Below, in pieces: positions 1 to 64,000 of a stretch of DNA of 64,000 bases. A program made the translations under genes and the position numbers. The stretch is from NCBI GenBank assembly GCA_963664375.1, contig OY761449.1, positions 2,315,087-2,379,086 of the forward strand, read 5' to 3'. The notes under the pieces are model-generated. The model was not told the origin of the DNA. It was given only the letters and a program-made list of their open reading frames with translations, and did no database searches. This DNA comes from Dehalococcoidia bacterium (GTDB lineage: Bacteria; Chloroflexota; Dehalococcoidia; Lucifugimonadales; UBA3495). How positions within the stretch are numbered: the stretch's first letter is position 1; every line of letters begins with the position of its first letter.

Positions 1-29
1 TGGATTCCTGCTTTCGCAGGAATGACAGG
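1..29. repeat. Family-B repeat, single arm (tggattcc.gctttcgc.ggaatgac), truncated by the window edge
   Basis: Matches the right arms at 13465-13493 and 59699-59726 with 2 mismatches. Confidence 0.6.
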
Positions 30-111
30 GCCGAATGAGTAATGAGGAGGCTGAATGGCCATCACCAACGCAAATAGGGAGTACCGTAATTTCGCCTGCA
101 TCAGGGAGACG

Positions 112-147
112 CCCCCACCCTAACCCTCCCCCGGAGGGAGAGGGAAC
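112..147 (+). repeat. REP-A palindromic element (CCCCCACCCTAACCCTCCCCC-loop-GGGAGAGGGAAC)
   Basis: Intergenic. The hairpin core CCCTCCCCC/GGGAGAGGG is shared with over 20 other copies in the window. Confidence 0.85.
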
Positions 148-250
148 TATCAGAAGGTTCCACTCCAATACACGACTCTCTTGCCCACGTATGCGCTGGT
201 GCGACTATAATCCTTCCAACGATTTGCCGAAATGAAATGGAGGAACCTGG

Positions 251-766
251 ATGGACACTTATCAGTGCATCAGGTCGAGGCTGACGGTGCGGGAATTCAA
301 GCCGGACCCTGTACCGGAGAGGGTGATTCGCCGGATGTTGCAGGCGGCACGCTGGGCGCCCAGCGCCCGCAATCGCCAGCCGTGGAACTTCGTCGTCATC
401 CAGAACCGGGATACCCTGGCGCAGATCGGCGGCATCGCCTCCTCGGGCGGGTTCATCGGCGGCGCGCCGCTGGCGGTGGCCGTGGTCATGGACCGCGGCG
501 GACGGCCTGAGTTCGATGCTGGCCGGTCGCTACAGCAGATGGAGCTGGCCGCGTGGTCTCTGGGCGTAGGCGGCTGTGTCGCTGGCGTTCGCGGGGAGGA
601 AAACGATAGGGTCAAGGAATTGCTGGGTATTCCCGAGGACAAGGAGCTGGTCGCAATGGTGGCCTTCGGATACCCCACCGACGAGGCCGCGGCCCGCACC
701 AAGGCACGGAAGCCGGTATCGGAATTCGCCCACAGCGAGCGATACGGGCAAAGCTACGGGAACTGA
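251..766 (+). CDS. Nitroreductase family protein
   Basis: ATG preceded by GGAGGA. 171 aa with the SRLTVREF and ARWAPSARNRQPW motifs typical of the FMN nitroreductase fold. Confidence 0.85.
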   Translation: MDTYQCIRSRLTVREFKPDPVPERVIRRMLQAARWAPSARNRQPWNFVVIQNRDTLAQIGGIASSGGFIGGAPLAVAVVMDRGGRPEFDAGRSLQQMELAAWSLGVGGCVAGVRGEENDRVKELLGIPEDKELVAMVAFGYPTDEAAARTKARKPVSEFAHSERYGQSYGN

Positions 767-792
767 TCTTACTATTTACGAGGAGGCGAGTC

Positions 793-1566
793 ATGCGATT
801 GGAAAACAAGGTTGCCATCATCACCGGAGCGGCGGCTGGAGTCGAAGGCCAGCTTATGGGATTCGGCGGGGCCGCCGCCAGAATGTTCGCCCGCGAAGGG
901 GCCAGGGTGGTGCTGACGGACATCAAGGCCGATATGGGCGAGGCCACCGCCGCGCAGATCAGGGAGAACGGCGGCGACGTGATGTTCATGGAGCACGACG
1001 TTACCGACGAGCAGCGCTGGCAGGAAGTAGTCGCCGAGACGGTGGCCCGCTACGGCAAGCTGGACGTGCTGGTGAACAACGCTGGCACTGGCGCACGCCT
1101 GACCGTCGAGGAAACCAGCGTCGACGATTGGGACGGCCAGATGGACGTTCACGCCAAGGGTGTGTTCCTGGGCACCAAGCTTGCCATCCCCGAGATGCGC
1201 AAGTCCGGCGGCGGGTCTATCATCAACGTATCCTCAATCTACGGCATCGTTGGCAGCCCCACTTCCACCGCCTACCACGCGGCCAAGGGCGCCAGCCGCC
1301 TGTTCACCAAGTCCGCCGCCATCCAGTACGCCTCGGAAAACATTCGGGTGAACTCGGTGCATCCCGGCTATTGCTGGACCCCCCTGACCGATCCCGGCTA
1401 CTCCGGTGAGGAAGGCCGACGCGAGTGGTCTCTGGACCGGATTCCAATCGGCCGCCTGGGCAACGCCGACGACATCGCCCACGGCATCGTTTATCTCGCC
1501 TCGGATGAGGCTTCGTTCGTAACCGGCGCTGAACTTGTCATCGACGGCGGCACCACCGCTCAATAG
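793..1566 (+). CDS. SDR family oxidoreductase (classical short-chain dehydrogenase)
   Basis: GAGGAGG RBS. Rossmann motif ITGAAAGV, NNAG, and Ser..YHAAK catalytic residues. Confidence 0.9.
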   Translation: MRLENKVAIITGAAAGVEGQLMGFGGAAARMFAREGARVVLTDIKADMGEATAAQIRENGGDVMFMEHDVTDEQRWQEVVAETVARYGKLDVLVNNAGTGARLTVEETSVDDWDGQMDVHAKGVFLGTKLAIPEMRKSGGGSIINVSSIYGIVGSPTSTAYHAAKGASRLFTKSAAIQYASENIRVNSVHPGYCWTPLTDPGYSGEEGRREWSLDRIPIGRLGNADDIAHGIVYLASDEASFVTGAELVIDGGTTAQ

Positions 1567-1611
1567 CGGAGGGCTGCCAGCAAAAGCCGAAACCCCTAAC
1601 GGAGGACACCA

Positions 1612-2583
1612 ATGACCTCTGCGCCGCCGCCAGCCCACCCGCAGGAACCCTGGCCGAACCTGCGGGCACTGCCGCGATCATTCTTCAACGCCCCGCTCTG
1701 CGAGAATATTGAGGAACTGGAGGCCGATATTGCCTTCATCGGGATACCGTTCGACCAGGGGACGCTGGGCCGGCCGGGGGCGCGTTTCGGGCCGGATGCC
1801 CTCCGTGACGCGCCCCGCGCCTACTCCTACTCCGACCCGTATGGCGCGCAGGGCGTGGCCGACGGTTTCTTCGACATCGACGCCGGGGACGAACTGCTGC
1901 GCGGGGTGGTGATGGCCGATTGCGGCAACGTCCCCATCGTGCCCTCGGAGGTAGTGGGCAATTTCGACCGCATCACGCGGGCCGTTGAGCAGGTAGTCGC
2001 GCGGGGGGCGCTGCCGGTGGCCGTGGGCGGCGACCACGCCATTACGTTCCCGGTAGTCCGCGGGTTGTCGAGGTTCGCGCCGCTGAACATCGTCCATTTC
2101 GACGCCCACCTCGATTACACCCATGACGTGCAGGACGCGCTGTACACCCACGCCAGCCCGATACGCCGCTGCCGCGAACTGGACTTCGTGGGGCACGTCA
2201 CGTCGGTGGGCATACGCTCGGCGCGGCGGATCCCCTACGAGGAAGCCATCAGGGACGGCAGTCTGATAATCAGCCACTCGCGCTTCAGGGAACTCGGCCC
2301 CACGGCGGTGGCCGATCTTATTCCCAAGGCCGAAAACCTGTACGTCACCTTCGACGTTGACGTTCTCGATCCCACCCAAGCGCCCGGCACAGGAACCCCG
2401 GAGACCGGCGGGTTGTTTTACGAGGAGGTTAGGAACTGCCTGCTGGCCCTGCTGGAGACATCGAACCTTGTGGCCTTCGACATCGTAGAGGTCGCCCCGC
2501 CCTACGACAATTCGGAACTGACTGTGCAGGTGGCGGCGCGGTTGATGCAGGACATCCTGGCGGCGCGCTTCCCCTCCCGGTAG
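1612..2583 (+). CDS. Agmatinase/arginase-family ureohydrolase
   Basis: Mn-binding motifs GGDHAITFP, DAHLD and FDVDVLDP. GGAGGA RBS. Confidence 0.85.
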   Translation: MTSAPPPAHPQEPWPNLRALPRSFFNAPLCENIEELEADIAFIGIPFDQGTLGRPGARFGPDALRDAPRAYSYSDPYGAQGVADGFFDIDAGDELLRGVVMADCGNVPIVPSEVVGNFDRITRAVEQVVARGALPVAVGGDHAITFPVVRGLSRFAPLNIVHFDAHLDYTHDVQDALYTHASPIRRCRELDFVGHVTSVGIRSARRIPYEEAIRDGSLIISHSRFRELGPTAVADLIPKAENLYVTFDVDVLDPTQAPGTGTPETGGLFYEEVRNCLLALLETSNLVAFDIVEVAPPYDNSELTVQVAARLMQDILAARFPSR

Positions 2584-2589
2584 CGGTCT

Positions 2590-3324
2590 TCAGACTGCTG
2601 CGAATTCCAAGACGCCCCGGTACTTACGGTGACAAGGCAGGCACACCGGCTTGGCCTTGGTGGTTTCCATGTCTGTTCCGCAGGTGTGGCAGTGCTCTTC
2701 CTTGTAATCCGGGTTCTTGAATCGATTCCAGGTACGGAAGCAACTCGCGCAATATGGCTCGACCGGGTTTGCCGGTATCGTGGTTTTGCAGCGGATGCAG
2801 AAACCGTTTTGCAGCTTGTCAACCGCTGCCTTTTCCGTTCGCCGTTTCGGAGCCTCAGGAGGGTCTTCGGAAACAGTGACCGTAGCGACTGTTTCGCGAA
2901 TCTCTTCGCTAACCCTCATGATACGCATTGATTCATCGAGTATTTTGTCGTAGAGGGCAGGAGCCTGGTCTTTCGAGACCAGAATCCCCATCTCGTCATT
3001 GTTGACTTGTGAGAACTCGTACAGGTTCATCGATGTCAACAACGCTTCCTTTTCGTTCAGGTAGCATTTCGCGTGAAGGTTGCTGCGGAAACTGGTCCGG
3101 ATAGAAGCCAATGACGCCAGCCATTGCTTCTCCTCCGGCCGCAGCTCATTCTTGCCATATATTACACGGATAGTGACCTTAAAACGGTCCCGGTCCTCCA
3201 AGAGTTCTTTGATCCGAGAGTTAATCTTGAGGAACGGGCTGATAATCCAAAGTTCCCTCTCAGCGTTTTGGATTATTTGCTCGAGCCTGTAATTTATGCC
3301 AGTCGTATTTAGGAACTCAGCCAT
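2590..3324 (-). CDS. PLD-like (Nuc-type HKD) domain protein with a C-terminal double zinc ribbon
   Basis: HKD-type motif HAKCYLNEKEALLTSMNLY. Four CxxC pairs at the C-terminus (CIRC, CASC, CHTC, CLPC). Start set to ATG 3324 (AGGAGG 9 nt upstream) because the longer ORF to 3417 runs into the tRNA. GC is visibly lower than the flanks. Confidence 0.7.
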   Translation of the reverse strand: MAEFLNTTGINYRLEQIIQNAERELWIISPFLKINSRIKELLEDRDRFKVTIRVIYGKNELRPEEKQWLASLASIRTSFRSNLHAKCYLNEKEALLTSMNLYEFSQVNNDEMGILVSKDQAPALYDKILDESMRIMRVSEEIRETVATVTVSEDPPEAPKRRTEKAAVDKLQNGFCIRCKTTIPANPVEPYCASCFRTWNRFKNPDYKEEHCHTCGTDMETTKAKPVCLPCHRKYRGVLEFAAV

Positions 3325-3373
3325 ACCGATTCTGCCTCCTGGCGACATACTGCGTCGGGGCGCGATGTAAGTG

Positions 3374-3448
3374 TGGTGGAGGTGAGGGGGGTCGAACCCC
3401 TGACCCCCTGCTTGCAAAGCAGGTGCTCTCCCACTGAGCTACACCCCC
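3374..3448 (-). tRNA. tRNA-Ala (anticodon UGC), CCA encoded
   Basis: Minus-strand cloverleaf GGGGGTGTAGCTCAGTGGGAGAGCACCTGCTTTGCAAGCAGGGGGTCAGGGGTTCGACCCCCCTCACCTCCACCA, with the G3:U70 identity pair and a TTCGA T-loop. Confidence 0.95.
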
Positions 3449-3590
3449 ACGGGGAACGGCGCATTTCCATTCTATCCCGGCAGCGAAACGGCGGCAACCA
3501 AGAACTGCCGACCGAACTCGGCCTTACAGTTGTTCCCTATCCCGGCGGGAGAGGGCATTTCCTTTTTAGCGCTAAACTGCCGAAGGGCAG

Positions 3591-3636
3591 GATTTCACCC
3601 ACGCCTCAACCTTCCCACCACAAGAGGGGGGAGAAT
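3591..3636 (+). repeat. Degenerate REP-A copy
   Basis: gatttcacccacgcctcaaccttcccaccacaagaggggggagaatc resembles the REP-A consensus with several substitutions. Confidence 0.5.
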
Positions 3637-3708
3637 CAAGAGGCCCTGTATAACCGGCCCTCTGGCTTGCTCGGGCAAACCAGGGGCCAGCAACAAGACT
3701 CTCGCCGG

Positions 3709-4788
3709 TTATCGAGTCTGGATGGTCAACGACTCGCTTGGGTAGCCGAAAAGCTCCACCACTCTCTTCGCCCGGCCTTCGATGAGCACGCCGGCGCCCT
3801 GGCAAGAAGCATAGATTCCGGAATCACCGATTTGACGCGGGTGGTGGACGTCGTCTTCATTCCTGGAAAAGTAGGGCAGAGTCCGTCCCCTTATACCAAG
3901 AATCTTCTCGAAGTCCCCAGGATGGCGCTGCCGCATGACCTCGCACACCCCGATCAGCAGGTCGGGCCAGGAGGACGCGGTCTGGGATTCCGATTCGAAG
4001 GTGAACGAGGCCGGCCTGCGGCGCGACCCTCCGCCCGTCCTGCTTTCAGAGGCTTCGTCGTCCGAGAACGGCAGCAACTCAGCACGGTGCTCCAGGAGAA
4101 CCCGGCGCACGAACCTGTTATCGGGCCTCTCTCCCGCGCGATTTTCCGAAGCCGTGGCCACCAGCTCGACCAGTCCTTCGTCGATCCCTCGCACGACCTG
4201 GCGCCAGCCTTCCAGGATGGCCTGACGCACGACAACGTTCTGATTGCGTTCCTGGAGCGCCCTTTCCGCAGAACGCGCCGCCTGGCCGCTGACCACCCGG
4301 TCCTTGGCTAGGTAGCGGTTGAGGTCATCGGCGGCGCTGTCGGGATCGCCGGACAGATCCGTCTCGCAATACCGGCTTTCCCGGTTTTCCTGTCCGGGAG
4401 CAATGTACGAAAGAAACCACTTGAGCCCATTCGTCAACACTCCCAGCGATACGCCGTTCCTGGAACAGTGATTGATAAGCTGGCGCTCAAAACGGTCGCT
4501 TTCAAGGTTTTCGCCCGGCAGTTTCACATCGACGAAGATCAGGGGGGTGGCGGCGGTTCTACTGCGGGCGGAGGTGGGGGACATCAATGCAAAGTCAATG
4601 GTCGTGTTGCCGCTGCGGTACTCCGGATGGACTTCCGAAAGATCGAATGTATCCCACCCGGCGGCGCTCAACACTCTCAGCACTATCCCCTGCTTTATGG
4701 CGCTCTCGCTCAGTTCCTCCAGGTCGGGGAGAGTGTTGACGTATGCAAGCGCCTGGGAAATTGCGTCTCTGTAATTGATTCTGGGCAT
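3709..4788 (-). CDS. PD-(D/E)xK nuclease-like protein (type I restriction HsdR N-terminal-like domain) with an uncharacterised C-terminal domain
   Basis: The N-terminal pattern E..IDFAL..IFVDVK..Q..GVLTNGLKWFL fits the HsdR_N/PD-(D/E)xK core. The C-terminal 200 aa are unrecognised. ATG with a GGCGAGG RBS. Confidence 0.55.
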   Translation of the reverse strand: MPRINYRDAISQALAYVNTLPDLEELSESAIKQGIVLRVLSAAGWDTFDLSEVHPEYRSGNTTIDFALMSPTSARSRTAATPLIFVDVKLPGENLESDRFERQLINHCSRNGVSLGVLTNGLKWFLSYIAPGQENRESRYCETDLSGDPDSAADDLNRYLAKDRVVSGQAARSAERALQERNQNVVVRQAILEGWRQVVRGIDEGLVELVATASENRAGERPDNRFVRRVLLEHRAELLPFSDDEASESRTGGGSRRRPASFTFESESQTASSWPDLLIGVCEVMRQRHPGDFEKILGIRGRTLPYFSRNEDDVHHPRQIGDSGIYASCQGAGVLIEGRAKRVVELFGYPSESLTIQTR

Positions 4789-4951
4789 GAAGGCCTCGCC
4801 GTTTGAATTTATTGGGATGTGACGCAGGGCTGGCTGGCCGGGCGTGACATCGCGCAGAGTGGATTATAAAGTAAATCTTCAATGATGCAAGTCAATAGGG
4901 AACCGAATCGCTCTCTGCAACTAAATTGTAGCAAGCCGATGAGAGTTCAGC

Positions 4952-5953
4952 TTACCTTGTCAAAGCATGCCTGGGATTGGGGTGCTGCAAAACCGCCGGA
5001 TTAACCAGGTTGTCCGGCATTTCTCCATGCATCACCTTTACTACTTCGGCTGCAGCCCTCTGTTCCAACTCCAGCGTTGACTCCTGGGAGAAAAAAGCGA
5101 CGTGAGGAGTAATGATGACGTTTTCCAGCGCCAGCAACGGATGCTCCCGCGACGGAACGTTATCTACCATCACGTCCAGCCCGGCCCCGGCAATAACGCC
5201 GTTAGCGAGCGCGGCGTAGAGCGCCTCCTCGTCAATCAGTGGGCCACGGGCCGCGTTAATCAGGAACGCCTCCCGCTTCATCGCCGCCAGTTCGTCCCGG
5301 CCAATCATGTTCCGGGTCTCGTCGGAGAGAGGGGTGTGCAATGAAACAAAATCGGATTCGCCCAGCAGTTGGTCCAATTCAACGAGTGAACCGCCGAAGG
5401 ACTCAACAGTTGCGGAATCGACGAAAGGGTCTGCGGCCAGTATGTTCATCCCGAAGGCCCGCGCCTTGCTGGCCACGGCTTGCCCTATCCTGCCAAACCC
5501 GACGATTCCGATGGTCTTTCCCCGCAGCCGCATCATGCGCATGGTGAGCGGCTGGCTGCCCCACCCGCGTTCCTTGACCGACCGGTCGAACAGCACGATC
5601 TTCCGATTCCAGGCATGCAACAGCGCCATCACGTGGTCGGATACCTCGTCGACGCAGTAGTCCGGCACGTAGGTAACGGCGATTCCCAGTTCGGTGGCCG
5701 TGGCGACGGCAATGTTGTCCACCCCGACGCCGAAACGGCCGATGACCTGGCATCGCTCGGCGGCGCGGACGACGTTCCCGGTGACCTGGGCGAAACAGGT
5801 CATGATTGCATCCGCGTCGCGGGCAAGGCCAGCCAGCGTCTCCTCGTTGCCGTCGGGTGCCACGGCAACCTCGGCCCCACCGGCCTCAAGCACGGCTCTT
5901 TCCGGGTCAGTGCTGGGCCACACGTAGTCGGTGATTAGGACTTTCCAGGTCAT
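4952..5953 (-). CDS. D-isomer-specific 2-hydroxyacid dehydrogenase (NAD-binding)
   Basis: GIVGFGRIGQAV dinucleotide motif, INAARG and ITPHVAF catalytic region. Confidence 0.9.
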   Translation of the reverse strand: MTWKVLITDYVWPSTDPERAVLEAGGAEVAVAPDGNEETLAGLARDADAIMTCFAQVTGNVVRAAERCQVIGRFGVGVDNIAVATATELGIAVTYVPDYCVDEVSDHVMALLHAWNRKIVLFDRSVKERGWGSQPLTMRMMRLRGKTIGIVGFGRIGQAVASKARAFGMNILAADPFVDSATVESFGGSLVELDQLLGESDFVSLHTPLSDETRNMIGRDELAAMKREAFLINAARGPLIDEEALYAALANGVIAGAGLDVMVDNVPSREHPLLALENVIITPHVAFFSQESTLELEQRAAAEVVKVMHGEMPDNLVNPAVLQHPNPRHALTR

Positions 5954-5977
5954 ACGGCCCTCCGGTCGCTGCTGCGG

Positions 5978-7612
5978 TCAGTGCTGGGTGCCGCGGTTGA
6001 ACTCGCGAGGCATGGGCTTGAACATGCACCCTTCCACGAAAATCTCGAAGAAATCCGGGGTGGTCTCCAGTTCAACATGCTCGACACGCCGCACAAGGTC
6101 CTCGGCCCGCCGCCGCGAGTCCTGGGACAGGAGCATCATCGTTGCGCCCTCAAGCGCGGCGTTGCCAGCCCGGGCGACGCGTTCCTCCGGGAAATTGGCG
6201 ACGAACCCGATGGCCATTGCATTGGAAACGTCCAGGTAGTTGGCGAAGCCGCCCGCGAGGTAGAGCCGCGATATGTCCTCCACTGGCCGTCCGTACTTTC
6301 GCAGGGTGATGAATTGCCCGCAATAGTTGGCCGACTTCGCCTGCGCCAGGGCACTGATGTCGGCGCGGGAGAGACCCATCCCCTTCTCCGGCGCAAAAAC
6401 GTACTCTCTGGCCCCGTCTTCGAATGCTCCCAGCTCGTTCATCAATCCACCGGCCCGAAGCTCGTGCAGCAGGTCTACCAGCCCGGAGCCGCATATCCCT
6501 TGCGCCTCAGCCCCGCCAATGGTGGACACCTGCGGGCGGCCATCTCGGATGCGAACGGACTCCACCGCGCCGTCGTAGCCTGCCATGCCGTGGGTGACCT
6601 GCCCGCCCTCGAAGGCGGGGCCAGCCGGGCACGACGCGGAGACCATGGCGTGCCGGTTGCCGATGACAACCTCCGTGTTGGTGCCGATGTCCACCAGCAT
6701 CACCGGCTCCTCCTGCTCGTCCATGCCGATGGCCAGGAGGCCGGCGGCCACGTCGGCCCCCACGTGGCTCGCGATGAGCGGCCCCCCGTACACGTGGGCC
6801 TTCGGGAATATCCGCAGCCCCACGGCCTGAGCGCTGGATTGCAGGGAAGTGCCGGTTCGCTCGCCCGCCTCCCATTCCAGCTCGATGGAAGACTTGTAGG
6901 GCTTGACACCCACCGGCTGAACGTTGACGCCGAAGGCGATGTCCCGCATGGTGGTGTTGCCCACAATAACGGCGCTGTAGATCTGGCGCCGTTGAACATT
7001 CAGTTGCCGGATCATTTCGCCTATTTCGAAATTGATCGCCGAGATAATTGCGAGCCTTAACTCGCCCCGGTTTCTCCCGGCGTCGTAGGAAATCCGGTTC
7101 ATGACATCGCTGCCACCGAATTTCTGAGGGTTTTCAAATGAGGACGTAGCGATGATCTCCCCGGATTCCAGGTCGGCCAGGTTAATTGCCACCGTAGTGG
7201 TGCCTATGTCGGCGGCCAATCCCAGTATCCGGCCCCGGTAGATGTCAACCGGCTGGCCGCCGATGGTCACCTCGTCGCCATCGCGCCGGACATGCGGGGC
7301 AAGTTCGACCGCCCGCCGTATGCCCTCGGTGAGGATGCGCGGCTGGCGGCGCAGGACGCTGAACTCTATGGTCTCGGACGGGTCAGCGACGATTGCCTGG
7401 CAGGCAAGCCGGAAGTTGCCGGAAAGAAAATACTCGTCCCGGGAGTTAGGGAACAGTCCCTCCATCCCGCTACGCACCTCCACGATGCACTCGTGGCAAC
7501 TCCCGCCCCTGCCGCAGGAGGTGGGCACGCGCACGCGCAGATGATCGGCGTAGTCGAAGAGCGACTTCCCGCGATGGGCCTGGATTTCATGTCCATTCAA
7601 TATCACTGGCAT
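5978..7612 (-). CDS. Corrinoid reductive activase (RACo/RamA-like ASKHA ATPase with an N-terminal 2Fe-2S ferredoxin domain)
   Basis: CGRGGSCHEC...LACQ plant-type ferredoxin motif, then the ASKHA signatures ADIGTTTV and VDIGTNTE. Start set to ATG 7612 (MPVILNG) rather than TTG 7633. Confidence 0.85.
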   Translation of the reverse strand: MPVILNGHEIQAHRGKSLFDYADHLRVRVPTSCGRGGSCHECIVEVRSGMEGLFPNSRDEYFLSGNFRLACQAIVADPSETIEFSVLRRQPRILTEGIRRAVELAPHVRRDGDEVTIGGQPVDIYRGRILGLAADIGTTTVAINLADLESGEIIATSSFENPQKFGGSDVMNRISYDAGRNRGELRLAIISAINFEIGEMIRQLNVQRRQIYSAVIVGNTTMRDIAFGVNVQPVGVKPYKSSIELEWEAGERTGTSLQSSAQAVGLRIFPKAHVYGGPLIASHVGADVAAGLLAIGMDEQEEPVMLVDIGTNTEVVIGNRHAMVSASCPAGPAFEGGQVTHGMAGYDGAVESVRIRDGRPQVSTIGGAEAQGICGSGLVDLLHELRAGGLMNELGAFEDGAREYVFAPEKGMGLSRADISALAQAKSANYCGQFITLRKYGRPVEDISRLYLAGGFANYLDVSNAMAIGFVANFPEERVARAGNAALEGATMMLLSQDSRRRAEDLVRRVEHVELETTPDFFEIFVEGCMFKPMPREFNRGTQH

Positions 7613-7701
7613 GGTGGCATTGTAGCAAATCAAGAGACAGAGTCAGCTACGGCAAGGGATTCCCAGCAGGACGGTTGCAATTTCTTTCTCCCGGCCCCGA
7701 A

Positions 7702-7742
7702 TTCCCTCCCCCTTGAGGGGGAGGGTTAGGGTGGGGGTGAAA
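7702..7742 (-). repeat. REP-A element
   Basis: ttccctcccccttgagggggagggttagggtgggggtgaaa, intergenic. Confidence 0.9.
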
Positions 7743-7761
7743 TTGCAGCGAAGAGAGTTCC

Positions 7762-8025
7762 TCAGGCACTCCCGTCCATTTCCCATGCCGAGCGGTAGTC
7801 GAGGTTGTCGTCGCCGGTGCAGGGATAGAGTTCGCCCTCCGGGGCGGAGCGGTCCTGGTTGCGGCAGCCGAACCGGGCCGTGCAGAGGTTCTGGGCGTTC
7901 TTGTAGGGGCAGCGGTAGGTGGATACCACGTTCACCGTGTCGGAAATGCCGCGGAATATTTCCGTAAGGCGCTCGACGCTCCGGAGGTAGCGCTCCGGAT
8001 CGGCCTTGGGCCGCTCATCAGCCAT
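7762..8025 (-). CDS. Small Cys-containing protein of unknown function (87 aa)
   Basis: Starts 4 nt after the corrinoid-protein stop on the same strand. Four Cys residues (C-x10-C-x5-C-x17-C). High third-position GC in frame. Confidence 0.6.
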   Translation of the reverse strand: MADERPKADPERYLRSVERLTEIFRGISDTVNVVSTYRCPYKNAQNLCTARFGCRNQDRSAPEGELYPCTGDDNLDYRSAWEMDGSA

Positions 8026-8028
8026 GGG

Positions 8029-8787
8029 TCAGTCCGCGACCGCCGCAGTCTCTACGCCCGGCTGGGCGACGAACTCCTTGGCCAGGTCGACGCAGGCGAT
8101 GGCGTCCTTGCCGTAGCCGTCGGCGCCCATGTCGTCCGCGAACTCCTGCGACAGCGGCGCGCCGCCGACCATGATGCGCACTTCGCCGCGCAATCCCGCC
8201 TCCTCGAACGCCTCGATGGTGCGGCCCATGTTGGGCATGGTGGTGGTCAGCAGCGCCGACATTCCCAGGATGTCCGCCCCCTTGTCCACCACTTCGTCGA
8301 TGAACTCGTCGGGCTGGGTGTCAACGCCCAAGTCATGCACCACGAAACCGGCGCCGCGCAGCATCATGATGCAGAGATTCTTGCCGATGTCGTGCAGATC
8401 GCCCTTCACCGTGCCCATGACCACCGTGCCGATGGGCTCGATCCCGGAAGCCGACAGGATAGGCTCGATATGCGCCATTCCCGCCTTCATCGCCCGCGCC
8501 GCTACCAGCACTTCCGGCACGAAGATTATGTTGTCCCGGAACTTGATGCCCACGATTGCCATCCCCGAGATCAGCCCGTCGTCCATGATGGTGTTGGCCG
8601 AAAACCCGTCCTCGAGGGCTTGCAGCGTCAGCCGGTCCACTTCAATGTTCTGGCCGGTGATGAGCTGGTAGGAAATCTCCTGCATCATCGGGTCGGCTTC
8701 ATCCCACAGGGCGCGAATGTGGCGCTGCTCATCGGGATTCTCGACGTGTGCCAGTTCCGATTCCAGTCCCTCGTGAACGACGGGCAT
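8029..8787 (-). CDS. Corrinoid (cobalamin-binding) protein of a methyltransferase system
   Basis: B12-binding DxHxxG motif (GDLHDIGKN), SALLTTT and MVGGAP motifs, and an N-terminal helical cap domain. Confidence 0.9.
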   Translation of the reverse strand: MPVVHEGLESELAHVENPDEQRHIRALWDEADPMMQEISYQLITGQNIEVDRLTLQALEDGFSANTIMDDGLISGMAIVGIKFRDNIIFVPEVLVAARAMKAGMAHIEPILSASGIEPIGTVVMGTVKGDLHDIGKNLCIMMLRGAGFVVHDLGVDTQPDEFIDEVVDKGADILGMSALLTTTMPNMGRTIEAFEEAGLRGEVRIMVGGAPLSQEFADDMGADGYGKDAIACVDLAKEFVAQPGVETAAVAD

Positions 8788-8839
8788 TTGACTACCTCTC
8801 GTTTGTCTAAATCAGGTGGGAAGTTCCGTAGTTGGGGAG

Positions 8840-8879
8840 TTCACCCCCACCCTAACCCTCCCCCTGAGGGGGAGGGAAT
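8840..8879 (+). repeat. REP-A element
   Basis: ttcacccccaccctaaccctccccctgagggggagggaat, lying between two co-oriented operon genes. Confidence 0.9.
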
Positions 8880-8920
8880 TTCGTTGCCGCTGCATTCAAA
8901 TTTGCAAGTCCCTTTATGAT

Positions 8921-9955
8921 TCAGACGTTCAACTCAGTCCAGTCCTTGACCGCTTGCGGGATAGCCATCAGGTTCTCGATCTTGGTTGCCAGCGGCACGG
9001 CGCACTCCGGCGCGATCATCTGCACCCCGGCGTCGAGGCAGCGGTACACCTCCTGCCGCACCTGTTCCGGGCCGCGGGCGTAGAGCGTCTCCGGGTTGTT
9101 TATGTTGCCCACCAGCCCGATCCCGCCATCGACGGCGGCCATGGCCTCATGCGGGTCGTTCTTTGAATCGAAGTGGAAGGATGCCATGCCGGTCTGAGCG
9201 ATGTAGGGCATGCGGTCAATGGTCTTGCCGCAAATGTGCAGGATCAGGGGGACTTTGAGCCGCTCGGCCATTTCAGCGTGAATGTCTTGCAGGAACCGCC
9301 GGTAGTAGTCGCCGCTGACCAGGTCGCCGGTGGCATGGTCGGGGAAGGTGAGGGCGTCGGCCCCGGCGTCGATCTGTGCCTCGCCGAACAGCACCGACAG
9401 TTCCTTCAGCTTGTGCATGGCGCGCATGGTCTCGCCGGGGTTGTCAACCGTGCCCAGCAGGAAGGGCTCCACGCCGAAGACGTGGTACCCCAGCGTCCAC
9501 GGCCCCATGGTCTTGCCGATGATGGCCACTTCGTCGCCGAACTCCGCCTTGAGCTGGCGGATGGAGCCGGTGATAGCCAGCATGTCGCGGTGTTCCAGGA
9601 TACCCGGAGGAATATGCACGTCGTCCGCCGTCTTCCAGATGGGCCGGTACATGCGGACGGTCGGCCAGTTGTCCTTGTCCTCCCATTGCATCTCGCAGCC
9701 CAGCGCCGACGATTCCTGGATGATGCTGAAGTACGGCATGATCGAGTCGAAGCCCAGCTCGGTGTATCCCGTTGCCGCCAGCCGCGCCGCCAGCTCCGGT
9801 TCCTGGCAGGCTTGCGGAAACGGCGCGTCCACCAGGTCCATCAGCTCCACTGTGGCCACGTTGGTCGGGTTCGCCACCGGCGTCCGGTCAACGGGCTGCC
9901 GGTTCAGCGCCGCCATAGTGCGCTCCCGCGGCGTCATCGTCTCAACAAAAGCCAT
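8921..9955 (-). CDS. Uroporphyrinogen decarboxylase (URO-D)/MtaA-CmuA family methyltransferase
   Basis: 344 aa. Length and overall pattern fit MtaA/MtbA-type or O-demethylase MT-I-type corrinoid methyltransferases, and the gene is adjacent to the corrinoid protein. Confidence 0.75.
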   Translation of the reverse strand: MAFVETMTPRERTMAALNRQPVDRTPVANPTNVATVELMDLVDAPFPQACQEPELAARLAATGYTELGFDSIMPYFSIIQESSALGCEMQWEDKDNWPTVRMYRPIWKTADDVHIPPGILEHRDMLAITGSIRQLKAEFGDEVAIIGKTMGPWTLGYHVFGVEPFLLGTVDNPGETMRAMHKLKELSVLFGEAQIDAGADALTFPDHATGDLVSGDYYRRFLQDIHAEMAERLKVPLILHICGKTIDRMPYIAQTGMASFHFDSKNDPHEAMAAVDGGIGLVGNINNPETLYARGPEQVRQEVYRCLDAGVQMIAPECAVPLATKIENLMAIPQAVKDWTELNV

Positions 9956-9967
9956 GGCTGCGCCTCC

Positions 9968-10291
9968 TTATGGTGGGTAGATTCGGACTACCTGGCCCCT
10001 CTCCGGTTCATCCAATGCCCGCAGTGCTTCCGGCAATAGAGGTAAGAGATGCTCCAAACCGTTGGTCTGGCCGCGTAGGACTATTATACGAAGATTCAGC
10101 CTGGCGAGATTCTGCTGGCTGGGTATGCTCCTGTCGCAGGTTATCATTGCGTCGAATTCGTGCTGAGCGATAGGGAGAAATTCTCCGTCCAGCCAGCTTT
10201 TCCATCCCATGTAACGCGCGGTACGAACTTCATGACCTTGAATGAAGAATCGAAGGTTTTCCGGGACGGATTCATCCAGATACAGCCGCAT
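9968..10291 (-). CDS. DUF5615-type PIN-like toxin
   Basis: The MRLYLDESVP...ITCDRS pattern is typical of the PIN-like partners of DUF433 antitoxins. It overlaps the upstream gene by 20 nt. Confidence 0.65.
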   Translation of the reverse strand: MRLYLDESVPENLRFFIQGHEVRTARYMGWKSWLDGEFLPIAQHEFDAMITCDRSIPSQQNLARLNLRIIVLRGQTNGLEHLLPLLPEALRALDEPERGQVVRIYPP

Positions 10292-10922
10292 GGAATTCCC
10301 GCTCCAATGCCTCGCCTGCTACCACTACCGTATTCACCAGTTGCGCCGGGTCAGCCGATGAAAAGCTGAAGCGGAAGTCCTTCAGTGTCTTCCCTTCCGC
10401 CAAATGTTGGAACATAAAGATTAAGGGCAGCCGAGTTCCGATAAACACAGGGGATCCACTGACCCTCCCGCGGTCACTGTGAGCTACACCGTTTTCCTTG
10501 CCACGGTAAGCCTCCAGTTCCAGAATCCTGCCAGCCGTCAATACCGCGTCATACGTGTCCTCAAGAAATGTATCTGGGAAATCCCAATGAAAATCTTTCA
10601 GACTCTTTAAGTCGGCGAGATAATCGAACATGCGCTTGACCGGCACATCCGACCGCTCGAACACCAGCGCCCCGTCCGCGATTTCCTCATTCCTTTCGAT
10701 GATGCGCTTCGTCTTTTCCCGGGCGTCCCGCTCCAGTTCGGCCAGCGCCTGCTCCATGGACACGGACGGGAACTTGTGCAGGAAGCCGTACACGTTCCAG
10801 TCGCTGCGCAGATAAGCGTGCAGCTCTTTGATGGAGATTTCAGTCCCATCAAAAAGCGGTGATTCTTCTGCGGCCGCGTTCCTCTTATTTGCAATGCTGT
10901 CCGTACTCACGTCCATCTCCAT
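10272..10922 (-). CDS. DUF433-like antitoxin with three tandem DUF433-type modules
   Basis: Three repeats of the pattern (F/V)xGTxI/RxPhxxhxxYL/HLxxGxxhxDFxxxFP: FDGTEISIKELHAYL.., FERSDVPVKRMFDYLADLKSLKDF.. and FIGTRLPLIFMFQHLAEGKTLKDF.. Confidence 0.6.
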   Translation of the reverse strand: MEMDVSTDSIANKRNAAAEESPLFDGTEISIKELHAYLRSDWNVYGFLHKFPSVSMEQALAELERDAREKTKRIIERNEEIADGALVFERSDVPVKRMFDYLADLKSLKDFHWDFPDTFLEDTYDAVLTAGRILELEAYRGKENGVAHSDRGRVSGSPVFIGTRLPLIFMFQHLAEGKTLKDFRFSFSSADPAQLVNTVVVAGEALEREFHAAVSG

Positions 10923-10928
10923 TTCAGT

Positions 10929-11606
10929 TTACGTCTGCGAGAAGCCCAGCGTTCCGGTGGTCATCTGGCCGCGCAGGGCCTCGGCGGCCATCATGGTTTC
11001 TACGCTGGAGATGTTGCGGGAGTAGGGCAGCAGCACCCGCATCAGCGCGTCGTGGGGCATCCCGCAGGCGAAGGCTACTCCCGACTCGCCCACCTGCTCC
11101 ATCTCGCCGTAGCGGGTGAAGCCGGCCAGCACCATCCGCAGCCGCATGGCCGCGTTGCGCGCCTCGCCGTCCAGCGACACGTCGTACACCGAGCGGCCTT
11201 CGCGCTCGCTGTCCGCCAGCGTGGCCCGGATGGTCAGCGCCGACTTGGAGTCCTGGATCGACAGCTCCCCTTGCGGCGGGGCGTAGTCCGGTGCCTTGCC
11301 CACCGCCTGCGACATCACGAAACGCAGTGTGCGCTGGTGCAGGCGGCCGCACGGGAATCGCACCTGGTTGTGCGAATCCCCGACTACTTCCATGCCGCCG
11401 AGCGCGATCATCTGGTCGCGTATCTCCCGGACGCGCTCCCCCACGCCTTCGCGTCGGCTGAACGTCCAGATGGTGCAGACGCCGTCCTTGACGTACAGCC
11501 CCACGCTGATGTCGTGGAAACGCCGGTCCAGCGGCACCAGTTCGAGGCACTGCCCGTAACGCTCGATGACTTCCGCTGGTCGCAGCTTTCCGGTAGTTGT
11601 GGCCAT
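10929..11606 (-). CDS. Hypothetical protein (225 aa), co-transcribed with the homocysteine S-methyltransferase gene
   Basis: Start is 8 nt after the upstream stop. Strong GC3 coding signal. No motif recognised. Confidence 0.6.
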   Translation of the reverse strand: MATTTGKLRPAEVIERYGQCLELVPLDRRFHDISVGLYVKDGVCTIWTFSRREGVGERVREIRDQMIALGGMEVVGDSHNQVRFPCGRLHQRTLRFVMSQAVGKAPDYAPPQGELSIQDSKSALTIRATLADSEREGRSVYDVSLDGEARNAAMRLRMVLAGFTRYGEMEQVGESGVAFACGMPHDALMRVLLPYSRNISSVETMMAAEALRGQMTTGTLGFSQT

Positions 11607-11614
11607 TGCGCCCC

Positions 11615-12526
11615 CTAGCGGCCGACTGCCGAGGCCAGTGCGCGGATGTGTTCCGGCCCGGTGCCGCAGCAGCCGCCGATGATGTTCACGCCTAGATCGG
11701 CCAATTCCCTGAACCGTTCCGCCATGTATTCCGGCGATTCGGGATAGACAATCTCACCGCCCCGCATGGCCGGGATTCCGGCGTTGGAGTGGATGAGCAG
11801 AAACCCGTCCGTTTCCCCTCGCATTCGACGGGCGATGTCCAGCATGTTGTCAATGCCGTTGCCGCAATTGGAGCCGACGACGTGCGCCCCGGCGTCCTCC
11901 ATGGCGTGAACTGCGGCCTCCGGCGTGATGCCCATCATGGTGAAGAAGCCGCGTGGCCCCTTGTCGAACACCATCGTCGCCATCACGACCAGGCCCGTAT
12001 TCTCGCGGGCCGCCCGGACTGCCAGCGCCGCCTCCTCCGCGGCCGTCATGGTCTCCACCACAACGGCGTCTGCGCCGCCAGCCTCCAGCGCCTTGACCTG
12101 AACCGAAAAAGCGTCATACATCTCCGATTCCGACACCGGCCCCAGCGGCTCCAGGAACTCCCCGGTCGGCCCGACCGAGCCGACGACGAATCGCCCCTCC
12201 GGCGCCTGGCTGCGGGCGTGTTCGGCGGCCAAACGGTTGAACTCGGCGACCCGTTCCGCGTAGCCGTATTTCTTCTGCATGAACACGGTGCCGCCGAAGG
12301 AATTGGTCAGCGCCATATCCGACCCGGCCTCAAAGTACCGGCGGGCCATCTCCCGCACCACATCGGGATGGCTGGCGTTGAACTCCTCGGGGCAGCCGCC
12401 CGGCTCCAGGCCGTGCTGTTGCAGGAACGTGCCAGTTGCCCCGTCGGAGACCAGCAGCCCGCCGGAGCGCAGCCGCGCCAGCAACGCCTGTGGGCCAGTA
12501 AGAGCGTTTTCAGTATTAGCGGTCAA
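11615..12526 (-). CDS. Homocysteine S-methyltransferase domain protein (MetH N-terminal-like, Zn-dependent)
   Basis: DGATGT, SNCGNG and GGCCGTGPEHI motifs (Zn-ligand cysteines). TTG start, with no in-frame ATG before the conserved N-terminus. Confidence 0.85.
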   Translation of the reverse strand: MTANTENALTGPQALLARLRSGGLLVSDGATGTFLQQHGLEPGGCPEEFNASHPDVVREMARRYFEAGSDMALTNSFGGTVFMQKKYGYAERVAEFNRLAAEHARSQAPEGRFVVGSVGPTGEFLEPLGPVSESEMYDAFSVQVKALEAGGADAVVVETMTAAEEAALAVRAARENTGLVVMATMVFDKGPRGFFTMMGITPEAAVHAMEDAGAHVVGSNCGNGIDNMLDIARRMRGETDGFLLIHSNAGIPAMRGGEIVYPESPEYMAERFRELADLGVNIIGGCCGTGPEHIRALASAVGR

Positions 12527-12642
12527 TCAGCCTGCCCAATTTTGAATAATGTTTATGCCGCATTGTATTCGCCTTGCTTGCCGGGCCGCAACAAGTGGAA
12601 CGAAGGGCTATTCTCAACAAGGGCGGAAAACGCCAACCGTAT

Positions 12643-12672
12643 CCGTCATTCCGGTTTTCGCCGGAATGACGG
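12643..12672. repeat. Family-B minimal hairpin (CCGTCATTCCGG-TTTTCG-CCGGAATGACGG)
   Basis: Perfect 12-bp stem. The arms are identical to the ends of the family-B elements at 13389-13493 and 59632-59726. Confidence 0.8.
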
Positions 12673-12916
12673 ATAGTTTGCCCGCCTTCTGACGTAACCA
12701 GCAAGACGCGATTGCCCTGTCTCTCCAGGGTTGCCCACTGGACATCTCCCCACTGCCGCGCTACCATCCCTATTGCCAAGTTCACCCTGACCCCTAGCAA
12801 CCTTGCCGAGGAGCGCAACCGGCAAAAGCGTGGGTATTGCCCATGCCCCTTGCAGCGCTCCTATCGGGTGGGTGAACTTGGCAGTTGCCCAACCTTTTGC
12901 GGCAGGGGGCACTTCT

Positions 12917-14933
12917 ATGACTGCCAAAGCGCCAACTCTTCTTCTTTTCCTGCTAGTCCCACTTGTAATCCTGCTGCTGGCTGCCGTGGCGACCTACGGC
13001 ATTGTCAGCTCCCAATCGTCCAACGGGGTCTACGACACCGACGGCGACAAGCTCATCGAGATTGACAACCTGGAGCAGTTGGACGCCATCCGCTACGACC
13101 TGGACGGCGATGGGCGGGCTGACGACTCCGACGACAACGACAGCTATGCGGCTGCCTTCCCCGTCTCCGGCAGCGACAAGGTCTGCAACGCGGGCTGCAC
13201 CGGGTACGAGCTGCAACGCTCCCTGGACTTTAACAACGGCGACAGCTACGCCGGGGACGTCAACTATGACTGGTCTTCCGGCAGCGGCTGGTCTCCAATC
13301 TACAGATTCGAGTCCACTTTCAACGGCAACGGAAACACCATCTCCAACCTGTACGTGAACAGGAACACTAGGGTGTGTTGACATTTCACCGTCATTCCGG
13401 CGAAAGCCGGAATCCAGTACCGGAACCCGCAATTGTAGTCGAGAATTTGGACACTCGACGGTCTCTGGATTCCGGCTTTCGCCGGAATGACGGTTAAAAT
13501 TCCAAATGTCAACAGAGCCTAGGGATAGAGTCGGACTTTTCCGCTATACCTCCGATACTGCTGCCATCCGCGGAGTGGGGCTGCTAGACGTCGATGTGAC
13601 CGGAAGCAGCCAAGTCGGCGCGCTGGTCGGGGAAAACGACGGCACGGTCAGCAACAGCTACTCCACTGGCACGGTCACTGGCCGTTCTAGCGGTGGGCTA
13701 GTCGGGTCGAACGAAGGCACGGTCAGCTACAGCTATGCCACCAGCTCGATCACGGGTAGCCAAGCCGGCGGGCTGGTTGGGTTGAACGAAGGCACGGTCA
13801 ACTACAGTTACTCCACCGGAGCGATAACTGGCACTGGCTGGCGCGTCGGCGGGCTGGTCGGGTTTAACAGAGGCACGATCAGCAGCGGCTACGCCACCGG
13901 CACGGTCACGGGCACGCTTGAGGGCAATGCTTGGTCTCACGCCGGCGGGCTAGTCGGGTATATGGATTCTGGCTCAATAACCTCCAGCTATGCCATTGGC
14001 TCTGTATCGGGCAATCCTACTTACGTCGGCGGACTGATTGGTTACCGCAACGGAGGGTCAATCACCACCAGCTACTGGAACACTGACATCCAGGAAACAG
14101 GAATTGGCAAAGGGAGCAGCGACGGGGCCGAAGGAAAGACCACGGCGGAGTTGAAAGCGCCCACGGGGCGAACCGGCATCTACGCCCGTTGGAACCCACA
14201 GCCTTGGGACTTCGGCACCAGTAGTCAGTACCCGCTGCTGAAAGCGGACATGGACGGCGACGGCACGGCCACCTGGCACGAGTTCGGGCCGCAAATATCC
14301 GGCGACCGCCCGGTGCCGACACCGACGCCGACTCCGGCGGCAACCAACACGCCCACGGCTACGCCCATCGCCACCAATACGCCCACGCCCACCGCGACGC
14401 CAGTTGCCACCAACACGCCGACACCCACGCCTACGCTGGCGGCCACGCCAACTCCGGAGGCCACGGCGACTCCCACGCCAACCCCGACGCCCGCGCCGGT
14501 GCTGACCAGCGGCTACAACGGCTCGTGCCTGCTGGACAGCGACGGTTCGGTATCCTGCTGGGAGAGCCGGTCGGGAGACGAGGACGGGCCGCCGGCCGGG
14601 GCCAGGTTCAGCGCCATCAGCAGCGGCTACCGGCACACCTGCGGCATCAAGACCGACGGGACGCTGGCCTGCTGGGGCAGCAACACGCGGGGCGAGTCCA
14701 CGCCGCCCTCGGGCAGGTTCACCGTCATCAGCAGCGGATTCAGCCACAACTGCGCCCTGCACGCCGCGGACGGGACGGCAGCCTGCTGGGGCAACGACAT
14801 CTCGGGGCAGTCAACGCCGCCGGTGGGCGTGCCTTTCACTACGCTCAGCAGCGGCCTGGTGCATACCTGTGGCCAGCGGATAGACGGCATAATAGTCTGC
14901 TGGGGCGGCCTGTCGGGAACGTTCGGGGAGTAG
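12917..14933 (+). pseudogene. Secreted GLUG-repeat / PT-linker / RCC1-repeat surface protein gene, split by a MITE insertion
   Basis: N-terminal signal/TM segment (MTAKAPTLLLFLLVPLVILLL). The FNGNGNTISNLYVNRNT| ...|RDRVGLF junction is interrupted at 13374-13518. GLUG repeats (GGLVGxNxGTVSxSY), a PTPTPT linker and three or more RCC1-like repeats (SGxxHxCxxxxDGxxxCWG) follow. Confidence 0.85.
13374..13518. mobile_element. 145-bp MITE-like element (outer TIR TGTTGACATTT, inner family-B arms) flanked by a CTAGGG target-site duplication
   Basis: CTAGGG occurs at 13368-13373 and at 13519-13524. Removing the element plus one CTAGGG (151 bp) restores one continuous reading frame, NRNTRDRVGLF. The element carries the in-frame TGA at 13379-13381. 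Confidence 0.85.
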
Positions 14934-14957
14934 GCACTTGAACGCCGTCTCCGGCTA

Positions 14958-15001
14958 GGATTTCACCCCCACCCCAACCCTCCCCCTTGATGGGGGAGGG
15001 A
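14958..15001 (+). repeat. REP-A element
   Basis: ggatttcacccccaccccaaccctcccccttgatgggggaggga. Confidence 0.9.
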
Positions 15002-15016
15002 TTTTTTTGTTAGCTA

Positions 15017-15060
15017 GGATTTCACCCCCACCCTAACCCTCCCCCTGAGAGGGAGGGGAT
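15017..15060 (+). repeat. REP-A element (tandem with the previous copy)
   Basis: ggatttcacccccaccctaaccctccccctgagagggaggggat. Confidence 0.9.
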
Positions 15061-15143
15061 TTTTTGGCTTTGTGCCGCCGCCGTCCGTGTGGTTAAATTG
15101 CCGCACTCCATACGAGAAACTGAAACGCGGGAGGCGGCCCGTC

Positions 15144-16325
15144 ATGACCAGCTATCTGTCTCACCTGGAATGCACCATCTGCGGCGCAGAGTACCCGGCC
15201 AACCGGCTGTCCGGCGTCAGCCCGTGCTGCGGCAAGGTGCTCTACGCCCGCTACAACCTCGACCGTATCCGGGCCGAAGTTGACCGCGACCGCTTGTCCG
15301 CGAGAACGCCCAACATGTGGCGCTTTCAGGAACTGCTGCCCGTCGATGACCCCGGCAACATCGTGTCCCTCGGCGAGGGCGGCACTCCCTTGATCGAGGT
15401 GAAGAATCTGGGCGAAAAGCTCGGCGTCTCGAACCTTTTTGTCAAAGAGGAAGGGCTGAATCCCACTGGCACGTTCAAGGCTCGGGGCATCGCCGCCGCA
15501 ATATCAAAAGGGCTGGAACTGGGCGCTGCCGGGTTCACCATGCCGTCGGCGGGCAACGCCGCCGGGGCCGCCGCCGCCTACTGCGCCCGCGCCGGGCTGA
15601 CCGCCAAGGTGTTCATGCCGCAGGACGCTCCCGATTCCAACAAGAAAGAGTGCCTCGTAGCCGGTTCCGAGCTGAACCTGGTCGACGGCCTGATCGGCGA
15701 CGCTGGACGGATAGCGGTTACGGTGGCCCAGGAGCAGGGCCTGTTCGACCTCTCGACGCTGAAGGAGCCGTACCGCGCCGAGGGCAAGAAGTCCATGGGG
15801 CTGGAATTGGCGATGCAGTTCGGCTGGCGCATGCCCGAGGCCATCATCTACCCCGCCGGGGGCGGCACCGGCATCATCGGCATGCACAAGGGTTTCCTGG
15901 AGTTGCTGGAGCTGGGCTGGATCGAGGGCGACCTGCCCAAGTTCATCGCCGTCCAGGCCGACGGGTGCCAGCCCATTGTCAAGGCGTTCAACGAAGGCAA
16001 GGACACCGCCGAGCCGTGGCAGAACGCCGCCACCGTCGCCGACGGCCTGCGGGTGCCCGGCCCGTTCGCCGACTACCTGATGCTCCAGGCAATCCGCGAG
16101 ACCGGCGGCACGGCCCTGGCCATATCCGACGCCGACATGGTAGCTGCCATGTACGAGCTGGCCACCGCCGAGGGCATCTTCGCCTGCCCCGAGGGCGCGG
16201 CCACCCTGGTCGGCTACAAGCGCCTCATCGACGAGGGATTCCTGCGCCGCGACGAGACCACGGTACTGTTCAACACCGGCTCCGGCTACAAATACCTGCA
16301 ACTCATCGATGGCATGAGCGTCTAG
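15144..16325 (+). CDS. thrC: Threonine synthase
   Basis: N-terminal zinc-ribbon-like CTICGAEY..CC, the PLP lysine motif NPTGTFKARG, and the GNAAGAAAAY and GGGTGIIG motifs. ATG 15144 with a GGGAGG RBS. Confidence 0.9.
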   Translation: MTSYLSHLECTICGAEYPANRLSGVSPCCGKVLYARYNLDRIRAEVDRDRLSARTPNMWRFQELLPVDDPGNIVSLGEGGTPLIEVKNLGEKLGVSNLFVKEEGLNPTGTFKARGIAAAISKGLELGAAGFTMPSAGNAAGAAAAYCARAGLTAKVFMPQDAPDSNKKECLVAGSELNLVDGLIGDAGRIAVTVAQEQGLFDLSTLKEPYRAEGKKSMGLELAMQFGWRMPEAIIYPAGGGTGIIGMHKGFLELLELGWIEGDLPKFIAVQADGCQPIVKAFNEGKDTAEPWQNAATVADGLRVPGPFADYLMLQAIRETGGTALAISDADMVAAMYELATAEGIFACPEGAATLVGYKRLIDEGFLRRDETTVLFNTGSGYKYLQLIDGMSV

Positions 16326-16340
16326 CGGGGTTCTCTCTTG

Positions 16341-16356
16341 CTCCCTCCCCATTGAG
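16341..16356 (-). repeat. Left half of a REP-A element disrupted by the IS
   Basis: ctccctccccattgag ends at the IS boundary. It joins 17464-17496 to give a complete REP-A hairpin. Confidence 0.85.
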
Positions 16357-17463
16357 ACGCTTGATGCACATTAACAACTGAAAAGTTAAGGAAAGCGCCG
16401 GGGATGGCTTATGCTGACCTCACCCGCTCAAAAGGATGTCAGCAGCCATGAACCTGGACACTTTCCTTGTGGCATTGTATACCATCGTGGACGACCTCTA
16501 TCAGGCCAATATCGCCCCCCTTCTGCCGGTTCGCTGCGGCCCCAAGCCCCGGCTCTCGGACAGCGAGATGCTGACCCTGGCCCTCTGCGCCCAGTGGCAT
16601 GGCGCATCGGAGCGGGCTTTCCTCCGCTACGCCGCCCAGCACTGGCGCGGCTATTTCCCCAACCTGACCAGCCAAAGCGCCTGCAACCGCCGCATCCGCA
16701 AACTGGCCTGGGCCTTGAGCGCTTTGGCTCAGGCGGCGGCCCGGGAACTGGCGGCTTACGCTGCTCCCTTTCAGGTGCTGGACACCGTGCCGCTGCCCCT
16801 GATGCGCCGTTGCCGCGGCCGGAAACACAAGCTCTTTGGCCACGAGGCCGGCATAGGCCGGGGCGGTTCAGACCGGGACTGGTATTACGGCTGCAAGCTG
16901 ATGCTGGCGGCCACGGATCAGGGTGTGATCACCGGCTTTCTGCTCTCCCCCGCCAGCACCGAGGACCATTGGGCCGCCGAGGCCTTCCTCTGCTGGCGGG
17001 CCAACCCTCTGGGCGCCCCGGTATCCCCGGAGGAACTGCCGCGCCGGCGCAACGGACAAAAGCACGTAGGACCCAATGGCCCGCAGTGGCCGCGTTACGG
17101 GCCGGGCCAGCCGACGGCGGCGCCCTGCCTGGGAGACAACGGCTTCTTCGGGGCCAACTGGCAACGGCGCTGGCTGGAGGAGTACGGCGCGGCGGTGCTG
17201 GCGCCCCTCAATTACCGCGGGGAGAGCGCGAAACACTGGCGGCGGCGTCACCGCTCGCGGCTGCAGGTGGCGGAGACGGTCAACGGGCTGCTGGAGCAGG
17301 TCTTTCACCTGCATTACCCCAAGGCGCGCAGCGTGTGGGGCCTGCTGGCACAGGTGTCGGCCAAGGTGGCGGCTCTGAACCTGGGCATCCGGGTGAACCG
17401 GCAACTGGGCCGCCCCGGTTTGGCTCTTGCCACTCTTTTCAGTTGTTAATGTGCATCAAGCGT
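16357..17463 (+). mobile_element. Insertion sequence, IS982-family-like, 1107 bp
   Basis: Perfect 29-bp terminal inverted repeats ACGCTTGATGCACATTAACAACTGAAAAG / CTTTTCAGTTGTTAATGTGCATCAAGCGT. A 5-bp TTGAG direct repeat at 16352-16356 and 17464-17468. A single transposase ORF. Confidence 0.9.
16448..17449 (+). CDS. DDE transposase (IS982-like)
   Basis: MNLDTFLVALYTIVDDLY N-terminus, LDTVPLPL..RR..GHEAGIGRGGSDRDWYYGCKLMLAATDQGVITGFLLSPASTEDH DDE core pattern. ATG 16436 is an alternative start. Confidence 0.8.
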   Translation: MNLDTFLVALYTIVDDLYQANIAPLLPVRCGPKPRLSDSEMLTLALCAQWHGASERAFLRYAAQHWRGYFPNLTSQSACNRRIRKLAWALSALAQAAARELAAYAAPFQVLDTVPLPLMRRCRGRKHKLFGHEAGIGRGGSDRDWYYGCKLMLAATDQGVITGFLLSPASTEDHWAAEAFLCWRANPLGAPVSPEELPRRRNGQKHVGPNGPQWPRYGPGQPTAAPCLGDNGFFGANWQRRWLEEYGAAVLAPLNYRGESAKHWRRRHRSRLQVAETVNGLLEQVFHLHYPKARSVWGLLAQVSAKVAALNLGIRVNRQLGRPGLALATLFSC

Positions 17464-17496
17464 TTGAGGGGGAGGGCTGGGGTGGGGGTGAAATCC
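17464..17496 (-). repeat. Right half of the REP-A element disrupted by the IS
   Basis: ttgagggggagggctggggtgggggtgaaatcc. Confidence 0.85.
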
Positions 17497-17561
17497 TGAG
17501 CATCGACGACCCTGTTTGCTGGGACGTGTGGACATGCACATCCTTTTTCGGAGAAACATCT

Positions 17562-17993
17562 GTGACTGACGCCTACTGTGGGCGGTGGAGACAACGCTCC
17601 GCCTGTCGTCTAGCGGAATGCCTAGTTGCCGGTGAATGCCGGTTTGGTGCCTATGACCAAGAAAGCAACGCTGCATTCGAGGAAGCACTGGAGAAGTCTA
17701 GGCGTCGCACACGTATCTTGGACGACGACGGGAGAATCCAGCTCTGCGAGCAGTGCAACAACGATGACGGCAGGGCAGTAGAAGTCGGAATTGACGGTAT
17801 CAGGATCTCCCAGGTTTGGGCACACAACGCTTTTGGCTCTGGCGTATGCCGGCTGGTCTTTATTTGTCACGCTTGCTTTTGGGCTATCCAACAAGACGCT
17901 GTCCAAGGCATTGAATCCTGGTTCGGGCCGTGGCATGAGATGTACGGCGTGCGCGAGGAATGTGCCGCCTGTCGTGCGGAACTGGGGATCTAA
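17562..17993 (+). CDS. Hypothetical Cys-rich protein (143 aa)
   Basis: The ORF frame runs into the IS, so the start was chosen at GTG 17562, 7 nt after GGAGAA. 13 Cys including CEQC, CHAC and CAAC pairs. GC is lower than the surroundings. Confidence 0.4.
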   Translation: MTDAYCGRWRQRSACRLAECLVAGECRFGAYDQESNAAFEEALEKSRRRTRILDDDGRIQLCEQCNNDDGRAVEVGIDGIRISQVWAHNAFGSGVCRLVFICHACFWAIQQDAVQGIESWFGPWHEMYGVREECAACRAELGI

Positions 17994-18020
17994 GACTACC
18001 GTTTAACGAATGTCCACACG

Positions 18021-18055
18021 CCCCCACCCTAACCCTCCCCCGGAGGGAGAGGGAA
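18021..18055 (+). repeat. REP-A element
   Basis: cccccaccctaaccctcccccggagggagagggaac. Confidence 0.9.
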
Positions 18056-18154
18056 CAGTCGCCGACCACCGACAACAATCGACAGCCTGCCGTATGCGGG
18101 TTATCATAGCCGCAAATTCCGGCGCCCTTTATTCGTGAAATTCAGGAGCTAATC

Positions 18155-19354
18155 ATGCGTCGCGTTGCCATTGTTTCACCCGTCCGCACCGCCGTCGGGA
18201 ACTTCGGCGGCACTCTGCGGGATGTCTCTGCCGCCGAACTGGCCAGCACGGTCATCAAGGAAACCCTGGACCGCTCCGGTGTTGACCCGGCCAAGATTGA
18301 CGACGTTATCCTCGGCCACGGCTACCCCAGCGGCGAGAATCCCGCCATCGGCCGTCTGGCAGGGCTGAAGGCTGGCCTGCCTATCGAGGTGCCCGGCTAC
18401 CAGCTTGACCGCCGCTGCTCCTCGGGCCTGCAAGCCATCCTCAACGCCAGCATGCTGGTGCAGACGGAGAACGCCGACGTGGTTATCGCTGGCGGCGTCG
18501 AGAGCATGAGCGGCGCGGAGTTCTACAGCAACGAATCCCGCTGGGGCGCGCGCTACGGCTCGGTCACTTTCCACGACCGCTTGGCCCGCGCCCGCGTCAC
18601 CATCTCCCCGGACGAGCGCTTCGGCCCCATCCCCGGCGGGATGGTGGAAACTGCCGAGAACCTGGCCCGCGAGTACGAAATCGCCCGCACCGAGCAGGAT
18701 GAGTACGCCCTGCGCAGCCACCAGCGGGCCGTCGCCGCCCAGACTGAAGGCCGTTTCGACAAGGAAATCGTCGGCGTTCCCGTCCCGCAGCGCCGCGGCG
18801 ACCCGGTGCCTTTCGAGAAGGACGAAGGCCCCCGCGCCGACACCAACATGGACACGCTGGCCCGTCTGCGCCCGGTGATGCGCGACGGCACGGTCTCCGC
18901 GGGCAACGCCAGCAGCCAGAACGACGCTGCTTCGGTGTGCCTGGTGGTCGGCGAGGACAAGCTGGAGGAGCTGGGCCTCACGCCCATGGCCTTCCTGCGC
19001 GGCTGGGCCGTCACCGGCTGCCACCCGGCCACCATGGGCATCGGCCCCGTCCCGGCGGTCAACAAGGTGATGGGCAAGATCGGTCTCTCCCTCGAGGACA
19101 TGGACTTGATCGAGCTCAACGAAGCCTTCGCCGCCCAGGTGCTGGCCGTGCTGCGCGAGTGGAAGCTGCCCCACGAAGACAACCTGAACGTCAACGGTTC
19201 CGGCATCTCGCTGGGCCACCCCATCGCGGCCACCGGCGCCCGCATCCTGACCACGCTGCTGCACGAGATGGAGCGCCGCAACGCCCAGTTCGGCCTCGAA
19301 ACAATGTGCGTCGGCGGCGGCCAGGGCGTAGCCGCCGTCTTCGAACGCGAGTAA
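18155..19354 (+). CDS. Acetyl-CoA C-acetyltransferase (thiolase II)
   Basis: Active-site Cys context RRCSSGLQAI, then NVNGSGISLGHPIAATGAR and CVGGGQGVA near the C-terminus. Confidence 0.95.
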   Translation: MRRVAIVSPVRTAVGNFGGTLRDVSAAELASTVIKETLDRSGVDPAKIDDVILGHGYPSGENPAIGRLAGLKAGLPIEVPGYQLDRRCSSGLQAILNASMLVQTENADVVIAGGVESMSGAEFYSNESRWGARYGSVTFHDRLARARVTISPDERFGPIPGGMVETAENLAREYEIARTEQDEYALRSHQRAVAAQTEGRFDKEIVGVPVPQRRGDPVPFEKDEGPRADTNMDTLARLRPVMRDGTVSAGNASSQNDAASVCLVVGEDKLEELGLTPMAFLRGWAVTGCHPATMGIGPVPAVNKVMGKIGLSLEDMDLIELNEAFAAQVLAVLREWKLPHEDNLNVNGSGISLGHPIAATGARILTTLLHEMERRNAQFGLETMCVGGGQGVAAVFERE

Positions 19355-19364
19355 CTCAAGTCTA

Positions 19365-19405
19365 TTCCCTCCCCCTTGAGGGGGAGGGTCAGGGTGGGGG
19401 TGAAA
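19365..19405 (-). repeat. REP-A element, copy 1 of a tandem triple
   Basis: ttccctcccccttgagggggagggtcagggtgggggtgaaa. Confidence 0.9.
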
Positions 19406-19427
19406 GCCTCCGGCAGCATATTCCCTA

Positions 19428-19464
19428 AATCCCCCCGAGGGGGAGGGTTAGGGTGGGGTGAACC
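19428..19464 (-). repeat. REP-A element, copy 2 of a tandem triple
   Basis: aaatccccccgagggggagggttagggtggggtgaac. Confidence 0.85.
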
Positions 19465-19483
19465 CTCCGACAGCACATTCCCT

Positions 19484-19528
19484 AAATCCCCTCCCCCTTG
19501 AGGGGGAGGGTTAGGGTGGGGGTGAAAA
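19484..19528 (-). repeat. REP-A element, copy 3 of a tandem triple
   Basis: aaatcccctcccccttgagggggagggttagggtgggggtgaaaa. The spacer (c.gcagca.attccctaaatcc) is also repeated. Confidence 0.9.
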
Positions 19529-19557
19529 CCTCCGCATCAGCCACTAGGAGTATCAAG

Positions 19558-21156
19558 ATGGCAAGCAACCAGGACATCCCCGACGTACTGGTAATCGGCG
19601 CAGGCGCTTCCGGCGCGGCCATGGTCTGGAGTCTGGCCGAGGCAGGCATAGACGTCCTCTGCCTGGAGCAGGGCGACTGGCTGGACCGGGAGGCTTTCCC
19701 GGCCACCAACCCGGACAGCCAGATCCACTGGCAGACCGATTTCCACCCTGACCCCAGCGTGCGTAGGCTGCCCGAGGACTACCCGGTCAACAGCGAAGCG
19801 TCGCCCATTGCGCCTTACATGTACAACGCCGTGGGCGGCAGCACCGTCCACTACGGCTCCCACTACCCGCGCTTCCATCCCTCCGACTTCCGCGTGCGGA
19901 CGCTGGACGGCGTGGCCGACGACTGGCCGCTGACCTACGACGAGCTGGAACCCTACTTCGACCTGAACGACCGGATTATGGGCGTTTCAGGACTGCGCGG
20001 CGACCCGGCCTACCCGCCCAAACCCGAGCGGCCCTGTCCGCCGCTGTCCATCCGGCCCGGCGGCGAGGTGCTGGCCAAGGGCTTCGACAAGCTGGGCTGG
20101 CACTGGTGGTCCTCGGACACCGCCATCTCCTCTGTGGCCTACGATGGCCGCGAACCGGACTCCGGCGGCTACCTGCGCTCCCTGGCTAGCACCGACCTCA
20201 CCTACTGGCCCAAGGCGCTGGAGCTAGGTGCCCGTCTTGTAACCAAGGCCCGCGTACGGGAGATACTGGTCGACAACACCGGCAAGGCCACCGGCGTCCT
20301 GTACTACGACGCCGACGGCAACCTGGTCGAGCAGAAAGCCAAGTCCGTGGTGATGGCCTGCAACGGCATCGGTACGCCGCGGCTGTTGCTCAACTCCACC
20401 TCGCCGCTGTTCCCGGACGGCCTGGCCAACAGCAGCGGGCTGGTCGGCAAGTGCCTGATGCACCACCCGGCCGGCGTGGTGGTCGGGGTGTTCGACCAGT
20501 GGCTGGGCACCGAGGACGGCTTCCCACGCGGCAGCACCATGCTCAGCCAGGAGTTCTACGAGACCGACACCAGCCGGGGTTTCGTGCGCGGCTATGACCT
20601 GCAAATCCTGGCCCTCGGCGGCTCGCCGCTGCCCACGGCCCTCGGCGGACTGCTGGGCGAGCGCATACCCTGGGGCGAGGGACACCACCAAGCCTTCGAC
20701 GAGCGCTTCGGTCACACCGTGGGTATCACCATCATGACCGAAGACCTGCCCGAAGAGCACAACCTGGTTACCCTTGACCCCGACGCAACCGACAGCAACG
20801 GTATCCCCGCCGTCAAGGTGGAGTACACCGTCAGCGAGAACACCAACCGCATGCTCGACCACGGCGTTGAGCGGGCCAAAGAGGTGATGGAGGCCGCGGG
20901 CGCAAAGCAGATCATGACCTCCCGCCTGCGCCGCAACGCCGGCTGGCACCTGCTGGGCACGGCCCGCATGGGTTCCGACCCGAACACGTCGGTGGTCGAC
21001 CGCTGGGGCCGATGCCACGACGTGCCCAACCTGTTCATCATCGACGGCAGCATTTTCACCACCAGCGCCTGCATCAACCCCACGTCCACCATCCAGGCGC
21101 TGGCCCTCCGCACCGCCGACTACCTCAAGGGGGAGGGCCGCGACTCCATCCGGTAG
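19558..21156 (+). CDS. GMC family FAD-dependent oxidoreductase
   Basis: DVLVIGAGASGAAM FAD motif and the C-terminal GTARMG...NLFIIDGSIF GMC signature. ATG 19558 with an AGGAG RBS. The upstream ORF extension is REP-encoded. Confidence 0.9.
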   Translation: MASNQDIPDVLVIGAGASGAAMVWSLAEAGIDVLCLEQGDWLDREAFPATNPDSQIHWQTDFHPDPSVRRLPEDYPVNSEASPIAPYMYNAVGGSTVHYGSHYPRFHPSDFRVRTLDGVADDWPLTYDELEPYFDLNDRIMGVSGLRGDPAYPPKPERPCPPLSIRPGGEVLAKGFDKLGWHWWSSDTAISSVAYDGREPDSGGYLRSLASTDLTYWPKALELGARLVTKARVREILVDNTGKATGVLYYDADGNLVEQKAKSVVMACNGIGTPRLLLNSTSPLFPDGLANSSGLVGKCLMHHPAGVVVGVFDQWLGTEDGFPRGSTMLSQEFYETDTSRGFVRGYDLQILALGGSPLPTALGGLLGERIPWGEGHHQAFDERFGHTVGITIMTEDLPEEHNLVTLDPDATDSNGIPAVKVEYTVSENTNRMLDHGVERAKEVMEAAGAKQIMTSRLRRNAGWHLLGTARMGSDPNTSVVDRWGRCHDVPNLFIIDGSIFTTSACINPTSTIQALALRTADYLKGEGRDSIR

Positions 21157-21173
21157 AGCGCAACATCTTACAA

Positions 21174-21217
21174 TTCCCCCTCCCCCTCGAGGGAGAGGGT
21201 TGGGGTGGGGGTGAAAT
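21174..21217 (-). repeat. REP-A element
   Basis: ttccccctccccctcgagggagagggttggggtgggggtgaaatc. Confidence 0.85.
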
Positions 21218-21255
21218 CGTAAGTGTTACCCCTTCTGCTTACCACGTACATACGT

Positions 21256-21290
21256 CCTCACCCTAACCCTCTCCCGGTGGGAGAGGGAAC
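21256..21290 (+). repeat. REP-A element
   Basis: cctcaccctaaccctctcccggtgggagagggaac. Confidence 0.85.
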
Positions 21291-21444
21291 AATAAAAGGC
21301 CCCGCCGTAGTGACGCCCGCCCGTTGACACCCCAATAGGGCGGGCTTACGATTACCCCTGCCCGCCGTGCGCTCAATATTTCCTTTTCCGCCGGGAGAGG
21401 GTTATGTTGAGGGCGCGTACCGGCAAATCCGCTACGAAAAGGTG

Positions 21445-22395
21445 ATGAAGATGCCAGAAGTTTATGGCGTAGGTGACTTTCGGTACGAATTCGTCGAGGA
21501 TTGGGCCAAGCTCCCCGACGGAACCAACTTCCAGGAATGCCCCGGCGTTGCCTGCGACTCCAACGACAACGTGTTCGTGCTGACCCGCGGCAAGAACCCC
21601 ATCATGGTCTTCGACCGCGACGGCAACTACATGCGCTCCTTCGGCGAGGGCCTGTTCAGCGACAACCGCACCCACGGCCTCTACATCGGCCACGACGACT
21701 CGCTGCTGGCCGCCGACGACGGCATCCACACCATCCAGAAGTTCAGCGCCAACGGCGAGAAGGTCTGGGAGTTGGGCGAGCGCAACAACCCGGCCCCGCG
21801 CTGGAGCGGCGAGCCGTTCAACCGGCCCACCTCCGCCGCCACCAATCCCGCCAACGGCGACATCTACGTCTCCGACGGCTACGGCAACTCCCGCGTCCAC
21901 GTCTACACCAGCCAGCTTGAGTACAAGTTCTCCTGGGGCGAGCCGGGCATCGACGCCGGTCAGTTCATCCGCCCCCACAACATCGCCTTCGACAGCAACG
22001 AGCGCGTCTACGTGGTCGACCGCGAGTGCCACCGGATCCAGATTTTCGATCCCGAAGGCAACTTCATCACCATGTGGAGCAACATCCACCGCCCCGACTC
22101 CATGGTGCTGTGGGGCGAGCACATCTACGTCGGCGAGCTGAACGGCATGGGCGGCGTTGACGACGCTCCCGGCCTCGGCCACCGCGTCAGCATCTACGAC
22201 CTCGACGGCAACCGCGTCTGCATGTTCGGCGACAAGGCCGAGGGCGAGGGCGGCGGCCAGTTCATCGCCCCCCACGGCATCGCCGTCGACTCCCACGGCG
22301 ACATCTACGTGGCCGAGGTCTCATACACCATCCGCGGCCAGCACATGAACCCGCCCCGCGAACTCCGCTCCCTCTCCAAGTACCGCCGGGTGTAG
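21445..22395 (+). CDS. NHL-repeat beta-propeller protein (peptidyl-alpha-hydroxyglycine alpha-amidating lyase-like)
   Basis: Repeated NHL-type blades (GDIYVSDGYGNSRVHVY, ERVYVVDRECHRIQIFD, HGDIYVAEV). Start set after the REP-derived upstream sequence. Confidence 0.75.
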   Translation: MKMPEVYGVGDFRYEFVEDWAKLPDGTNFQECPGVACDSNDNVFVLTRGKNPIMVFDRDGNYMRSFGEGLFSDNRTHGLYIGHDDSLLAADDGIHTIQKFSANGEKVWELGERNNPAPRWSGEPFNRPTSAATNPANGDIYVSDGYGNSRVHVYTSQLEYKFSWGEPGIDAGQFIRPHNIAFDSNERVYVVDRECHRIQIFDPEGNFITMWSNIHRPDSMVLWGEHIYVGELNGMGGVDDAPGLGHRVSIYDLDGNRVCMFGDKAEGEGGGQFIAPHGIAVDSHGDIYVAEVSYTIRGQHMNPPRELRSLSKYRRV

Positions 22396-22465
22396 CCTAA
22401 AAGCGCGGCCACCGGCGGCGCTTTGGAGACAGGCGCCGCCGGTTCGAGAGTAACAGGAGTGAGCT

Positions 22466-22843
22466 ATGTTAACCATCGATGTTTTTCTGGCAACAATGTC
22501 TGCGCTAGTGGTAGCCGCCACTGCTGTACTCCTCTGGATTCTGACGGAGTTCCGGGCGATACGAAAGGAAGTTCGGGAAGGGTTCGAATCAGAAAGGCGG
22601 CAACAGCAAGCCGACAGGGATGCTGACCGAAGGGAACGGCAAGCGGAAAGAGAGGCGGACAGGCAGGAACGCCGTGAGGACAACCGGGCGTTGCGGGAGG
22701 ATTTGCTTGCGGCAATCCGGGTTGAATCCGAAGCGCGGCGCGCGGATACCCAGCGGATACTGGAGTCGATACACTTCCATAGCCACGACCCCGACGGCAC
22801 GGTAGCCCTCCGCCCACCCAGCAAGCCGCTGACTGAGAGTTGA
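22466..22843 (+). CDS. Membrane-anchored charged coiled-coil protein (125 aa), unknown function
   Basis: AGGAG RBS. N-terminal TM helix (VFLATMSALVVAATAVLLWIL) followed by an R/E/D/Q-rich helix (RRQQQADRDADRRERQAEREADRQERRED). Confidence 0.6.
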   Translation: MLTIDVFLATMSALVVAATAVLLWILTEFRAIRKEVREGFESERRQQQADRDADRRERQAEREADRQERREDNRALREDLLAAIRVESEARRADTQRILESIHFHSHDPDGTVALRPPSKPLTES

Positions 22844-22847
22844 AGCC

Positions 22848-23843
22848 ATGACCACGCCCAACCTTGCGAAAATCGAACGGGTAGACCTGCGCGAAGCGTG
22901 GGAACACGAGGCATATAATTTCACTCCTTGGCTCGCCAAACACATCGCCGAGCTAGGCGACGCGCTGAAGATGAACTTGCAGACCATCCAGCAGGAGGCT
23001 CCTGTGGGAAGCTTTTCGCTGGATATTCTAGCCATTGATTTTGACAGCAACCGCCGCGTGATAATTGAAAACCAATTGGAGGTTACCAACCACACACATT
23101 TGGGCCAACTGATAACCTACGCCGCAGGATATGATGCAAACGTTGTTGTATGGCTTACGCGGGAATTCCGAGACGAACACCGGCAAGCCCTGGACTGGCT
23201 CAATCAACGCACAGGCGAAGACACGCAATTTTTTGGAGTTGAAGTCGAGTTGTGGCGAATCGGAGAATCTTTACCGGCACCCCATTTCAAAGCAGTCGCC
23301 GCGCCGAATGATTGGATCAAACGGCAGAAGTCTGCCGTTCCGGTAACTGAAAAAGACAAACAAAACTTTGAATGGCGCGGTGTGCTAATAGAATCATTGC
23401 GTAATGATTCTGAAATCAAGTTCTCATCCAGGAGGAATGTCGAAGCAAAGGCCACGTGGCTACTGATCGAAAGACCTGTTACCGACGTCATATACGCGGC
23501 TACTTGGAGTCGGGGCAATCCCGGAATTGAGATTATTGCCCACAAGGGAGGGGCAGGCGGTAGGGAATGGAACCAACGCTTTCTTGATGCTCTGGAAGCT
23601 GAAAGTTCCTCAATTGAGGCTGGTCTTGTAGATCACGAAAAGGGAGAGTGGTGCCTTTGGGAGCGGGACCATAGGCAAGGTAGCTCAAGAGCAGTCATTT
23701 ATCGGAATGGCAACATTTTTGAAGAGCCGGAACTGCGGGCGGAATTCTGTGACTGGATGATCCAGAAGCTCCACAAATTCCGCCAAGTGATAACGCCACG
23801 CCTACAAGAATTTACCGAACAGGAGCAAGCAACCATTGAGTGA
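22848..23843 (+). CDS. PD-(D/E)xK (NucS-like) nuclease-fold protein, DUF4268-type
   Basis: The core FSLDILAID...RVIIENQLEVTNHTHLGQLITYAAG...VVWL..EFRDEHRQALDWLN is typical of DUF4268-associated nuclease domains. It starts 4 nt after the previous stop. GC is about 50%, below the flanks. Confidence 0.65.
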   Translation: MTTPNLAKIERVDLREAWEHEAYNFTPWLAKHIAELGDALKMNLQTIQQEAPVGSFSLDILAIDFDSNRRVIIENQLEVTNHTHLGQLITYAAGYDANVVVWLTREFRDEHRQALDWLNQRTGEDTQFFGVEVELWRIGESLPAPHFKAVAAPNDWIKRQKSAVPVTEKDKQNFEWRGVLIESLRNDSEIKFSSRRNVEAKATWLLIERPVTDVIYAATWSRGNPGIEIIAHKGGAGGREWNQRFLDALEAESSSIEAGLVDHEKGEWCLWERDHRQGSSRAVIYRNGNIFEEPELRAEFCDWMIQKLHKFRQVITPRLQEFTEQEQATIE

Positions 23844-24897
23844 AATTGGCGAAACTACAACCGTCCAGTGGGACAGCGCGCTGGAGGCCATCGAGCGGTG
23901 CTACGAGCTTGGCTGGACCGACGGGCTGCCCGTCGTGCCGCCCACGGAGGCCCGCGTCGCTGAGTTCATTGAGCGCACCGGGCGCCCCTCTGCCGAGGTC
24001 ATTGGCGAGCTGCCCGAGCGGCGCCGGGAGATCACTGTCGGCAAGATCGCGGCCAACGCCGTGATGGCTGGCTGCCTGCCGGAGTACATGCCCGTGGTGC
24101 TTACCGCCACCGAGGCCATGCTCGACCCGGTGTTCAACCTCGTCGGCCCGTCCTCCAGCATGGGCGGCTCGGGCATCCTGACCATCATCAACGGGCCGGT
24201 GACGCGGGAGCTGAACATCAACGCCCGCAACAACCTGTTCGGGCCGGGCAATCGCGCCAACGCCACCATCGGGCGGGCCGTGCGCCTCATCCTGATGAAT
24301 GCCTGCGCCGCCATCCCCGGCGTGTTCGACCGCAGCGTCATCGGCCACCCCGGAAAGTACACCTACTGCATCGCCGAGGCCGAAACCGAAACGCACTGGA
24401 CGCCCCTGCACGTCGAGCGCGGCTTCCAAGCCAGCCAGAGTACGGTGACGGTGTTCGCTGGCGAGTCGCCCCGCCAGGTGCGTTCCGTGGGACGCCCCGA
24501 GCCGATCCTGCTGGCCATCGCCGATACCGCGTCCAGCCTCGGCACCAACATGTCCACCTCCGGCTCCGTCGGCGAGACCGGCACCGGCGTGCGGCAGGGC
24601 GAGATCGTGGTCACCATCGCGGGCAACTCCGGCCTGTGGTCGGACTGGACCAAAGAGCAGGTGCGAGATTTCATTTACCAACGGGCGCAACGCAGCATCG
24701 CCGAATTGAAGCAGGCCCAGGTACTTGCCGGAGACGTTGAGCCGGGCGATGAGTCAACGCCGGTCTCGCTCATCCCCGACCCGTCCGACATCCTGCTGCT
24801 CTTCGCGGGCGGCGAAGAGTCCAACATGTCCTCGGTAATCCCCAGTTGGGGCCCCAAGGTGGGCAGCACCGCAGTTACGAAAGTGATTCCGGCATAA
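23836..24897 (+). CDS. Conserved-looking hypothetical protein (353 aa), first gene of the selenoprotein operon
   Basis: TTG start 10 nt after AGGAG, overlapping the previous gene by 8 nt. Strong GC3 coding signal. Contains GWTDGLPVVPPTE and AANAVMAGC segments, but I cannot assign a family. Confidence 0.6.
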   Translation: MSEIGETTTVQWDSALEAIERCYELGWTDGLPVVPPTEARVAEFIERTGRPSAEVIGELPERRREITVGKIAANAVMAGCLPEYMPVVLTATEAMLDPVFNLVGPSSSMGGSGILTIINGPVTRELNINARNNLFGPGNRANATIGRAVRLILMNACAAIPGVFDRSVIGHPGKYTYCIAEAETETHWTPLHVERGFQASQSTVTVFAGESPRQVRSVGRPEPILLAIADTASSLGTNMSTSGSVGETGTGVRQGEIVVTIAGNSGLWSDWTKEQVRDFIYQRAQRSIAELKQAQVLAGDVEPGDESTPVSLIPDPSDILLLFAGGEESNMSSVIPSWGPKVGSTAVTKVIPA

Positions 24898-24915
24898 GGG
24901 GTTCAACGGAGGGGC

Positions 24916-25269
24916 ATGACGGATCGCGAGGCCCGTTGGCGGCGTAGTATTGAGGAGATCAAGGAGCTAGATGAGCGCCTTGACCAGCTATTTGTGGACA
25001 TTCGCGCCAGTGAAGAGTCCGAGCTTCCCGGGATTCTCCAGGCCTTTCAGGAATCGCCTCTTGGTAGCCGCTTTCGAGGACTGGAAGACGTGGCGGAGGA
25101 TATCCGGGAATGCTACTGCGCCGACAAGACCTGCGGGCATACCTGCACATATTGGGATTGCAGGGAACCGTGCGACGGTAAGTCCCGGGGACATTGCGAG
25201 GACTGTTTCGCATTCGTCCCGAATCTGCTAACCTTCTGCCACTGCGGCCAGACCATCATGGCATCCTGA
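24916..25269 (+). CDS. Cys/His-rich small protein (117 aa), unknown function
   Basis: GGAGGGG RBS. The C-terminal half has 11 Cys and several His (CYCADKTCGHTCTYWDCREPCDGKSRGHCEDC...CHCG). Confidence 0.6.
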   Translation: MTDREARWRRSIEEIKELDERLDQLFVDIRASEESELPGILQAFQESPLGSRFRGLEDVAEDIRECYCADKTCGHTCTYWDCREPCDGKSRGHCEDCFAFVPNLLTFCHCGQTIMAS

Positions 25270-25321
25270 CCATCGCTTTCGGAAGGAGATGGTCTCAAAA
25301 TCAAATTCGGGAGGGGAATGG

Positions 25322-25864
25322 ATGACTACCACCAACGACCATGTCCTGGTCAACCCGGTGACGCAGCCGGTGATCGCCCCGTTCAACGGCGCGCCGCGCT
25401 TGGCCAGCCTGGCCGGCACCCGCCTCGGGCTGATCGACGACAGCAAGCGCAACGCCGATGTCCTGCTGGAAGAGCTGGTGGAGATTTTGCGAACCCGCTA
25501 CGAGATTGCCAGCGTCAAGTGGCACCGCAAGCCCAGCGCCTCGCGCCCCGCCGACCCGGAGGCCCTCAAGGAGCTGGTGGAGGAGTGCGATTCCGTGGTC
25601 GTTGCGATAGGTGATTGAGGGTCTTGCAGCGCGTGCAGTGTGCACGACGGAATTCACGTTGAGAACGCTGGCATCCCCTCGGCCACCATTTGCACCGACC
25701 GGTTCATCCCGACGGCCACTGGCATGGCCCGCATGTGGGGCGCGCCCGACTACCCTACCATCTACACCGAGCACCCCATCGAGAACCTCACCCGCGAGGC
25801 CCTGCGCGCCCGCGCCGAAGGCTTGGCGCCGCTCGTTGTGCAGGTGCTGACCGGCGAGGGCTAG
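25322..25864 (+). CDS. Selenoprotein with a U-G-S-C motif (in-frame UGA at 25616-25618 read as Sec); 'UGSC family (seleno)protein'-like
   Basis: ORFs 25289-25618 and 25640-25864 share one frame and are separated only by TGA. Read-through gives VVAIGD-U-GSCSACSVHDGIHVENAG. A hairpin lies 13 nt downstream. Start ATG 25322 is preferred (GGGAGGGG 5 nt upstream), with ATG 25289 as an alternative. Confidence 0.75.
25632..25646 (+). promoter_or_regulatory. Candidate bacterial SECIS hairpin
   Basis: CGTGCA-GTG-TGCACG, a 6-bp stem and 3-nt loop, begins 13 nt after the UGA. Possible outer pairing of CAGCG (25627-25631) with CGCTG (25666-25670). Confidence 0.4.
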
Positions 25865-25897
25865 CCACGATTCATTTCTCCAAGCGCTACCTGTATC

Positions 25898-25925
25898 GTA
25901 GGGGCGCACGGCTGTGCGCCCCTAC
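25898..25925. repeat. Family-C hairpin repeat (GTAGGGGCGCAC-N4-GTGCGCCCCTAC)
   Basis: 12-bp perfect stem between convergent genes. Related copies lie at 28296-28323 and 62142-62169. Confidence 0.85.
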
Positions 25926-25935
25926 TTGAGAATCC

Positions 25936-26166
25936 CTACGCCAGCTCGCGCCGTAGTGTCGGCGGCAGCAGGTTCGGGATAGTGTCCTCAATCGGGTAGG
26001 TCTCGTCGCAAGCGGCGCAGTAGAGCGAGCCCGTCACGATCTCATCGCCCTCTTCCACGTCGGCCTTCAGTTGCAATTCGCCCTTGCACACCGGGCAAGC
26101 CAGGATTTCCATCAGGTCTCGTTTCAAGTTCTCCCCCTCGTTTCGCAGGGCCTTTTCAAAGTCCAT
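25936..26166 (-). CDS. Trm112-family zinc-ribbon protein
   Basis: ILACPVCKGELQL...LYCAACDETYPIEDTIPNLL is the Trm112 signature. The start is ambiguous (ATG 26166 or ATG 26112). The longer ORF to 26292 is encoded by a family-D repeat. Confidence 0.75.
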   Translation of the reverse strand: MDFEKALRNEGENLKRDLMEILACPVCKGELQLKADVEEGDEIVTGSLYCAACDETYPIEDTIPNLLPPTLRRELA

Positions 26167-26175
26167 TCCAAGCCG

Positions 26176-26243
26176 CTCATGGTGAGCTTGTCGAACCACC
26201 AGCGGCTTGAACCGGCATCCTTCGACAAGCTCAGAATGAGTGG
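26176..26243. repeat. Family-D repeat (ATGGTGAGCTTGTCGAACCAC... with a 12-bp inverted repeat GAGCTTGTCGAA/TTCGACAAGCTC)
   Basis: The inverted repeat lies at 26183-26194 and 26221-26232. A partial copy (atggtgagcctgtcgaaccac) is at 55061-55081. Confidence 0.7.
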
Positions 26244-26323
26244 ACGACAGGTTCGCCACGAGTGGGCGCCAGTGGATAACGTTACTTCGCAAAGGCCCTG
26301 CTCATTTCCTTCCTGCTGTTGAT

Positions 26324-26809
26324 TCAGGACACCAGCGCGTTTTCGAACAACGCATCCAGCACGTCGGACAGGCCGATGACCACGACGCCGATTACCAGCA
26401 GCGCCATCGGGCTGGTGGCCCGGCGGACGGCCCGGCGCAGTGTCCCCGTCCCCTCATCTTCCGATGGCCCGTAATCTCCTCGCCGCACGATGCGTACCAC
26501 GTAGAACATGAACAGCGCCAGCGCAATCTTGACGCCGAGGACAATTGCGTAGGGAACCGTGGCCCCCTCGCCGGTCAACCGGGCCACTGACAGGATCACG
26601 CCCGTCAGCAGCAGAACCGCGATGGCCGTGGCGACGAGGCCGCGAAATTCGTCCCTGATCGCCGTTCCGGTCTCCGGGGGCATTCCCTGTGACCGCCGGA
26701 TGGCAGGACGCAGCACCATCAGGTAAAAGATGCCGCCGCCCACCCAGGCCACGGCGGACACGGCATGCCCCCACCGGATGATGACCAGTATCCAGTCTAA
26801 AACGCCCAT
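26324..26809 (-). CDS. Integral membrane protein (about 4 TM helices), CopD-like
   Basis: Hydrophobic helices throughout, with an N-terminal WGHAVSAVAWVGG motif reminiscent of the CopD/DUF-type membrane families. The assignment is tentative. Confidence 0.5.
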   Translation of the reverse strand: MGVLDWILVIIRWGHAVSAVAWVGGGIFYLMVLRPAIRRSQGMPPETGTAIRDEFRGLVATAIAVLLLTGVILSVARLTGEGATVPYAIVLGVKIALALFMFYVVRIVRRGDYGPSEDEGTGTLRRAVRRATSPMALLVIGVVVIGLSDVLDALFENALVS

Positions 26810-26859
26810 TCACATCCGCACACTGATGGTCTTGGCTGAGGCGGCACTAACAGCCGGAG

Positions 26860-27354
26860 CTACCCATCAATCAACTCTCGCACAATACCGGTTAACTGTC
26901 CCGCGTCCATGGTGCTCACGAATGTCTCCGCGACCCTGCCCTTCCGGTCAATGAACCATGTGGTAGGGTAGAACTCGATCCCGTAGGTCGATGCTATGGT
27001 CTTCCGGTGGTCCGTTGCGAAGTCGAAGGTTAATCCAAACTCGCTCACGAACTCGCGGGCCATTGCCTCGTTGTCGAACCCGCTTGGCACGAACAGCCCC
27101 AGAAACCGCACCGGCTCGCCCTCCAACCCCTCCCATGCCTTCTGGAATTCGGGCATTTCCTCCCGGCATGGCGCACAACTGGGATACCAGAAATTGATCA
27201 CCACTACGTTGTCGGCATACTCCTCGGACAGACGGAACTCCCCGCCATCGAACAGTTGCACCTCGAAATCCTGAGCTGTCTCCCCGCCACACGCCGTCGC
27301 TAGCAGCAGAAGCAGCAGCAATGCCAGTGGCAAGGATTTCAATTGACGGAACAT
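26860..27354 (-). CDS. TlpA-family thiol:disulfide oxidoreductase lipoprotein (thioredoxin fold)
   Basis: Lipobox LLLATAC after a signal peptide. WYPSCAPC CxxC active site. Start set to ATG 27354 (MFRQLKSLPL). Confidence 0.85.
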   Translation of the reverse strand: MFRQLKSLPLALLLLLLLATACGGETAQDFEVQLFDGGEFRLSEEYADNVVVINFWYPSCAPCREEMPEFQKAWEGLEGEPVRFLGLFVPSGFDNEAMAREFVSEFGLTFDFATDHRKTIASTYGIEFYPTTWFIDRKGRVAETFVSTMDAGQLTGIVRELIDG

Positions 27355-27436
27355 CGCACAATCCAGCCGGGGCCACGGCGCCATGGCATTCTATATGTGC
27401 CCCGCCCGCCTTTCAACGCGGGAGTCAGATTCAACC

Positions 27437-27464
27437 TTGACGGGAGAGCATCAGCCACTACAAT
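27437..27464 (+). promoter_or_regulatory. Candidate sigma-70-type promoter for the downstream SDR gene
   Basis: TTGACG (27437-27442), a 16-nt spacer, then TACAAT (27459-27464), about 45 nt upstream of ATG 27507. Confidence 0.45.
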
Positions 27465-27506
27465 CGTGGCAACGCCGGAACTCAAACGGAATCAGGAGGC
27501 AAACGC

Positions 27507-28256
27507 ATGCGACTGGAGAACAAGGTAGCGCTCATCAGTGGCGGCGCCCGCGGGATGGGCGCAGTGGAAGCGAAGCTGTTTGTTCAGGAAGGGGCCAAGG
27601 TCGTCATCGGCGACGTGCTGGACGACGAGGGCCGCCGCACCGAGGCCGAGATCAACGAGTCAGGCGGCGAGTGCGTTTTTGTCCATCTCGACGTCACCAG
27701 CGAGGAGTCGTGGCAGTCTGCGGTCAGCGCCGCCGTCGACCGCTTCGGCAAGCTGGACATCCTGGTCAACAACGCTGGCATCTACCGCACGCACAACGTC
27801 GCAGACACTTCCGAGGAAGAGTGGGACCAGGTGATGGACATCAACGCCAAGGGCGTCTTCCTCGGCACCAAGGCCGCCATCCCCGCCATGCGGGACAACG
27901 GTTCCGGCTCCATCGTCAATATTTCGTCGGTGGCGGGCCTGGTCGGAAACCTGATGTCCTCGGCCTACACGGCGTCCAAGGGCGCGGTGCGGCTGCTCAC
28001 CAAGTCTACCGCCATCCAGTACGCCCGCGACGGCATCCGCTGCAACTCGGTGCATCCGGGAACCATCGAAACGCCAATGACGGCCTCCATGCTGTCCGAC
28101 GAGGCCTATCGCGAGGACCGTCTCAACCGCACTCCCATCGGGCGGCTTGGCACGGCAGAGGATGTCGCCTACGGCGTGCTGTTCCTCTCCTCGGACGAAG
28201 CTTCGTTCATGACCGGCTCAGAACTGGTGATTGACGGCGGCCGCACGGCGGAGTAG
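27507..28256 (+). CDS. SDR family oxidoreductase
   Basis: ISGGARGMG Rossmann motif, NNAG, S..YTASK catalytic residues. AGGAGG RBS. Confidence 0.9.
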   Translation: MRLENKVALISGGARGMGAVEAKLFVQEGAKVVIGDVLDDEGRRTEAEINESGGECVFVHLDVTSEESWQSAVSAAVDRFGKLDILVNNAGIYRTHNVADTSEEEWDQVMDINAKGVFLGTKAAIPAMRDNGSGSIVNISSVAGLVGNLMSSAYTASKGAVRLLTKSTAIQYARDGIRCNSVHPGTIETPMTASMLSDEAYREDRLNRTPIGRLGTAEDVAYGVLFLSSDEASFMTGSELVIDGGRTAE

Positions 28257-28295
28257 TCGCAGTAACGTACAATTGCGGCCATGCAATTCAAAATT

Positions 28296-28323
28296 GTAGG
28301 GGCGCACAGTCGTGCGCCCCTAC
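28296..28323. repeat. Family-C hairpin repeat
   Basis: gtaggggcgcacagtcgtgcgcccctac, 40 nt after the SDR stop. Confidence 0.85.
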
Positions 28324-28357
28324 GCTCGGTTCACTCCAACCACCACAGCTCCAGGGA

Positions 28358-28398
28358 TTTCTCCCCCGCCCTAACCCTCCCACGCTGGGGGAGGGAAT
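28358..28398 (+). repeat. REP-A element (diverged)
   Basis: tttctcccccgccctaaccctcccacgctgggggagggaat. Confidence 0.75.
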
Positions 28399-28402
28399 CT
28401 GG

Positions 28403-30160
28403 CTATCGCCCCATTGCGTAGCCGTCGCGCCGGGGGTCTGCGCCACCGCTGAGACCGCCGCGCTCGTGGTCCACCTTGACGCCGCACAGGCACCCCATGC
28501 GTGGCGTGAAGTCGTCCCATACCTCCACCCGGTGGCCTCGGCTGGACAGTTCGGCTACCACGTTCCTGTCCATCCGGCCCTCTACGCCGACGAGGCCCGG
28601 GTGGTAGGCGTGGGGCCAGAATGAGTTGGGGAAACTCCAGGTCGAGAACCGGGGAGCCTCGACCGCCTGCTGGACGTCCATCCCGAACTCCATCACGTTC
28701 AGGAACATCTGGACCATCGACTGCGGCTGAACGTCTCCGCCCGGGGTGCCGAAGGGCAGCAGCGGCTTGCCGTCCCGCATCGCCAGGGCCGGGTTTGGCG
28801 TGAGGCGCGGTCGCTTGCCCGGTTGCAGGCCGCTGGGGTGGTCGGGGTCAAGCCAAGTCTGGGAGCCGCGGGACGACGCGATAAACCCCAGGCCGGGGAT
28901 GATGGGCGACGTGCCGAAGCTGTCGCTGGGCGTGGCCGAGAAGGCGTTGCCCCAGCGGTCCACCACGCAGGCGTAGCTGGTGTCGGCAGGCAGCCCGCCC
29001 GCCACCAGTTCGGGACGCGCCGGGTGGCCGTTGCGGGCTGGCATGCCCTGGTGCGGCCAGGGGTCGCCGGACAGCGGCATCTCGGAGAAGGCGCGGGACG
29101 GGTCGATACCGCCCCGGCGCTCTTCCGCATACGACTTGGACAGCAGCCCGTCCATGGGAACTTCCACGAAATCGGGGTCTCCGATGTACGCCTCGCGGTC
29201 GCTGAAGGCCAGCTTGAGGGCCTCAATGACCGTGTGAGCATAGGCCGCCGAGTTGTGGCCCATCCCCTTGAGGTCGAACCCCTCAAGGATCTGTAACGTT
29301 TGCAAGTTGACCGGGCCCTGGCACCAGGGGCCGCAGGCGTAGACCTGAATGCCCTTGTAGTCGATGGACGGCGGAATATCGACGCCTACGCTGAACTCCG
29401 CCATGTCCTCCATGGAGAGGAAACCGCCCTCACCCTGAACGAATCTGACGATTTCCTCGGCGATTTCGCCCTTGTAGAAGAAATCGCGCGCGGCCTGGAG
29501 CGCGGCCTCTCTGCCCTGTCCCGCATTGTCGCGCTCGACCTCGATCAGGCGACGGAAAGTGCGAGCCAGGTCTTTCTGTACGAGAATGTCCCCGATGTCT
29601 GGGCGGCGTCCGCCCGGGAAGAACACGGCCGCCGTGGACGGCCAGCGCCCATCGCCGTCGGAGTCGCCGATCAGCGAGTCGCCGGTGTTGGCCAGCGCGG
29701 ATTGCAACGTCGCCGGGATGGGGAACCCTCCCTCGGCCAGCTCCAGCGCCGGCGTCACGACCTGCTCGAACGACATGGTGCCGTAGAGCCTGAGCGCCGT
29801 GATCCATGCATCCGCCGCTGACGGCGTGACTGTCCTCAGCACGCCAGGAGGCAGTTGGCTGTCGCAGTTCTTCACGAAGTAGTCGATGCTGGCAGCCTTG
29901 GGCCAGCGCCCCAGACCACTGATCGACCTGGTCTCGCCGCTGGCCGCGTCGTGGATGATAATGGGGGCGACGCCGCCAAAGCCGGTCCACTGCGGCAGGG
30001 TCACGTTGATGGCGATTCCTGCGGCAACCCCGGCATCCGTGGCGTTTCCGCCCTGCTCCAGGATGCGGAAACCAGCGGCGGTCGCCAGGTAATGTCCGCT
30101 GGACACCATGTGATTTGCTCCGGTAACCAGTGGACGATAGGTTCGTATTCCCAGGGCCAA
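28403..30160 (-). CDS. Gamma-glutamyltransferase family protein
   Basis: 585 aa. N-terminal GGNATDAGVAAG motif and overall GGT-like length and pattern. TTG start with GGGGGTGA upstream. Confidence 0.8.
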   Translation of the reverse strand: MALGIRTYRPLVTGANHMVSSGHYLATAAGFRILEQGGNATDAGVAAGIAINVTLPQWTGFGGVAPIIIHDAASGETRSISGLGRWPKAASIDYFVKNCDSQLPPGVLRTVTPSAADAWITALRLYGTMSFEQVVTPALELAEGGFPIPATLQSALANTGDSLIGDSDGDGRWPSTAAVFFPGGRRPDIGDILVQKDLARTFRRLIEVERDNAGQGREAALQAARDFFYKGEIAEEIVRFVQGEGGFLSMEDMAEFSVGVDIPPSIDYKGIQVYACGPWCQGPVNLQTLQILEGFDLKGMGHNSAAYAHTVIEALKLAFSDREAYIGDPDFVEVPMDGLLSKSYAEERRGGIDPSRAFSEMPLSGDPWPHQGMPARNGHPARPELVAGGLPADTSYACVVDRWGNAFSATPSDSFGTSPIIPGLGFIASSRGSQTWLDPDHPSGLQPGKRPRLTPNPALAMRDGKPLLPFGTPGGDVQPQSMVQMFLNVMEFGMDVQQAVEAPRFSTWSFPNSFWPHAYHPGLVGVEGRMDRNVVAELSSRGHRVEVWDDFTPRMGCLCGVKVDHERGGLSGGADPRRDGYAMGR

Positions 30161-30324
30161 GGTTCACCCCCGCAGTTCTGATTTCGACGGATCCGGCGAT
30201 GCGCAAGATGCAACGCGGTTGCGCACACGGAGTTGCCGGGTATGATATGGATGCCGTCCGGGGGTGTCAACAAACGCCGGAAATCATCCCTGCGCCAATT
30301 TCCTGCCGGAGAAAGCCAAGCCGA

Positions 30325-30669
30325 ATGCTCATAGAAGTCGAAGTCATCGCTGGCGACAACAGTCCCCTTGACCTGCACCGAATGTTCGACCTGCTCGAAG
30401 ACCCGCGCCCGGTGTCGCGGGTGATGGCGCCCGATCCCACGGGCCGGGACGTCTGGTGCGATGTCACAGGCTGGGACGCGGGATCGCCATGCCAGGCGCT
30501 GGCCGCCTTGGCGGAGGACTCGGGCGAGGGCGTAGTGCTGCTGGTCTACGGCGGGGACGAAGGCGTGCGGCTCAGGCCCGCTGATTCGCCCGGCGACTGG
30601 GACGTTGGGGACAGCGATCAATGGGGCGAGGCCTGCCTGATGCTGGGGCACGAGTCGCCCTGCGAGTAG
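30325..30669 (+). CDS. Hypothetical acidic protein (114 aa)
   Basis: High GC3 in this frame and GGAGAAAG upstream. No motif recognised. The overlapping minus-strand ORF 30001-30651 has R/P/G-rich shadow composition. Confidence 0.45.
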   Translation: MLIEVEVIAGDNSPLDLHRMFDLLEDPRPVSRVMAPDPTGRDVWCDVTGWDAGSPCQALAALAEDSGEGVVLLVYGGDEGVRLRPADSPGDWDVGDSDQWGEACLMLGHESPCE

Positions 30670-30685
30670 TCACGGCTCCGGCGGG

Positions 30686-31984
30686 CTAAAAGACCGGCGC
30701 AGACAACTCCCGGACTAAGTACGCTACTGCGCTCTCGAGTGCGGGTGCGTCCTCCCAGCCGCGCATGTCGATGGTGAGGCCCTCGCGGAGCCCGTTGCAA
30801 AGACGGTCCTGGCGCTGATAGAAGGCTTCACCGGCCCCCAGCGCGATCAGATTGGCCTGTCCCCCCTGCTTTGCGGAACGGACCAGCTCGGAGAAGAACC
30901 GGCTGGTCAGCGGGTTCTCCAACCCCGCGTCGGTGCATAGCAGCGCCAGCCTGTCGTAATACACCGTATGGTCCAGCGAGGATTCGCCGGTATTCAATGC
31001 CTCTTCGTCGTCCGGGTACAAGGCCCAGGCCGGGATATGGGCTTGGGAAAGACTTTGGCAAAGCCGCTCGGAAATCTCGGAATCCGCCAGGGAACCGATT
31101 AGCAGCAATGTAGGGAACGTCCTCCGCTGTCCCGTGAGGACATCCTGGGCGGAAATCAGGGGTTCGGCAACGCCAGCCCCTTGCAGAAAGACGCGGGGAA
31201 TTCTGCCGCCTGAGCGAGCGAGCGTGTCTAGCGTAATGCTGCTCGGCGCTCCGTGAAGCATGGATTCCAGGCCAATGACCGAGCGAAGGTCACAATTGGC
31301 GAAGAGAGAACCACCGGCTACTGCCCGGTGCAGAATCGAGCTTTCGAAATCCGCCTTGGTGATTCTCGCGCCGCGCAGGTCCGCGCCCGTGAGGTTCGCC
31401 ATCGTCAGCGACGTGGCGGTAAGCGTCGCGCCCCGCAGGTTGGCGTTGGTCAGGGTCGCCCAGGAAAAATCAGTGGAGGTCAGGTCTGCGCCGCTCAGGT
31501 CCGCGCCGTCCAGGTCTGAGTACGACAGGTCTGCGTAGGACAGGTCTGCGCCCTTCAGCACCGCATGGCTCAGGATGGCATTGGGCAGCCTGGCGCGGCA
31601 CAGCGAGGCGCCAGTCATCTGGCTCCCGGCAAGAGTGGCGCGCGGCATGTTGGCCCGGAACAGGTGCGCCCCGGTCATCAGGGCGCCGGAAAGATCGGCC
31701 ATCCGCAGGTCAACCCCGGTCAGGTCGGCCCCGCTCAGGTCGTCGTGCCGCAGGTCGGCGTTGGGCAGCTTGATGCCGCTCAGGAAGGATCCCGACAAGT
31801 CCAGCGACGGTCGCCCGTAGATGAACTCCGGCGTAAAGGTCTCGCTCGCCGCCCGGTCTTCCAAGCGGTATCCCAGGTCAAAGGTCGGCACCCGGTCGTT
31901 GGGGCTGCGGAAGGTGAGTTCCCGCCACCGGGCGATTGCATTGGGCCCTGACCGGGCGAGGCTGACGTGTTCCGGGACTGCCAA
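30686..31984 (-). CDS. Pentapeptide-repeat protein with a C-terminal alpha/beta domain (TIR-like by eye)
   Basis: About 170 aa of A(D/N)LxG pentapeptide repeats (ADLSGADLTGVDLRMADLSGALMTGAHL...). The C-terminal 140 aa (TLLLIGSLADSEISERLCQSL..IPAWALYPDD..) resemble a TIR/flavodoxin-like fold. TTG start with a GAGGTG RBS. Confidence 0.7.
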   Translation of the reverse strand: MAVPEHVSLARSGPNAIARWRELTFRSPNDRVPTFDLGYRLEDRAASETFTPEFIYGRPSLDLSGSFLSGIKLPNADLRHDDLSGADLTGVDLRMADLSGALMTGAHLFRANMPRATLAGSQMTGASLCRARLPNAILSHAVLKGADLSYADLSYSDLDGADLSGADLTSTDFSWATLTNANLRGATLTATSLTMANLTGADLRGARITKADFESSILHRAVAGGSLFANCDLRSVIGLESMLHGAPSSITLDTLARSGGRIPRVFLQGAGVAEPLISAQDVLTGQRRTFPTLLLIGSLADSEISERLCQSLSQAHIPAWALYPDDEEALNTGESSLDHTVYYDRLALLCTDAGLENPLTSRFFSELVRSAKQGGQANLIALGAGEAFYQRQDRLCNGLREGLTIDMRGWEDAPALESAVAYLVRELSAPVF

Positions 31985-32079
31985 GGACTACACCTCAGCA
32001 TCCCGGAACAATTGCAGAACAAGCATCGCGGGGTCTGCGCTCAGTGCGTCCCGGTACAGCAGCGGGTCCACTTTTGACA

Positions 32080-33225
32080 CTAACCCCGGCCAGCGAAGGC
32101 AGGCATCACTTCGCGGGAGAAGATTTCCAACTGCCTGCTTAGTTCGTGCCAGGGCATCCCCTCCGGCCACTGTAAAACGATGTCCTCCAGCCCAGGATAC
32201 TTCTCCTCCAGTTCTTGGAGGGTGTCGATAAACACGTCGGGAGGGCCGCAGATCCACGCCCTTTGCTGTACCCCGTCCTCCACTGTCGGCGTGCGCGCCG
32301 GAGCGCCGGGGGTGCCCCACATGCGTCCCTGCTCGTCGGTGTAGCGCACCAGGCCGAAGGGCGCGAACCACTTGTAGCGCTCGTCGTGGAAGGGGCGCAC
32401 CCGCTCCACTGCTTTCTCGACCGAATCGTCGATGAAGAACCCGAATCCGAGGGCCAAGTCCTGCCCAAGCTCCAGCTCGCGGCCTGCCTCGGCGGCGGCT
32501 TGCTGGTAGGCACCGAAGAACTGCTCCACGATCCTCTCGCCGGTCAGGGCGGTCATTCCCTTGATGCCTTTCCTGGCGATGAAGTCGATGGTGCGCCCGC
32601 TGGTCACTGGCTGCCAGATGTCCACCGGCAGGTTCAGCGGGCGGGGCACCAGCGTCACCTCTTTCAACGGGTAACCGCGATAGGGCACGTCCGGAGGAAT
32701 CTGGTAGTGCTTGCCGTGGTGACTGAAAGATTCTTCGTTGAAGGCCTTCAGGATTATTTCGACCTGCTCCTCGAACAGCTCGCGGTTGGCGTCCTGGTCC
32801 AGCAAGGGCGCACCGAAGGTCTCCACCTCGCGGGTCTGGTAGCCCCGGCCGATGCCGAACACCAGCCGACCGCCAGTGAGCACGTCGCCCATGGCGAAAT
32901 CCTCGGCCAGCCGTAGCGGGTGCCACATTGGGACGATGTTGAACGCCGCGCCGAACTTCAGGTTCTTGGTGTGGGCGGCCAAGTGAACCCCCAGTAGCGT
33001 CAGGTTGGGGATGCACTCATACCCCTCGCGCTGGAAGTGGTGTTCCGCCGCCCAAAGGCAGTGGAACCCGGACTCGTCCATCTGCTTTGCCAGCGCCATG
33101 GCGTGGTCGAATGACTGCACCAGTTGCCTGTTGGAGTAACGGCGCCCGTCGGGGTCGCGCCCGTCTGCGCCCACGTCGTCAAGGTCGATCTGGCCCACGT
33201 AGAGAACTGAAAAACGCTTGATCAT
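32080..33225 (-). CDS. LLM-class (luciferase-like) flavin-dependent monooxygenase
   Basis: Starts at ATG 33225 (MIKRFSVLYVG). Contains WAAEHHF and GRLVFGIGRGY motifs. The 627-aa ORF in the track is an upstream extension overlapping the next gene. Confidence 0.85.
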   Translation of the reverse strand: MIKRFSVLYVGQIDLDDVGADGRDPDGRRYSNRQLVQSFDHAMALAKQMDESGFHCLWAAEHHFQREGYECIPNLTLLGVHLAAHTKNLKFGAAFNIVPMWHPLRLAEDFAMGDVLTGGRLVFGIGRGYQTREVETFGAPLLDQDANRELFEEQVEIILKAFNEESFSHHGKHYQIPPDVPYRGYPLKEVTLVPRPLNLPVDIWQPVTSGRTIDFIARKGIKGMTALTGERIVEQFFGAYQQAAAEAGRELELGQDLALGFGFFIDDSVEKAVERVRPFHDERYKWFAPFGLVRYTDEQGRMWGTPGAPARTPTVEDGVQQRAWICGPPDVFIDTLQELEEKYPGLEDIVLQWPEGMPWHELSRQLEIFSREVMPAFAGRG

Positions 33226-33293
33226 TTGCCTGTCTCGATTGAAATGGGATACCGGGCACACCCGGCACAGCCATAGAGTATAGCACGGAGATG

Positions 33294-34505
33294 CTACACC
33301 GCCACGACGCCGCGGGCGAGCAGGCCGTCGATCTGGATGGGCGTGTAGCCCAGCTCGGCCAGCACTTCGGCGGTGTGCTGGCCGGTGACGCTGCCCGGGT
33401 GGCGCACCTTGCCGGGAGTATCCGACAAATGGAACGGGATACCCGGCTGCGTTACCTTGCCCTCCGGCACGCCCGGCGCTTCCAGTTCGACCACCATGCC
33501 GCGCTCCACCGCTTGGGCATCCGCCAGGGCCTCCTCGAGGTCGTAGACCTTGCCGACGGAGATGTTTGCTTCCTTGAGGGATTCGAACCACTCGTCTCGT
33601 GTTTTGGTCAGGAACACGCCCTCCAGCGTTGCGGCAATCTCGGCTCGCTTTTCCTCCCCGGCGCTCTGGTGTGGGATCAGGTCCTCTCGCCCTATGGAGC
33701 GGCACAGGTTCTCCCAGAACCAGGGTTCGATGGCGGCGATGGAGAAATACTTGCCGTCGGCGGTGCGGTAGACGTTGTAGTAGGGGGAACCGCCGTTCAG
33801 CCGGTTGCCGCCGCGAGTGGCCTTGTAACCCTGCGACAATGCGTCGGCGATGGCGCCGCAAAGCATGTACAGCACGCCCTCGGTCATTGCGATGTCCACG
33901 TACTGGCCCTGTCCGGTCTTCTCGCGGGCCATCAGCGCGGCCAGGATGCCCACCGCTCCGCACAGCCCGCCGCCAGCGTAGTCGGCGATGAGATTGAGCG
34001 GAATGACTGGCTTGCCGTCGGGCGAGTCGCCGATGAGACCCAGGGCGCCTGCGAAAGAAATGTAGTTTATGTCGTGTCCGGCCATCTGCGAGTATGGGCC
34101 CGTCTGGCCGTACCCGGAGACCGAGCAGTAGACGGCGCGGGGGTTGATTTCCTTGACCTGCCGGTATCCCACGCCAAGCCGGTCCACGACGCCGGGCCGG
34201 AACCCCTCGACAACCACGTCGGCGTCGGCGGCCAGCCTGCGGAACACTTCCATCGACTCGGTGGCCTTGAGGTTCAGGGCGATGCTGCGCTTGTTGCGTT
34301 GCAGGGCGTTGAAGGAGGCGTGGCGGCGCTCGTCCTCGGGGCTTTCGATGCCCGCGACGATACGCTCGTAGGCGGCGCGGGTCTCGTCCATGGGCCGTTC
34401 CACCATCAGCACTTCGGCCCCCAAATCCGCGAGAATCATGGTGGCGAACATCCCTGGCGCGTTGCGGCAGAAGTCCAGTACCTTTATTCCCTCAAGGGCC
34501 AGCAT
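33294..34505 (-). CDS. Family III CoA-transferase (CaiB/BaiF-type)
   Basis: LEGIKVLDF...APGMFATMILADLGAEV N-terminus and GHDINY motif. ATG 34505 has GGAGGA 8 nt upstream. Confidence 0.9.
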   Translation of the reverse strand: MLALEGIKVLDFCRNAPGMFATMILADLGAEVLMVERPMDETRAAYERIVAGIESPEDERRHASFNALQRNKRSIALNLKATESMEVFRRLAADADVVVEGFRPGVVDRLGVGYRQVKEINPRAVYCSVSGYGQTGPYSQMAGHDINYISFAGALGLIGDSPDGKPVIPLNLIADYAGGGLCGAVGILAALMAREKTGQGQYVDIAMTEGVLYMLCGAIADALSQGYKATRGGNRLNGGSPYYNVYRTADGKYFSIAAIEPWFWENLCRSIGREDLIPHQSAGEEKRAEIAATLEGVFLTKTRDEWFESLKEANISVGKVYDLEEALADAQAVERGMVVELEAPGVPEGKVTQPGIPFHLSDTPGKVRHPGSVTGQHTAEVLAELGYTPIQIDGLLARGVVAV

Positions 34506-34573
34506 CGCAGTATCCTCCGTAGGCAAATAGCGCGGCGGGATGGATTATAAGGGATTGTCTGAATCAGGTAAGA

Positions 34574-34702
34574 CTTACACAGTTGGACAAAATTCCCTCC
34601 CCCTCAAAGCGAATGTCTTCGGGGCAGATTGTCGACGAGCTTACACAGTTCTACAAAATTCCCTCTCCCTTAAGGGGGAGGGTTAGGGTGGGGGTGAAAT
34701 CC
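34574..34702 (-). repeat. Duplicated REP-A locus: one truncated and one complete copy, each preceded by the same about 20-bp flank
   Basis: cttacacagttggacaaaattccctccccctc (34574-34605) versus cttacacagttctacaaaattccctctccctt (34640-34671). The complete hairpin with the GGTTAGGGTGGGGGTGAA tail runs 34658-34701. Confidence 0.8.
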
Positions 34703-34827
34703 TCGCTTCAGACACCGTATCCAACTGTGCAACTCCTATCCCGATTCAGACAATCGCCGCCGTGCAGGACTCCCCTGCCCGCACTATAATCCCCGCAGAT
34801 ATGTTCATCGGTATGAAGGAGTGAATC

Positions 34828-35604
34828 ATGGATCTCGGATTGCAGGGCAGAGTCGCAATGGTCACGGGAGGCAGCCACGGCTTAGGATTGCAGGCCGCCA
34901 GCGCCCTGGGACGCGAGGGATGCAAGGTCGCCATCTGCGCCCGCGGCGCGGAGCAGCTTGAGGAGGCGCGCGCCAGTCTCGCCAGCGCTGGCGTCGAGGC
35001 CATTGCGGTGCAAGCCGACGTCACCAGCCAGGACGACCGGGTGAGGTTCCACGAGGAGACCAGATCGGCCTTGGGCGAGTGCGACATTCTGGTCAACAAC
35101 GCGGGCGGACGGCGCGGCACCAACGACTTCGTGGAGACGGGCATGGAACGTTTCCGCGAGGGTCTGGAGTTCAACCTGCTGAGCGCGGTGGAACTGGCAT
35201 ACCTGGTTTTGCCTCACATGCGCGATCAGATGTGGGGACGCATAATCAGTATCTCGTCGATCTACGGGCGGGAATACGGCGGCTCCGTGGATTACATGAC
35301 GGGGAAGGCGGGGCTGATCGCTTTCTCCAAGCACCTGGCGCTGAACCTTGCGCCGGAAAACGTGCTGGTCAACTGCATCGCCCCCGGTTCCATAGATTTC
35401 CCAGGCAGCACCTGGGACCGCTTCCAGCAGAACAACCCACCGGAGGTCGTGGACGAGTTCATAGCCCGCAACCTGCCCGCTGGTAAGTTCGGCTGGCCGG
35501 AGCCCATCGGAGAGACGGTGGCCTTCCTCGCGTCCGACCGTGCCGACCTGATCACCGGCACCTGCCTGAACATCGACGGCGGGCAATCCCGCTCCCTGTT
35601 CTAG
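34828..35604 (+). CDS. SDR family oxidoreductase
   Basis: VTGGSHGLG Rossmann motif, NNAG, S..Y..GK catalytic region. Confidence 0.85.
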   Translation: MDLGLQGRVAMVTGGSHGLGLQAASALGREGCKVAICARGAEQLEEARASLASAGVEAIAVQADVTSQDDRVRFHEETRSALGECDILVNNAGGRRGTNDFVETGMERFREGLEFNLLSAVELAYLVLPHMRDQMWGRIISISSIYGREYGGSVDYMTGKAGLIAFSKHLALNLAPENVLVNCIAPGSIDFPGSTWDRFQQNNPPEVVDEFIARNLPAGKFGWPEPIGETVAFLASDRADLITGTCLNIDGGQSRSLF

Positions 35605-35770
35605 GGAGTGTTCGCAAACTATAACCAGAGTAGCAGTGCCCCGATTTGCAGCATTGCCGGATAGTTTTCGGCCCCGTCACCACCTGGTCGGGGAGGTCCG
35701 CGTGCAAGTGCTGATAGTGGCCCAAGCGCCGTAGCATACCTCTGGTATACTGCGGCCCTTGGGAGGACAG

Positions 35771-37471
35771 ATGCGAGTAGTCTTGCTGATTTTCTTGGCT
35801 ATCATGAGTTTAGCGGCCATTTCCTGCGCCAGCGGGGATACTGAAACCATCAGCGCGCCAACGGCTTCCGAACCTACGCCTGACGTTGCGGCAACAGTGC
35901 AGGCAGGAGTGGAAGGAACTCAAGTAGCTCAGGCTTCCATAGACGCCACTGTGGAAGCTCGAGTTGCTGCTGCCCTTACTACACCACATCCGACAGCCAC
36001 GCCGTACCCTACTGCTACCCAATATCCCACAGCGACACCCTATCCTACGCTGCCGTTGCCCACTCTGACGCCGCGGCCTACGCCTACGCCACGGCCAACA
36101 CCCACTCCACGGCCAACACCCATACCGAGGCCCACTTCGACGCCACTCCCTACTTTAACATCCGAAGAGCAAGCATTTCACCTGATCGGATACGCTGCTC
36201 TTTTTGCTGGTGGCCCCGGCGCAATCTACGTCGGCGACTTGAATCAGTTGGCCGGTACGGCAGTAACAGACGAGTATCTGTGGGACTACGGGACAGATTT
36301 GGGTGACGATGACGGGAATGTTCCCTTATACGCCCTCGAAAAGCATCGGTGGATCTTTGAGTCCGAATACTACCGGTCGCTTCTGGAGAAAGCCCGTCTC
36401 ACAAACCCAACGGGCCTGGATTCCACCGGTGAACGCATTATCTTGCAGCATACCTGCATAAATTCTCAGTTGCTCTGGTGCAAACATCTGGAAACTTACT
36501 TTGTTCCCAACGTGGAGGAACGCACTAACGGTCAGGTCACTTTCAACATTACGTCCTTCCCCGAATTGGGTTTGTCTGGCCTTGACACCGTTTCCTTATT
36601 GGATGACGGTACGCTCAGCATGACTGAAATCTACGGTGGGTATGTGGGCGGCGAATACCCGACGCTGGCCGTGCAGTATCTCTGGGGGTTGTGGCCAGAC
36701 CATCAGAGTCACTTCGCCGTTCAGACCAACATCGCCCCCGATCTGAACAGGGTCGTGGAAGACGAGATGGGCGCCAAGGTGCTGATGCGCAACTGGATCG
36801 CTGGCGACGATCAGTTCATCTTCAGCTACTATCGTCTTAGGAACCCCGATGACTTCATCGGCCTCAAGACCCGAAGCCACTCCGCCGAGATGTCCGACTG
36901 GATTGACCACATGGGTGCGGCGGCCCAATTTATGGCCTTCGCTGAGGTCTACACCGCTCTGGAGCGCGGCATCCTGGACGGCGCTGTAACTGGCGCCAAC
37001 CCAGGTCTCAGCCAGCGTTGGTACGAAGTGACCGACAATATGAACGGGCCTGTGTACAGTTTCAATTCCACCATTAACGCAATTAACGGAGACGTTTGGG
37101 ATAGCATTCCAAGCGACTTGCAACAAATTCTGCTCGAAGAAGGCGCGAAGCAGGAACTAGAGGCCCTGCGCCTCGCCGCCATACAAAACATTACCGGTTT
37201 GCAACGCAACGTGGAAGCCGGACTGGAATTTGTGGAATTCAGCCCCCGGATTCGGCGCATGAGTTTTCGGGCAGGCTACGAGAACGTACTTCCCAATTGG
37301 CTGAGCAGGTTGGGCTATCCTGCATGGGGCCATGACACCGTGGACGTTTTCAACAACAAGATAGGCCCGATGGTCGGCCTGCGCATCGAGCTTGATGGAC
37401 AGGTAGTAAAAACTCGGATAACCGAAGGCCCACACGCAGGCAAAACTATGGAGCAAGTGCTGGCCGAGTAG
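35771..37471 (+). CDS. TRAP-transporter DctP-like solute-binding lipoprotein with a long Pro/Thr-rich tether
   Basis: Signal peptide and lipobox (LAAISCASG). About 100 aa of low-complexity PT/PRPTPT linker. The DctP-like motif FAEVYTALERGILDGA and an overall SBP-like C-terminal 400 aa. Confidence 0.65.
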   Translation: MRVVLLIFLAIMSLAAISCASGDTETISAPTASEPTPDVAATVQAGVEGTQVAQASIDATVEARVAAALTTPHPTATPYPTATQYPTATPYPTLPLPTLTPRPTPTPRPTPTPRPTPIPRPTSTPLPTLTSEEQAFHLIGYAALFAGGPGAIYVGDLNQLAGTAVTDEYLWDYGTDLGDDDGNVPLYALEKHRWIFESEYYRSLLEKARLTNPTGLDSTGERIILQHTCINSQLLWCKHLETYFVPNVEERTNGQVTFNITSFPELGLSGLDTVSLLDDGTLSMTEIYGGYVGGEYPTLAVQYLWGLWPDHQSHFAVQTNIAPDLNRVVEDEMGAKVLMRNWIAGDDQFIFSYYRLRNPDDFIGLKTRSHSAEMSDWIDHMGAAAQFMAFAEVYTALERGILDGAVTGANPGLSQRWYEVTDNMNGPVYSFNSTINAINGDVWDSIPSDLQQILLEEGAKQELEALRLAAIQNITGLQRNVEAGLEFVEFSPRIRRMSFRAGYENVLPNWLSRLGYPAWGHDTVDVFNNKIGPMVGLRIELDGQVVKTRITEGPHAGKTMEQVLAE

Positions 37472-37484
37472 CGAACCCTCCGCT

Positions 37485-38636
37485 TCAATTCACCACCAGG
37501 CCCTGGCCGAGTTGCGTCAGCGTCTCGCAGCCGTCGGCGGTGGTGATTACGGTGTCGCCTACGGACATGGCCAGCGTGTTGTCGGCGTCCAGCAGAATCA
37601 TGTGCATGAATATGACCATGTTGGGCTGGATGACCACCGGGTTGTCGCGGTAAGTCATCGGCCAGTCCATCCAGGTCGGCGGGTAAAGGGCGCCCAGGCT
37701 GTACCCGCAGGCGTTGAGCTTGTGCTCGCCGAACCCGGAGCGGTCCAGCGCATCGGCGTGGGCCTGGAAGATGTCGCCGAAGGTGGCCCCGGAGCGGCAG
37801 GCGTCCTTGCAGGCTTGCAACGCCTCGGCGCAGGCGGCGTGCATGGCTACGTGGCGCGGGTCGGGTTCGCCGGTGAGGATGGTGCGCATCAGGGCGGCGT
37901 GGTAGTGGCGATAGGCCCCGCCGAACTCCAGTTGTAGCTGGTCGTTGTCGCCCAGGGTGCGGTAGCCGGTGAAGTTACGCACGTTCAGCGCCGTCTCGCC
38001 GGAGCCGATGATGAACCGCGTGGCCGTGTAGTCGCCGCCGCCCTGGAAAACCGCCGAGGTCATCGCCGCGAGGATGTCTTGCTCCGGGGTGTCGGCCCGT
38101 GCCGTGCGCTGGGCCGCCAGCCACGCATCGTCGGCCAGGGCGGCGGCTCGGCGCACGTATTCGATCTCGGCGTCGCTCTTGACCAGCCGCAGGCGGCTGA
38201 CCAGTTCCGAGGCGTCCTCCCACTGGCACTTGCCCTCCATCGCGGCGCGCACGTACTCCCAACGCCATCCGGTCAGGCACCAGGCCTCCAGTTCCACGCC
38301 TACCTTCTGGCCGCGGCAACCTTGCTCCTCAAGGATGTCCCACAGGTCCTGGCCGGGGTTGACGCCAGCGCGGTCCACCCAGATGCGGACATCCTCTATC
38401 ACCGACGTCAGCCGCGCCTGGCGCAGGTCTGCCGACCGGGTCAGCAGAACCAGCCGCCCGTCGGCGCCCAGGTACAGGCACTGGAACTGGGAGTAGCCGG
38501 TGGTGTCGTAGCCGGTCAGGTAGTACATGCTCTCCTGCCGGAAAATCAGCAGCGCGGCCAGACCGCTGGCCTGCAACTCGGCCACCACCCGGTCGCGGCG
38601 GGAATTCAGTTCCTCTTCAGTGAAATACAGCGCCAT
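37485..38636 (-). CDS. M24 family metallopeptidase (Xaa-Pro aminopeptidase/creatinase-like)
   Basis: Creatinase-type N-terminal domain plus pita-bread C-terminal domain. Metal-ligand context FGGAYRHYH...GYSLG...VIFMHMILLD. Confidence 0.8.
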   Translation of the reverse strand: MALYFTEEELNSRRDRVVAELQASGLAALLIFRQESMYYLTGYDTTGYSQFQCLYLGADGRLVLLTRSADLRQARLTSVIEDVRIWVDRAGVNPGQDLWDILEEQGCRGQKVGVELEAWCLTGWRWEYVRAAMEGKCQWEDASELVSRLRLVKSDAEIEYVRRAAALADDAWLAAQRTARADTPEQDILAAMTSAVFQGGGDYTATRFIIGSGETALNVRNFTGYRTLGDNDQLQLEFGGAYRHYHAALMRTILTGEPDPRHVAMHAACAEALQACKDACRSGATFGDIFQAHADALDRSGFGEHKLNACGYSLGALYPPTWMDWPMTYRDNPVVIQPNMVIFMHMILLDADNTLAMSVGDTVITTADGCETLTQLGQGLVVN

Positions 38637-38721
38637 TTCGCACCCCCAGTATCCATCGGCTATCAGTTGAGCAGGTTATGCAAGTATAATCGGCGGAGTA
38701 ACTACCGCAACCGTACCCTTC

Positions 38722-38765
38722 AAAATCCCCTCCCCCTCAGGGGGAGGGTTAGGGTGGGGGTGAAA
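38722..38765 (-). repeat. REP-A element
   Basis: aaaatcccctccccctcagggggagggttagggtgggggtgaaa. Confidence 0.9.
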
Positions 38766-38821
38766 AGCGAGTGCAGAGCAACCACTGAGTGCCCCTTACC
38801 CCGAAAGGCTGGAGGTCCGAA

Positions 38822-39781
38822 ATGGCTACCGTCAACACCGTTCTCGGAACCATCGATTCATCGGAAATGGGGTTTACCCTGCCCCACGAGCACCTGATCG
38901 ACTCGTCGGCAGGCATCCGCATCAGCTATGGGGAGCTGGAACTGCGGGACCGGTCGCTGGAAATGGCGATTGAGGACTTCAGCAAGGCAAAGGCTGGCGG
39001 CGTCGACACCTTGGTCGAGGTCTCGCCAATGGACTTGGGCCGCGATGTGGCGCTGATGCGGCAGGTTTCCGAGGCTACGGGGGTCAATATCGTCTGCTGC
39101 ACTGGCTGCTGGCTGGACATCCCGCGCAGCTTCTGGTGGCGCGATAAGGATTTCATAGCCGACCTGTGGGTTCGGGAGATCGAGGAGGGCATCGACGGCA
39201 CGGACATCAAGGCGGGCATCATCAAGGTCGCCACCAGCGACCCCATCACCGAGCACGAGGAGCTGATGCTGCGCGCCTCGGCCCGTACCCACCTGCGCAC
39301 CGGCGTCCCCATCACCACGCACACGCCGCCCACGTCGCGCATCGGCGAGCGGCAGGTAGCCATCCTAACCGAGGAAGGCGTCGAGCCGCAGAACATCTAC
39401 GTCGGCCACATCAACCAGACCCTCGACCCCGACTACCACCGGGAACTGGCCCGCCTGGGCGTCTGGCTGGGCTGGGACATCAACAACGCCTTCGGCCGCC
39501 CCCACCTGCCGCCGTGGGAGCAGCGGGCCGAGTACCTGAAGAACCTGCTGGACGAGGGCATTGAGTCCAACATGATGCTGTCCCACGACTGGAACGTGGT
39601 GCTGTCCCGCATCGGCACCTCCGGCTTCCCCAACCGCGACCAGAACCCCGACGGCTTCCTGTGGCTAAGCAACAAGTTCATCCCCCAGCTCATGGAGCTA
39701 GGAACGAAGCAGGAAACCATCGACCGCATGATGATAGAAAACCCCCGCCGCCACTTCGAGAGCGTCAAGCCGGAGGCGTGA
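38822..39781 (+). CDS. Phosphotriesterase-family (PTE/PHP) amidohydrolase
   Basis: GFTLPHEHL metal-binding motif near the N-terminus, with a TIM-barrel amidohydrolase pattern (TTHT, GHIN, SHDW). ATG 38822 with a GGAGG RBS. Confidence 0.85.
   Translation: MATVNTVLGTIDSSEMGFTLPHEHLIDSSAGIRISYGELELRDRSLEMAIEDFSKAKAGGVDTLVEVSPMDLGRDVALMRQVSEATGVNIVCCTGCWLDIPRSFWWRDKDFIADLWVREIEEGIDGTDIKAGIIKVATSDPITEHEELMLRASARTHLRTGVPITTHTPPTSRIGERQVAILTEEGVEPQNIYVGHINQTLDPDYHRELARLGVWLGWDINNAFGRPHLPPWEQRAEYLKNLLDEGIESNMMLSHDWNVVLSRIGTSGFPNRDQNPDGFLWLSNKFIPQLMELGTKQETIDRMMIENPRRHFESVKPEA
39726..39781 (+). repeat. Direct repeat copy A (the functional 3' end of the PTE gene)
   Basis: gcatgatgatagaaaacccccgccgccacttcgagagcgtcaagccggaggcgtga. 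It recurs at 40568-40624 with 3 substitutions and a 1-nt insertion. Confidence 0.9.
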
Positions 39782-39786
39782 CTATC

Positions 39787-39832
39787 AAAAACCCCTCTCC
39801 CTTGAGGGAGAGGGTTAAGGTGAGGGAGAAAA
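39787..39832 (-). repeat. REP-A element (diverged)
   Basis: aaaaacccctctcccttgagggagagggttaaggtgagggagaaaa. Confidence 0.75.
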
Positions 39833-39880
39833 GGTGGTGCAGAGAAACCGTCGGATACCTATCTTTCAAGGAGCACACCT

Positions 39881-40159
39881 ATGCCCGTAGATGATGCGCC
39901 GCAACAGATTCTCTCGGTCTCCATTGCCGAGTTCCAGGCCCAGTGCCTGAAACTGGTATCCGAGGTTGCTGATTCCGGTTCCGAGGTAGTCATCACTAGG
40001 GACGGGCAACCCGTCTCGCGGCTTGTGCCTATTCGCAAGCCGAAAGCCGCGCCCTTCGGCCGTGACCGGGACATTATCCAAATTCACGGCGACATCATCG
40101 AACCCCTAGACATCGAATGGGAAGCCGAATCGAATCCTGACAGAGTTCTCAATCCATGA
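39881..40159 (+). CDS. Phd/YefM-family antitoxin
   Basis: 92 aa. SIAEFQAQCLKLVSEV...VVITRDGQPVSRLVP is the Phd/YefM N-terminal pattern. AAGGAG RBS. ATGA overlap with the toxin gene. Confidence 0.85.
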   Translation: MPVDDAPQQILSVSIAEFQAQCLKLVSEVADSGSEVVITRDGQPVSRLVPIRKPKAAPFGRDRDIIQIHGDIIEPLDIEWEAESNPDRVLNP

Positions 40160-40554
40160 TTCTGCTGGATACTCATGTCCTGATACACCTGCTGTTCGAG
40201 GAAAGCAGGTTGGGAAGGCAAGCGCGGCAGTTGATCGACACGGCGTGGTCGGATAGCAACGTCGCGGTATCCGCGATTACCTTCTGGGAAGTGGCTATGC
40301 TCCACGAGAAGGGCAGAATGACACTGCTCAGGGACATCGATTCATGGAGGGACAGCCTCTTTGACGATGGACTTGTGGAAATCCCCGTAGATGGCAAAAT
40401 TGGTATCAGGGCGAACTCATTGGCCGACTTCCATCGCGACCCAGCTGACCGGATCATCGTCGCCACGGCGATGCAAGGCCACCAACTGGTGACGGAAGAC
40501 CGCCACATCCTGGAATGGCCAGGCCCACTCAACCGCCTGCGAGCCACGGCGTGA
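40156..40554 (+). CDS. vapC: VapC-type PIN-domain toxin
   Basis: MILLDTHVLIHLL start, with the acidic PIN residues (D5, E..., D in PADRIIVATA, D in VTEDRHI). Confidence 0.85.
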   Translation: MILLDTHVLIHLLFEESRLGRQARQLIDTAWSDSNVAVSAITFWEVAMLHEKGRMTLLRDIDSWRDSLFDDGLVEIPVDGKIGIRANSLADFHRDPADRIIVATAMQGHQLVTEDRHILEWPGPLNRLRATA

Positions 40555-40567
40555 CAGTGGCCATCGC

Positions 40568-40624
40568 GGCATGATGATCAAAAACCCCCGCCGCCACTTC
40601 GAGAAGCGTCAAGCCGGAGGCGTA
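40568..40624 (+). repeat. Direct repeat copy B (decayed duplicate of the PTE 3' end)
   Basis: gcatgatgatcaaaaacccccgccgccacttcgagaagcgtcaagccggaggcgtaa. The extra A breaks the frame relative to copy A. Confidence 0.9.
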
Positions 40625-40664
40625 ATTTCAGCTTGTCTTCATAAGATATGCCTTGACCATTCTC

Positions 40665-42011
40665 TCAATCAGGGAGTTTATTCTTGGCATACTTCAATAT
40701 GCTTTCCATAGACGAATCTTGCCACTTTTCGAGCCATTCTATTGCTTGTTGCAAGTATTCTTTCGACTCCAAAAACCTGATGAAGTCCACAGGCCTGTTA
40801 AAAGGCCCTTGGGAATCATTCAACTTGATGATCCTACCCAAGACTTCTATAGCTATTGCACGAAGTCTCAAATAGTCTTGTTTTCCGCATTCTCCGAGCG
40901 CAGCACCATGAATCACGTTGGATCTGCGCAAATACAGGTCGTGTATAAGTCGCAGATCGAAGAATGTCTCATCTAAAGCAATTGCCAAAAGCAAATACCT
41001 CAGCGAGAGCGCTTCACCTTTACGACCGTCATCAATAGTCGAAAGCATCGCTTCCAGTGCTGTACACAAGTCAACGATCTTGTGATCGTAAATTTCTCGA
41101 GTAATGCTCATACCAATCCATTCTACGCCACGAAGTATCGCATTACGAAACTTATCGGGCATAGTACTGTTATAAATGGAATCCAGCGACTTGGCGAATT
41201 CTTTGGTCGAATCCGCCAAATCTCCAGTAAAATCCAACGTCATGGGTGTACGTGTACGTCCTCCACCTATAGACATCGCTCCTGTATTGGGTTCAATTTT
41301 TTTGATGACACGACCCCCGCCTCGTCTCTGGAGCAATTGCTCATCCCAAAGCGCAACACCCTTTGCGGAACCAATGCAAGCTATCCTAAGTGCATTCAAG
41401 GCACTTTCCAGCAATGCTTGAGCGCGTTCGGCAGCTTTCTCACAAGTTCCTGCATAGACTGTGACTATACCGACTGGGTGACCAATAATCTCATCGAGCA
41501 TCTCCTTAAAGAGATCATTGGCTGTCTCATAGCCCCAATCCACAGCTATCTGCTGAGTAAATTCCCGAAAATGTACACCGCCAACAATTATCGGCTCAAT
41601 GGGAAATTTAACCCATTCTATAGCAAAGGCGACTTCGTACTTTTCATGTGGTTTACTAATTTCAGAGACAAACTCACTAACCTTCGATCGGCGCTCTGAA
41701 TTTCTCTTGAATTGCTCTTTGTTTGAGATCAAATCCTGAACTAAAACGTCAAGTGCCTCGTTAAGTTCATGACGAGTTAGATGTTCCACTGCTGAATCAA
41801 TCTCTAGCGACCCAGAAGCTTCCAAATACAGTCGGGCCTCCCTTCCCCAGAGGGAATAACCAGAATTGTTGTCCTCTCCATCTGGCGATGATGTTGGATT
41901 TCGAATTACCGCCCATCCAATATCGCTGCCAGAGGGATTGTCGTCGGATTCCCTAACTATCGCATCTACCAGATTTTGAATCCTACTGCGTGTTCGATTA
42001 TGCATTGACAT
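40665..42011 (-). CDS. HEPN-type (Rx4H) domain protein with a large unknown N-terminal region (448 aa); horizontally acquired by composition
   Basis: The C-terminal helical segment ALEAMLS...LRYLLLAIALDE...IHDLYLRRSNVIHGAALGE carries the RxxxxH (RSNVIH) HEPN signature. GC is about 40-45% by eye versus over 60% in the flanks. Confidence 0.6.
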   Translation of the reverse strand: MSMHNRTRSRIQNLVDAIVRESDDNPSGSDIGWAVIRNPTSSPDGEDNNSGYSLWGREARLYLEASGSLEIDSAVEHLTRHELNEALDVLVQDLISNKEQFKRNSERRSKVSEFVSEISKPHEKYEVAFAIEWVKFPIEPIIVGGVHFREFTQQIAVDWGYETANDLFKEMLDEIIGHPVGIVTVYAGTCEKAAERAQALLESALNALRIACIGSAKGVALWDEQLLQRRGGGRVIKKIEPNTGAMSIGGGRTRTPMTLDFTGDLADSTKEFAKSLDSIYNSTMPDKFRNAILRGVEWIGMSITREIYDHKIVDLCTALEAMLSTIDDGRKGEALSLRYLLLAIALDETFFDLRLIHDLYLRRSNVIHGAALGECGKQDYLRLRAIAIEVLGRIIKLNDSQGPFNRPVDFIRFLESKEYLQQAIEWLEKWQDSSMESILKYAKNKLPD

Positions 42012-42041
42012 CAGTCAACTAACCTTCTGTTCTTTGAACTA

Positions 42042-42067
42042 GCCCGTTCCGAATCATCGGAACGGGC
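42042..42067 (-). terminator. Stem-loop downstream of the VWA gene (candidate terminator)
   Basis: GCCCGTTCCGA-ATCA-TCGGAACGGGC, a perfect 11-bp stem 41 nt after the stop at 42108. No clear U-tract. Confidence 0.4.
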
Positions 42068-42107
42068 CGTTGGTTCCTTTAACATCGCCGCGTGGGCGTC
42101 GGTGACC

Positions 42108-45100
42108 CTACCGCCGGGCGAAGCGGCGGGCGGTCAGCTCGCGGTAGAGCATGGGGAGGCGCTCGGGGAGGGCCCAGATGTCGCCGAGGACTTCGTAGCC
42201 CATGTCGCCGCACATGCTCTTGAGGTAGTCGTGGCCCGCTTTGTCCACCGTCAGGCAGAACGGGGTGATGGACTTCTGGCGGGCCTCCACCAGAGCCATG
42301 TGGGTGTCGTGGACGGCGTACTCCTTCTCCACTCCCTCGCGGCTGTAGCCCCGATCCTGGGGCCGGCCGTCGCTGACCAGGAACATTATCTTGGTGTGCG
42401 CGTCCTGGTTTTCCAGCTTGGTGATGGCGTGGCGGATGGCCGCGCCCATGCGGGTGGCGTGTAGCGGCGTGATCTTGTCGATCCGGCGCTTGACCTTGTC
42501 GCCGAAGTTTTCGGTGATGTCCTTGATGACGTAGAACTCGACGTTCTCGCGCCCATAGCCGGAGAAGCCGTAGATGCCGTAGGTATCGCCGATATTTTCC
42601 AGGGCCTGCACCAGCAGCGCGGTGCTCTCCTTTTCGAGGTCGATGATGCGCTTGTAGTTGCGGCGCACCAGCCCCTCGCGGCGGCGGCGCAGCCAGACCA
42701 TGTACTCCACCGGATCGTCGGGCGCGTCGCGGTCGTCCACCATCTGGCGGCCCTCGTCGATGGCCTCGGCGGTGGACGCGCTCATGTCCAACAGGAACAC
42801 CACGGCCACGTCGCGGCGGTTGCGGTTGCGGTGCCAGTAAATCTTGTCGTCCGGCGGGATGTTCATCTTCAGGTCAACCCAGGCCTCAAGCGTCGCGTTG
42901 AGGTCCAGGTCTTCGCCGTCGATGAGCCGGTAAGTCTTGCGCATGCTCTCCGGCATGATCAGCTCGAACTGCCGCCGGATGTGGGCCGAAAGAGAGGCGT
43001 AGTTCTTCAGGGAGTCCTGGTAGAAGTTTATGTCGCCCTCCTCAACGGTCTTTTCCTTGACGATGCACCAGCGGGGCTTGTAGTCGTTGGCCCGGAAGTC
43101 CCACTCGTCGTACAGGTAGGTCTGCGGCTCGCGGGTCTCCAGCTCGCCGCCGGAGTCGTCGTCGTGCATCAGCGGGCCGTAGCCTTGGCCCGGCTGGGAG
43201 TTGGGAGGTGGAGCGCCCGCCTCCTTCATGATGTTCTGGGCGAAGGTGGTCATGGCGTCGGTGATGTCGCCCTGCTCGGCGTCCAGCTCCAGCTCGTCGC
43301 TGTCCTGCAAGAGCTGCTCCAGCATTTCCTGGGTCATGGGCTGGGCCTCGCCGTCCTGGTCGCCGCTGTCGGCTTGCAAGCGGGTGAGCAGTTGCACCAT
43401 TTCCGGCTTGAAATCGCCGCGATAGTCCACCGGCTCCGGTGACTCGTAGGACTCATCGCCCTCCTGGCTTTCGCCGCGCTGGTCCATATCGGCCTGTAGG
43501 CGGTCCACCAGGTCCTGGTATTCCTCCTCGTTGAAATCGCCGGGTTCCTCCAGGTCCTGCTCGTCCCAGTTTTCCTCGTCCTCGGTCTGGTTGGGCAGGC
43601 GGGAGATTATCTCGTAGGCCCGGAGGGTGGCCTCGGCGGTGTCCTCCACGTTGGCCTCGGCGGTGCGAAGCTGGTGCAGGATGCGCGACAGCATCTCCGC
43701 CACCTCCTCGTACCCTTCGGGCACGGGAAGGCCGGTGAACCTTTCTAGGCTCATGTGAACTAGCAATTCAACCATGGCCTGGTGGAGCGGCATCTGTTCA
43801 ATGGGAGGGCGGCCGTCCAGGGCATCCTGCTGGACGCGGGAGGCGGCCCGGCGAATGCCGGGGTACTCCACATTTATGCGATAGTCCAGCCGTCCGTCCT
43901 CCAGTACGGTGAACAGGTCAAAGGCCAGCTTGCCGTTCTCGAACAGAGCCAGGAACCGGCCAATGTCGGTGTACGCGCGTATCGTGCCAGCGCTTTCCGG
44001 GGGCATCATTTCGGTGGAGCCGCCCGGCCCCACTTCCATGAACGTTACCTCGGCGTCCTCGCCCGCCATTTCCCGGGCCATCTCGATCATGGACTGGCGG
44101 GCAGCCTGCTCCTCGGCGCGCTTGGCGTTGATTTCCTCTTCCACGCCGTGTCGCCGGTCTTCGAACTGCGTTGCGGGCTTGTCGAACAGGAACTCGAAGC
44201 TGCCGAATTCCAGGCGGCTCACCTGGTGAGTGGAGACCACCTTGAACCAGGAAAAGTTGTCCTGCTTGTTGGAATACCGGTCGACCACCGGCGGCAGGAA
44301 CACCTTGGAGCCGTCGGTGGAGGCCGTGTCTTCATCCACCCAGCCGATGTTGCGGCGGACAAGCTCCTGGGAGTTCATGATCTCAATGCCAGCACCCGAC
44401 AAAGCCCGGCAGTACAGGCGTATGATGCCCTTGACCCGGTCCAGCTCCAGGCTGGAGGAAAGGGTCTCCAGCATCTGCTCGGAGGTGTTGGACTCAATCT
44501 TGAAGAACGCGATGCCGCTCTCGGGATTTTCCTGGAGCAGCCGCATTCCGTGCTGGTACCAGGTGTCCAACTGGCTGACCGTGATACGGGTCAGCACGCT
44601 GTCCAGGCTGCGCAGGAAGGGCGGCACGGCCTCCGGAGCCACGGCCACCAACTGGTCGCACAGGTCCAGGATGTAGCCCTGGTTGCCCTGCGGCACGCGC
44701 CCCAGCGCCTGGGTGCCGTCGGACAGGAAGCGCGAGGTGTCGCGCAGGCCCACCTTGGCCAGCCTCTCGCCCAACTTGAGGAAACGGCCAGTCTGGGCCT
44801 CGTCGACATGCTGCAAGGCCCTCGGCACCAGCTCCAGGCAGGTCTTGACCTCGCGCCAACTGGTGTCGATCAGGGCGCGGGTCATGGCCAGGAAGGGTTC
44901 GCGCTCGCGGCCCATGCCCGGCAGCACGTCCTTGCCCAGCGTCAGGCATTCGCTCGCCACGTCGTAGGACTTGTAAGACAACGCCTCGATCAGCGAGGCG
45001 AATACCTCAACGTCCCAGAAGGGCAGGCTGCGCACCAGTTCCGGCGACACTTCGAAGAACTTGGCCGCCAGGGTGCTGGACTTCCATGTCCCTTTGTACA

Positions 45101-45434
45101 GGCTGCGGCCCAGACCCGCCCAGCGGGGGATGTACTGCGGCCTGAGATTGGGCACGATGGCGACGCTGGACTTGAAAAAGGCCACCGCCAGGGTGGGCGA
45201 GTCCTGCGCCAGGTAGGTGCCGCACCGGGCCCACTGCATGAAGGACGGGAACGACAGGAATCGGCAGACCTCGGGGCTAACCTTGTAGTACTCGATGGCC
45301 GCCTCCCAGGATCTGATGGTCTGGGAGCCTATGGACACGCCCTCCTTGGCCCAGAGGACGACCTCGTCGGGGCCAAAGGCGGAACCCACCGCGCCCACCG
45401 ATTCCTGGTAGGCCTCGAGCACCGCCGGGGGCAT
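42108..45434 (-). CDS. Large VWA-domain protein, NorD/CbbO/CobT-like (1108 aa)
   Basis: C-terminal VWA domain with MIDAS DMSAST (VAVVFLLDMSASTAE...FLVSDGRPQD). An acidic low-complexity linker lies upstream. Start set to ATG 45434 (MPPAVLEAYQ), because the track ORF extension overlaps the Nudix gene. Confidence 0.8.
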   Translation of the reverse strand: MPPAVLEAYQESVGAVGSAFGPDEVVLWAKEGVSIGSQTIRSWEAAIEYYKVSPEVCRFLSFPSFMQWARCGTYLAQDSPTLAVAFFKSSVAIVPNLRPQYIPRWAGLGRSLYKGTWKSSTLAAKFFEVSPELVRSLPFWDVEVFASLIEALSYKSYDVASECLTLGKDVLPGMGREREPFLAMTRALIDTSWREVKTCLELVPRALQHVDEAQTGRFLKLGERLAKVGLRDTSRFLSDGTQALGRVPQGNQGYILDLCDQLVAVAPEAVPPFLRSLDSVLTRITVSQLDTWYQHGMRLLQENPESGIAFFKIESNTSEQMLETLSSSLELDRVKGIIRLYCRALSGAGIEIMNSQELVRRNIGWVDEDTASTDGSKVFLPPVVDRYSNKQDNFSWFKVVSTHQVSRLEFGSFEFLFDKPATQFEDRRHGVEEEINAKRAEEQAARQSMIEMAREMAGEDAEVTFMEVGPGGSTEMMPPESAGTIRAYTDIGRFLALFENGKLAFDLFTVLEDGRLDYRINVEYPGIRRAASRVQQDALDGRPPIEQMPLHQAMVELLVHMSLERFTGLPVPEGYEEVAEMLSRILHQLRTAEANVEDTAEATLRAYEIISRLPNQTEDEENWDEQDLEEPGDFNEEEYQDLVDRLQADMDQRGESQEGDESYESPEPVDYRGDFKPEMVQLLTRLQADSGDQDGEAQPMTQEMLEQLLQDSDELELDAEQGDITDAMTTFAQNIMKEAGAPPPNSQPGQGYGPLMHDDDSGGELETREPQTYLYDEWDFRANDYKPRWCIVKEKTVEEGDINFYQDSLKNYASLSAHIRRQFELIMPESMRKTYRLIDGEDLDLNATLEAWVDLKMNIPPDDKIYWHRNRNRRDVAVVFLLDMSASTAEAIDEGRQMVDDRDAPDDPVEYMVWLRRRREGLVRRNYKRIIDLEKESTALLVQALENIGDTYGIYGFSGYGRENVEFYVIKDITENFGDKVKRRIDKITPLHATRMGAAIRHAITKLENQDAHTKIMFLVSDGRPQDRGYSREGVEKEYAVHDTHMALVEARQKSITPFCLTVDKAGHDYLKSMCGDMGYEVLGDIWALPERLPMLYRELTARRFARR

Positions 45435-45478
45435 CTTGGCCAGTTCCTGTTCTATCTCGGGTGTTGGAGCGCTGCTTG

Positions 45479-46009
45479 TCAATTCAGACCCTCGCTTTCC
45501 AGCCCGTCCTCCAAAAGTTGCAGGAATTGCTGGAGGATTCTTGCGGTGGCACCAAAGACCAGGTGCTTGCCGTAGGCGTAGGAGTGAACCGTGCTCGCTC
45601 CGTCCGCCTCCCAATGAGTCTCGACGCGCACGCTGGACGCATCCAGCAACGCGCTTACCGGGAATTCAACGATCTCGGCTATTTCGTCGGCGCTGGGCCG
45701 GAAGTCGTAAGGATGCTCTATGGTTCCCGCGAACACGCTCACCCGGTACTGGGACCGGGTGGCAACTTGGTCCATCTCGCCGAGCACCGTGATGTCCTCC
45801 CGGCGGATGCCCATTTCCTCTTCGGTTTCCCGGAGCGCCGTATCCAGCGCACCGCCATCTTCCGGATCCGTCCTGCCGCCGGGGAAGGAAATTTCCCCCT
45901 TATGGTGCTCGACGTGCTGGGAGCGCTTGTTCAGCAGGAGCCAGTGGTCTCCATCCTTGGGATAGAGAAGCACCATAACAGCAGCGGGCGTCAAGCCATC
46001 CCCGGCCAC
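45479..46009 (-). CDS. Nudix hydrolase, CoA pyrophosphatase-like
   Basis: Nudix box GEISFPGGRTDPEDGGALDTALRETEEEMGI, preceded by the LLLNKRS..H..G element characteristic of CoA pyrophosphatases. Confidence 0.8.
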   Translation of the reverse strand: MAGDGLTPAAVMVLLYPKDGDHWLLLNKRSQHVEHHKGEISFPGGRTDPEDGGALDTALRETEEEMGIRREDITVLGEMDQVATRSQYRVSVFAGTIEHPYDFRPSADEIAEIVEFPVSALLDASSVRVETHWEADGASTVHSYAYGKHLVFGATARILQQFLQLLEDGLESEGLN

Positions 46010-46106
46010 CCTGCTGGTGGCCCGGCTGGCCAGCGCCCGCTTGATCAGTTCCGGAGGCGTCAGGACTGCCTACTCTCCCGCTCCAGGATGTGATTCCTCA
46101 AAGTTT

Positions 46107-47048
46107 CTACTCGAATATGGAGGATGCAACCTCTTCGAGACTGCGCTGTAGCTCGGGGTCGTCGGTCAGCGTCCAGACGATGGCAACCTGGCAGGCGCGG
46201 CGGGGCGGGATGCCCTCGGAAATCAGGCGGCCAGCGTAAATCAGCAGCCGGGTGCTGGCGCCTTCCTGCAAGCCGTGGTCTTCCAGGTTGCGGATTTTTT
46301 CGCCCAGTTTGGCCAAGGCGTCCGCCTGCTCCTCGGTGCAGCCGGCCTCCGCCTGGATTATCTCCCGCTCGATTTCCCGGGGCGGGTAGTAGAACTCGAT
46401 GGAGATGAAGCGCTGCCGGGTGCTGTGCTTCAGGTCTTTCAACGCGCTCTGGTAGCCGGGGTTGTAGGAGATGCAGAGCAGGAACCGGTCATCGGCCTCA
46501 ATGATGGTGCCGGTCTTTTCCACCGGAAGAATCCTGCGGTGGTCCGTGAGGGGGTGAATCAGCACGGTGGTGTCCTTCCGCGCCTCGACCACCTCGTCCA
46601 GGTACAGGATGGCGCCAGCCTTGACCGCGCGGGTCATCGGCCCGTCGATCCAGCGGGTGCCCTCGGCGTCCAGCAGGTAGCGGCCCACCAGGTCGCTGGC
46701 GGTCAGGTCTTCGTGGCAAGCGATGGTTACCAGCGGAACGCGAACCTCACCCTCTCCAACTTCCTGGGTGCTTAATCCGCTTGTTCCCGAAGTGGGGCTC
46801 GCGTCCTTTGCCTGCTCCTTGATCACAGTGAGCGGGCGGCCCAGCTTCCAGGCCATGTACTCGACGAACCGGGTCTTGCCACAACCGGTCGGGCCCTTGA
46901 GCAGTACCGGGATGTGCTGCTGGTAAGCCGCGGCAAACAGTTCCATCTCGTCGCCCACGGCGCGATAGTACGGCTCGGCTCGTACCAGGAACTCCTCGAT
47001 CGCGTACTCGCTGTAATGTAATTGTTCTTGCTCTACGGCTTCTACCAT
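46107..47048 (-). CDS. CbbQ/NirQ/NorQ/GvpN-family MoxR-type AAA+ ATPase
   Basis: Walker A GPTGCGKT, then [37 protein letters not shown] and [22 protein letters not shown] roughly 30-aa insertion ([26 protein letters not shown]) follows GRPL. Confidence 0.9.
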
Positions 47049-47659
47049 TGCGTCTGTTCAATCCTTTCTTTAACTCGGGTCGCCCACAACTCGTCGATCG
47101 CCTTTCGCATCGATTCGACGTCCTTAGAGTTGTCAATCACAAAGTCGGCGCGTTCCAGCCTTTCCTCGCGGCTCATCTGGGATGAGATACGCCGACGGGC
47201 CTCCTCCTCGCTCATTCCGTTCCGCTGGGCCAGGCGGTTCACGACCACCTCAACCGGCGAGTCGGTGACCCATACCTCCTGAACCAGGGAATCCCAGCCC
47301 GCCTCGTACAGCAGCGCGGCCTCTACCACCACCGCGTCGGCGCCTTCTGCTCTGAAACTGTCGATCCTCTCCTGCACCATGCCCGCCATGAGCGGGTGCA
47401 TAATTCCGTTGAGACGCGCCAGTTGCTCCGGGTCGGCAAAGACTATGGCTCCCAGGGCGCGCCGGTCGATTTCATTGTCCGGGGCGAGTATGCCCTCTCC
47501 AAAAGCTTCAACCACCCGGCGCCACGCCTCGGCGTGCGGACTGTAGGCCTCGTGGCCCACCACGTCGGCGTCGATCAGGCAAGCGCCCAGCGACACCAGG
47601 TGCCTGGCGGCCTCGCTCTTGCCCGTCCCGATGCCTCCTGTCAAGCCGATGACCAACAT
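47042..47659 (-). CDS. coaE: Dephospho-CoA kinase
   Basis: [16 protein letters not shown]-loop start and IDADVV motif. First ATG at 47659 (the TTG at 47704 is less likely). Its stop overlaps the AAA+ gene start by 7 nt. Confidence 0.85.
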
Positions 47660-47887
47660 GCTTCCAGGTTTCAACCGTTTCAACCCGGTTTCACCGCCTG
47701 CCAATGCGCGTCAGCAAAAGCGCCGTGGCAAATTTCAACGCCGTACCTTCCGCACGGCGCTTGTCCGCGCACGAGCGCATGCCGCACAACTGGACTATTC
47801 TAACAATCCCTTTCCGATATGGTCAACTTGAAAATCCGGGCCGCACTGGCAGCGGCAAGCGCCCCACCGGCCACCCGTTGCAGTCCT

Positions 47888-48568
47888 TCAGTCTACGATT
47901 ACGATTGGACCCCGTTTGGATTCCCACAGGTCTTGTAGCTCCCGGAACAACCTGGAGTATTCCTCGGTTCCGATGGGCGTGGTGGTCATTATCACCGCGT
48001 CTTCGCGGTTGTCCGAGTAGTAGCCCTTGCGGATTCCCACGGACTTAAAGCTGTATTTTTCGTATAGGCGCTGGGCTATGAAGTTGGACACCCTGGCCTC
48101 GAGGGTCATCACGTGGGACCCGTATTCCCTGGCGGCCCTGAGCGAGCCGATGAGCAGCAGCTCGCCGATGCCGTTCCCGCGCAGGGTTTCGCGGACAGCG
48201 ATCTCGGTGATGTGGGCCTCGTCCCCCTGGTACCAGACGCTGACGTATCCGGCGATGGAGGGTTCTTCCTCTACGGGCGGCGGGTCGACGGCGGCCGCGC
48301 CAAAGCCAAGCCGGCCAGCCAGTCTGGACAGCCAGGATTGCTCTGCCTCAACCCCTTCGCCAGGCTCGGGATCAGGGGATGACGAATCGTCGGCGGGTTC
48401 CAGGCAGGCCACCAGGTAACAGGCCCTCTTGTTGTTGACGTCGCGCCGGAAAGGGGAACTCACCCAGGTGGGAGAGAAAGCCTCTTTCTCGATCTCCACG
48501 ACCTCGGTAATGTCCTCTCTCTCCAGGCGGCGGAGATAAACGGAAATGGGCTGCGGCAAACCGTCCAA
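47888..48568 (-). CDS. rimI: GNAT N-acetyltransferase, RimI-like
   Basis: EIEKEAFSPTW and RGNGIGELLL acetyl-CoA motif, with a roughly 50-aa acidic/Pro insertion. TTG start is uncertain. Confidence 0.7.
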   Translation of the reverse strand: MDGLPQPISVYLRRLEREDITEVVEIEKEAFSPTWVSSPFRRDVNNKRACYLVACLEPADDSSSPDPEPGEGVEAEQSWLSRLAGRLGFGAAAVDPPPVEEEPSIAGYVSVWYQGDEAHITEIAVRETLRGNGIGELLLIGSLRAAREYGSHVMTLEARVSNFIAQRLYEKYSFKSVGIRKGYYSDNREDAVIMTTTPIGTEEYSRLFRELQDLWESKRGPIVIVD

Positions 48569-48680
48569 TTCCCAACATATCGGCGGGCGGGATAATCACC
48601 CACCAAAATTGTGTGAATTCTAGCACAAGCCATGCTGCAAAGGGCGGTTGGAATCCGGAAACGAGCTACGCAGTTGAGGA

Positions 48681-48722
48681 GTTCACCCCCACCCTACCTC
48701 CCCACTAAAGGGAGAGGGGATA
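48681..48722 (+). repeat. REP-A element (diverged)
   Basis: gttcacccccaccctacctccccactaaagggagaggggata. Confidence 0.75.
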
Positions 48723-48751
48723 AATTTGAACTGCGTAAGTCCTGTCCGGAT

Positions 48752-50032
48752 TCAGAACAGGGACGCTTGGGTTGGGTTCCCCGGCGCGTCGGCCCACACC
48801 CGCACGGCGCCGTACTGGCCGTCAAACCCCGGTTCGGCCACAACCTGCCCGGTGCGGGCTTTGAGGATTGCCCCGGCAACCTGCTCTCCCGCAACTATCT
48901 GAATATCTCCCGATCCGGCGCGGGCCAGCACCTCAAGCTCGTTCCCAAACTCGGCACACAGCTTCCGGTACACGTTCGCCACGGCCTTGCTTCGCTTGCC
49001 CACGCTCAAGGTCTCTGCCAGCAGTTCCTCCAGCGGAACCAGCCTCAGAAATGGCGGGCGCCCATCGGGAGAGTTGATGAAACCGTCCGGCCCCGGCGCT
49101 GTCTCCGCGCCGCCATCGTCCCCGGCAGTTGCAGCCAGAGAGCGCACGCGATGCAGCACCCCCAAGGTGAGGGGCCGCCTGCATACCGCGCAACGCCCGT
49201 CGGCCTGTGCAGCGGTGTCCTCGGGCGATTGCCTCACCCCGCAATTACGGTGACCGTTGTAGTGGTACTTGCCTTCCTCAGGGTAGAACTCAACGGTGTA
49301 GGCGATGGCGTTGCGCAGGAGCGCCTCACGCATGCCCGAGTAGGTTGCCCGTCCCCTGAACGCAGTCAACTCGCGGCCCAGGTTTGGCAAGGAGTGGGCG
49401 TCGGAGAAGGAAACGATTGCGCGCCCGTCCAGTTCGGGGATGCTCCAATTCATGGCGGGGTCGCTGGAAAGCCCGGTTTCCACGGCGCTGATGTGGCTGG
49501 CCGAATCTCCAAAGCATTCCTCGAGACTGTCGAAGCCGGACACCGACCCCAGTATCCCGTACCACGGCGTCCAGATGTGGGCCGGGATGACAATGGCGTC
49601 CGCGTCCAGGTCCAGCGTCATGGCGGTTAACTCCGCCGCGCTCATTTTTAACGTTGGGCGGCCGTCGCCTTCCAGCTTTGCGCCTTGGCCCGACAGCGCT
49701 GCGTTGAACCGGCGCACGGACTCGAATGACGAAAGGTATACCAGGACATGGACTCTGCGTGTCCTGCCGCCCTGGTTGAAAACGCAGCTGACCTCCGTGC
49801 CCAGAACGAAGTTGACGCCGCCGTGCCGGTACGAACCGTAGTCCACTTCCTCAAGGCCTTGCTCCAGTTCGGTCAGCCAGGCGGGGTGGGTGAAATCCCC
49901 GGTTGCCAGCAGGTCAATGCCCTTGATCCTGGCCGTCTCAGCTATGCCCTGCAACGTCAGGTTCTTGCTACAGGCATAGGCGTACCGGGAATGGGTGTGC
50001 AGGTCTGCGACGAATTCACTTGATGCGGTCAT
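48752..50032 (-). CDS. Endonuclease Q-like PHP-domain protein
   Basis: N-terminal ADLHTHSRYAYACS...GIDLLATGDFTHPAWL PHP/EndoQ signature, and a C-terminal zinc-binding CAVC region. Confidence 0.75.
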   Translation of the reverse strand: MTASSEFVADLHTHSRYAYACSKNLTLQGIAETARIKGIDLLATGDFTHPAWLTELEQGLEEVDYGSYRHGGVNFVLGTEVSCVFNQGGRTRRVHVLVYLSSFESVRRFNAALSGQGAKLEGDGRPTLKMSAAELTAMTLDLDADAIVIPAHIWTPWYGILGSVSGFDSLEECFGDSASHISAVETGLSSDPAMNWSIPELDGRAIVSFSDAHSLPNLGRELTAFRGRATYSGMREALLRNAIAYTVEFYPEEGKYHYNGHRNCGVRQSPEDTAAQADGRCAVCRRPLTLGVLHRVRSLAATAGDDGGAETAPGPDGFINSPDGRPPFLRLVPLEELLAETLSVGKRSKAVANVYRKLCAEFGNELEVLARAGSGDIQIVAGEQVAGAILKARTGQVVAEPGFDGQYGAVRVWADAPGNPTQASLF

Positions 50033-50113
50033 TGGGCGAGTCTAGCACATGGCGGCGGCTGGGGATTCACTGATGCCGGATAGTGGTCGCTGTGGCCAAA
50101 CTTCTCACCACGC

Positions 50114-50147
50114 AAAACAAGGGGCCCTCGGTTGAGGGCCCCTTGTT
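50114..50147 (-). terminator. Rho-independent terminator-like hairpin
   Basis: AACAAGGGGCCCTC-loop-GAGGGCCCCTTGTT, a 14-bp stem followed on the minus strand by TTTTG. It lies downstream of the small ORF 50256-50360. Confidence 0.6.
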
Positions 50148-50255
50148 CCAGCCTGGGGGTGTTCAATCTTCAGCCTGGCCGGAGCCGACTTCGCTGTGGA
50201 TAATCAGCTCGTCGCGGCAACAGGCCGTCGAATCCGCCCTCGCTCACTGGCCGGT

Positions 50256-50360
50256 CTAGCGGGCCTGCCTCCGGCGCTTCCAGTAGCGGTAGCCGCCGTA
50301 TGCGGCGAGTGCCAGGGCTGCGGTTCCCAGGGCTATACCAAACTTCGCTTTCGTGGACAT
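50256..50360 (-). CDS. Small membrane protein (34 aa), not in the ORF track
   Basis: GGAGG lies 6 nt upstream of the ATG. MSTKAKFGIALGTAALALAAYGGYRYWKRRRQAR is one TM helix plus a basic tail. A terminator hairpin lies downstream. Confidence 0.5.
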   Translation of the reverse strand: MSTKAKFGIALGTAALALAAYGGYRYWKRRRQAR

Positions 50361-50599
50361 GGTGTACCTCCTATCTCTTTAGCCTTCGTGCCCGGCGGAG
50401 TCGCTCTCCAACTCGCCGGTCACCGTTGGTATCTCTCAGTAAGTCTGTATTAAATATACCAATAAATATTATGCTTGTCAAGCCGGTGAAAACATTCACA
50501 ATATTGTATATTCTGAATGATAATTTTGCGATTCTTGTCCCCTGATACCGGAATTCCGGCGTCTGACAGCGCCACATGTCCGGTATTGACGCTTCCCGC

Positions 50600-50628
50600 T
50601 TGACCGGCAACGAGGCCAGTCTTATTCT
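50600..50628 (+). promoter_or_regulatory. Candidate promoter for groEL
   Basis: TTGACC (50600-50605), a 17-nt spacer, then TATTCT (50623-50628), inside an AT-rich 330-bp divergent intergenic region. Confidence 0.3.
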
Positions 50629-50694
50629 TTACCGTGAACAATTTCGCAATTTGGCTGTCTCGTAACCTTTCATCAATGGAGGAGAGAATCAAAT

Positions 50695-52302
50695 ATGCCA
50701 GCCAAGCACATTATTAGCGACCAAGCCGCCCAGCAGGCCCTGCTGAACGGCATCTCCATGGTGTCGAACGCCGTCGGGCGGACGCTGGGGCCCAAGGGCC
50801 GGAACGTCGCCGTGGAAAAGAAATGGGGCGCTCCGGTCATCACCAACGACGGCGTCACCATCGCCAAGGAAGTTGAGCTGCCCGAATCCTTCGAGAACAT
50901 GGGCGCCCAGCTCATCAAGGAGGCGGCCAGCAAGACCAACGAGGTGGCTGGCGACGGCACCACCACCGCCACCGTCCTGGCCCACCACATCGTCCGCGAC
51001 GGCATGAAGAACGTGGCCGCTGGCGCCGATCCCATGGCCATCAAGCGCGGCCTCGACAAGTGCGTGGACACCCTGGTCAAGGAACTGGCGGGCATCTCCA
51101 CCCCGGTGCAGGGGCGCGACCAGATGGCCCAGGTAGCCACCATCTCGGCCAACGACCGCGAGGTCGGCGACATGCTGGCCGACGTGCTGGAGCAGGTGGG
51201 CGCTGAGGGCGTGGTGACCATCGAGGAAGGCAAGGGCATTGAGTCGGAGACCGAATTCGTCGAGGGCATGAACTTCGACCGCGGCTACATCAGCCCCTAC
51301 TTCGTCACCAACCCGGAGCGGATGGAGTCCATCATCGAGAATCCGCACATCCTGGTCACCGACAAGAAGATTTCCTCGGCGGCGGAACTGGTGCCGGTGC
51401 TGGAAAGCGCACTTCAGGTCACCCGCAACCTGGTGGTGATCGCTGAGGACGTGGAGAGCGAGGCCCTGGCGGTGCTGGTGGTCAACAAGCTGCGCGGCAC
51501 GATCAACTGCCTGGCGGTGAAAGCGCCGGGCTTCGGCGACCGCCGCAAGGCCATGCTGGAGGACATCGCCATCCTGACCGGCGCTGAGGTCGTATCGGAA
51601 GAACGGGGCCGCCGGCTGGACCAGGCCACCGTCGCCGACCTCGGCCAGGCCCGCCGTATTGAGACCACCAAAGACCGCACCACTATCGTGGGCGGCGCCG
51701 GTGAAAGCAATATGATCAAGGCCCGCACCGAACAGATCCGCGTCCTAATCGAGGAGACCACCTCGGAGTACGACAAGGAAAAGTTGCAGGAGCGGCTAGC
51801 CAAGCTCTCCGGCGGCGTCGCCGTCGTCAAGGTGGGCGCACCCACCGAGCCGGAGCTGAAGAACCGCAAGGCCCGCGTCGAGGACGCGCTGTCGGCCACC
51901 CGCGCCGCCGTGGAGGAGGGAATCGTCCCCGGCGGCGGCGTGGCCTACGTGCGCGCCATATCGGCCCTGGACAACGTGAGCCTCACCGGCGACGAGGCGG
52001 TGGGCCGCAGCATCCTCAGAGGCGCGCTACAGGAGCCGGTGCGCATCATCGCCCGCAACGCTGGCGCAGAGCCAGCGGTCGTCGTCGACGAGGTCAGCCG
52101 CAACAGCGAGCGCAACTTCGGTTTCGACGCGGCCAACGGTGAGTACGGAGACCTGGTGGAGCGGGGCATTATCGACCCCACCAAGGTCTCGCGGTCTGCC
52201 CTGGAGAATGCGTCCAGCGTGGCTGGCATGATCCTGACCACCTACTCCCTGATTACCCAGGAAGAGGAGGAGGAACACGACCACCACGGCCATCACCACT
52301 AG
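50695..52302 (+). CDS. groEL: Chaperonin GroEL (60 kDa) with a His-rich C-terminal tail
   Basis: [30 protein letters not shown] and [10 protein letters not shown] motifs. GGAGGAG RBS. The C-terminus is [13 protein letters not shown] instead of a GGM repeat. There is no groES upstream. Confidence 0.95.
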
Positions 52303-52366
52303 GATTTCCAGCCGCCGGGCCTCATCGAACCGGCGGCGAAAATTGTTTCAGAGGGTGTTTCCAAAG

Positions 52367-52402
52367 TTCCCTCTCCCTCCGGGGGAGGGTTAGGGTGGGG
52401 GC
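52367..52402 (-). repeat. REP-A element
   Basis: gttccctctccctccgggggagggttagggtggggg. Confidence 0.85.
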
Positions 52403-52505
52403 GTCCTCTTCCTTATCAGGAGTGGCATATACCACCACAGCCTGCTCATCGGCGGGTGAAATGGGTTTTGGAGACACCCTCTCATACGCGGCTGAGGTGA
52501 TTTTA

Positions 52506-52619
52506 ATGATTGCTTCGATAACGGTTACCATCTGGGTCTGCGAGAAATGCGGCTACGAGAACGCCCCGATGAGGGACGTGTTCTGCGGCAACTGCGGCAA
52601 CCGCCGCCCGGGCTGGTAG
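52506..52619 (+). CDS. Small zinc-ribbon protein (37 aa)
   Basis: GAGGTG lies 7 nt upstream of ATG 52506. CEKCG...CGNCG double CxxC. The longer track ORF begins inside a REP. Confidence 0.4.
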   Translation: MIASITVTIWVCEKCGYENAPMRDVFCGNCGNRRPGW

Positions 52620-52713
52620 CTCCGGGCCGCATCGGACGTCCAGGGGACAACAACAAGAACGGGCTGGTTTTGCCAGCCCGTTTCGCTTTACCTGTCAATG
52701 CTCAGCGCCCGGT

Positions 52714-53469
52714 TCAGGCGTGGCGCAGCAGCGCGTCCGCCACCTCCTGAGGCTTCTGCCACACCGCCATGTGGCAGGCGTCGATTTCCACCAGCTCGTC
52801 GCTGTCGAGGCGTTCAGCCGTGCGGCGTTGCGCCTGCGGAGACACCAGCCGGTCATCGTTGAGCACGATGCAGGAAAGCGGCGAGGGCAACTCGCCCTCC
52901 AGCGACAGCCCCGAGTTGAGCAGCCGGGTGGGCAACGGGCCGAAGAAACCCAGAATCTGCACGATCTCCATAGCTTCCATGGTGTTGCACAGGTACCGGC
53001 CAATGAAAGAATGCGGGTACCGCACATCCTTCCCAGACAGCGAGCTGATAATAGACCGCAGCTTGAACCAACTGCCGATTCTTCCCGTGTAGCCGCTGAT
53101 CAGGGGACGCGATCCCTCGGGCACCATCCCGCCTACAATGGCTAGCCGCTTCGGAGGCGGGCTCAACTGGGACGCGGCCTGAAGGACGATGCCGGAAGAG
53201 ACGCCATGGCCCACCAGCACCAGGTCCCGCAACTGCTCCCGGTCGACCAGGTTGACGATGGCGTCTACGCATTCCTCCACCCGCACGGCGCCGGTGTCTC
53301 CGGCAACGTCGGGGCCATGTCCGGGCAGGTCGATGGTCAGCACGCGGTTGGCCCGGCGCTGCTTGTAGAGCCGCGGCGGGTGCTCCACGGGCGCAGTCAT
53401 CAGCCCCCAGACCTTGCCCCACGCCCAGGCTCCCTGCCCCGGGCCATGCACCAGCAGGTAGTCGGTCAT
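52714..53469 (-). CDS. Alpha/beta hydrolase
   Basis: LLVHGPGQGAW oxyanion region, a GxSxG-like elbow (GHGVSSG), and a C-terminal His (DACHMAVWQ). Confidence 0.8.
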   Translation of the reverse strand: MTDYLLVHGPGQGAWAWGKVWGLMTAPVEHPPRLYKQRRANRVLTIDLPGHGPDVAGDTGAVRVEECVDAIVNLVDREQLRDLVLVGHGVSSGIVLQAASQLSPPPKRLAIVGGMVPEGSRPLISGYTGRIGSWFKLRSIISSLSGKDVRYPHSFIGRYLCNTMEAMEIVQILGFFGPLPTRLLNSGLSLEGELPSPLSCIVLNDDRLVSPQAQRRTAERLDSDELVEIDACHMAVWQKPQEVADALLRHA

Positions 53470-53530
53470 ACTGTCCTTTGCTCCGTATTGTTGCGCCTTT
53501 GCTCGGCGCCCGGTTGTATCGCTAATGAAA

Positions 53531-54910
53531 TCATGCCTTCAACCCTTGCAGACAGGCCAGCAGGTCACCCTCTTCGTCCGTGCCAACAGTGCGCGGGTCG
53601 AACAGCACTTTCTCGTCCTCAACCCTGGCGATCACCGGGGGCCGGCTCTCGCGCAATCTCTGCATTACGCCACCGGCGCCGCCGTCAACGCCGGTAGCGT
53701 CCAGCGCAAGAACCCACGTCGGCAGCGTCTCGCCGGGCAGGCTGCCTCCGCCGATGGCCGACCGCGACTCGCAAACGCTGTACGCGCGGCCCAGCGAGGA
53801 ACGCCAGCGTTCGGCCCGCTCGCAGATGTCATCCGGCGTGGCCGAGATCATGCGCCAGACCGGAACCTCGCTTTCAGCTTCGCCCTTGAGATAGTGGACC
53901 AGGGTGGCCGTCAGGCTGGCTAAACTCAGCTTGTCGATGCGCACCGCCCGGGCCAGGGGGTGTCGGGCCAGCCGCGATACCAGCTCGCGCCTTCCCGCCA
54001 CGATGCCCGCCTGCGGGCCGCCCAGCAGCTTGTCGCCGGAAAAGAACACCAGGCCCATCCCGGCCCGAACGCTCTCCTGGGGCATTGGCTCGTGGGCCAG
54101 TCCGTACCTCTCGGTGGGAAGCAGGCTGCCGCTGCCAACGTCGTGCAGGACGGCCACGCCCAGCCGGTCGCCCAGTTCGGCCAGTTCCTGCATCCCGACC
54201 TCGGCGGTAAAACCCTCGACCCGGAAGTTGCTGGCATGCACTTTCAGGTATGCGGTGGTGTCCGCGGTAGTGGCGTCCTCGTAGTCTCGCAGGTAGGTGC
54301 GGTTGGTGGTGCCGACGTCCACCAGCGTGGCCCCGCTCTGCCGCAGCACGTCGGGCACTCGAAAGCCGCCGCCGATCTCCACCGCTTCGGCGCGGGACAC
54401 GATCACTTCGCGCCCCGCCGCCAGCGCCAGCAGCCCCAGCAGCACCGCCGACGCGTTGTTGTTCACCGCCAGGGCCGCCTCCGCGCCGGTTATCTGGCGG
54501 AGCAGCGATTCCAGTTGCGCCTGCCGGGAGCCGCGGCGTCCAGACCTTAAATCAAACTCCAGGTTGGAGTATCCGTATGCGGCCTCCTCGGCAGCTCGCA
54601 TGGCAGCCCGGCTCAGCGGGGCGCGTCCCAGGTTGGTGTGAATCACCACGCCGGTCGCGTTGATCACGCGCCGCGGCTCTGCCCGCACCACGTCGTCCAC
54701 CCGCTGGCACACCAGGGCGGCCACCTCATCCAAGTCCGCCGCCGTCTCTCCCTTCCGTATGCGTTCGCGGGCCAGGTCCAGTTCGCTGCGAACCAGCTCG
54801 ACCACCCACTGGCGGCTGAACGACGACGCAATTTCCGCCACCTCGGTCGTGGCGAGAACGCTGTCAACGCTGGGAAGATTTCTGTATTGCATCCGAGTCC
54901 GCAAGGGCAA
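53531..54910 (-). CDS. selA: L-seryl-tRNA(Sec) selenium transferase
   Basis: YRNLPSVDSVL N-terminus, PLP-lysine motif FSGDKLLGGPQAG, 459 aa. Confidence 0.9.
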   Translation of the reverse strand: MPLRTRMQYRNLPSVDSVLATTEVAEIASSFSRQWVVELVRSELDLARERIRKGETAADLDEVAALVCQRVDDVVRAEPRRVINATGVVIHTNLGRAPLSRAAMRAAEEAAYGYSNLEFDLRSGRRGSRQAQLESLLRQITGAEAALAVNNNASAVLLGLLALAAGREVIVSRAEAVEIGGGFRVPDVLRQSGATLVDVGTTNRTYLRDYEDATTADTTAYLKVHASNFRVEGFTAEVGMQELAELGDRLGVAVLHDVGSGSLLPTERYGLAHEPMPQESVRAGMGLVFFSGDKLLGGPQAGIVAGRRELVSRLARHPLARAVRIDKLSLASLTATLVHYLKGEAESEVPVWRMISATPDDICERAERWRSSLGRAYSVCESRSAIGGGSLPGETLPTWVLALDATGVDGGAGGVMQRLRESRPPVIARVEDEKVLFDPRTVGTDEEGDLLACLQGLKA

Positions 54911-54985
54911 GTGTGCCGCCGCCTATTCTAGCACGCCGCCCGCGCAGGCTCCGCATTGCGGAGAGGCAACCCAAGGGTTCTTTTA

Positions 54986-55031
54986 GTTCTCCCTCTCCCT
55001 TGAGGGAGAGGGTTGAGGGTGAGGGTGAAAT
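54986..55031 (-). repeat. REP-A element
   Basis: gttctccctctcccttgagggagagggttgagggtgagggtgaaat. Confidence 0.8.
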
Positions 55032-55060
55032 CGCGGGCGTCGGCGCCATTCGCCGAGCTC

Positions 55061-55081
55061 ATGGTGAGCCTGTCGAACCAC
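55061..55081. repeat. Family-D repeat fragment
   Basis: atggtgagcctgtcgaaccac matches 26178-26198 with 1 mismatch and abuts a REP-A copy. Confidence 0.7.
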
Positions 55082-55082
55082 G

Positions 55083-55117
55083 CCCCCACCCTAACCCTCC
55101 CCCGGAGGGAGAGGGAA
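55083..55117 (+). repeat. REP-A element
   Basis: cccccaccctaaccctcccccggagggagagggaac, identical to the copies at 112-147 and 18021-18055. Confidence 0.9.
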
Positions 55118-55190
55118 CCATATAAGGCCCCCTGCCGATGAGCGGCCGATAGGTGACAATTGCGGCTATCGCATTATAGAATTGGGCATC

Positions 55191-55406
55191 ATGCTGAATG
55201 TGTTTTCCGGCAGCATCAGGCGTGTGGGCATCTCCAGGGGCAAGATCGCCGTAATCGCCGTGATAGCGTTTATGACGCTGACCTTCTTCGCCATCGGTTA
55301 CACTGCGCTGGAGCAAGCTGAGGGCAATGCTGCCGCTGCCCAGCAGACCGACTCCGGAGGCCAGACCGACGAAAACATGGCGGTGTCGGCCTTCAAGTTT
55401 GTTTGA
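55191..55406 (+). CDS. Small membrane protein (71 aa), hypothetical
   Basis: High GC3, one TM helix (IAVIAVIAFMTLTFFAIGY), and two stem-loops downstream (55427-55445 and 55469-55492). Confidence 0.4.
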   Translation: MLNVFSGSIRRVGISRGKIAVIAVIAFMTLTFFAIGYTALEQAEGNAAAAQQTDSGGQTDENMAVSAFKFV

Positions 55407-55548
55407 CCGTTGCACTGAATGACGTCGCCGTTGGCGACGTAAACCGGGCAGGCACAAGGCGCGAGCCATCTCGCGCCTTTGCAGTGCCTTGGAAACAATC
55501 GTAAACCACCGTTTCGGCCGATAAGGGCTGTCCAAAGGAGATGACCAG

Positions 55549-56787
55549 ATGATAGCAGGGGAGGCGGGCCTGCCCCCGGAACTGGATGCTTTGAAACTGA
55601 CCATCCGGCAGATCGTCAAGGACGAATGCTACCCGCTGGAGACGGAGTACCTCGCCAACCCCACGCAGGAGGGCGTGGACGACGGCTCCCCCAGGGGCAT
55701 CGCCGAGGCCCTGCAAGGTATCCTCGGCACCCTGTCGCCGGAGCAGTGGGGCCGGCTGAACCGGATTTCCAAGGACACCGGCATCTACACCTCCTTTGTC
55801 CCGGAGGAGTACGGCGGGGGCGGCATGGGCGCACTGGGGCACGTGGTGCTGGACGAGGAGGTGCACAAGAGCATCGTCCAGTTGCCCACCTCGCCGGTGC
55901 CGATGATGATGATCGGCAACTGCACCCCGGAGCAGGAGCGGGAATACCTGATCCCGTCGGTCAACGGCGAGCTGCACTACGCCTTCGGCCAGACCGAGCC
56001 GGAGGCCGGTTCCGACCCCGGCGGAATGATGCAGACCCGCGCGGTGCTGGACGGAGACGACTGGGTGCTCAACGGCACCAAGACCTTCATATCCGGGGGC
56101 GCAAGCGCCGACTACATACTGGTGCAGGCGGTCACCGATCCCGAGCTGCGGCAGCGGGGCGGCATCACCATGTTCATCGTGGACAATCCCAGCCCCGGCC
56201 TGTCCTTCGACCCCATACGCATCTGGATCAATCCCCACAAGAACCAGCAGCACACCATCCACCTGAACAACGTGCGCGTCCCTCAAACCAAGGTGCTGGG
56301 CGAGGTAGGCCGCGGGTTTACGCTGGGCCAGAAGTGGCTGGTGCATCACGACCGGCTGCTGCGCGGCTCCATGGCCCTGGGCATCCTCAGCCGCGCCCTG
56401 GAGATGGCCGTAGAATGGGCCAAGCAGCGGGTCACTTACGGCAGGCCCATTGCCGACCGCCAGGCGATCCAGTGGATGCTGACCGACGTATACATTGACA
56501 TCATGACCCTCCGCGCCGCCACCCGAGAGGCCGCGGCCCGCGCCGACGCGGGCGACGACGTGCGGGTGGAGGCCTCGATGATCAAGTACTGCGCTGGCGA
56601 GTGGGGACACCGCAGCATCGACAAGATCATGCAGGTTTTCGGCGGCACGGGCGAGACTCTCGATCTGCCCATCGCCCACTGGTACCATCTGCTGCGCCAC
56701 GCCCGTATCGGCGGAGGCACGTCGGAAATCCACAAGTTCGTCATGGCCCGCGCCCTGCTGGACGGACGGGTGAACTACCAGGGCTGA
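55549..56787 (+). CDS. Acyl-CoA dehydrogenase family protein
   Basis: YAFGQTEPEAGSD, NGTKTFISGG and GGTSEIHKFVMAR motifs. AAAGGAG RBS. Confidence 0.9.
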   Translation: MIAGEAGLPPELDALKLTIRQIVKDECYPLETEYLANPTQEGVDDGSPRGIAEALQGILGTLSPEQWGRLNRISKDTGIYTSFVPEEYGGGGMGALGHVVLDEEVHKSIVQLPTSPVPMMMIGNCTPEQEREYLIPSVNGELHYAFGQTEPEAGSDPGGMMQTRAVLDGDDWVLNGTKTFISGGASADYILVQAVTDPELRQRGGITMFIVDNPSPGLSFDPIRIWINPHKNQQHTIHLNNVRVPQTKVLGEVGRGFTLGQKWLVHHDRLLRGSMALGILSRALEMAVEWAKQRVTYGRPIADRQAIQWMLTDVYIDIMTLRAATREAAARADAGDDVRVEASMIKYCAGEWGHRSIDKIMQVFGGTGETLDLPIAHWYHLLRHARIGGGTSEIHKFVMARALLDGRVNYQG

Positions 56788-56827
56788 CGGCGTACCCTCA
56801 CCTAAACGCTCCCGAAGGAGAATCCTC

Positions 56828-57754
56828 ATGGCGCTGCTAACCGGACGCAACCGGCTCTATCTGGTGATGGCGACCCTGGCGCTGGCCCTGCTGCTCACCG
56901 CCGCCTGGGCGACTCTGGCAGGGGCGCAGGAGCAGGATTCCGGCGAGGAGAGCGCGGCGGACAGTGATTCGGGCGTGCCTTACGACGGCCCTTCCGGCAT
57001 CTGGGTGACGGGCACCGGCAAGGCCAGCGGCGAGCCGGACATCGCCGTCGTCTCCCTGGGCGTTGAGTCCCTCGAAGACACGGCGGCATCCGCCCGCGCC
57101 GCAGCCTCCTCCGCAATGGCCAAGGTCATGTCCGCGCTGCTCCGGGCCGGAGTCGATTCGAAGGACATCCAGACCAGTTACTTCAGCATCAGTCCCCGGT
57201 ACGAATGGGCGGAAGTCGAGCGTTGCGAAGACGATGACGGCGCGAAAGAAACGGACGCCGAAGAAACGCCGGAAGATGCGGACGGCTTTACCGAACTATC
57301 CTGCTACTATGTTTCGGAAAGGCGTCTCATCGGCTACTCAGTCTCCAACCAGGCGACGGTGAAGATCCGGAAGCTGAGCAATTCAGGAAAGCTGATTGAC
57401 CAGGTAGCCGAGGCCGCTGGCGACCTGGTGCGCATCAACGGCATCAGGTTCGACATCGACAACCCGCAACCGTTGCAGGACCAGGCAATGGCCGACGCCG
57501 TAGCCGACATGAAGCGGAATGCCCAAATGCTCGCCGACTTGTCGGGCGTCAAGCTGGGCCGGCTGGTCTACATCAACGAGGAAGCCCCCTACCTCCCCGC
57601 TCAGCCCCTCTATGGGCGGGCCGAGGCCGCTTTCGCCGACACTTACGCTGGCGAAACGCCGCTATCGGGGGGCGGGCTTGAATACGGCATGACCGTTCGG
57701 GGCGTCTTCCTGATAGCCGGTGAAGCGGAACCGGAGGAAACGCCAACACCGTAG
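56828..57754 (+). CDS. SIMPL-domain (DUF541) secreted protein
   Basis: Signal peptide. The pattern IWVTGTGKASGEPDIAVVSLGVE...A...AM..V...L...GV...DIQT is typical of the SIMPL/26-kDa periplasmic protein family. Confidence 0.75.
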   Translation: MALLTGRNRLYLVMATLALALLLTAAWATLAGAQEQDSGEESAADSDSGVPYDGPSGIWVTGTGKASGEPDIAVVSLGVESLEDTAASARAAASSAMAKVMSALLRAGVDSKDIQTSYFSISPRYEWAEVERCEDDDGAKETDAEETPEDADGFTELSCYYVSERRLIGYSVSNQATVKIRKLSNSGKLIDQVAEAAGDLVRINGIRFDIDNPQPLQDQAMADAVADMKRNAQMLADLSGVKLGRLVYINEEAPYLPAQPLYGRAEAAFADTYAGETPLSGGGLEYGMTVRGVFLIAGEAEPEETPTP

Positions 57755-57872
57755 GCCCCCGGCAACCCGGCGGACTGGCCGCCGTCCCGGTAGCCTGCGG
57801 TTGCCGGGGCAAGGCCCCATTGTTAGAATTCGGACAATATTTCAAAACTGCGGATGCTGACAGAAGTTGTTC

Positions 57873-58487
57873 ATGGTACTTAGCGACCATACGATCAAGG
57901 AGGAACTGGAAAAAGGCCGAATCGTCATCGACCCACTTGACCCTGCCGACATTCAGCCCGCCAGCGTTGACCTTCGCCTCGACCGCAAGATATTGGTCTT
58001 TTCCAATTCCAGACGGCCTCACATAGACGTCAGGATGGGCATGGACGACCTCACGGAAACCGTGCGGATCGAAGACGAGATTCCGTTCATTCTCCATCCC
58101 GGCGAATTCGTTCTCGGCAGCACCCTCGAACACATCGAGCTTCCCGATGACCTGGTGGCCCGGCTGGAGGGAAAGAGCAGCCTGGGGCGCATCGGTCTGG
58201 TGATTCACTCGACGGCGGGGTTCGTCGATCCGGGCTGGAAAGGCCACCTGACGCTGGAGCTGAGCAACCTGGCGAGACTGCCCATCACGCTTTACTACGG
58301 GATGAAGATAGGCCAGATTTCGTACCTGCGGCTCACCACCCCGGCCGACCGGCTGTATGGCTCCGAGGGCTTGGGCAGCAAGTACCAGGGCCAGACAGAG
58401 CCGACGGCAAGCCGTTTTTCGCAGGAATTCACCGGCCCCGGCACGCCGATTCGAACCTCCTCGCACACCCCCAAGGGCGGCAGGTAA
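57873..58487 (+). CDS. dcd: dCTP deaminase
   Basis: MVLSDHTIKEELEKGRIVIDP...IQPASVDLRL...EGKSSLGRIGL...PGWKGHLTLEL. A C-terminal extension of about 25 aa. Confidence 0.9.
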   Translation: MVLSDHTIKEELEKGRIVIDPLDPADIQPASVDLRLDRKILVFSNSRRPHIDVRMGMDDLTETVRIEDEIPFILHPGEFVLGSTLEHIELPDDLVARLEGKSSLGRIGLVIHSTAGFVDPGWKGHLTLELSNLARLPITLYYGMKIGQISYLRLTTPADRLYGSEGLGSKYQGQTEPTASRFSQEFTGPGTPIRTSSHTPKGGR

Positions 58488-58498
58488 AGGGCCGCGAA

Positions 58499-59611
58499 AT
58501 GAGCTTCATGGCCCGGGCCATCGAGTTGGCGCGTTCCGCTTTGGGGTCCACAAGCCCCAACCCGGCGGTCGGCGCGGTGCTGGTCAAGGACGGACGGGTG
58601 GTCGGCGAGGGGGCAACCCGTCCGCCGGGCCAGGCCCACGCCGAGGTCGTCGCCCTCCGGCAAGCCGGTGAAAGCGCCGGAAACGCAACGCTGTACGTCA
58701 CGCTGGAGCCTTGCTGCCACTGGGGGCGCACTCCGCCCTGTACCCGCGCTGTCATCGAGGCCGGGGTTGCCGAGGTGGTCGTAGCGGTCTCCGATCCCAA
58801 CCCGGTAGTGGCTGGCAAGGGCATCGCGGAGTTGCGGGAGGCGGGCATTGCCGTCTCCCTCCTGAATGGGAACCTGCAATCCTGCCAGGATGTCAGAGAG
58901 CTTTACGAGGGTTTCGCCAAGCACATCGCGACCGGCCTGCCCTACGTGCTAGCCAAGTTCGCCATGAGCCTGGACGGTAAGATAGCCACGCACACCGGCG
59001 ACTCCAAGTGGGTGACCGGGCCCGAGGCCCGCGCGCTGGTGCAGCAGATGCGACGGCAGACCGACGCAATCATGGTCGGGGCCAACACCGTCCTGGCCGA
59101 CGATCCGCAACTGACGGCCCGTGGCGACGACAACCAACCCCTGTCGAGGCAGCCCGTCCGGGTCGCCCTAGACAGCCAGTGCCGGATGCCCGTCCGGTCT
59201 CAACTCCTGCGGCAGCCCGGCCAGACGCTGGTATACACCACCGACGCTGCCCCCGCGGGCAACGTCGGCGGCCTGCTGCGGGCCGGCGCCGAGGTCGTGC
59301 CGGTCGGCGCCACTGGCGAGGGACTGGTCAGCCCCCGGGAGGTACTGGCCGATCTGGGGAAACGCGGAATCGTCAACCTGCTGGTGGAGGGCGGCGGCAA
59401 GACTCTCGGCTCGTTCTTCGACGACGGGCTGGTTGACAAGGTGCAGGCATTCGTCGCCCCGGTCATCATCGGCGGCAGCGGCGCAGCCTCGCCGGTGGAG
59501 GGAGTGGGCGCGGCGGCGATGTCGAATACTCACCGGCTGGAGGGCGCGTCAATCCGGCAGGTTGGCCCCGACTGGCTGATTACGGGATACCCTGAGATTC
59601 CATGTCCCTAG
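58499..59611 (+). CDS. ribD: Bifunctional diaminohydroxyphosphoribosylaminopyrimidine deaminase / 5-amino-6-(5-phosphoribosylamino)uracil reductase
   Basis: Deaminase zinc motif HAEVVAL...LEPCCHWGRTPPC, followed by the reductase domain (KFAMSLDGKIAT...VEGGG). Confidence 0.95.
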   Translation: MSFMARAIELARSALGSTSPNPAVGAVLVKDGRVVGEGATRPPGQAHAEVVALRQAGESAGNATLYVTLEPCCHWGRTPPCTRAVIEAGVAEVVVAVSDPNPVVAGKGIAELREAGIAVSLLNGNLQSCQDVRELYEGFAKHIATGLPYVLAKFAMSLDGKIATHTGDSKWVTGPEARALVQQMRRQTDAIMVGANTVLADDPQLTARGDDNQPLSRQPVRVALDSQCRMPVRSQLLRQPGQTLVYTTDAAPAGNVGGLLRAGAEVVPVGATGEGLVSPREVLADLGKRGIVNLLVEGGGKTLGSFFDDGLVDKVQAFVAPVIIGGSGAASPVEGVGAAAMSNTHRLEGASIRQVGPDWLITGYPEIPCP

Positions 59612-59631
59612 GGAGTGACGGCAAATCGCCC

Positions 59632-59726
59632 CGTCATTCCGGCGAAAGCCGAAATCCAGGGCTTACGCCTCCGAATCATTCTGCGGGATTTAGCGATTCT
59701 GGATTCCGGCTTTCGCCGGAATGACG
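59632..59726. repeat. Family-B element (27-bp inverted arms around a 41-bp centre) between ribD and ribE
   Basis: cgtcattccggcgaaagccgaaatccag ... ctggattccggctttcgccggaatgacg. Same architecture as the core of the MITE at 13389-13493. Confidence 0.85.
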
Positions 59727-59797
59727 GAAATAAAGCCTCCGCAAGTGGGGGATTCCAATTTGACGACACTCTCTAAACTTGAAGGAGCGGCGCTGAG

Positions 59798-60373
59798 ATG
59801 TTTACTGGCATAGTCGAGGAGGTTGGCGCAGTGGCCTCCATCAGCCACAACGGGATGACCGTTCGCGCAGAAACAGTCCTGTCCGACCTGAAGCTGGGCG
59901 ACAGCATTGCGGTGAACGGCGCCTGTCTGACGGCCGTTGCCATCGGGGATTCAGAATTCTCCGTGGACCTGTCGCCGGAGACGATGCGGCGCACTTCGCT
60001 GGGCGATCTGTCCGCTGGCAGCGCCGTAAACCTGGAGCGGGCGCTCGCTGCCAGCGACCGGATGGGCGGGCACATCGTGCAGGGCCACGTCGACGGAACG
60101 GGGCGCGTCACATCAACCAAGGACGACGGCGATTCCGTGATTTACCGGGTAAGGGCCCCCGCCAGGCTGATGCCCTACATCGTGGAGAAGGGGTTCATCG
60201 CAGTTGACGGTATAAGTTTGACCGTGGTAAAAGTAGGCACTTCCTCGTTCACCCTCGCTGTGATACCATACACACTCCATAATACTAACCTGCAAACAAT
60301 ATCCGCGGGCGCAAGGGTGAACCTCGAGGCCGACATACTGGCCAAATACGTGGAAAATCTGCTCAAAAGGTAA
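59798..60373 (+). CDS. ribE: Riboflavin synthase (alpha subunit)
   Basis: MFTGIVEEVG start and two lumazine-binding repeats (GDSIAVNGACLT / GFIAVDGISLT). Confidence 0.95.
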   Translation: MFTGIVEEVGAVASISHNGMTVRAETVLSDLKLGDSIAVNGACLTAVAIGDSEFSVDLSPETMRRTSLGDLSAGSAVNLERALAASDRMGGHIVQGHVDGTGRVTSTKDDGDSVIYRVRAPARLMPYIVEKGFIAVDGISLTVVKVGTSSFTLAVIPYTLHNTNLQTISAGARVNLEADILAKYVENLLKR

Positions 60374-60413
60374 TCCCGCGCGGCGCACGCGAGGTCAGGA
60401 GAAGGACTGGAAT

Positions 60414-61619
60414 ATGCCCCTGTGTAGTCTGGAAGAAGCACTGGACGACCTGAAAGCGGGCAAGCTGCTGATCGTAGTAGACGACGAGGACCGGGAGAAC
60501 GAGGGCGACCTTGTGATGCCGGCAGAGACAGTCACCCCGGAGGCAATCAACTTCATCGTGAAGTATGCCCGGGGTCTGCTTTGTATGCCCGTCATTGGCG
60601 AGCGGCTGGATGAACTCCAGATGCCGCTGATGATCAGCGAGAATACCGGCAGGAAGGACCAGACTGCTTTCACTGTTTCGGTGGATTACAAGACCGGAAC
60701 GACCACGGGCATTTCCGCTTTCGACCGCGCCGCCACCGTCAGGGCGATGATTGATCCGTCGGCCTCGGGCGACGACTTCACGCGGCCGGGGCACCTGTTC
60801 CCGCTGCGCTACCATCCCGGCGGCGTGCTGGCCCGGCCCGGCCACACCGAGGCCATCGTAGACCTGTGCAACATCGCCGGAATGTACCCGGCCGGCATCG
60901 TCTGCGAAATGATGAACGACGACGGGTCGATGTCCCGGCTCCCGGAACTGGAGGAGTTCGCCGAGGTACACGACCTGAAGATCCTGAGCATCGCCCAGAT
61001 CGTCGCTCACCGTCGGCACAGCGAGCGCTTGATCGAACGGGTTGCCGAAACGCGCCTGCCGACTCGCTACGGGGAGTTCAAGGCCATCGGATACCGCAGC
61101 TACTACGACCAGGGCGAGCATATCGCCCTGACCATCGGAGAATGGAAGGCGGACGACCCGGTGATGGTGCGCATCCACAGCGAGTGCCTTACCGGCGACG
61201 TTTTCGGCAGCATGCGCTGCGACTGTGGAGAGCAGCTTGAACTGGCCATGAAAACCCTGGCGGAAGAAGGCACCGGCGTGCTGCTGTACATGCGGCAGGA
61301 GGGCCGGGGCATCGGCCTGCACAACAAGATCAAAGCCTACTCTCTGCAAGACCACGGCCTGGACACCGTGGAGGCCAACAAGACGCTGGGGTTCGCCGCC
61401 GACCTGCGCCACTACGAGGCGGGGGCCCAGATCCTGCTGGACATCGGCGTCTCAAGGCTGAGACTCCTCACCAACAACCCGGGAAAGCTCGTCGGGCTTT
61501 CGGGCTTCGGCCTGGACATTCAGGACAGGATCCCCCTGGAAGTGCCAGTCAACGACGAGAACCGCCGCTACCTCAACACCAAGAGGATCCGGCTGGGCCA
61601 CCTGCTGGGCAACTGCTAG
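60414..61619 (+). CDS. ribBA: Bifunctional 3,4-dihydroxy-2-butanone-4-phosphate synthase / GTP cyclohydrolase II
   Basis: DRENEGDLV and GHTEA motifs (RibB) followed by RIHSECLTGDVFGSMRCDCGEQL (RibA zinc site). Confidence 0.95.
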   Translation: MPLCSLEEALDDLKAGKLLIVVDDEDRENEGDLVMPAETVTPEAINFIVKYARGLLCMPVIGERLDELQMPLMISENTGRKDQTAFTVSVDYKTGTTTGISAFDRAATVRAMIDPSASGDDFTRPGHLFPLRYHPGGVLARPGHTEAIVDLCNIAGMYPAGIVCEMMNDDGSMSRLPELEEFAEVHDLKILSIAQIVAHRRHSERLIERVAETRLPTRYGEFKAIGYRSYYDQGEHIALTIGEWKADDPVMVRIHSECLTGDVFGSMRCDCGEQLELAMKTLAEEGTGVLLYMRQEGRGIGLHNKIKAYSLQDHGLDTVEANKTLGFAADLRHYEAGAQILLDIGVSRLRLLTNNPGKLVGLSGFGLDIQDRIPLEVPVNDENRRYLNTKRIRLGHLLGNC

Positions 61620-61691
61620 GGCCATTGGCGAACGATGCGCACTTGATAGAGTGGTAGAGGCAGGGCCACAGGCGGATTCGGGATAGCGGAA

Positions 61692-62138
61692 GTGAATGGA
61701 ATGACCACTCCAAATCAATCAGAAAACCAGTCCATCCGCGATGCAATAACCTCCCTTCAGACGGCGATTTCGCACACGCAGGCCACCGGGGAAGCATCGC
61801 AGATCACAAAGGACACGGCACAAGCGGCGAGAGATGCGGCTCAGGTAGCCAGCGAAACTGCGCAGGCCGCCAGGGAAGCCGCCCAAGTTGCAGAAGCCGC
61901 TGCTCAAGCGGCCAGCAATGCCGCGCGAGCGGCCAGCAATGCCGCTGAGTCCGCCGCGGCCGTAGGGCGGAGGGCCGCCGCCGCTGCTGCTGCCTGCACC
62001 GATGCCGCGGCCACCGCATCCGCGTCTTCCGCCGCCAGCGTAGCCGCCATAGACGCCGCCACCAACGCCCTCATCCGCCTGGAAGCAGCCATGGTCAATC
62101 GCCGCTGCCCCCACTGCGGACAGCTAGTTGCCGCATAA
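61692..62138 (+). CDS. Ala-rich repeat protein with a C-terminal CPHCG knuckle (148 aa), unknown function
   Basis: Degenerate repeats (AQAARDAAQVASETAQAAREAAQVAEAAAQAASNAARAASNAA) and over 40% Ala. Ends in NRRCPHCGQLVAA. A family-C hairpin lies 4 nt after the stop. Confidence 0.5.
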   Translation: MNGMTTPNQSENQSIRDAITSLQTAISHTQATGEASQITKDTAQAARDAAQVASETAQAAREAAQVAEAAAQAASNAARAASNAAESAAAVGRRAAAAAAACTDAAATASASSAASVAAIDAATNALIRLEAAMVNRRCPHCGQLVAA

Positions 62139-62141
62139 TCG

Positions 62142-62169
62142 GTAGGGGCGCACCGTTGTGCGTCCCTAT
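62142..62169. repeat. Family-C hairpin repeat (diverged)
   Basis: gtaggggcgcaccgttgtgcgtccctat, between convergent genes. Confidence 0.75.
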
Positions 62170-62199
62170 GATTTGTCACGACAACACCCCTTCCCGCGC

Positions 62200-63304
62200 C
62201 TACTCCCCCTCTCCCAGCCGGTGCATCAGGTAGGCTTCTATGAACGGGTCTATCTGGCCGGATAGCACGTTGTCGGGGTTGGTGCTTTGCAGGTTGGTGC
62301 GGTGGTCCTTGACCGACTTGTACGGGTGTAGCACGTAGCTGCGGATCTGGTGGCCCCACTCGGGATTGGCGCGCTCCCCGCGGATCTTCGCCAGTTCCTC
62401 GGCGCGCTCGTCGTCCTGGCGCTTCAGCAGCCTGGCCCGCAGGATGCGCATGGCGTACTCGCGGTTCTGGTGCTGCGAGCGCTCCGTCTGGCAGGACACA
62501 ACGATGCCAGTCGGGAGGTGGGTTAGCCGGACGGCGGAGGCCACCTTCTGCACGTTCTGTCCACCCGGCCCGCTGGAGCGGAACGTGTCCATCTTGATGT
62601 CCTCCGGCCGGATGTCGATGTCCGATTCGCTTTCCACTGCCGGGAGTATCTCGACGTTGGCGAATGACGTATGGCGCAGGTTGTTGGGGTCGTAGGGCGA
62701 CAGCCGCACCAGACGATGCACGCCCTGCTCGGCGCTCAGGTATCCGAAGGCGTGGTCGCCGCCAACCTCGAGAATCCCGCTGCGCAGGCCCGCCTCGTCG
62801 CCGTAGGACAAGTCCATGACCTCCAGAGGCCTCTTACCGCCCTCGGCCCAGCCCACGTACATTTGCAACAACATCTGCGCCCAGTCGTGGGAGTCGGTGC
62901 CTCCGGCGCCGGAGTGGATGCTCACGATGGCCGCGCGCTCGTCGTACGGGCCGGAGAGGGTGAGCTTCATTTCCTCGCGGGCCAAGTCGTCAGACAAGAC
63001 TTCGGCATCGGCCTCCAACTGCTCTTCCAGAGAGGCATCGTCCTCGTCGATTGCCAGTTCAGTGAGTTCAAGCAGGTCGGAACTTCGCGACTCCATGTCC
63101 CGCCACGGTACCACGGCATCGCGCAGGCGGCTTATCTGCCGCATCTTGGCTTGGGCTTGCTGATGGTCGTTCCAGAAGTCCGGTTCGGCAGACTCCTCTT
63201 CCAGTTCTGCTATCTGGAGTTCCTTGCCGGGGAGGTCAAAGACGCTCCACCACGGACGCCACTTTCTGGGCCAGGGCTGCCAGGTTTTGCCTCAGTTGTT
63301 CCAT
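62200..63304 (-). CDS. prfB: Peptide chain release factor 2, with a programmed +1 frameshift
   Basis: Frame 0 reads MEQLRQNLAALAQKVASVVERL then TGA at 63238-63236. Frame +1 continues DLPGKELQIAELEEESAEPDFWND...SPYDPNNLRHTSFA...GPGGQNVQKV (GGQ) to the stop at 62200. Confidence 0.95.
63235..63252 (-). promoter_or_regulatory. prfB +1 frameshift site CTT TGA C with an upstream internal SD-like GGTGGAG
   Basis: The minus strand reads GTGGTGGAGCGTCTTTGAC, the same architecture as the canonical RF2 autoregulatory site. Confidence 0.9.
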
Positions 63305-63371
63305 GGTGAATCTGTCTCCAATACCTGAGATTGCCGGACTTGAAATACCGGACTCGAAATTACCGGGCTGG

Positions 63372-64000
63372 CTAAATTTCCAGCCGGTCGGCCAGCCAGG
63401 CTGTACGCGCCACGGCGTGAATGTGGCCGCCGCCTTCGGCCGCTCCGTCATACAAGCGCAGGTCGCAGTTGGGCAACGCCTCGGCCAGCTCCTCGGCGAA
63501 GGCCACTGGACACAGGGAGCGGTCGAATCGTCCCGCGCTCAGCAGGACCGGGCAATTGACGTTAGTAGCGTCCCCAACCGGGTCCAGCAACCCAAGCGTT
63601 TGCTCCACCCTTGCCCGCTGTTCGGGATGAACGCGCAGAAAGTCTCCTATCTCGCCCAGCGGGTAACCCGGGCCGGAATCAAGGGCCGTCGCGTGGCCCA
63701 GCGGCAGGGGCGTATCCGCCGCCACGACGTTGACCCGCGAACGGCGGGATGCCAGCGCCAAGGCAAGGCTCCCGCCCAGTCCGGCGCCCCACAGGGCCAC
63801 CCGGCCAATCTCTGCGCGATTCTGCCCCAAGAGCGCGTCCAGACCCCGCAGCGCGTCGGCGTAAGCGCCCAGCAGCGCCCACGATTCACCGTCGGCGATG
63901 CCGTCGGTTAGCAGGCCGGGATAGCTCGCCCGGTAGGCGCCGTCGCTGTTCCGCTGGCCGCGATGAGTAATATTCATGACCACGGCGTTGTGGCGCAGCG
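63372..64000 (-). CDS. Alpha/beta hydrolase (acetyl xylan esterase/dienelactone hydrolase-like), 5' end truncated by the window edge
   Basis: The frame stays open to position 64000. Contains the pattern VALWGAGLGGSLALA and a C-terminal GGGHIH. The nucleophile elbow reads GAGLG, with no obvious Ser. Confidence 0.6.
   Translation of the reverse strand, partial: LRHNAVVMNITHRGQRNSDGAYRASYPGLLTDGIADGESWALLGAYADALRGLDALLGQNRAEIGRVALWGAGLGGSLALALASRRSRVNVVAADTPLPLGHATALDSGPGYPLGEIGDFLRVHPEQRARVEQTLGLLDPVGDATNVNCPVLLSAGRFDRSLCPVAFAEELAEALPNCDLRLYDGAAEGGGHIHAVARTAWLADRLEI

Follow-up and report, generated by a model that had tools for sequence, protein, structure and literature searches.

The window, i.e. 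the whole 64-kb stretch of DNA analysed here, carries a complete gene (positions 40,665-42,011, minus strand) whose product is probably a HEPN endoribonuclease of abortive-infection type that stands alone as a single protein. It would be a compact relative of ApeA that has diverged very strongly. We put the probability of this reading at about 0.6. It is carried by the HEPN fold of the C-terminal domain, the invariance and placement of the catalytic motif, a three-part architecture, the stand-alone organisation of the gene, the mobile and defence genes found near its homologues, and a foreign base composition.

The gene is intact and AT-rich, and lies outside a defence island

The open reading frame begins with ATG and encodes 448 amino acids followed by a stop codon. 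Its translation contains every peptide that an earlier note, made from the sequence alone, had quoted from this 1.35-kb ORF, and the ORF list together with homologue searches identifies it as a complete member of an unannotated N-Mid-HEPN family, with all family-invariant residues present. The start at M1 agrees with the N-termini of the homologues, and a putative Shine-Dalgarno-like element, AGAAGG, can be read directly from the sequence 11 nt ahead of the start codon at 42,011 (positions 42,023-42,028, minus strand).

The low GC content noticed in the earlier note was confirmed by measurement: the gene has a GC of 0.448 against 0.624 for the window, the lowest value among all 1,347-bp windows of the stretch (mean 0.624, sd 0.036; about -4.8 sd), and its GC3 is 0.421, in comparison to 0.81-0.89 in the neighbouring genes. 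The accompanying claim of a recent acquisition was not supported. The gene is richer in AT than its host not only here but in all 11 homologue loci examined, where it lies 3-14 GC points below its flanks, thus AT-richness is a family trait. The low GC points to an origin in a foreign or mobile gene pool and gives no date for the insertion in this window.

Upstream of the gene, on the same strand, lie genes for a 1,168-aa VWA protein and a CbbQ/NorQ-type AAA+ ATPase. Between the stop codon of the VWA gene (42,108) and the ATG of the HEPN gene we found, by direct reading of the sequence and from the GC profile, a perfect 10-bp hairpin, GCCCGTTCCG-atgatt-CGGAACGGGC (positions 42,042-42,067, minus strand), which forms the upstream edge of the low-GC segment, as the drop in GC starts there. 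This hairpin has no T-tract and for this reason was not called by a consensus terminator scan; it may act as the terminator of the CbbQ/VWA unit. The gene had been placed at the end of a MoxR-VWA operon. The AAA+ and VWA genes are indeed there, but since the hairpin and the sharp GC boundary separate them from the HEPN gene, a shared operon is doubtful and co-transcription unlikely.

Neighbour annotation agrees with the Phd/VapC cassette described beside the gene: Phd (positions 39,881-40,159) and VapC/PIN (positions 40,156-40,554) lie on one side, convergent with the HEPN gene, and are bracketed by a 55-bp direct repeat. No repeats flanking the HEPN gene itself were found at the locus, and neither RNA genes nor a tRNA integration site were found near it. 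Apart from Phd/VapC, the genes checked between 35.7 and 47 kb are metabolic or housekeeping ones (DctP, M24 peptidase, phosphotriesterase, NUDIX, CbbQ/VWA), and no restriction-modification (R-M) system was found in this annotated region. The gene in this window is not inside a defence island.

The gene belongs to a large family of three-part proteins

The protein had been described as an orphan, which it is not. A word-indexed search returned 53 homologues, namely P0001, which matches the window protein at 100%, and 52 others, and an exhaustive profile search returned 2,276 representatives of 50%-identity clusters at E<=1e-3. Among the 150 matches listed of these 2,276, nearly all are full-length, 430-470 aa (about 450). 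No meaningful match was obtained for the query in Pfam, NCBIfam or PADLOC, nor for 37 and 81 family members in Pfam and PADLOC. HEPN_RiboL-PSP matched in one member only (E 0.06) and was disregarded. The family is large, unannotated and of fixed three-part architecture.

The N-terminal region (residues 1-106; positions 41,694-42,011, minus strand) is composed, in the AF2 model, of helices and a pair of short strands. It ranks with the protein's more variable parts (top-residue frequency 0.35, entropy 2.89 bits), has no detectable relative and is a candidate sensor or oligomerisation module. It is followed by an alpha/beta "Mid" region (residues 107-282; positions 41,166-41,693, minus strand), delimited by the AF2 model and hhalign, with strands at residues 123-132, 141-150, 179-187 and 229-238, a helix at 190-215 and a low-confidence loop at 241-254; its family motif reads YEV...VxVxAGxxxxAxERAxxxxDxALxxLR. 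The HEPN core (residues 283-405; positions 40,797-41,165, minus strand), recognised by a domain model, Foldseek, a PDB profile search and hhalign, is the most conserved domain across 81 members (top-residue frequency 0.50, entropy 2.20 bits). The protein ends with a helical tail (residues 406-448 and the stop codon; positions 40,665-40,796, minus strand), modelled by AF2 as helices 407-414, 417-427 and 433-445; as far as residue ~415 it can be aligned with the part of ApeA that follows H4. Designer PPR repeats were the sole PDB matches of the full-length profile; we rejected them as an artefact, since the repeats add up the score of a single weak helical hairpin (profile positions 400-441).

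The C-terminal domain is a HEPN domain with an intact Rx4H motif

Proteins of the HEPN superfamily share a conserved Rx4-6H motif, a four-helix bundle of two alpha-hairpins and a further acidic residue conserved upstream of that motif, usually within Ex3[KR] of helix 2, and their RNase activity is metal-independent and depends on the R and H residues (Anantharaman et al. 2013, PMC3710099). Here, the motif is RSNVIH (residues 363-368; positions 40,908-40,925, minus strand), identified by its invariance and by alignment with R502-N503...H507 of Ec2ApeA. When this protein is shuffled, an Rx4H arises in 49% of cases, and the protein itself has another one, REIYDH, at residue 305; the motif is significant because it is conserved across relatives, not because it appears in a single sequence. 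All 81 members, the most distant at 20% identity, have R363 and H368, and likewise E320, K331, R338 and Y360. The residue after the Arg (364) is Ser in 69 of these members, and ten have Asn. Upstream of the motif, the acidic E320 lies in helix 1, and in helix 2 E333 (70/81) and R338 make up Ex4R, in comparison to the HEPN-typical Ex3[KR].

The modelled domain (pLDDT 94.5, pTM 0.89) has the four-helix up-down bundle of the superfamily. A preceding helix, a0 (286-304), leads to H1 (308-323, with E320), H2 (331-345, with K331, E333 and R338) and H3 (353-367, with Y360 and R363), which is followed by a loop (368-376, with H368 and G369) and H4 (377-401). Helix H3 ends at I367, so that H368 is the first loop residue, as HEPN requires. 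When this model was compared by Foldseek with 350,542 PDB chains, the first two ranks were both HEPN proteins, with the whole domain covered: 2hsb (probability 1.00, TM 0.68/0.67, 127 columns) and 4nqf (probability 0.96, TM 0.62/0.54). HepT toxins were also among the matches, and the E-values of the HEPN matches were weak (0.17-0.4). The full-length model gave nothing significant in PDB or BFVD (best E 0.48 and 0.46, respectively); Csm6, at rank 26 of that search, was not taken as evidence. We thus conclude that the C-terminal domain is, by motif invariance, modelled fold, Foldseek and the ApeA profile matches described below, the HEPN domain with Rx4H proposed in the earlier note, with the motif intact and RNase activity predicted.

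Some HEPN families have lost RNase activity (PMC3710099), and the domain could be a catalytically dead one with a purely binding or scaffolding role. Such inactive families have, however, typically lost Rx4-6H, while here R363, H368 and four more residues, polar or aromatic, do not vary among the 81 members, which makes a dead domain highly improbable.

The closest known relative appears to be ApeA

ApeA is reportedly a single-protein HEPN anti-phage system, described by Gao and colleagues in 2020. It is an abortive-infection tRNA anticodon nuclease made of one protein, is sometimes located inside R-M operons (PMC3710099; bioRxiv 10.64898/2026.01.26.701840), and loses its activity upon the R502A substitution; structures of Ec1-Ec4/Thr1ApeA are available as PDB 9hxb, 9hxd, 9hxi and 9hxj (bioRxiv 10.64898/2026.01.26.701840). 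ApeA assembles into decameric or dodecameric rings; its N-terminal and Mid domains come before a split HEPN domain with large insertions ahead of H1, among the core helices and behind H4, and a conserved pocket for the ligand lies between the N-terminal domain and HEPN. Three groups of HEPN RNases had been named as possible kin of the window protein (Abi-, Apea- and MAE_18760-like), and the evidence points to the ApeA group. When a profile of the C-terminal domain was run against PDB sequences, four of the five matches were ApeA proteins (Ec3ApeA at E 0.026, Ec2ApeA at E 0.19-0.35), the fifth being a weak match to Cas7 at E 1. The alignment comprises two collinear blocks, in which DLCTALEA corresponds to NLWIAIESL (E320 to E371), KGEAL to TIEHI (E333 to E387) and LYxxRSxVIHG to IYRTRNxIVHxG (Y360 to Y499, R363 to R502, S364 to N503, H368 to H507), so that the catalytic R502 and H507 of ApeA align on R363 and H368.

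Further comparison was made by hhalign with an ApeA profile of 119 sequences, taken from viral contigs, which replaced a 9-sequence profile that aligned the helix-1 block only. A tblastn search for ApeA with short fragments gave no match in plasmids or phages. Against the larger profile the domain scored 26.5 + 25.5 and the full-length protein 39.7 + 31.3, which exceeds all controls (column-shuffle maxima of 25.3 and 22.9, reversed-profile scores of 14.8 and 17.0, respectively), at low hhalign probabilities of 5-31%.

The likeness may extend into the Mid region. Residues 107-214 aligned with ApeA 185-287 at a score of 28.2 (P=0.003), while column shuffles gave 13.5+-2.1 (max 20.1) and the reversed profile 15.9; one of 80 block shuffles reached 34.6, above the real score. 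The tentatively corresponding segments are KYEVAFAIE and EYSVYFNAD, and VYAGTCEKAAERAQ..ALNALR and VKALDPFTARRVAE..ASTLLSL. Since a Mid-only profile did not recover ApeA from the PDB (the top match was RpoL, at an insignificant E of 0.19), we regard homology of this region to the ApeA Mid domain as tentative. The 300 N-terminal residues that could be assigned to no family in the earlier note are therefore divided: residues 1-106 have no aligned counterpart in ApeA, but residues ~107-282 align tentatively with its Mid domain.

[quoted passage not shown] There are also differences. The window protein is ~135 aa shorter (448 vs ~583 aa), its N-terminal domain has 106 residues instead of ~184 and cannot be aligned, and the residue after the catalytic Arg is usually Ser, in comparison to Asn in ApeA, although ten members have Asn. 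Family members, as far as they are named, come from Chloroflexota. Moreover, the insertion of ~100 aa between H2 and H3 of the ApeA HEPN domain is absent: residues 337-354 of the family correspond to ~391-493 of Ec2ApeA, and the model shows a compact bundle. Of the residues lining the dinucleotide pocket of ApeA, T36, S40, E74, R148, R152, Y401, Y469, H487 and R490 lie in segments that are absent or unalignable here, and Y525 falls inside the aligned H3-H4 block (ApeA 494-554). As most of these pocket residues and the insertion are without an aligned counterpart, the sensing mechanism of ApeA cannot be transferred to this family, which may have a different pocket.

The PADLOC model of ApeA, PDLC02157, matched none of the 81 family members at E<=10, while it detects genuine Ec2-type, Ec3-type and divergent ApeAs at 1e-13 to 1e-6. 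Pfam matches not even ApeA of the Ec2 and Ec3 types, thus its silence is uninformative on ApeA membership. Full-length Foldseek returned no ApeA structures, and its library may not contain them.

A bolder reading, to which we give a little less than an even chance, is that these proteins represent a widespread and so far undescribed anti-phage system of one protein, a "mini-ApeA", with an ApeA-type HEPN core and possibly its Mid domain, in which a different, shorter N-terminal sensor replaces the dinucleotide pocket and the ring-forming insertions of ApeA. If so, the infection signal would be different, and perhaps the assembly as well. In this reading the gene appears to spread among Chloroflexota as a cassette of one gene.

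Homologues are single genes, often found near mobile or defence genes

We surveyed 11 distinct homologue loci by inspection, rather than by statistical enrichment. Synteny is not conserved across them, and no conserved partner gene was found, as the small ORFs upstream and downstream are unrelated between loci. Besides R-M systems, the neighbours include NACHT and cNMP-binding TIR proteins, Phd/VapC, integrases, resolvases and transposases. The setting of a single-gene defence or abortive-infection effector, suggested in the earlier note, is consistent with the missing partner and with these neighbours of the homologues, but the window itself has largely metabolic surroundings. A few contexts are largely or purely metabolic (the window and L032); elsewhere, mobile and defence genes are frequent neighbours.

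In three of the 11 contexts the gene lies directly beside R-M systems: in L031 it is 8 nt away from a Type I hsdMSR operon, and in L003 and L028 Type ISP enzymes lie just upstream. PrrC and RloC are latent, R-M-linked HEPN RNases that cut tRNA anticodon loops on phage infection, and HEPN proteins of the ApeA and PrrC types are found inside R-M operons (PMC3710099). The protein might likewise be an anticodon nuclease silenced by a partner R-M enzyme and released when a phage inhibits that enzyme. We consider this unlikely, since most contexts have no adjacent R-M system (the window included, within the annotated 35.7-47 kb), the association is not obligatory and the R-M types vary between loci. 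Furthermore, PrrC and RloC carry an N-terminal ABC-ATPase, while no Pfam match to a P-loop/ABC domain was obtained in the query or the 81 members.

The taxonomic range of the family bears on another alternative. A genome scan with one narrow peptide pattern gave at least six matches among 185,579 species genomes, and all six loci, together with P0140, the sole organism-named family member, belong to Chloroflexota. This distribution and the purely metabolic contexts would suit an RNA-processing enzyme of Chloroflexota with a housekeeping or regulatory role, AT-rich by chance, and HEPN proteins such as Las1, Swt1 and Ire1/RNase L do act in RNA processing (PMC3710099). However, occurrence in that scan is sporadic, there are truncated copies (e.g., P0044 at 345 aa), the base composition is consistently foreign, synteny is lacking and mobile and defence genes often adjoin. 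A housekeeping role is therefore very unlikely.

Comparison with toxins and with other single-protein HEPN systems

In structure, the C-terminal domain is matched best by minimal HEPN domains, i.e. AF_0298 (2hsb), 4nqf, ST0689 (1wol) and HepT (8yuf, 8xdj, 8xeh), which share its compact four-helix core and the lack of a large H2-H3 insertion. These are, however, stand-alone domains of ~120-150 aa with 9-14% identity to the family protein, which has a conserved N-terminal extension of 282 aa. HepT-type HEPNs are classic toxins of toxin-antitoxin (TA) modules, and the gene adjoins the repeat-bracketed Phd/VapC cassette in the window, with recombinases and transposases as frequent neighbours at other loci. 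Thus, it could encode the toxin of an addiction or TA-like module that stabilises mobile DNA, with the neutraliser in the N/Mid region or in another partner and with no dedicated anti-phage role. Against this stand the length of ~450 aa and the conserved N-terminal half of several domains, unlike the minimal HepT of ~130 aa, and the lack of a conserved small partner ORF. HepT pairs with an MNT antitoxin, while no MNT neighbour was found in the surveyed family loci, and the Pfam tables of the neighbours at the homologue loci contain no NTase domain. We rejected a two-gene TA module because the small ORFs on both sides are unrelated between loci, and a TA-like role in general seems improbable to us.

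DARNA is a single-protein HEPN anti-phage tRNase of 456 aa, activated by an infection-derived nucleic-acid cue (bioRxiv 10.64898/2026.02.22.705581). It resembles the family protein in its single-protein nature and size (448 vs 456 aa), but its HEPN domain occupies residues 1-159 and is followed by a Pds5-like helical C-domain. This reversed domain order, and the lack of any sequence or structural match, exclude DARNA as a relative.

A possible mechanism and its significance

If the protein is, as we propose, an ApeA-like effector, the C-terminal HEPN domains of two subunits would pair and form a composite, metal-independent RNase site on R363 and H368, probably assisted by S364, Y360, E320, K331 and R338. 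The enzyme would be kept silent until residues 1-282, which make up the N-terminal and Mid regions, sense an infection-associated cue, and would then cut cellular RNA; by analogy with ApeA, DARNA and PrrC, the likeliest targets are tRNA anticodon loops. Translation would halt and phage replication would thereby be blocked.

ApeA, DARNA and other single-protein HEPN nucleases serve as models of how one polypeptide both senses infection and releases a toxic RNase. An ApeA catalytic core without the known ligand pocket and the insertion would provide a natural minimal scaffold for finding which parts of ApeA serve latency and activation, and for alternative infection cues. More than 2,000 sequence clusters missed by Pfam, NCBIfam and PADLOC would constitute a blind spot in defence annotation, especially in little-studied environmental phyla such as Chloroflexota, and an HMM built from the family alignment would allow these genes to be annotated immediately.

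A HEPN-type domain at the C-terminus

The ORF at 40665..42011 (- strand, ATG start) encodes a protein of 448 aa, and its translation contains all peptides quoted in the earlier note, where a HEPN domain had been proposed from a helical pattern and an Rx4H motif. Since this motif is present in 49% of shuffles of the protein, and the query carries a second one (REIYDH, residue 305), its occurrence in one sequence is no evidence, and its meaning derives from conservation in relatives. In an 81-sequence family alignment reaching down to 20% identity, the invariant residues E320, K331, R338, Y360, R363 and H368 all fall within a helical bundle; conservation is 90% or more at L69, L87, W298, D309, L315, L323, P353 and G369. 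The top-residue frequency is also highest in the bundle (0.50, versus 0.35-0.37 in the N-terminal, Mid and tail regions and 0.29 in the linker). With R363 and H368 kept in all 81 members, it is most improbable that the protein is a catalytically dead scaffold.

HEPN domains are defined as four-helix up-down bundles in which the Arg of the motif is followed at once by a polar residue, and an acidic residue is often found further upstream (Anantharaman et al. 2013, PMC3710099). The domain-only model of residues 283-405 was very confident (pLDDT 94.5, pTM 0.89, 48 sequences), with helices at 286-304, 308-323, 331-345, 353-367 and 377-401. In this model R363 is predicted to lie in the final turn of helix 353-367 and H368 to open the loop, which is the placement that HEPN demands. 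Position 364 is Ser in 69 and Asn in 10 of the 81 members. The acidic residues agree in part: in helix 1, E320 never varies, and helix 2 carries E333-x4-R338 in place of the expected Ex3[KR]. When the domain was compared by Foldseek with 350,542 PDB chains, the two top ranks were taken by HEPN proteins, 2hsb/AF_0298 (probability 1.00, TM 0.68/0.67, rmsd 3.7 A, 127 columns) and 4nqf (probability 0.96, TM 0.62/0.54), followed at lower ranks by the HepT-type HEPN toxins 8yuf, 8xdj and 8xeh, and by ST0689 (1wol). The E-values of the HEPN matches were weak (0.17-0.4), as expected for a small helical bundle. Fold, motif position and conservation thus agree, and the C-terminal domain is very probably HEPN, as proposed.

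A large family with a fixed architecture

The full-length AlphaFold2 model was confident as well (pLDDT 83.8, pTM 0.75, 37 homologues). It divides the protein into an N-terminal region of helices and two short strands (residues 1-106), an alpha/beta or Mid region (107-282; strands 123-132, 141-150, 179-187 and 229-238, a long helix 190-215 and a low-confidence loop 241-254), the helical bundle (283-405) and a helical tail (406-448).

The gene had been described as an orphan, which did not hold. A word-indexed search of 5.8 billion proteins returned 53 homologues, nearly all of ~450 aa and none with a Pfam domain, and an exhaustive HMM search with the family profile, covering 1.84 billion cluster representatives, gave 2,276 matches at E<=1e-3 (727 at E<=1e-10, 223 at E<=1e-30). 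Among the 150 matches listed of the 2,276, almost all were 430-470 aa long and aligned over their full length, hence this is a large family with a fixed architecture. The family is unannotated. As far as its members are named, it occurs in Chloroflexota: the sole one with an organism-level name is a 'hypothetical protein' of a Thermomicrobiales MAG, and when 185,579 species genomes were scanned with one narrow peptide pattern, the loci found (at least six) all came from MAGs of Chloroflexota or Dehalococcoidia.

A few proteins depart from this plan. P0136 (486 aa) shares with the family only the C-terminal ~190 residues (HEPN and tail; hhalign E 5e-50), its N-terminal 296 aa being unrelated and Pfam-less, and four short proteins (P0195-P0198, 155-180 aa) have nothing but the C-domain. 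The sensor half may have been exchanged as a module, or errors of assembly or gene calling may have produced these cases. In addition, a truncated copy of 345 aa lies on a 4.4-Mb chromosome (P0044; L027:10001-11038), and P0011 (618 aa) has an N-terminal extension holding an rve_3 integrase fragment, which suggests copies decaying and disrupted by mobile elements.

Relationship to ApeA

We compared the C-domain profile with 177,635 distinct PDB sequences. Four of the five matches were ApeA antiviral proteins (Ec3ApeA 9hxj, E 0.026; Ec2ApeA 9hxi, 9hxd and 9hxb, E 0.19-0.35); the fifth was a weak match to Cas7 (8ane, E 1). Every ApeA match consisted of two collinear blocks, NLWIA(L/I)ESL with DLCTALEA and IYRTRNxIVH with LYxLRSxVVH, and along the alignment Ec2ApeA R502 falls on R363 and H507 on H368. 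In Ec2ApeA, R502A abolishes defence (bioRxiv 10.64898/2026.01.26.701840). Using full ApeA ORFs from viral contigs we collected 353 homologues, built a 119-sequence profile and ran hhalign on it. The C-domain gave two collinear matches, 26.5 (P=0.0053) and 25.5 (P=0.0076), while 100 column-shuffled ApeA profiles reached at best 25.3, with a second match of at most 17.7 and a sum of at most 40.6, and the reversed profile scored 14.8. These profile comparisons support kinship with ApeA at the HEPN level.

At full length, family residues 107-336 aligned with ApeA 185-390 (204 columns, score 39.7, P=5e-4, probability 31%) and residues 355-415 with ApeA 494-554 (score 31.3), in comparison to 15.8 +/- 2.5 (maximum 22.9) for shuffled profiles and 17.0 for the reversed one. 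The first alignment crosses the ApeA Mid domain, residues 199-309 (bioRxiv 10.64898/2026.01.26.701840), pairing KYEVAFAIE with EYSVYFNAD and VYAGTCEKAAERAQALLESALNALR with VKALDPFTARRVAERNLKLASTLLSL. The Mid match persisted when all HEPN columns were removed, with a score of 28.2 (P=0.003), while column shuffles gave 13.5 +/- 2.1 (at most 20.1) and profile reversal gave 15.9. When the shuffling was done in 15-column blocks, however, one run in 80 exceeded the real score, at 34.6; this control is harsh, since genuinely matching blocks survive it intact. A Mid-only HMM search of the PDB did not retrieve ApeA either. The Mid-domain homology is therefore only tentative. Of the N-terminal 300 aa, which the earlier note had left unassigned, residues 1-106 indeed have no ApeA alignment, whereas residues ~107-282 may be homologous to the ApeA Mid domain.

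The family also differs from ApeA. Its proteins are ~135 aa shorter; the ~100-aa H2-H3 insertion of the ApeA HEPN domain is missing (family 337-354 corresponds to ApeA 391-493), and its N-terminal 106 aa cannot be aligned with the ~184 aa of ApeA. The deoxydinucleotide pocket of Ec2ApeA is formed by T36, S40, I41, M42, E74, R148, R152, Y401, Y469, H487, R490 and Y525 (bioRxiv 10.64898/2026.01.26.701840); most of these lie in segments without a family counterpart, Y525 being inside the aligned H3-H4 block. Foldseek with the full-length model returned no ApeA structures from a library that possibly holds none. The PADLOC ApeA model PDLC02157 detects Ec2-/Ec3-type ApeAs at about 1e-13 and divergent ones at about 1e-6, and matched none of the 81 family members even at E<=10. 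Pfam does not cover the Ec2/Ec3 branch: two ApeAs on IMG/VR viral contigs, L014:1984-3732 (Ec2-type) and L023:1981-3732 (Ec3-type), whose identity to the Ec2ApeA PDB fragment is 100% and ~65%, had no match at E<=0.01, and all of the 120 homologues listed lacked a precomputed domain. The silence of Pfam on the present family is thus uninformative.

DARNA is also a single-protein HEPN tRNase of similar size, but its domain order is the opposite and no match was found, so it was rejected as a relative. The PADLOC DzbB (Dazbog) model weakly matched the catalytic-block region of one ApeA (P0303, residues 504-542, E 0.0011) and two family members in the alignment (E 0.006), which hints that DzbB shares a HEPN-type motif.

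Base composition and surroundings of the gene

The gene has a GC content of 0.448 (GC3 0.421) versus 0.624 for the entire window. No segment of 1,347 bp has a lower GC (mean 0.624, sd 0.036), the gene lying about 4.8 sd under the mean. The AT-rich stretch is confined to ~40625-42050, practically the HEPN gene alone, and GC3 is 0.81-0.89 in the adjoining VWA, CbbQ, phosphotriesterase and M24-peptidase genes. The earlier note read this as recent horizontal acquisition. As the gene lies 3-14 GC points under its flanks in all 11 homologue loci, AT-richness is the mark of a foreign, mobile gene pool, and the event in this genome need not have been recent.

The neighbours named in that note are both present. 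Phd (39881-40159) and PIN/VapC toxin (40156-40554) genes lie on one side, convergent with the gene; upstream on the same strand (-) are genes for a 1,168-aa VWA protein (42108-45614) and a CbbQ/NorQ-type AAA+ ATPase (46107-47048), with a NUDIX ORF (45479-46009, -) between them. The VWA protein is unusually long, with an acidic, low-complexity middle; since its longest ORF (TTG start, 45614) shares 136 nt with the NUDIX ORF, the real start is probably further downstream. Between the VWA stop codon and the HEPN gene lies an inverted repeat (42042-42067) whose 10-bp arms pair perfectly around a 6-nt loop and which has no T-tract. It is possibly a U-tract-less terminator of a high-GC genome, and a consensus terminator scan missed it. 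Given this hairpin and an AGAAGG 11 nt 5' of the ATG, the gene's own expression seems more likely than read-through out of the CbbQ/VWA genes.

The Phd/VapC cassette is flanked by a direct repeat of ~55 bp (39726-39779 and 40569-40623, 94-100% identical, spacing 843-844 nt; partial third copy at 39775-39795). Copy 1 forms the final ~18 codons of the phosphotriesterase gene (38789-39781) and copy 2 lies directly past the vapC stop, which looks like an att-type duplication from integration of the TA cassette at the phosphotriesterase 3' end. The site seems to gather small cassettes, the HEPN gene starting right past copy 2. Further away, a DctP-family (TRAP) solute-binding protein (35759-37471, +) has a long Pro/Thr-rich repeat linker (PTPTPRPTPTPRPTPTPRPTPIPRP...) behind its signal/lipobox region.

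Neighbourhoods of the homologues

ApeA may occur inside R-M operons (PMC3710099), and the contexts of the family agree. Our survey covers 11 distinct contexts, a small set and not an enrichment statistic. A Type ISP R-M enzyme lies directly upstream at L003, with an integrase, and again at L028:2813-11618, a defence-island-like run of an HTH regulator, the R-M enzyme, pentapeptide-repeat and cNMP-binding CAP12/PCTIR TIR genes, a 230-aa ORF, the family member and a transposase. At L031:497-7603, 8 nt separate a member 24% identical to the query from the complete Type I hsdM/S/R operon downstream of it, beyond which there are YgjP-like and GIY-YIG ORFs and a Ser/Thr kinase. This may be a PrrC-like arrangement. 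The window has Phd/VapC; NACHT-type ATPases occur at L006 and L007, together with an integrase or resolvase and transposases; and L004/L005 and L029/L030 are accompanied by transposases and by resolvases or recombinases. At L001 (the same place as L009) the upstream gene is of bPH_3/SHOCT type and there is an AAA_23/DEAD cluster ~5 kb off, and the truncated copy at L027 has DndB ~9 kb off. L032 has transporters and metabolic genes alone. No neighbour gene is conserved among the loci examined, and the small ORFs beside several homologues are mutually unrelated. Such variable surroundings, rich in mobile and defence genes, are expected of a defence cassette. We regard it as unlikely that the family acts as a PrrC-like guard of R-M systems, give nearly the same weight to a toxin that serves mobile DNA (addiction or TA type), and consider a housekeeping RNA-processing enzyme very unlikely.

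Proposed function

A HEPN domain joined to an uncharacterised N-terminal region at a defence locus is a well-known theme. We favour, at a probability of about 0.6, a latent single-protein HEPN endoribonuclease of the abortive-infection type, encoded by a stand-alone gene. By analogy with all HEPN RNases characterised so far, the active site would be composite, formed around R363 and H368 by two paired HEPN domains, and would work independently of metal; S364 or N364, Y360, E320, K331 and R338 may take part in catalysis, in RNA binding or in the contact between the subunits. The N-terminal and Mid regions would keep the enzyme off until an infection cue is sensed, and the activated enzyme would cut cellular RNA. 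Our best guess for the target is tRNA anticodon loops, since ApeA (bioRxiv 10.64898/2026.01.26.701840), DARNA (bioRxiv 10.64898/2026.02.22.705581) and PrrC (PMC3710099) all cut there.

The novelty lies in a large family (2,276 clusters) missed by every curated library tested, and in a compact ApeA-like catalytic core that lacks the insertions of ApeA and, apparently, its known sensing pocket. The family may represent a distinct 'mini-ApeA' anti-phage system responding to a different trigger, a possibility to which we give slightly less than even odds.
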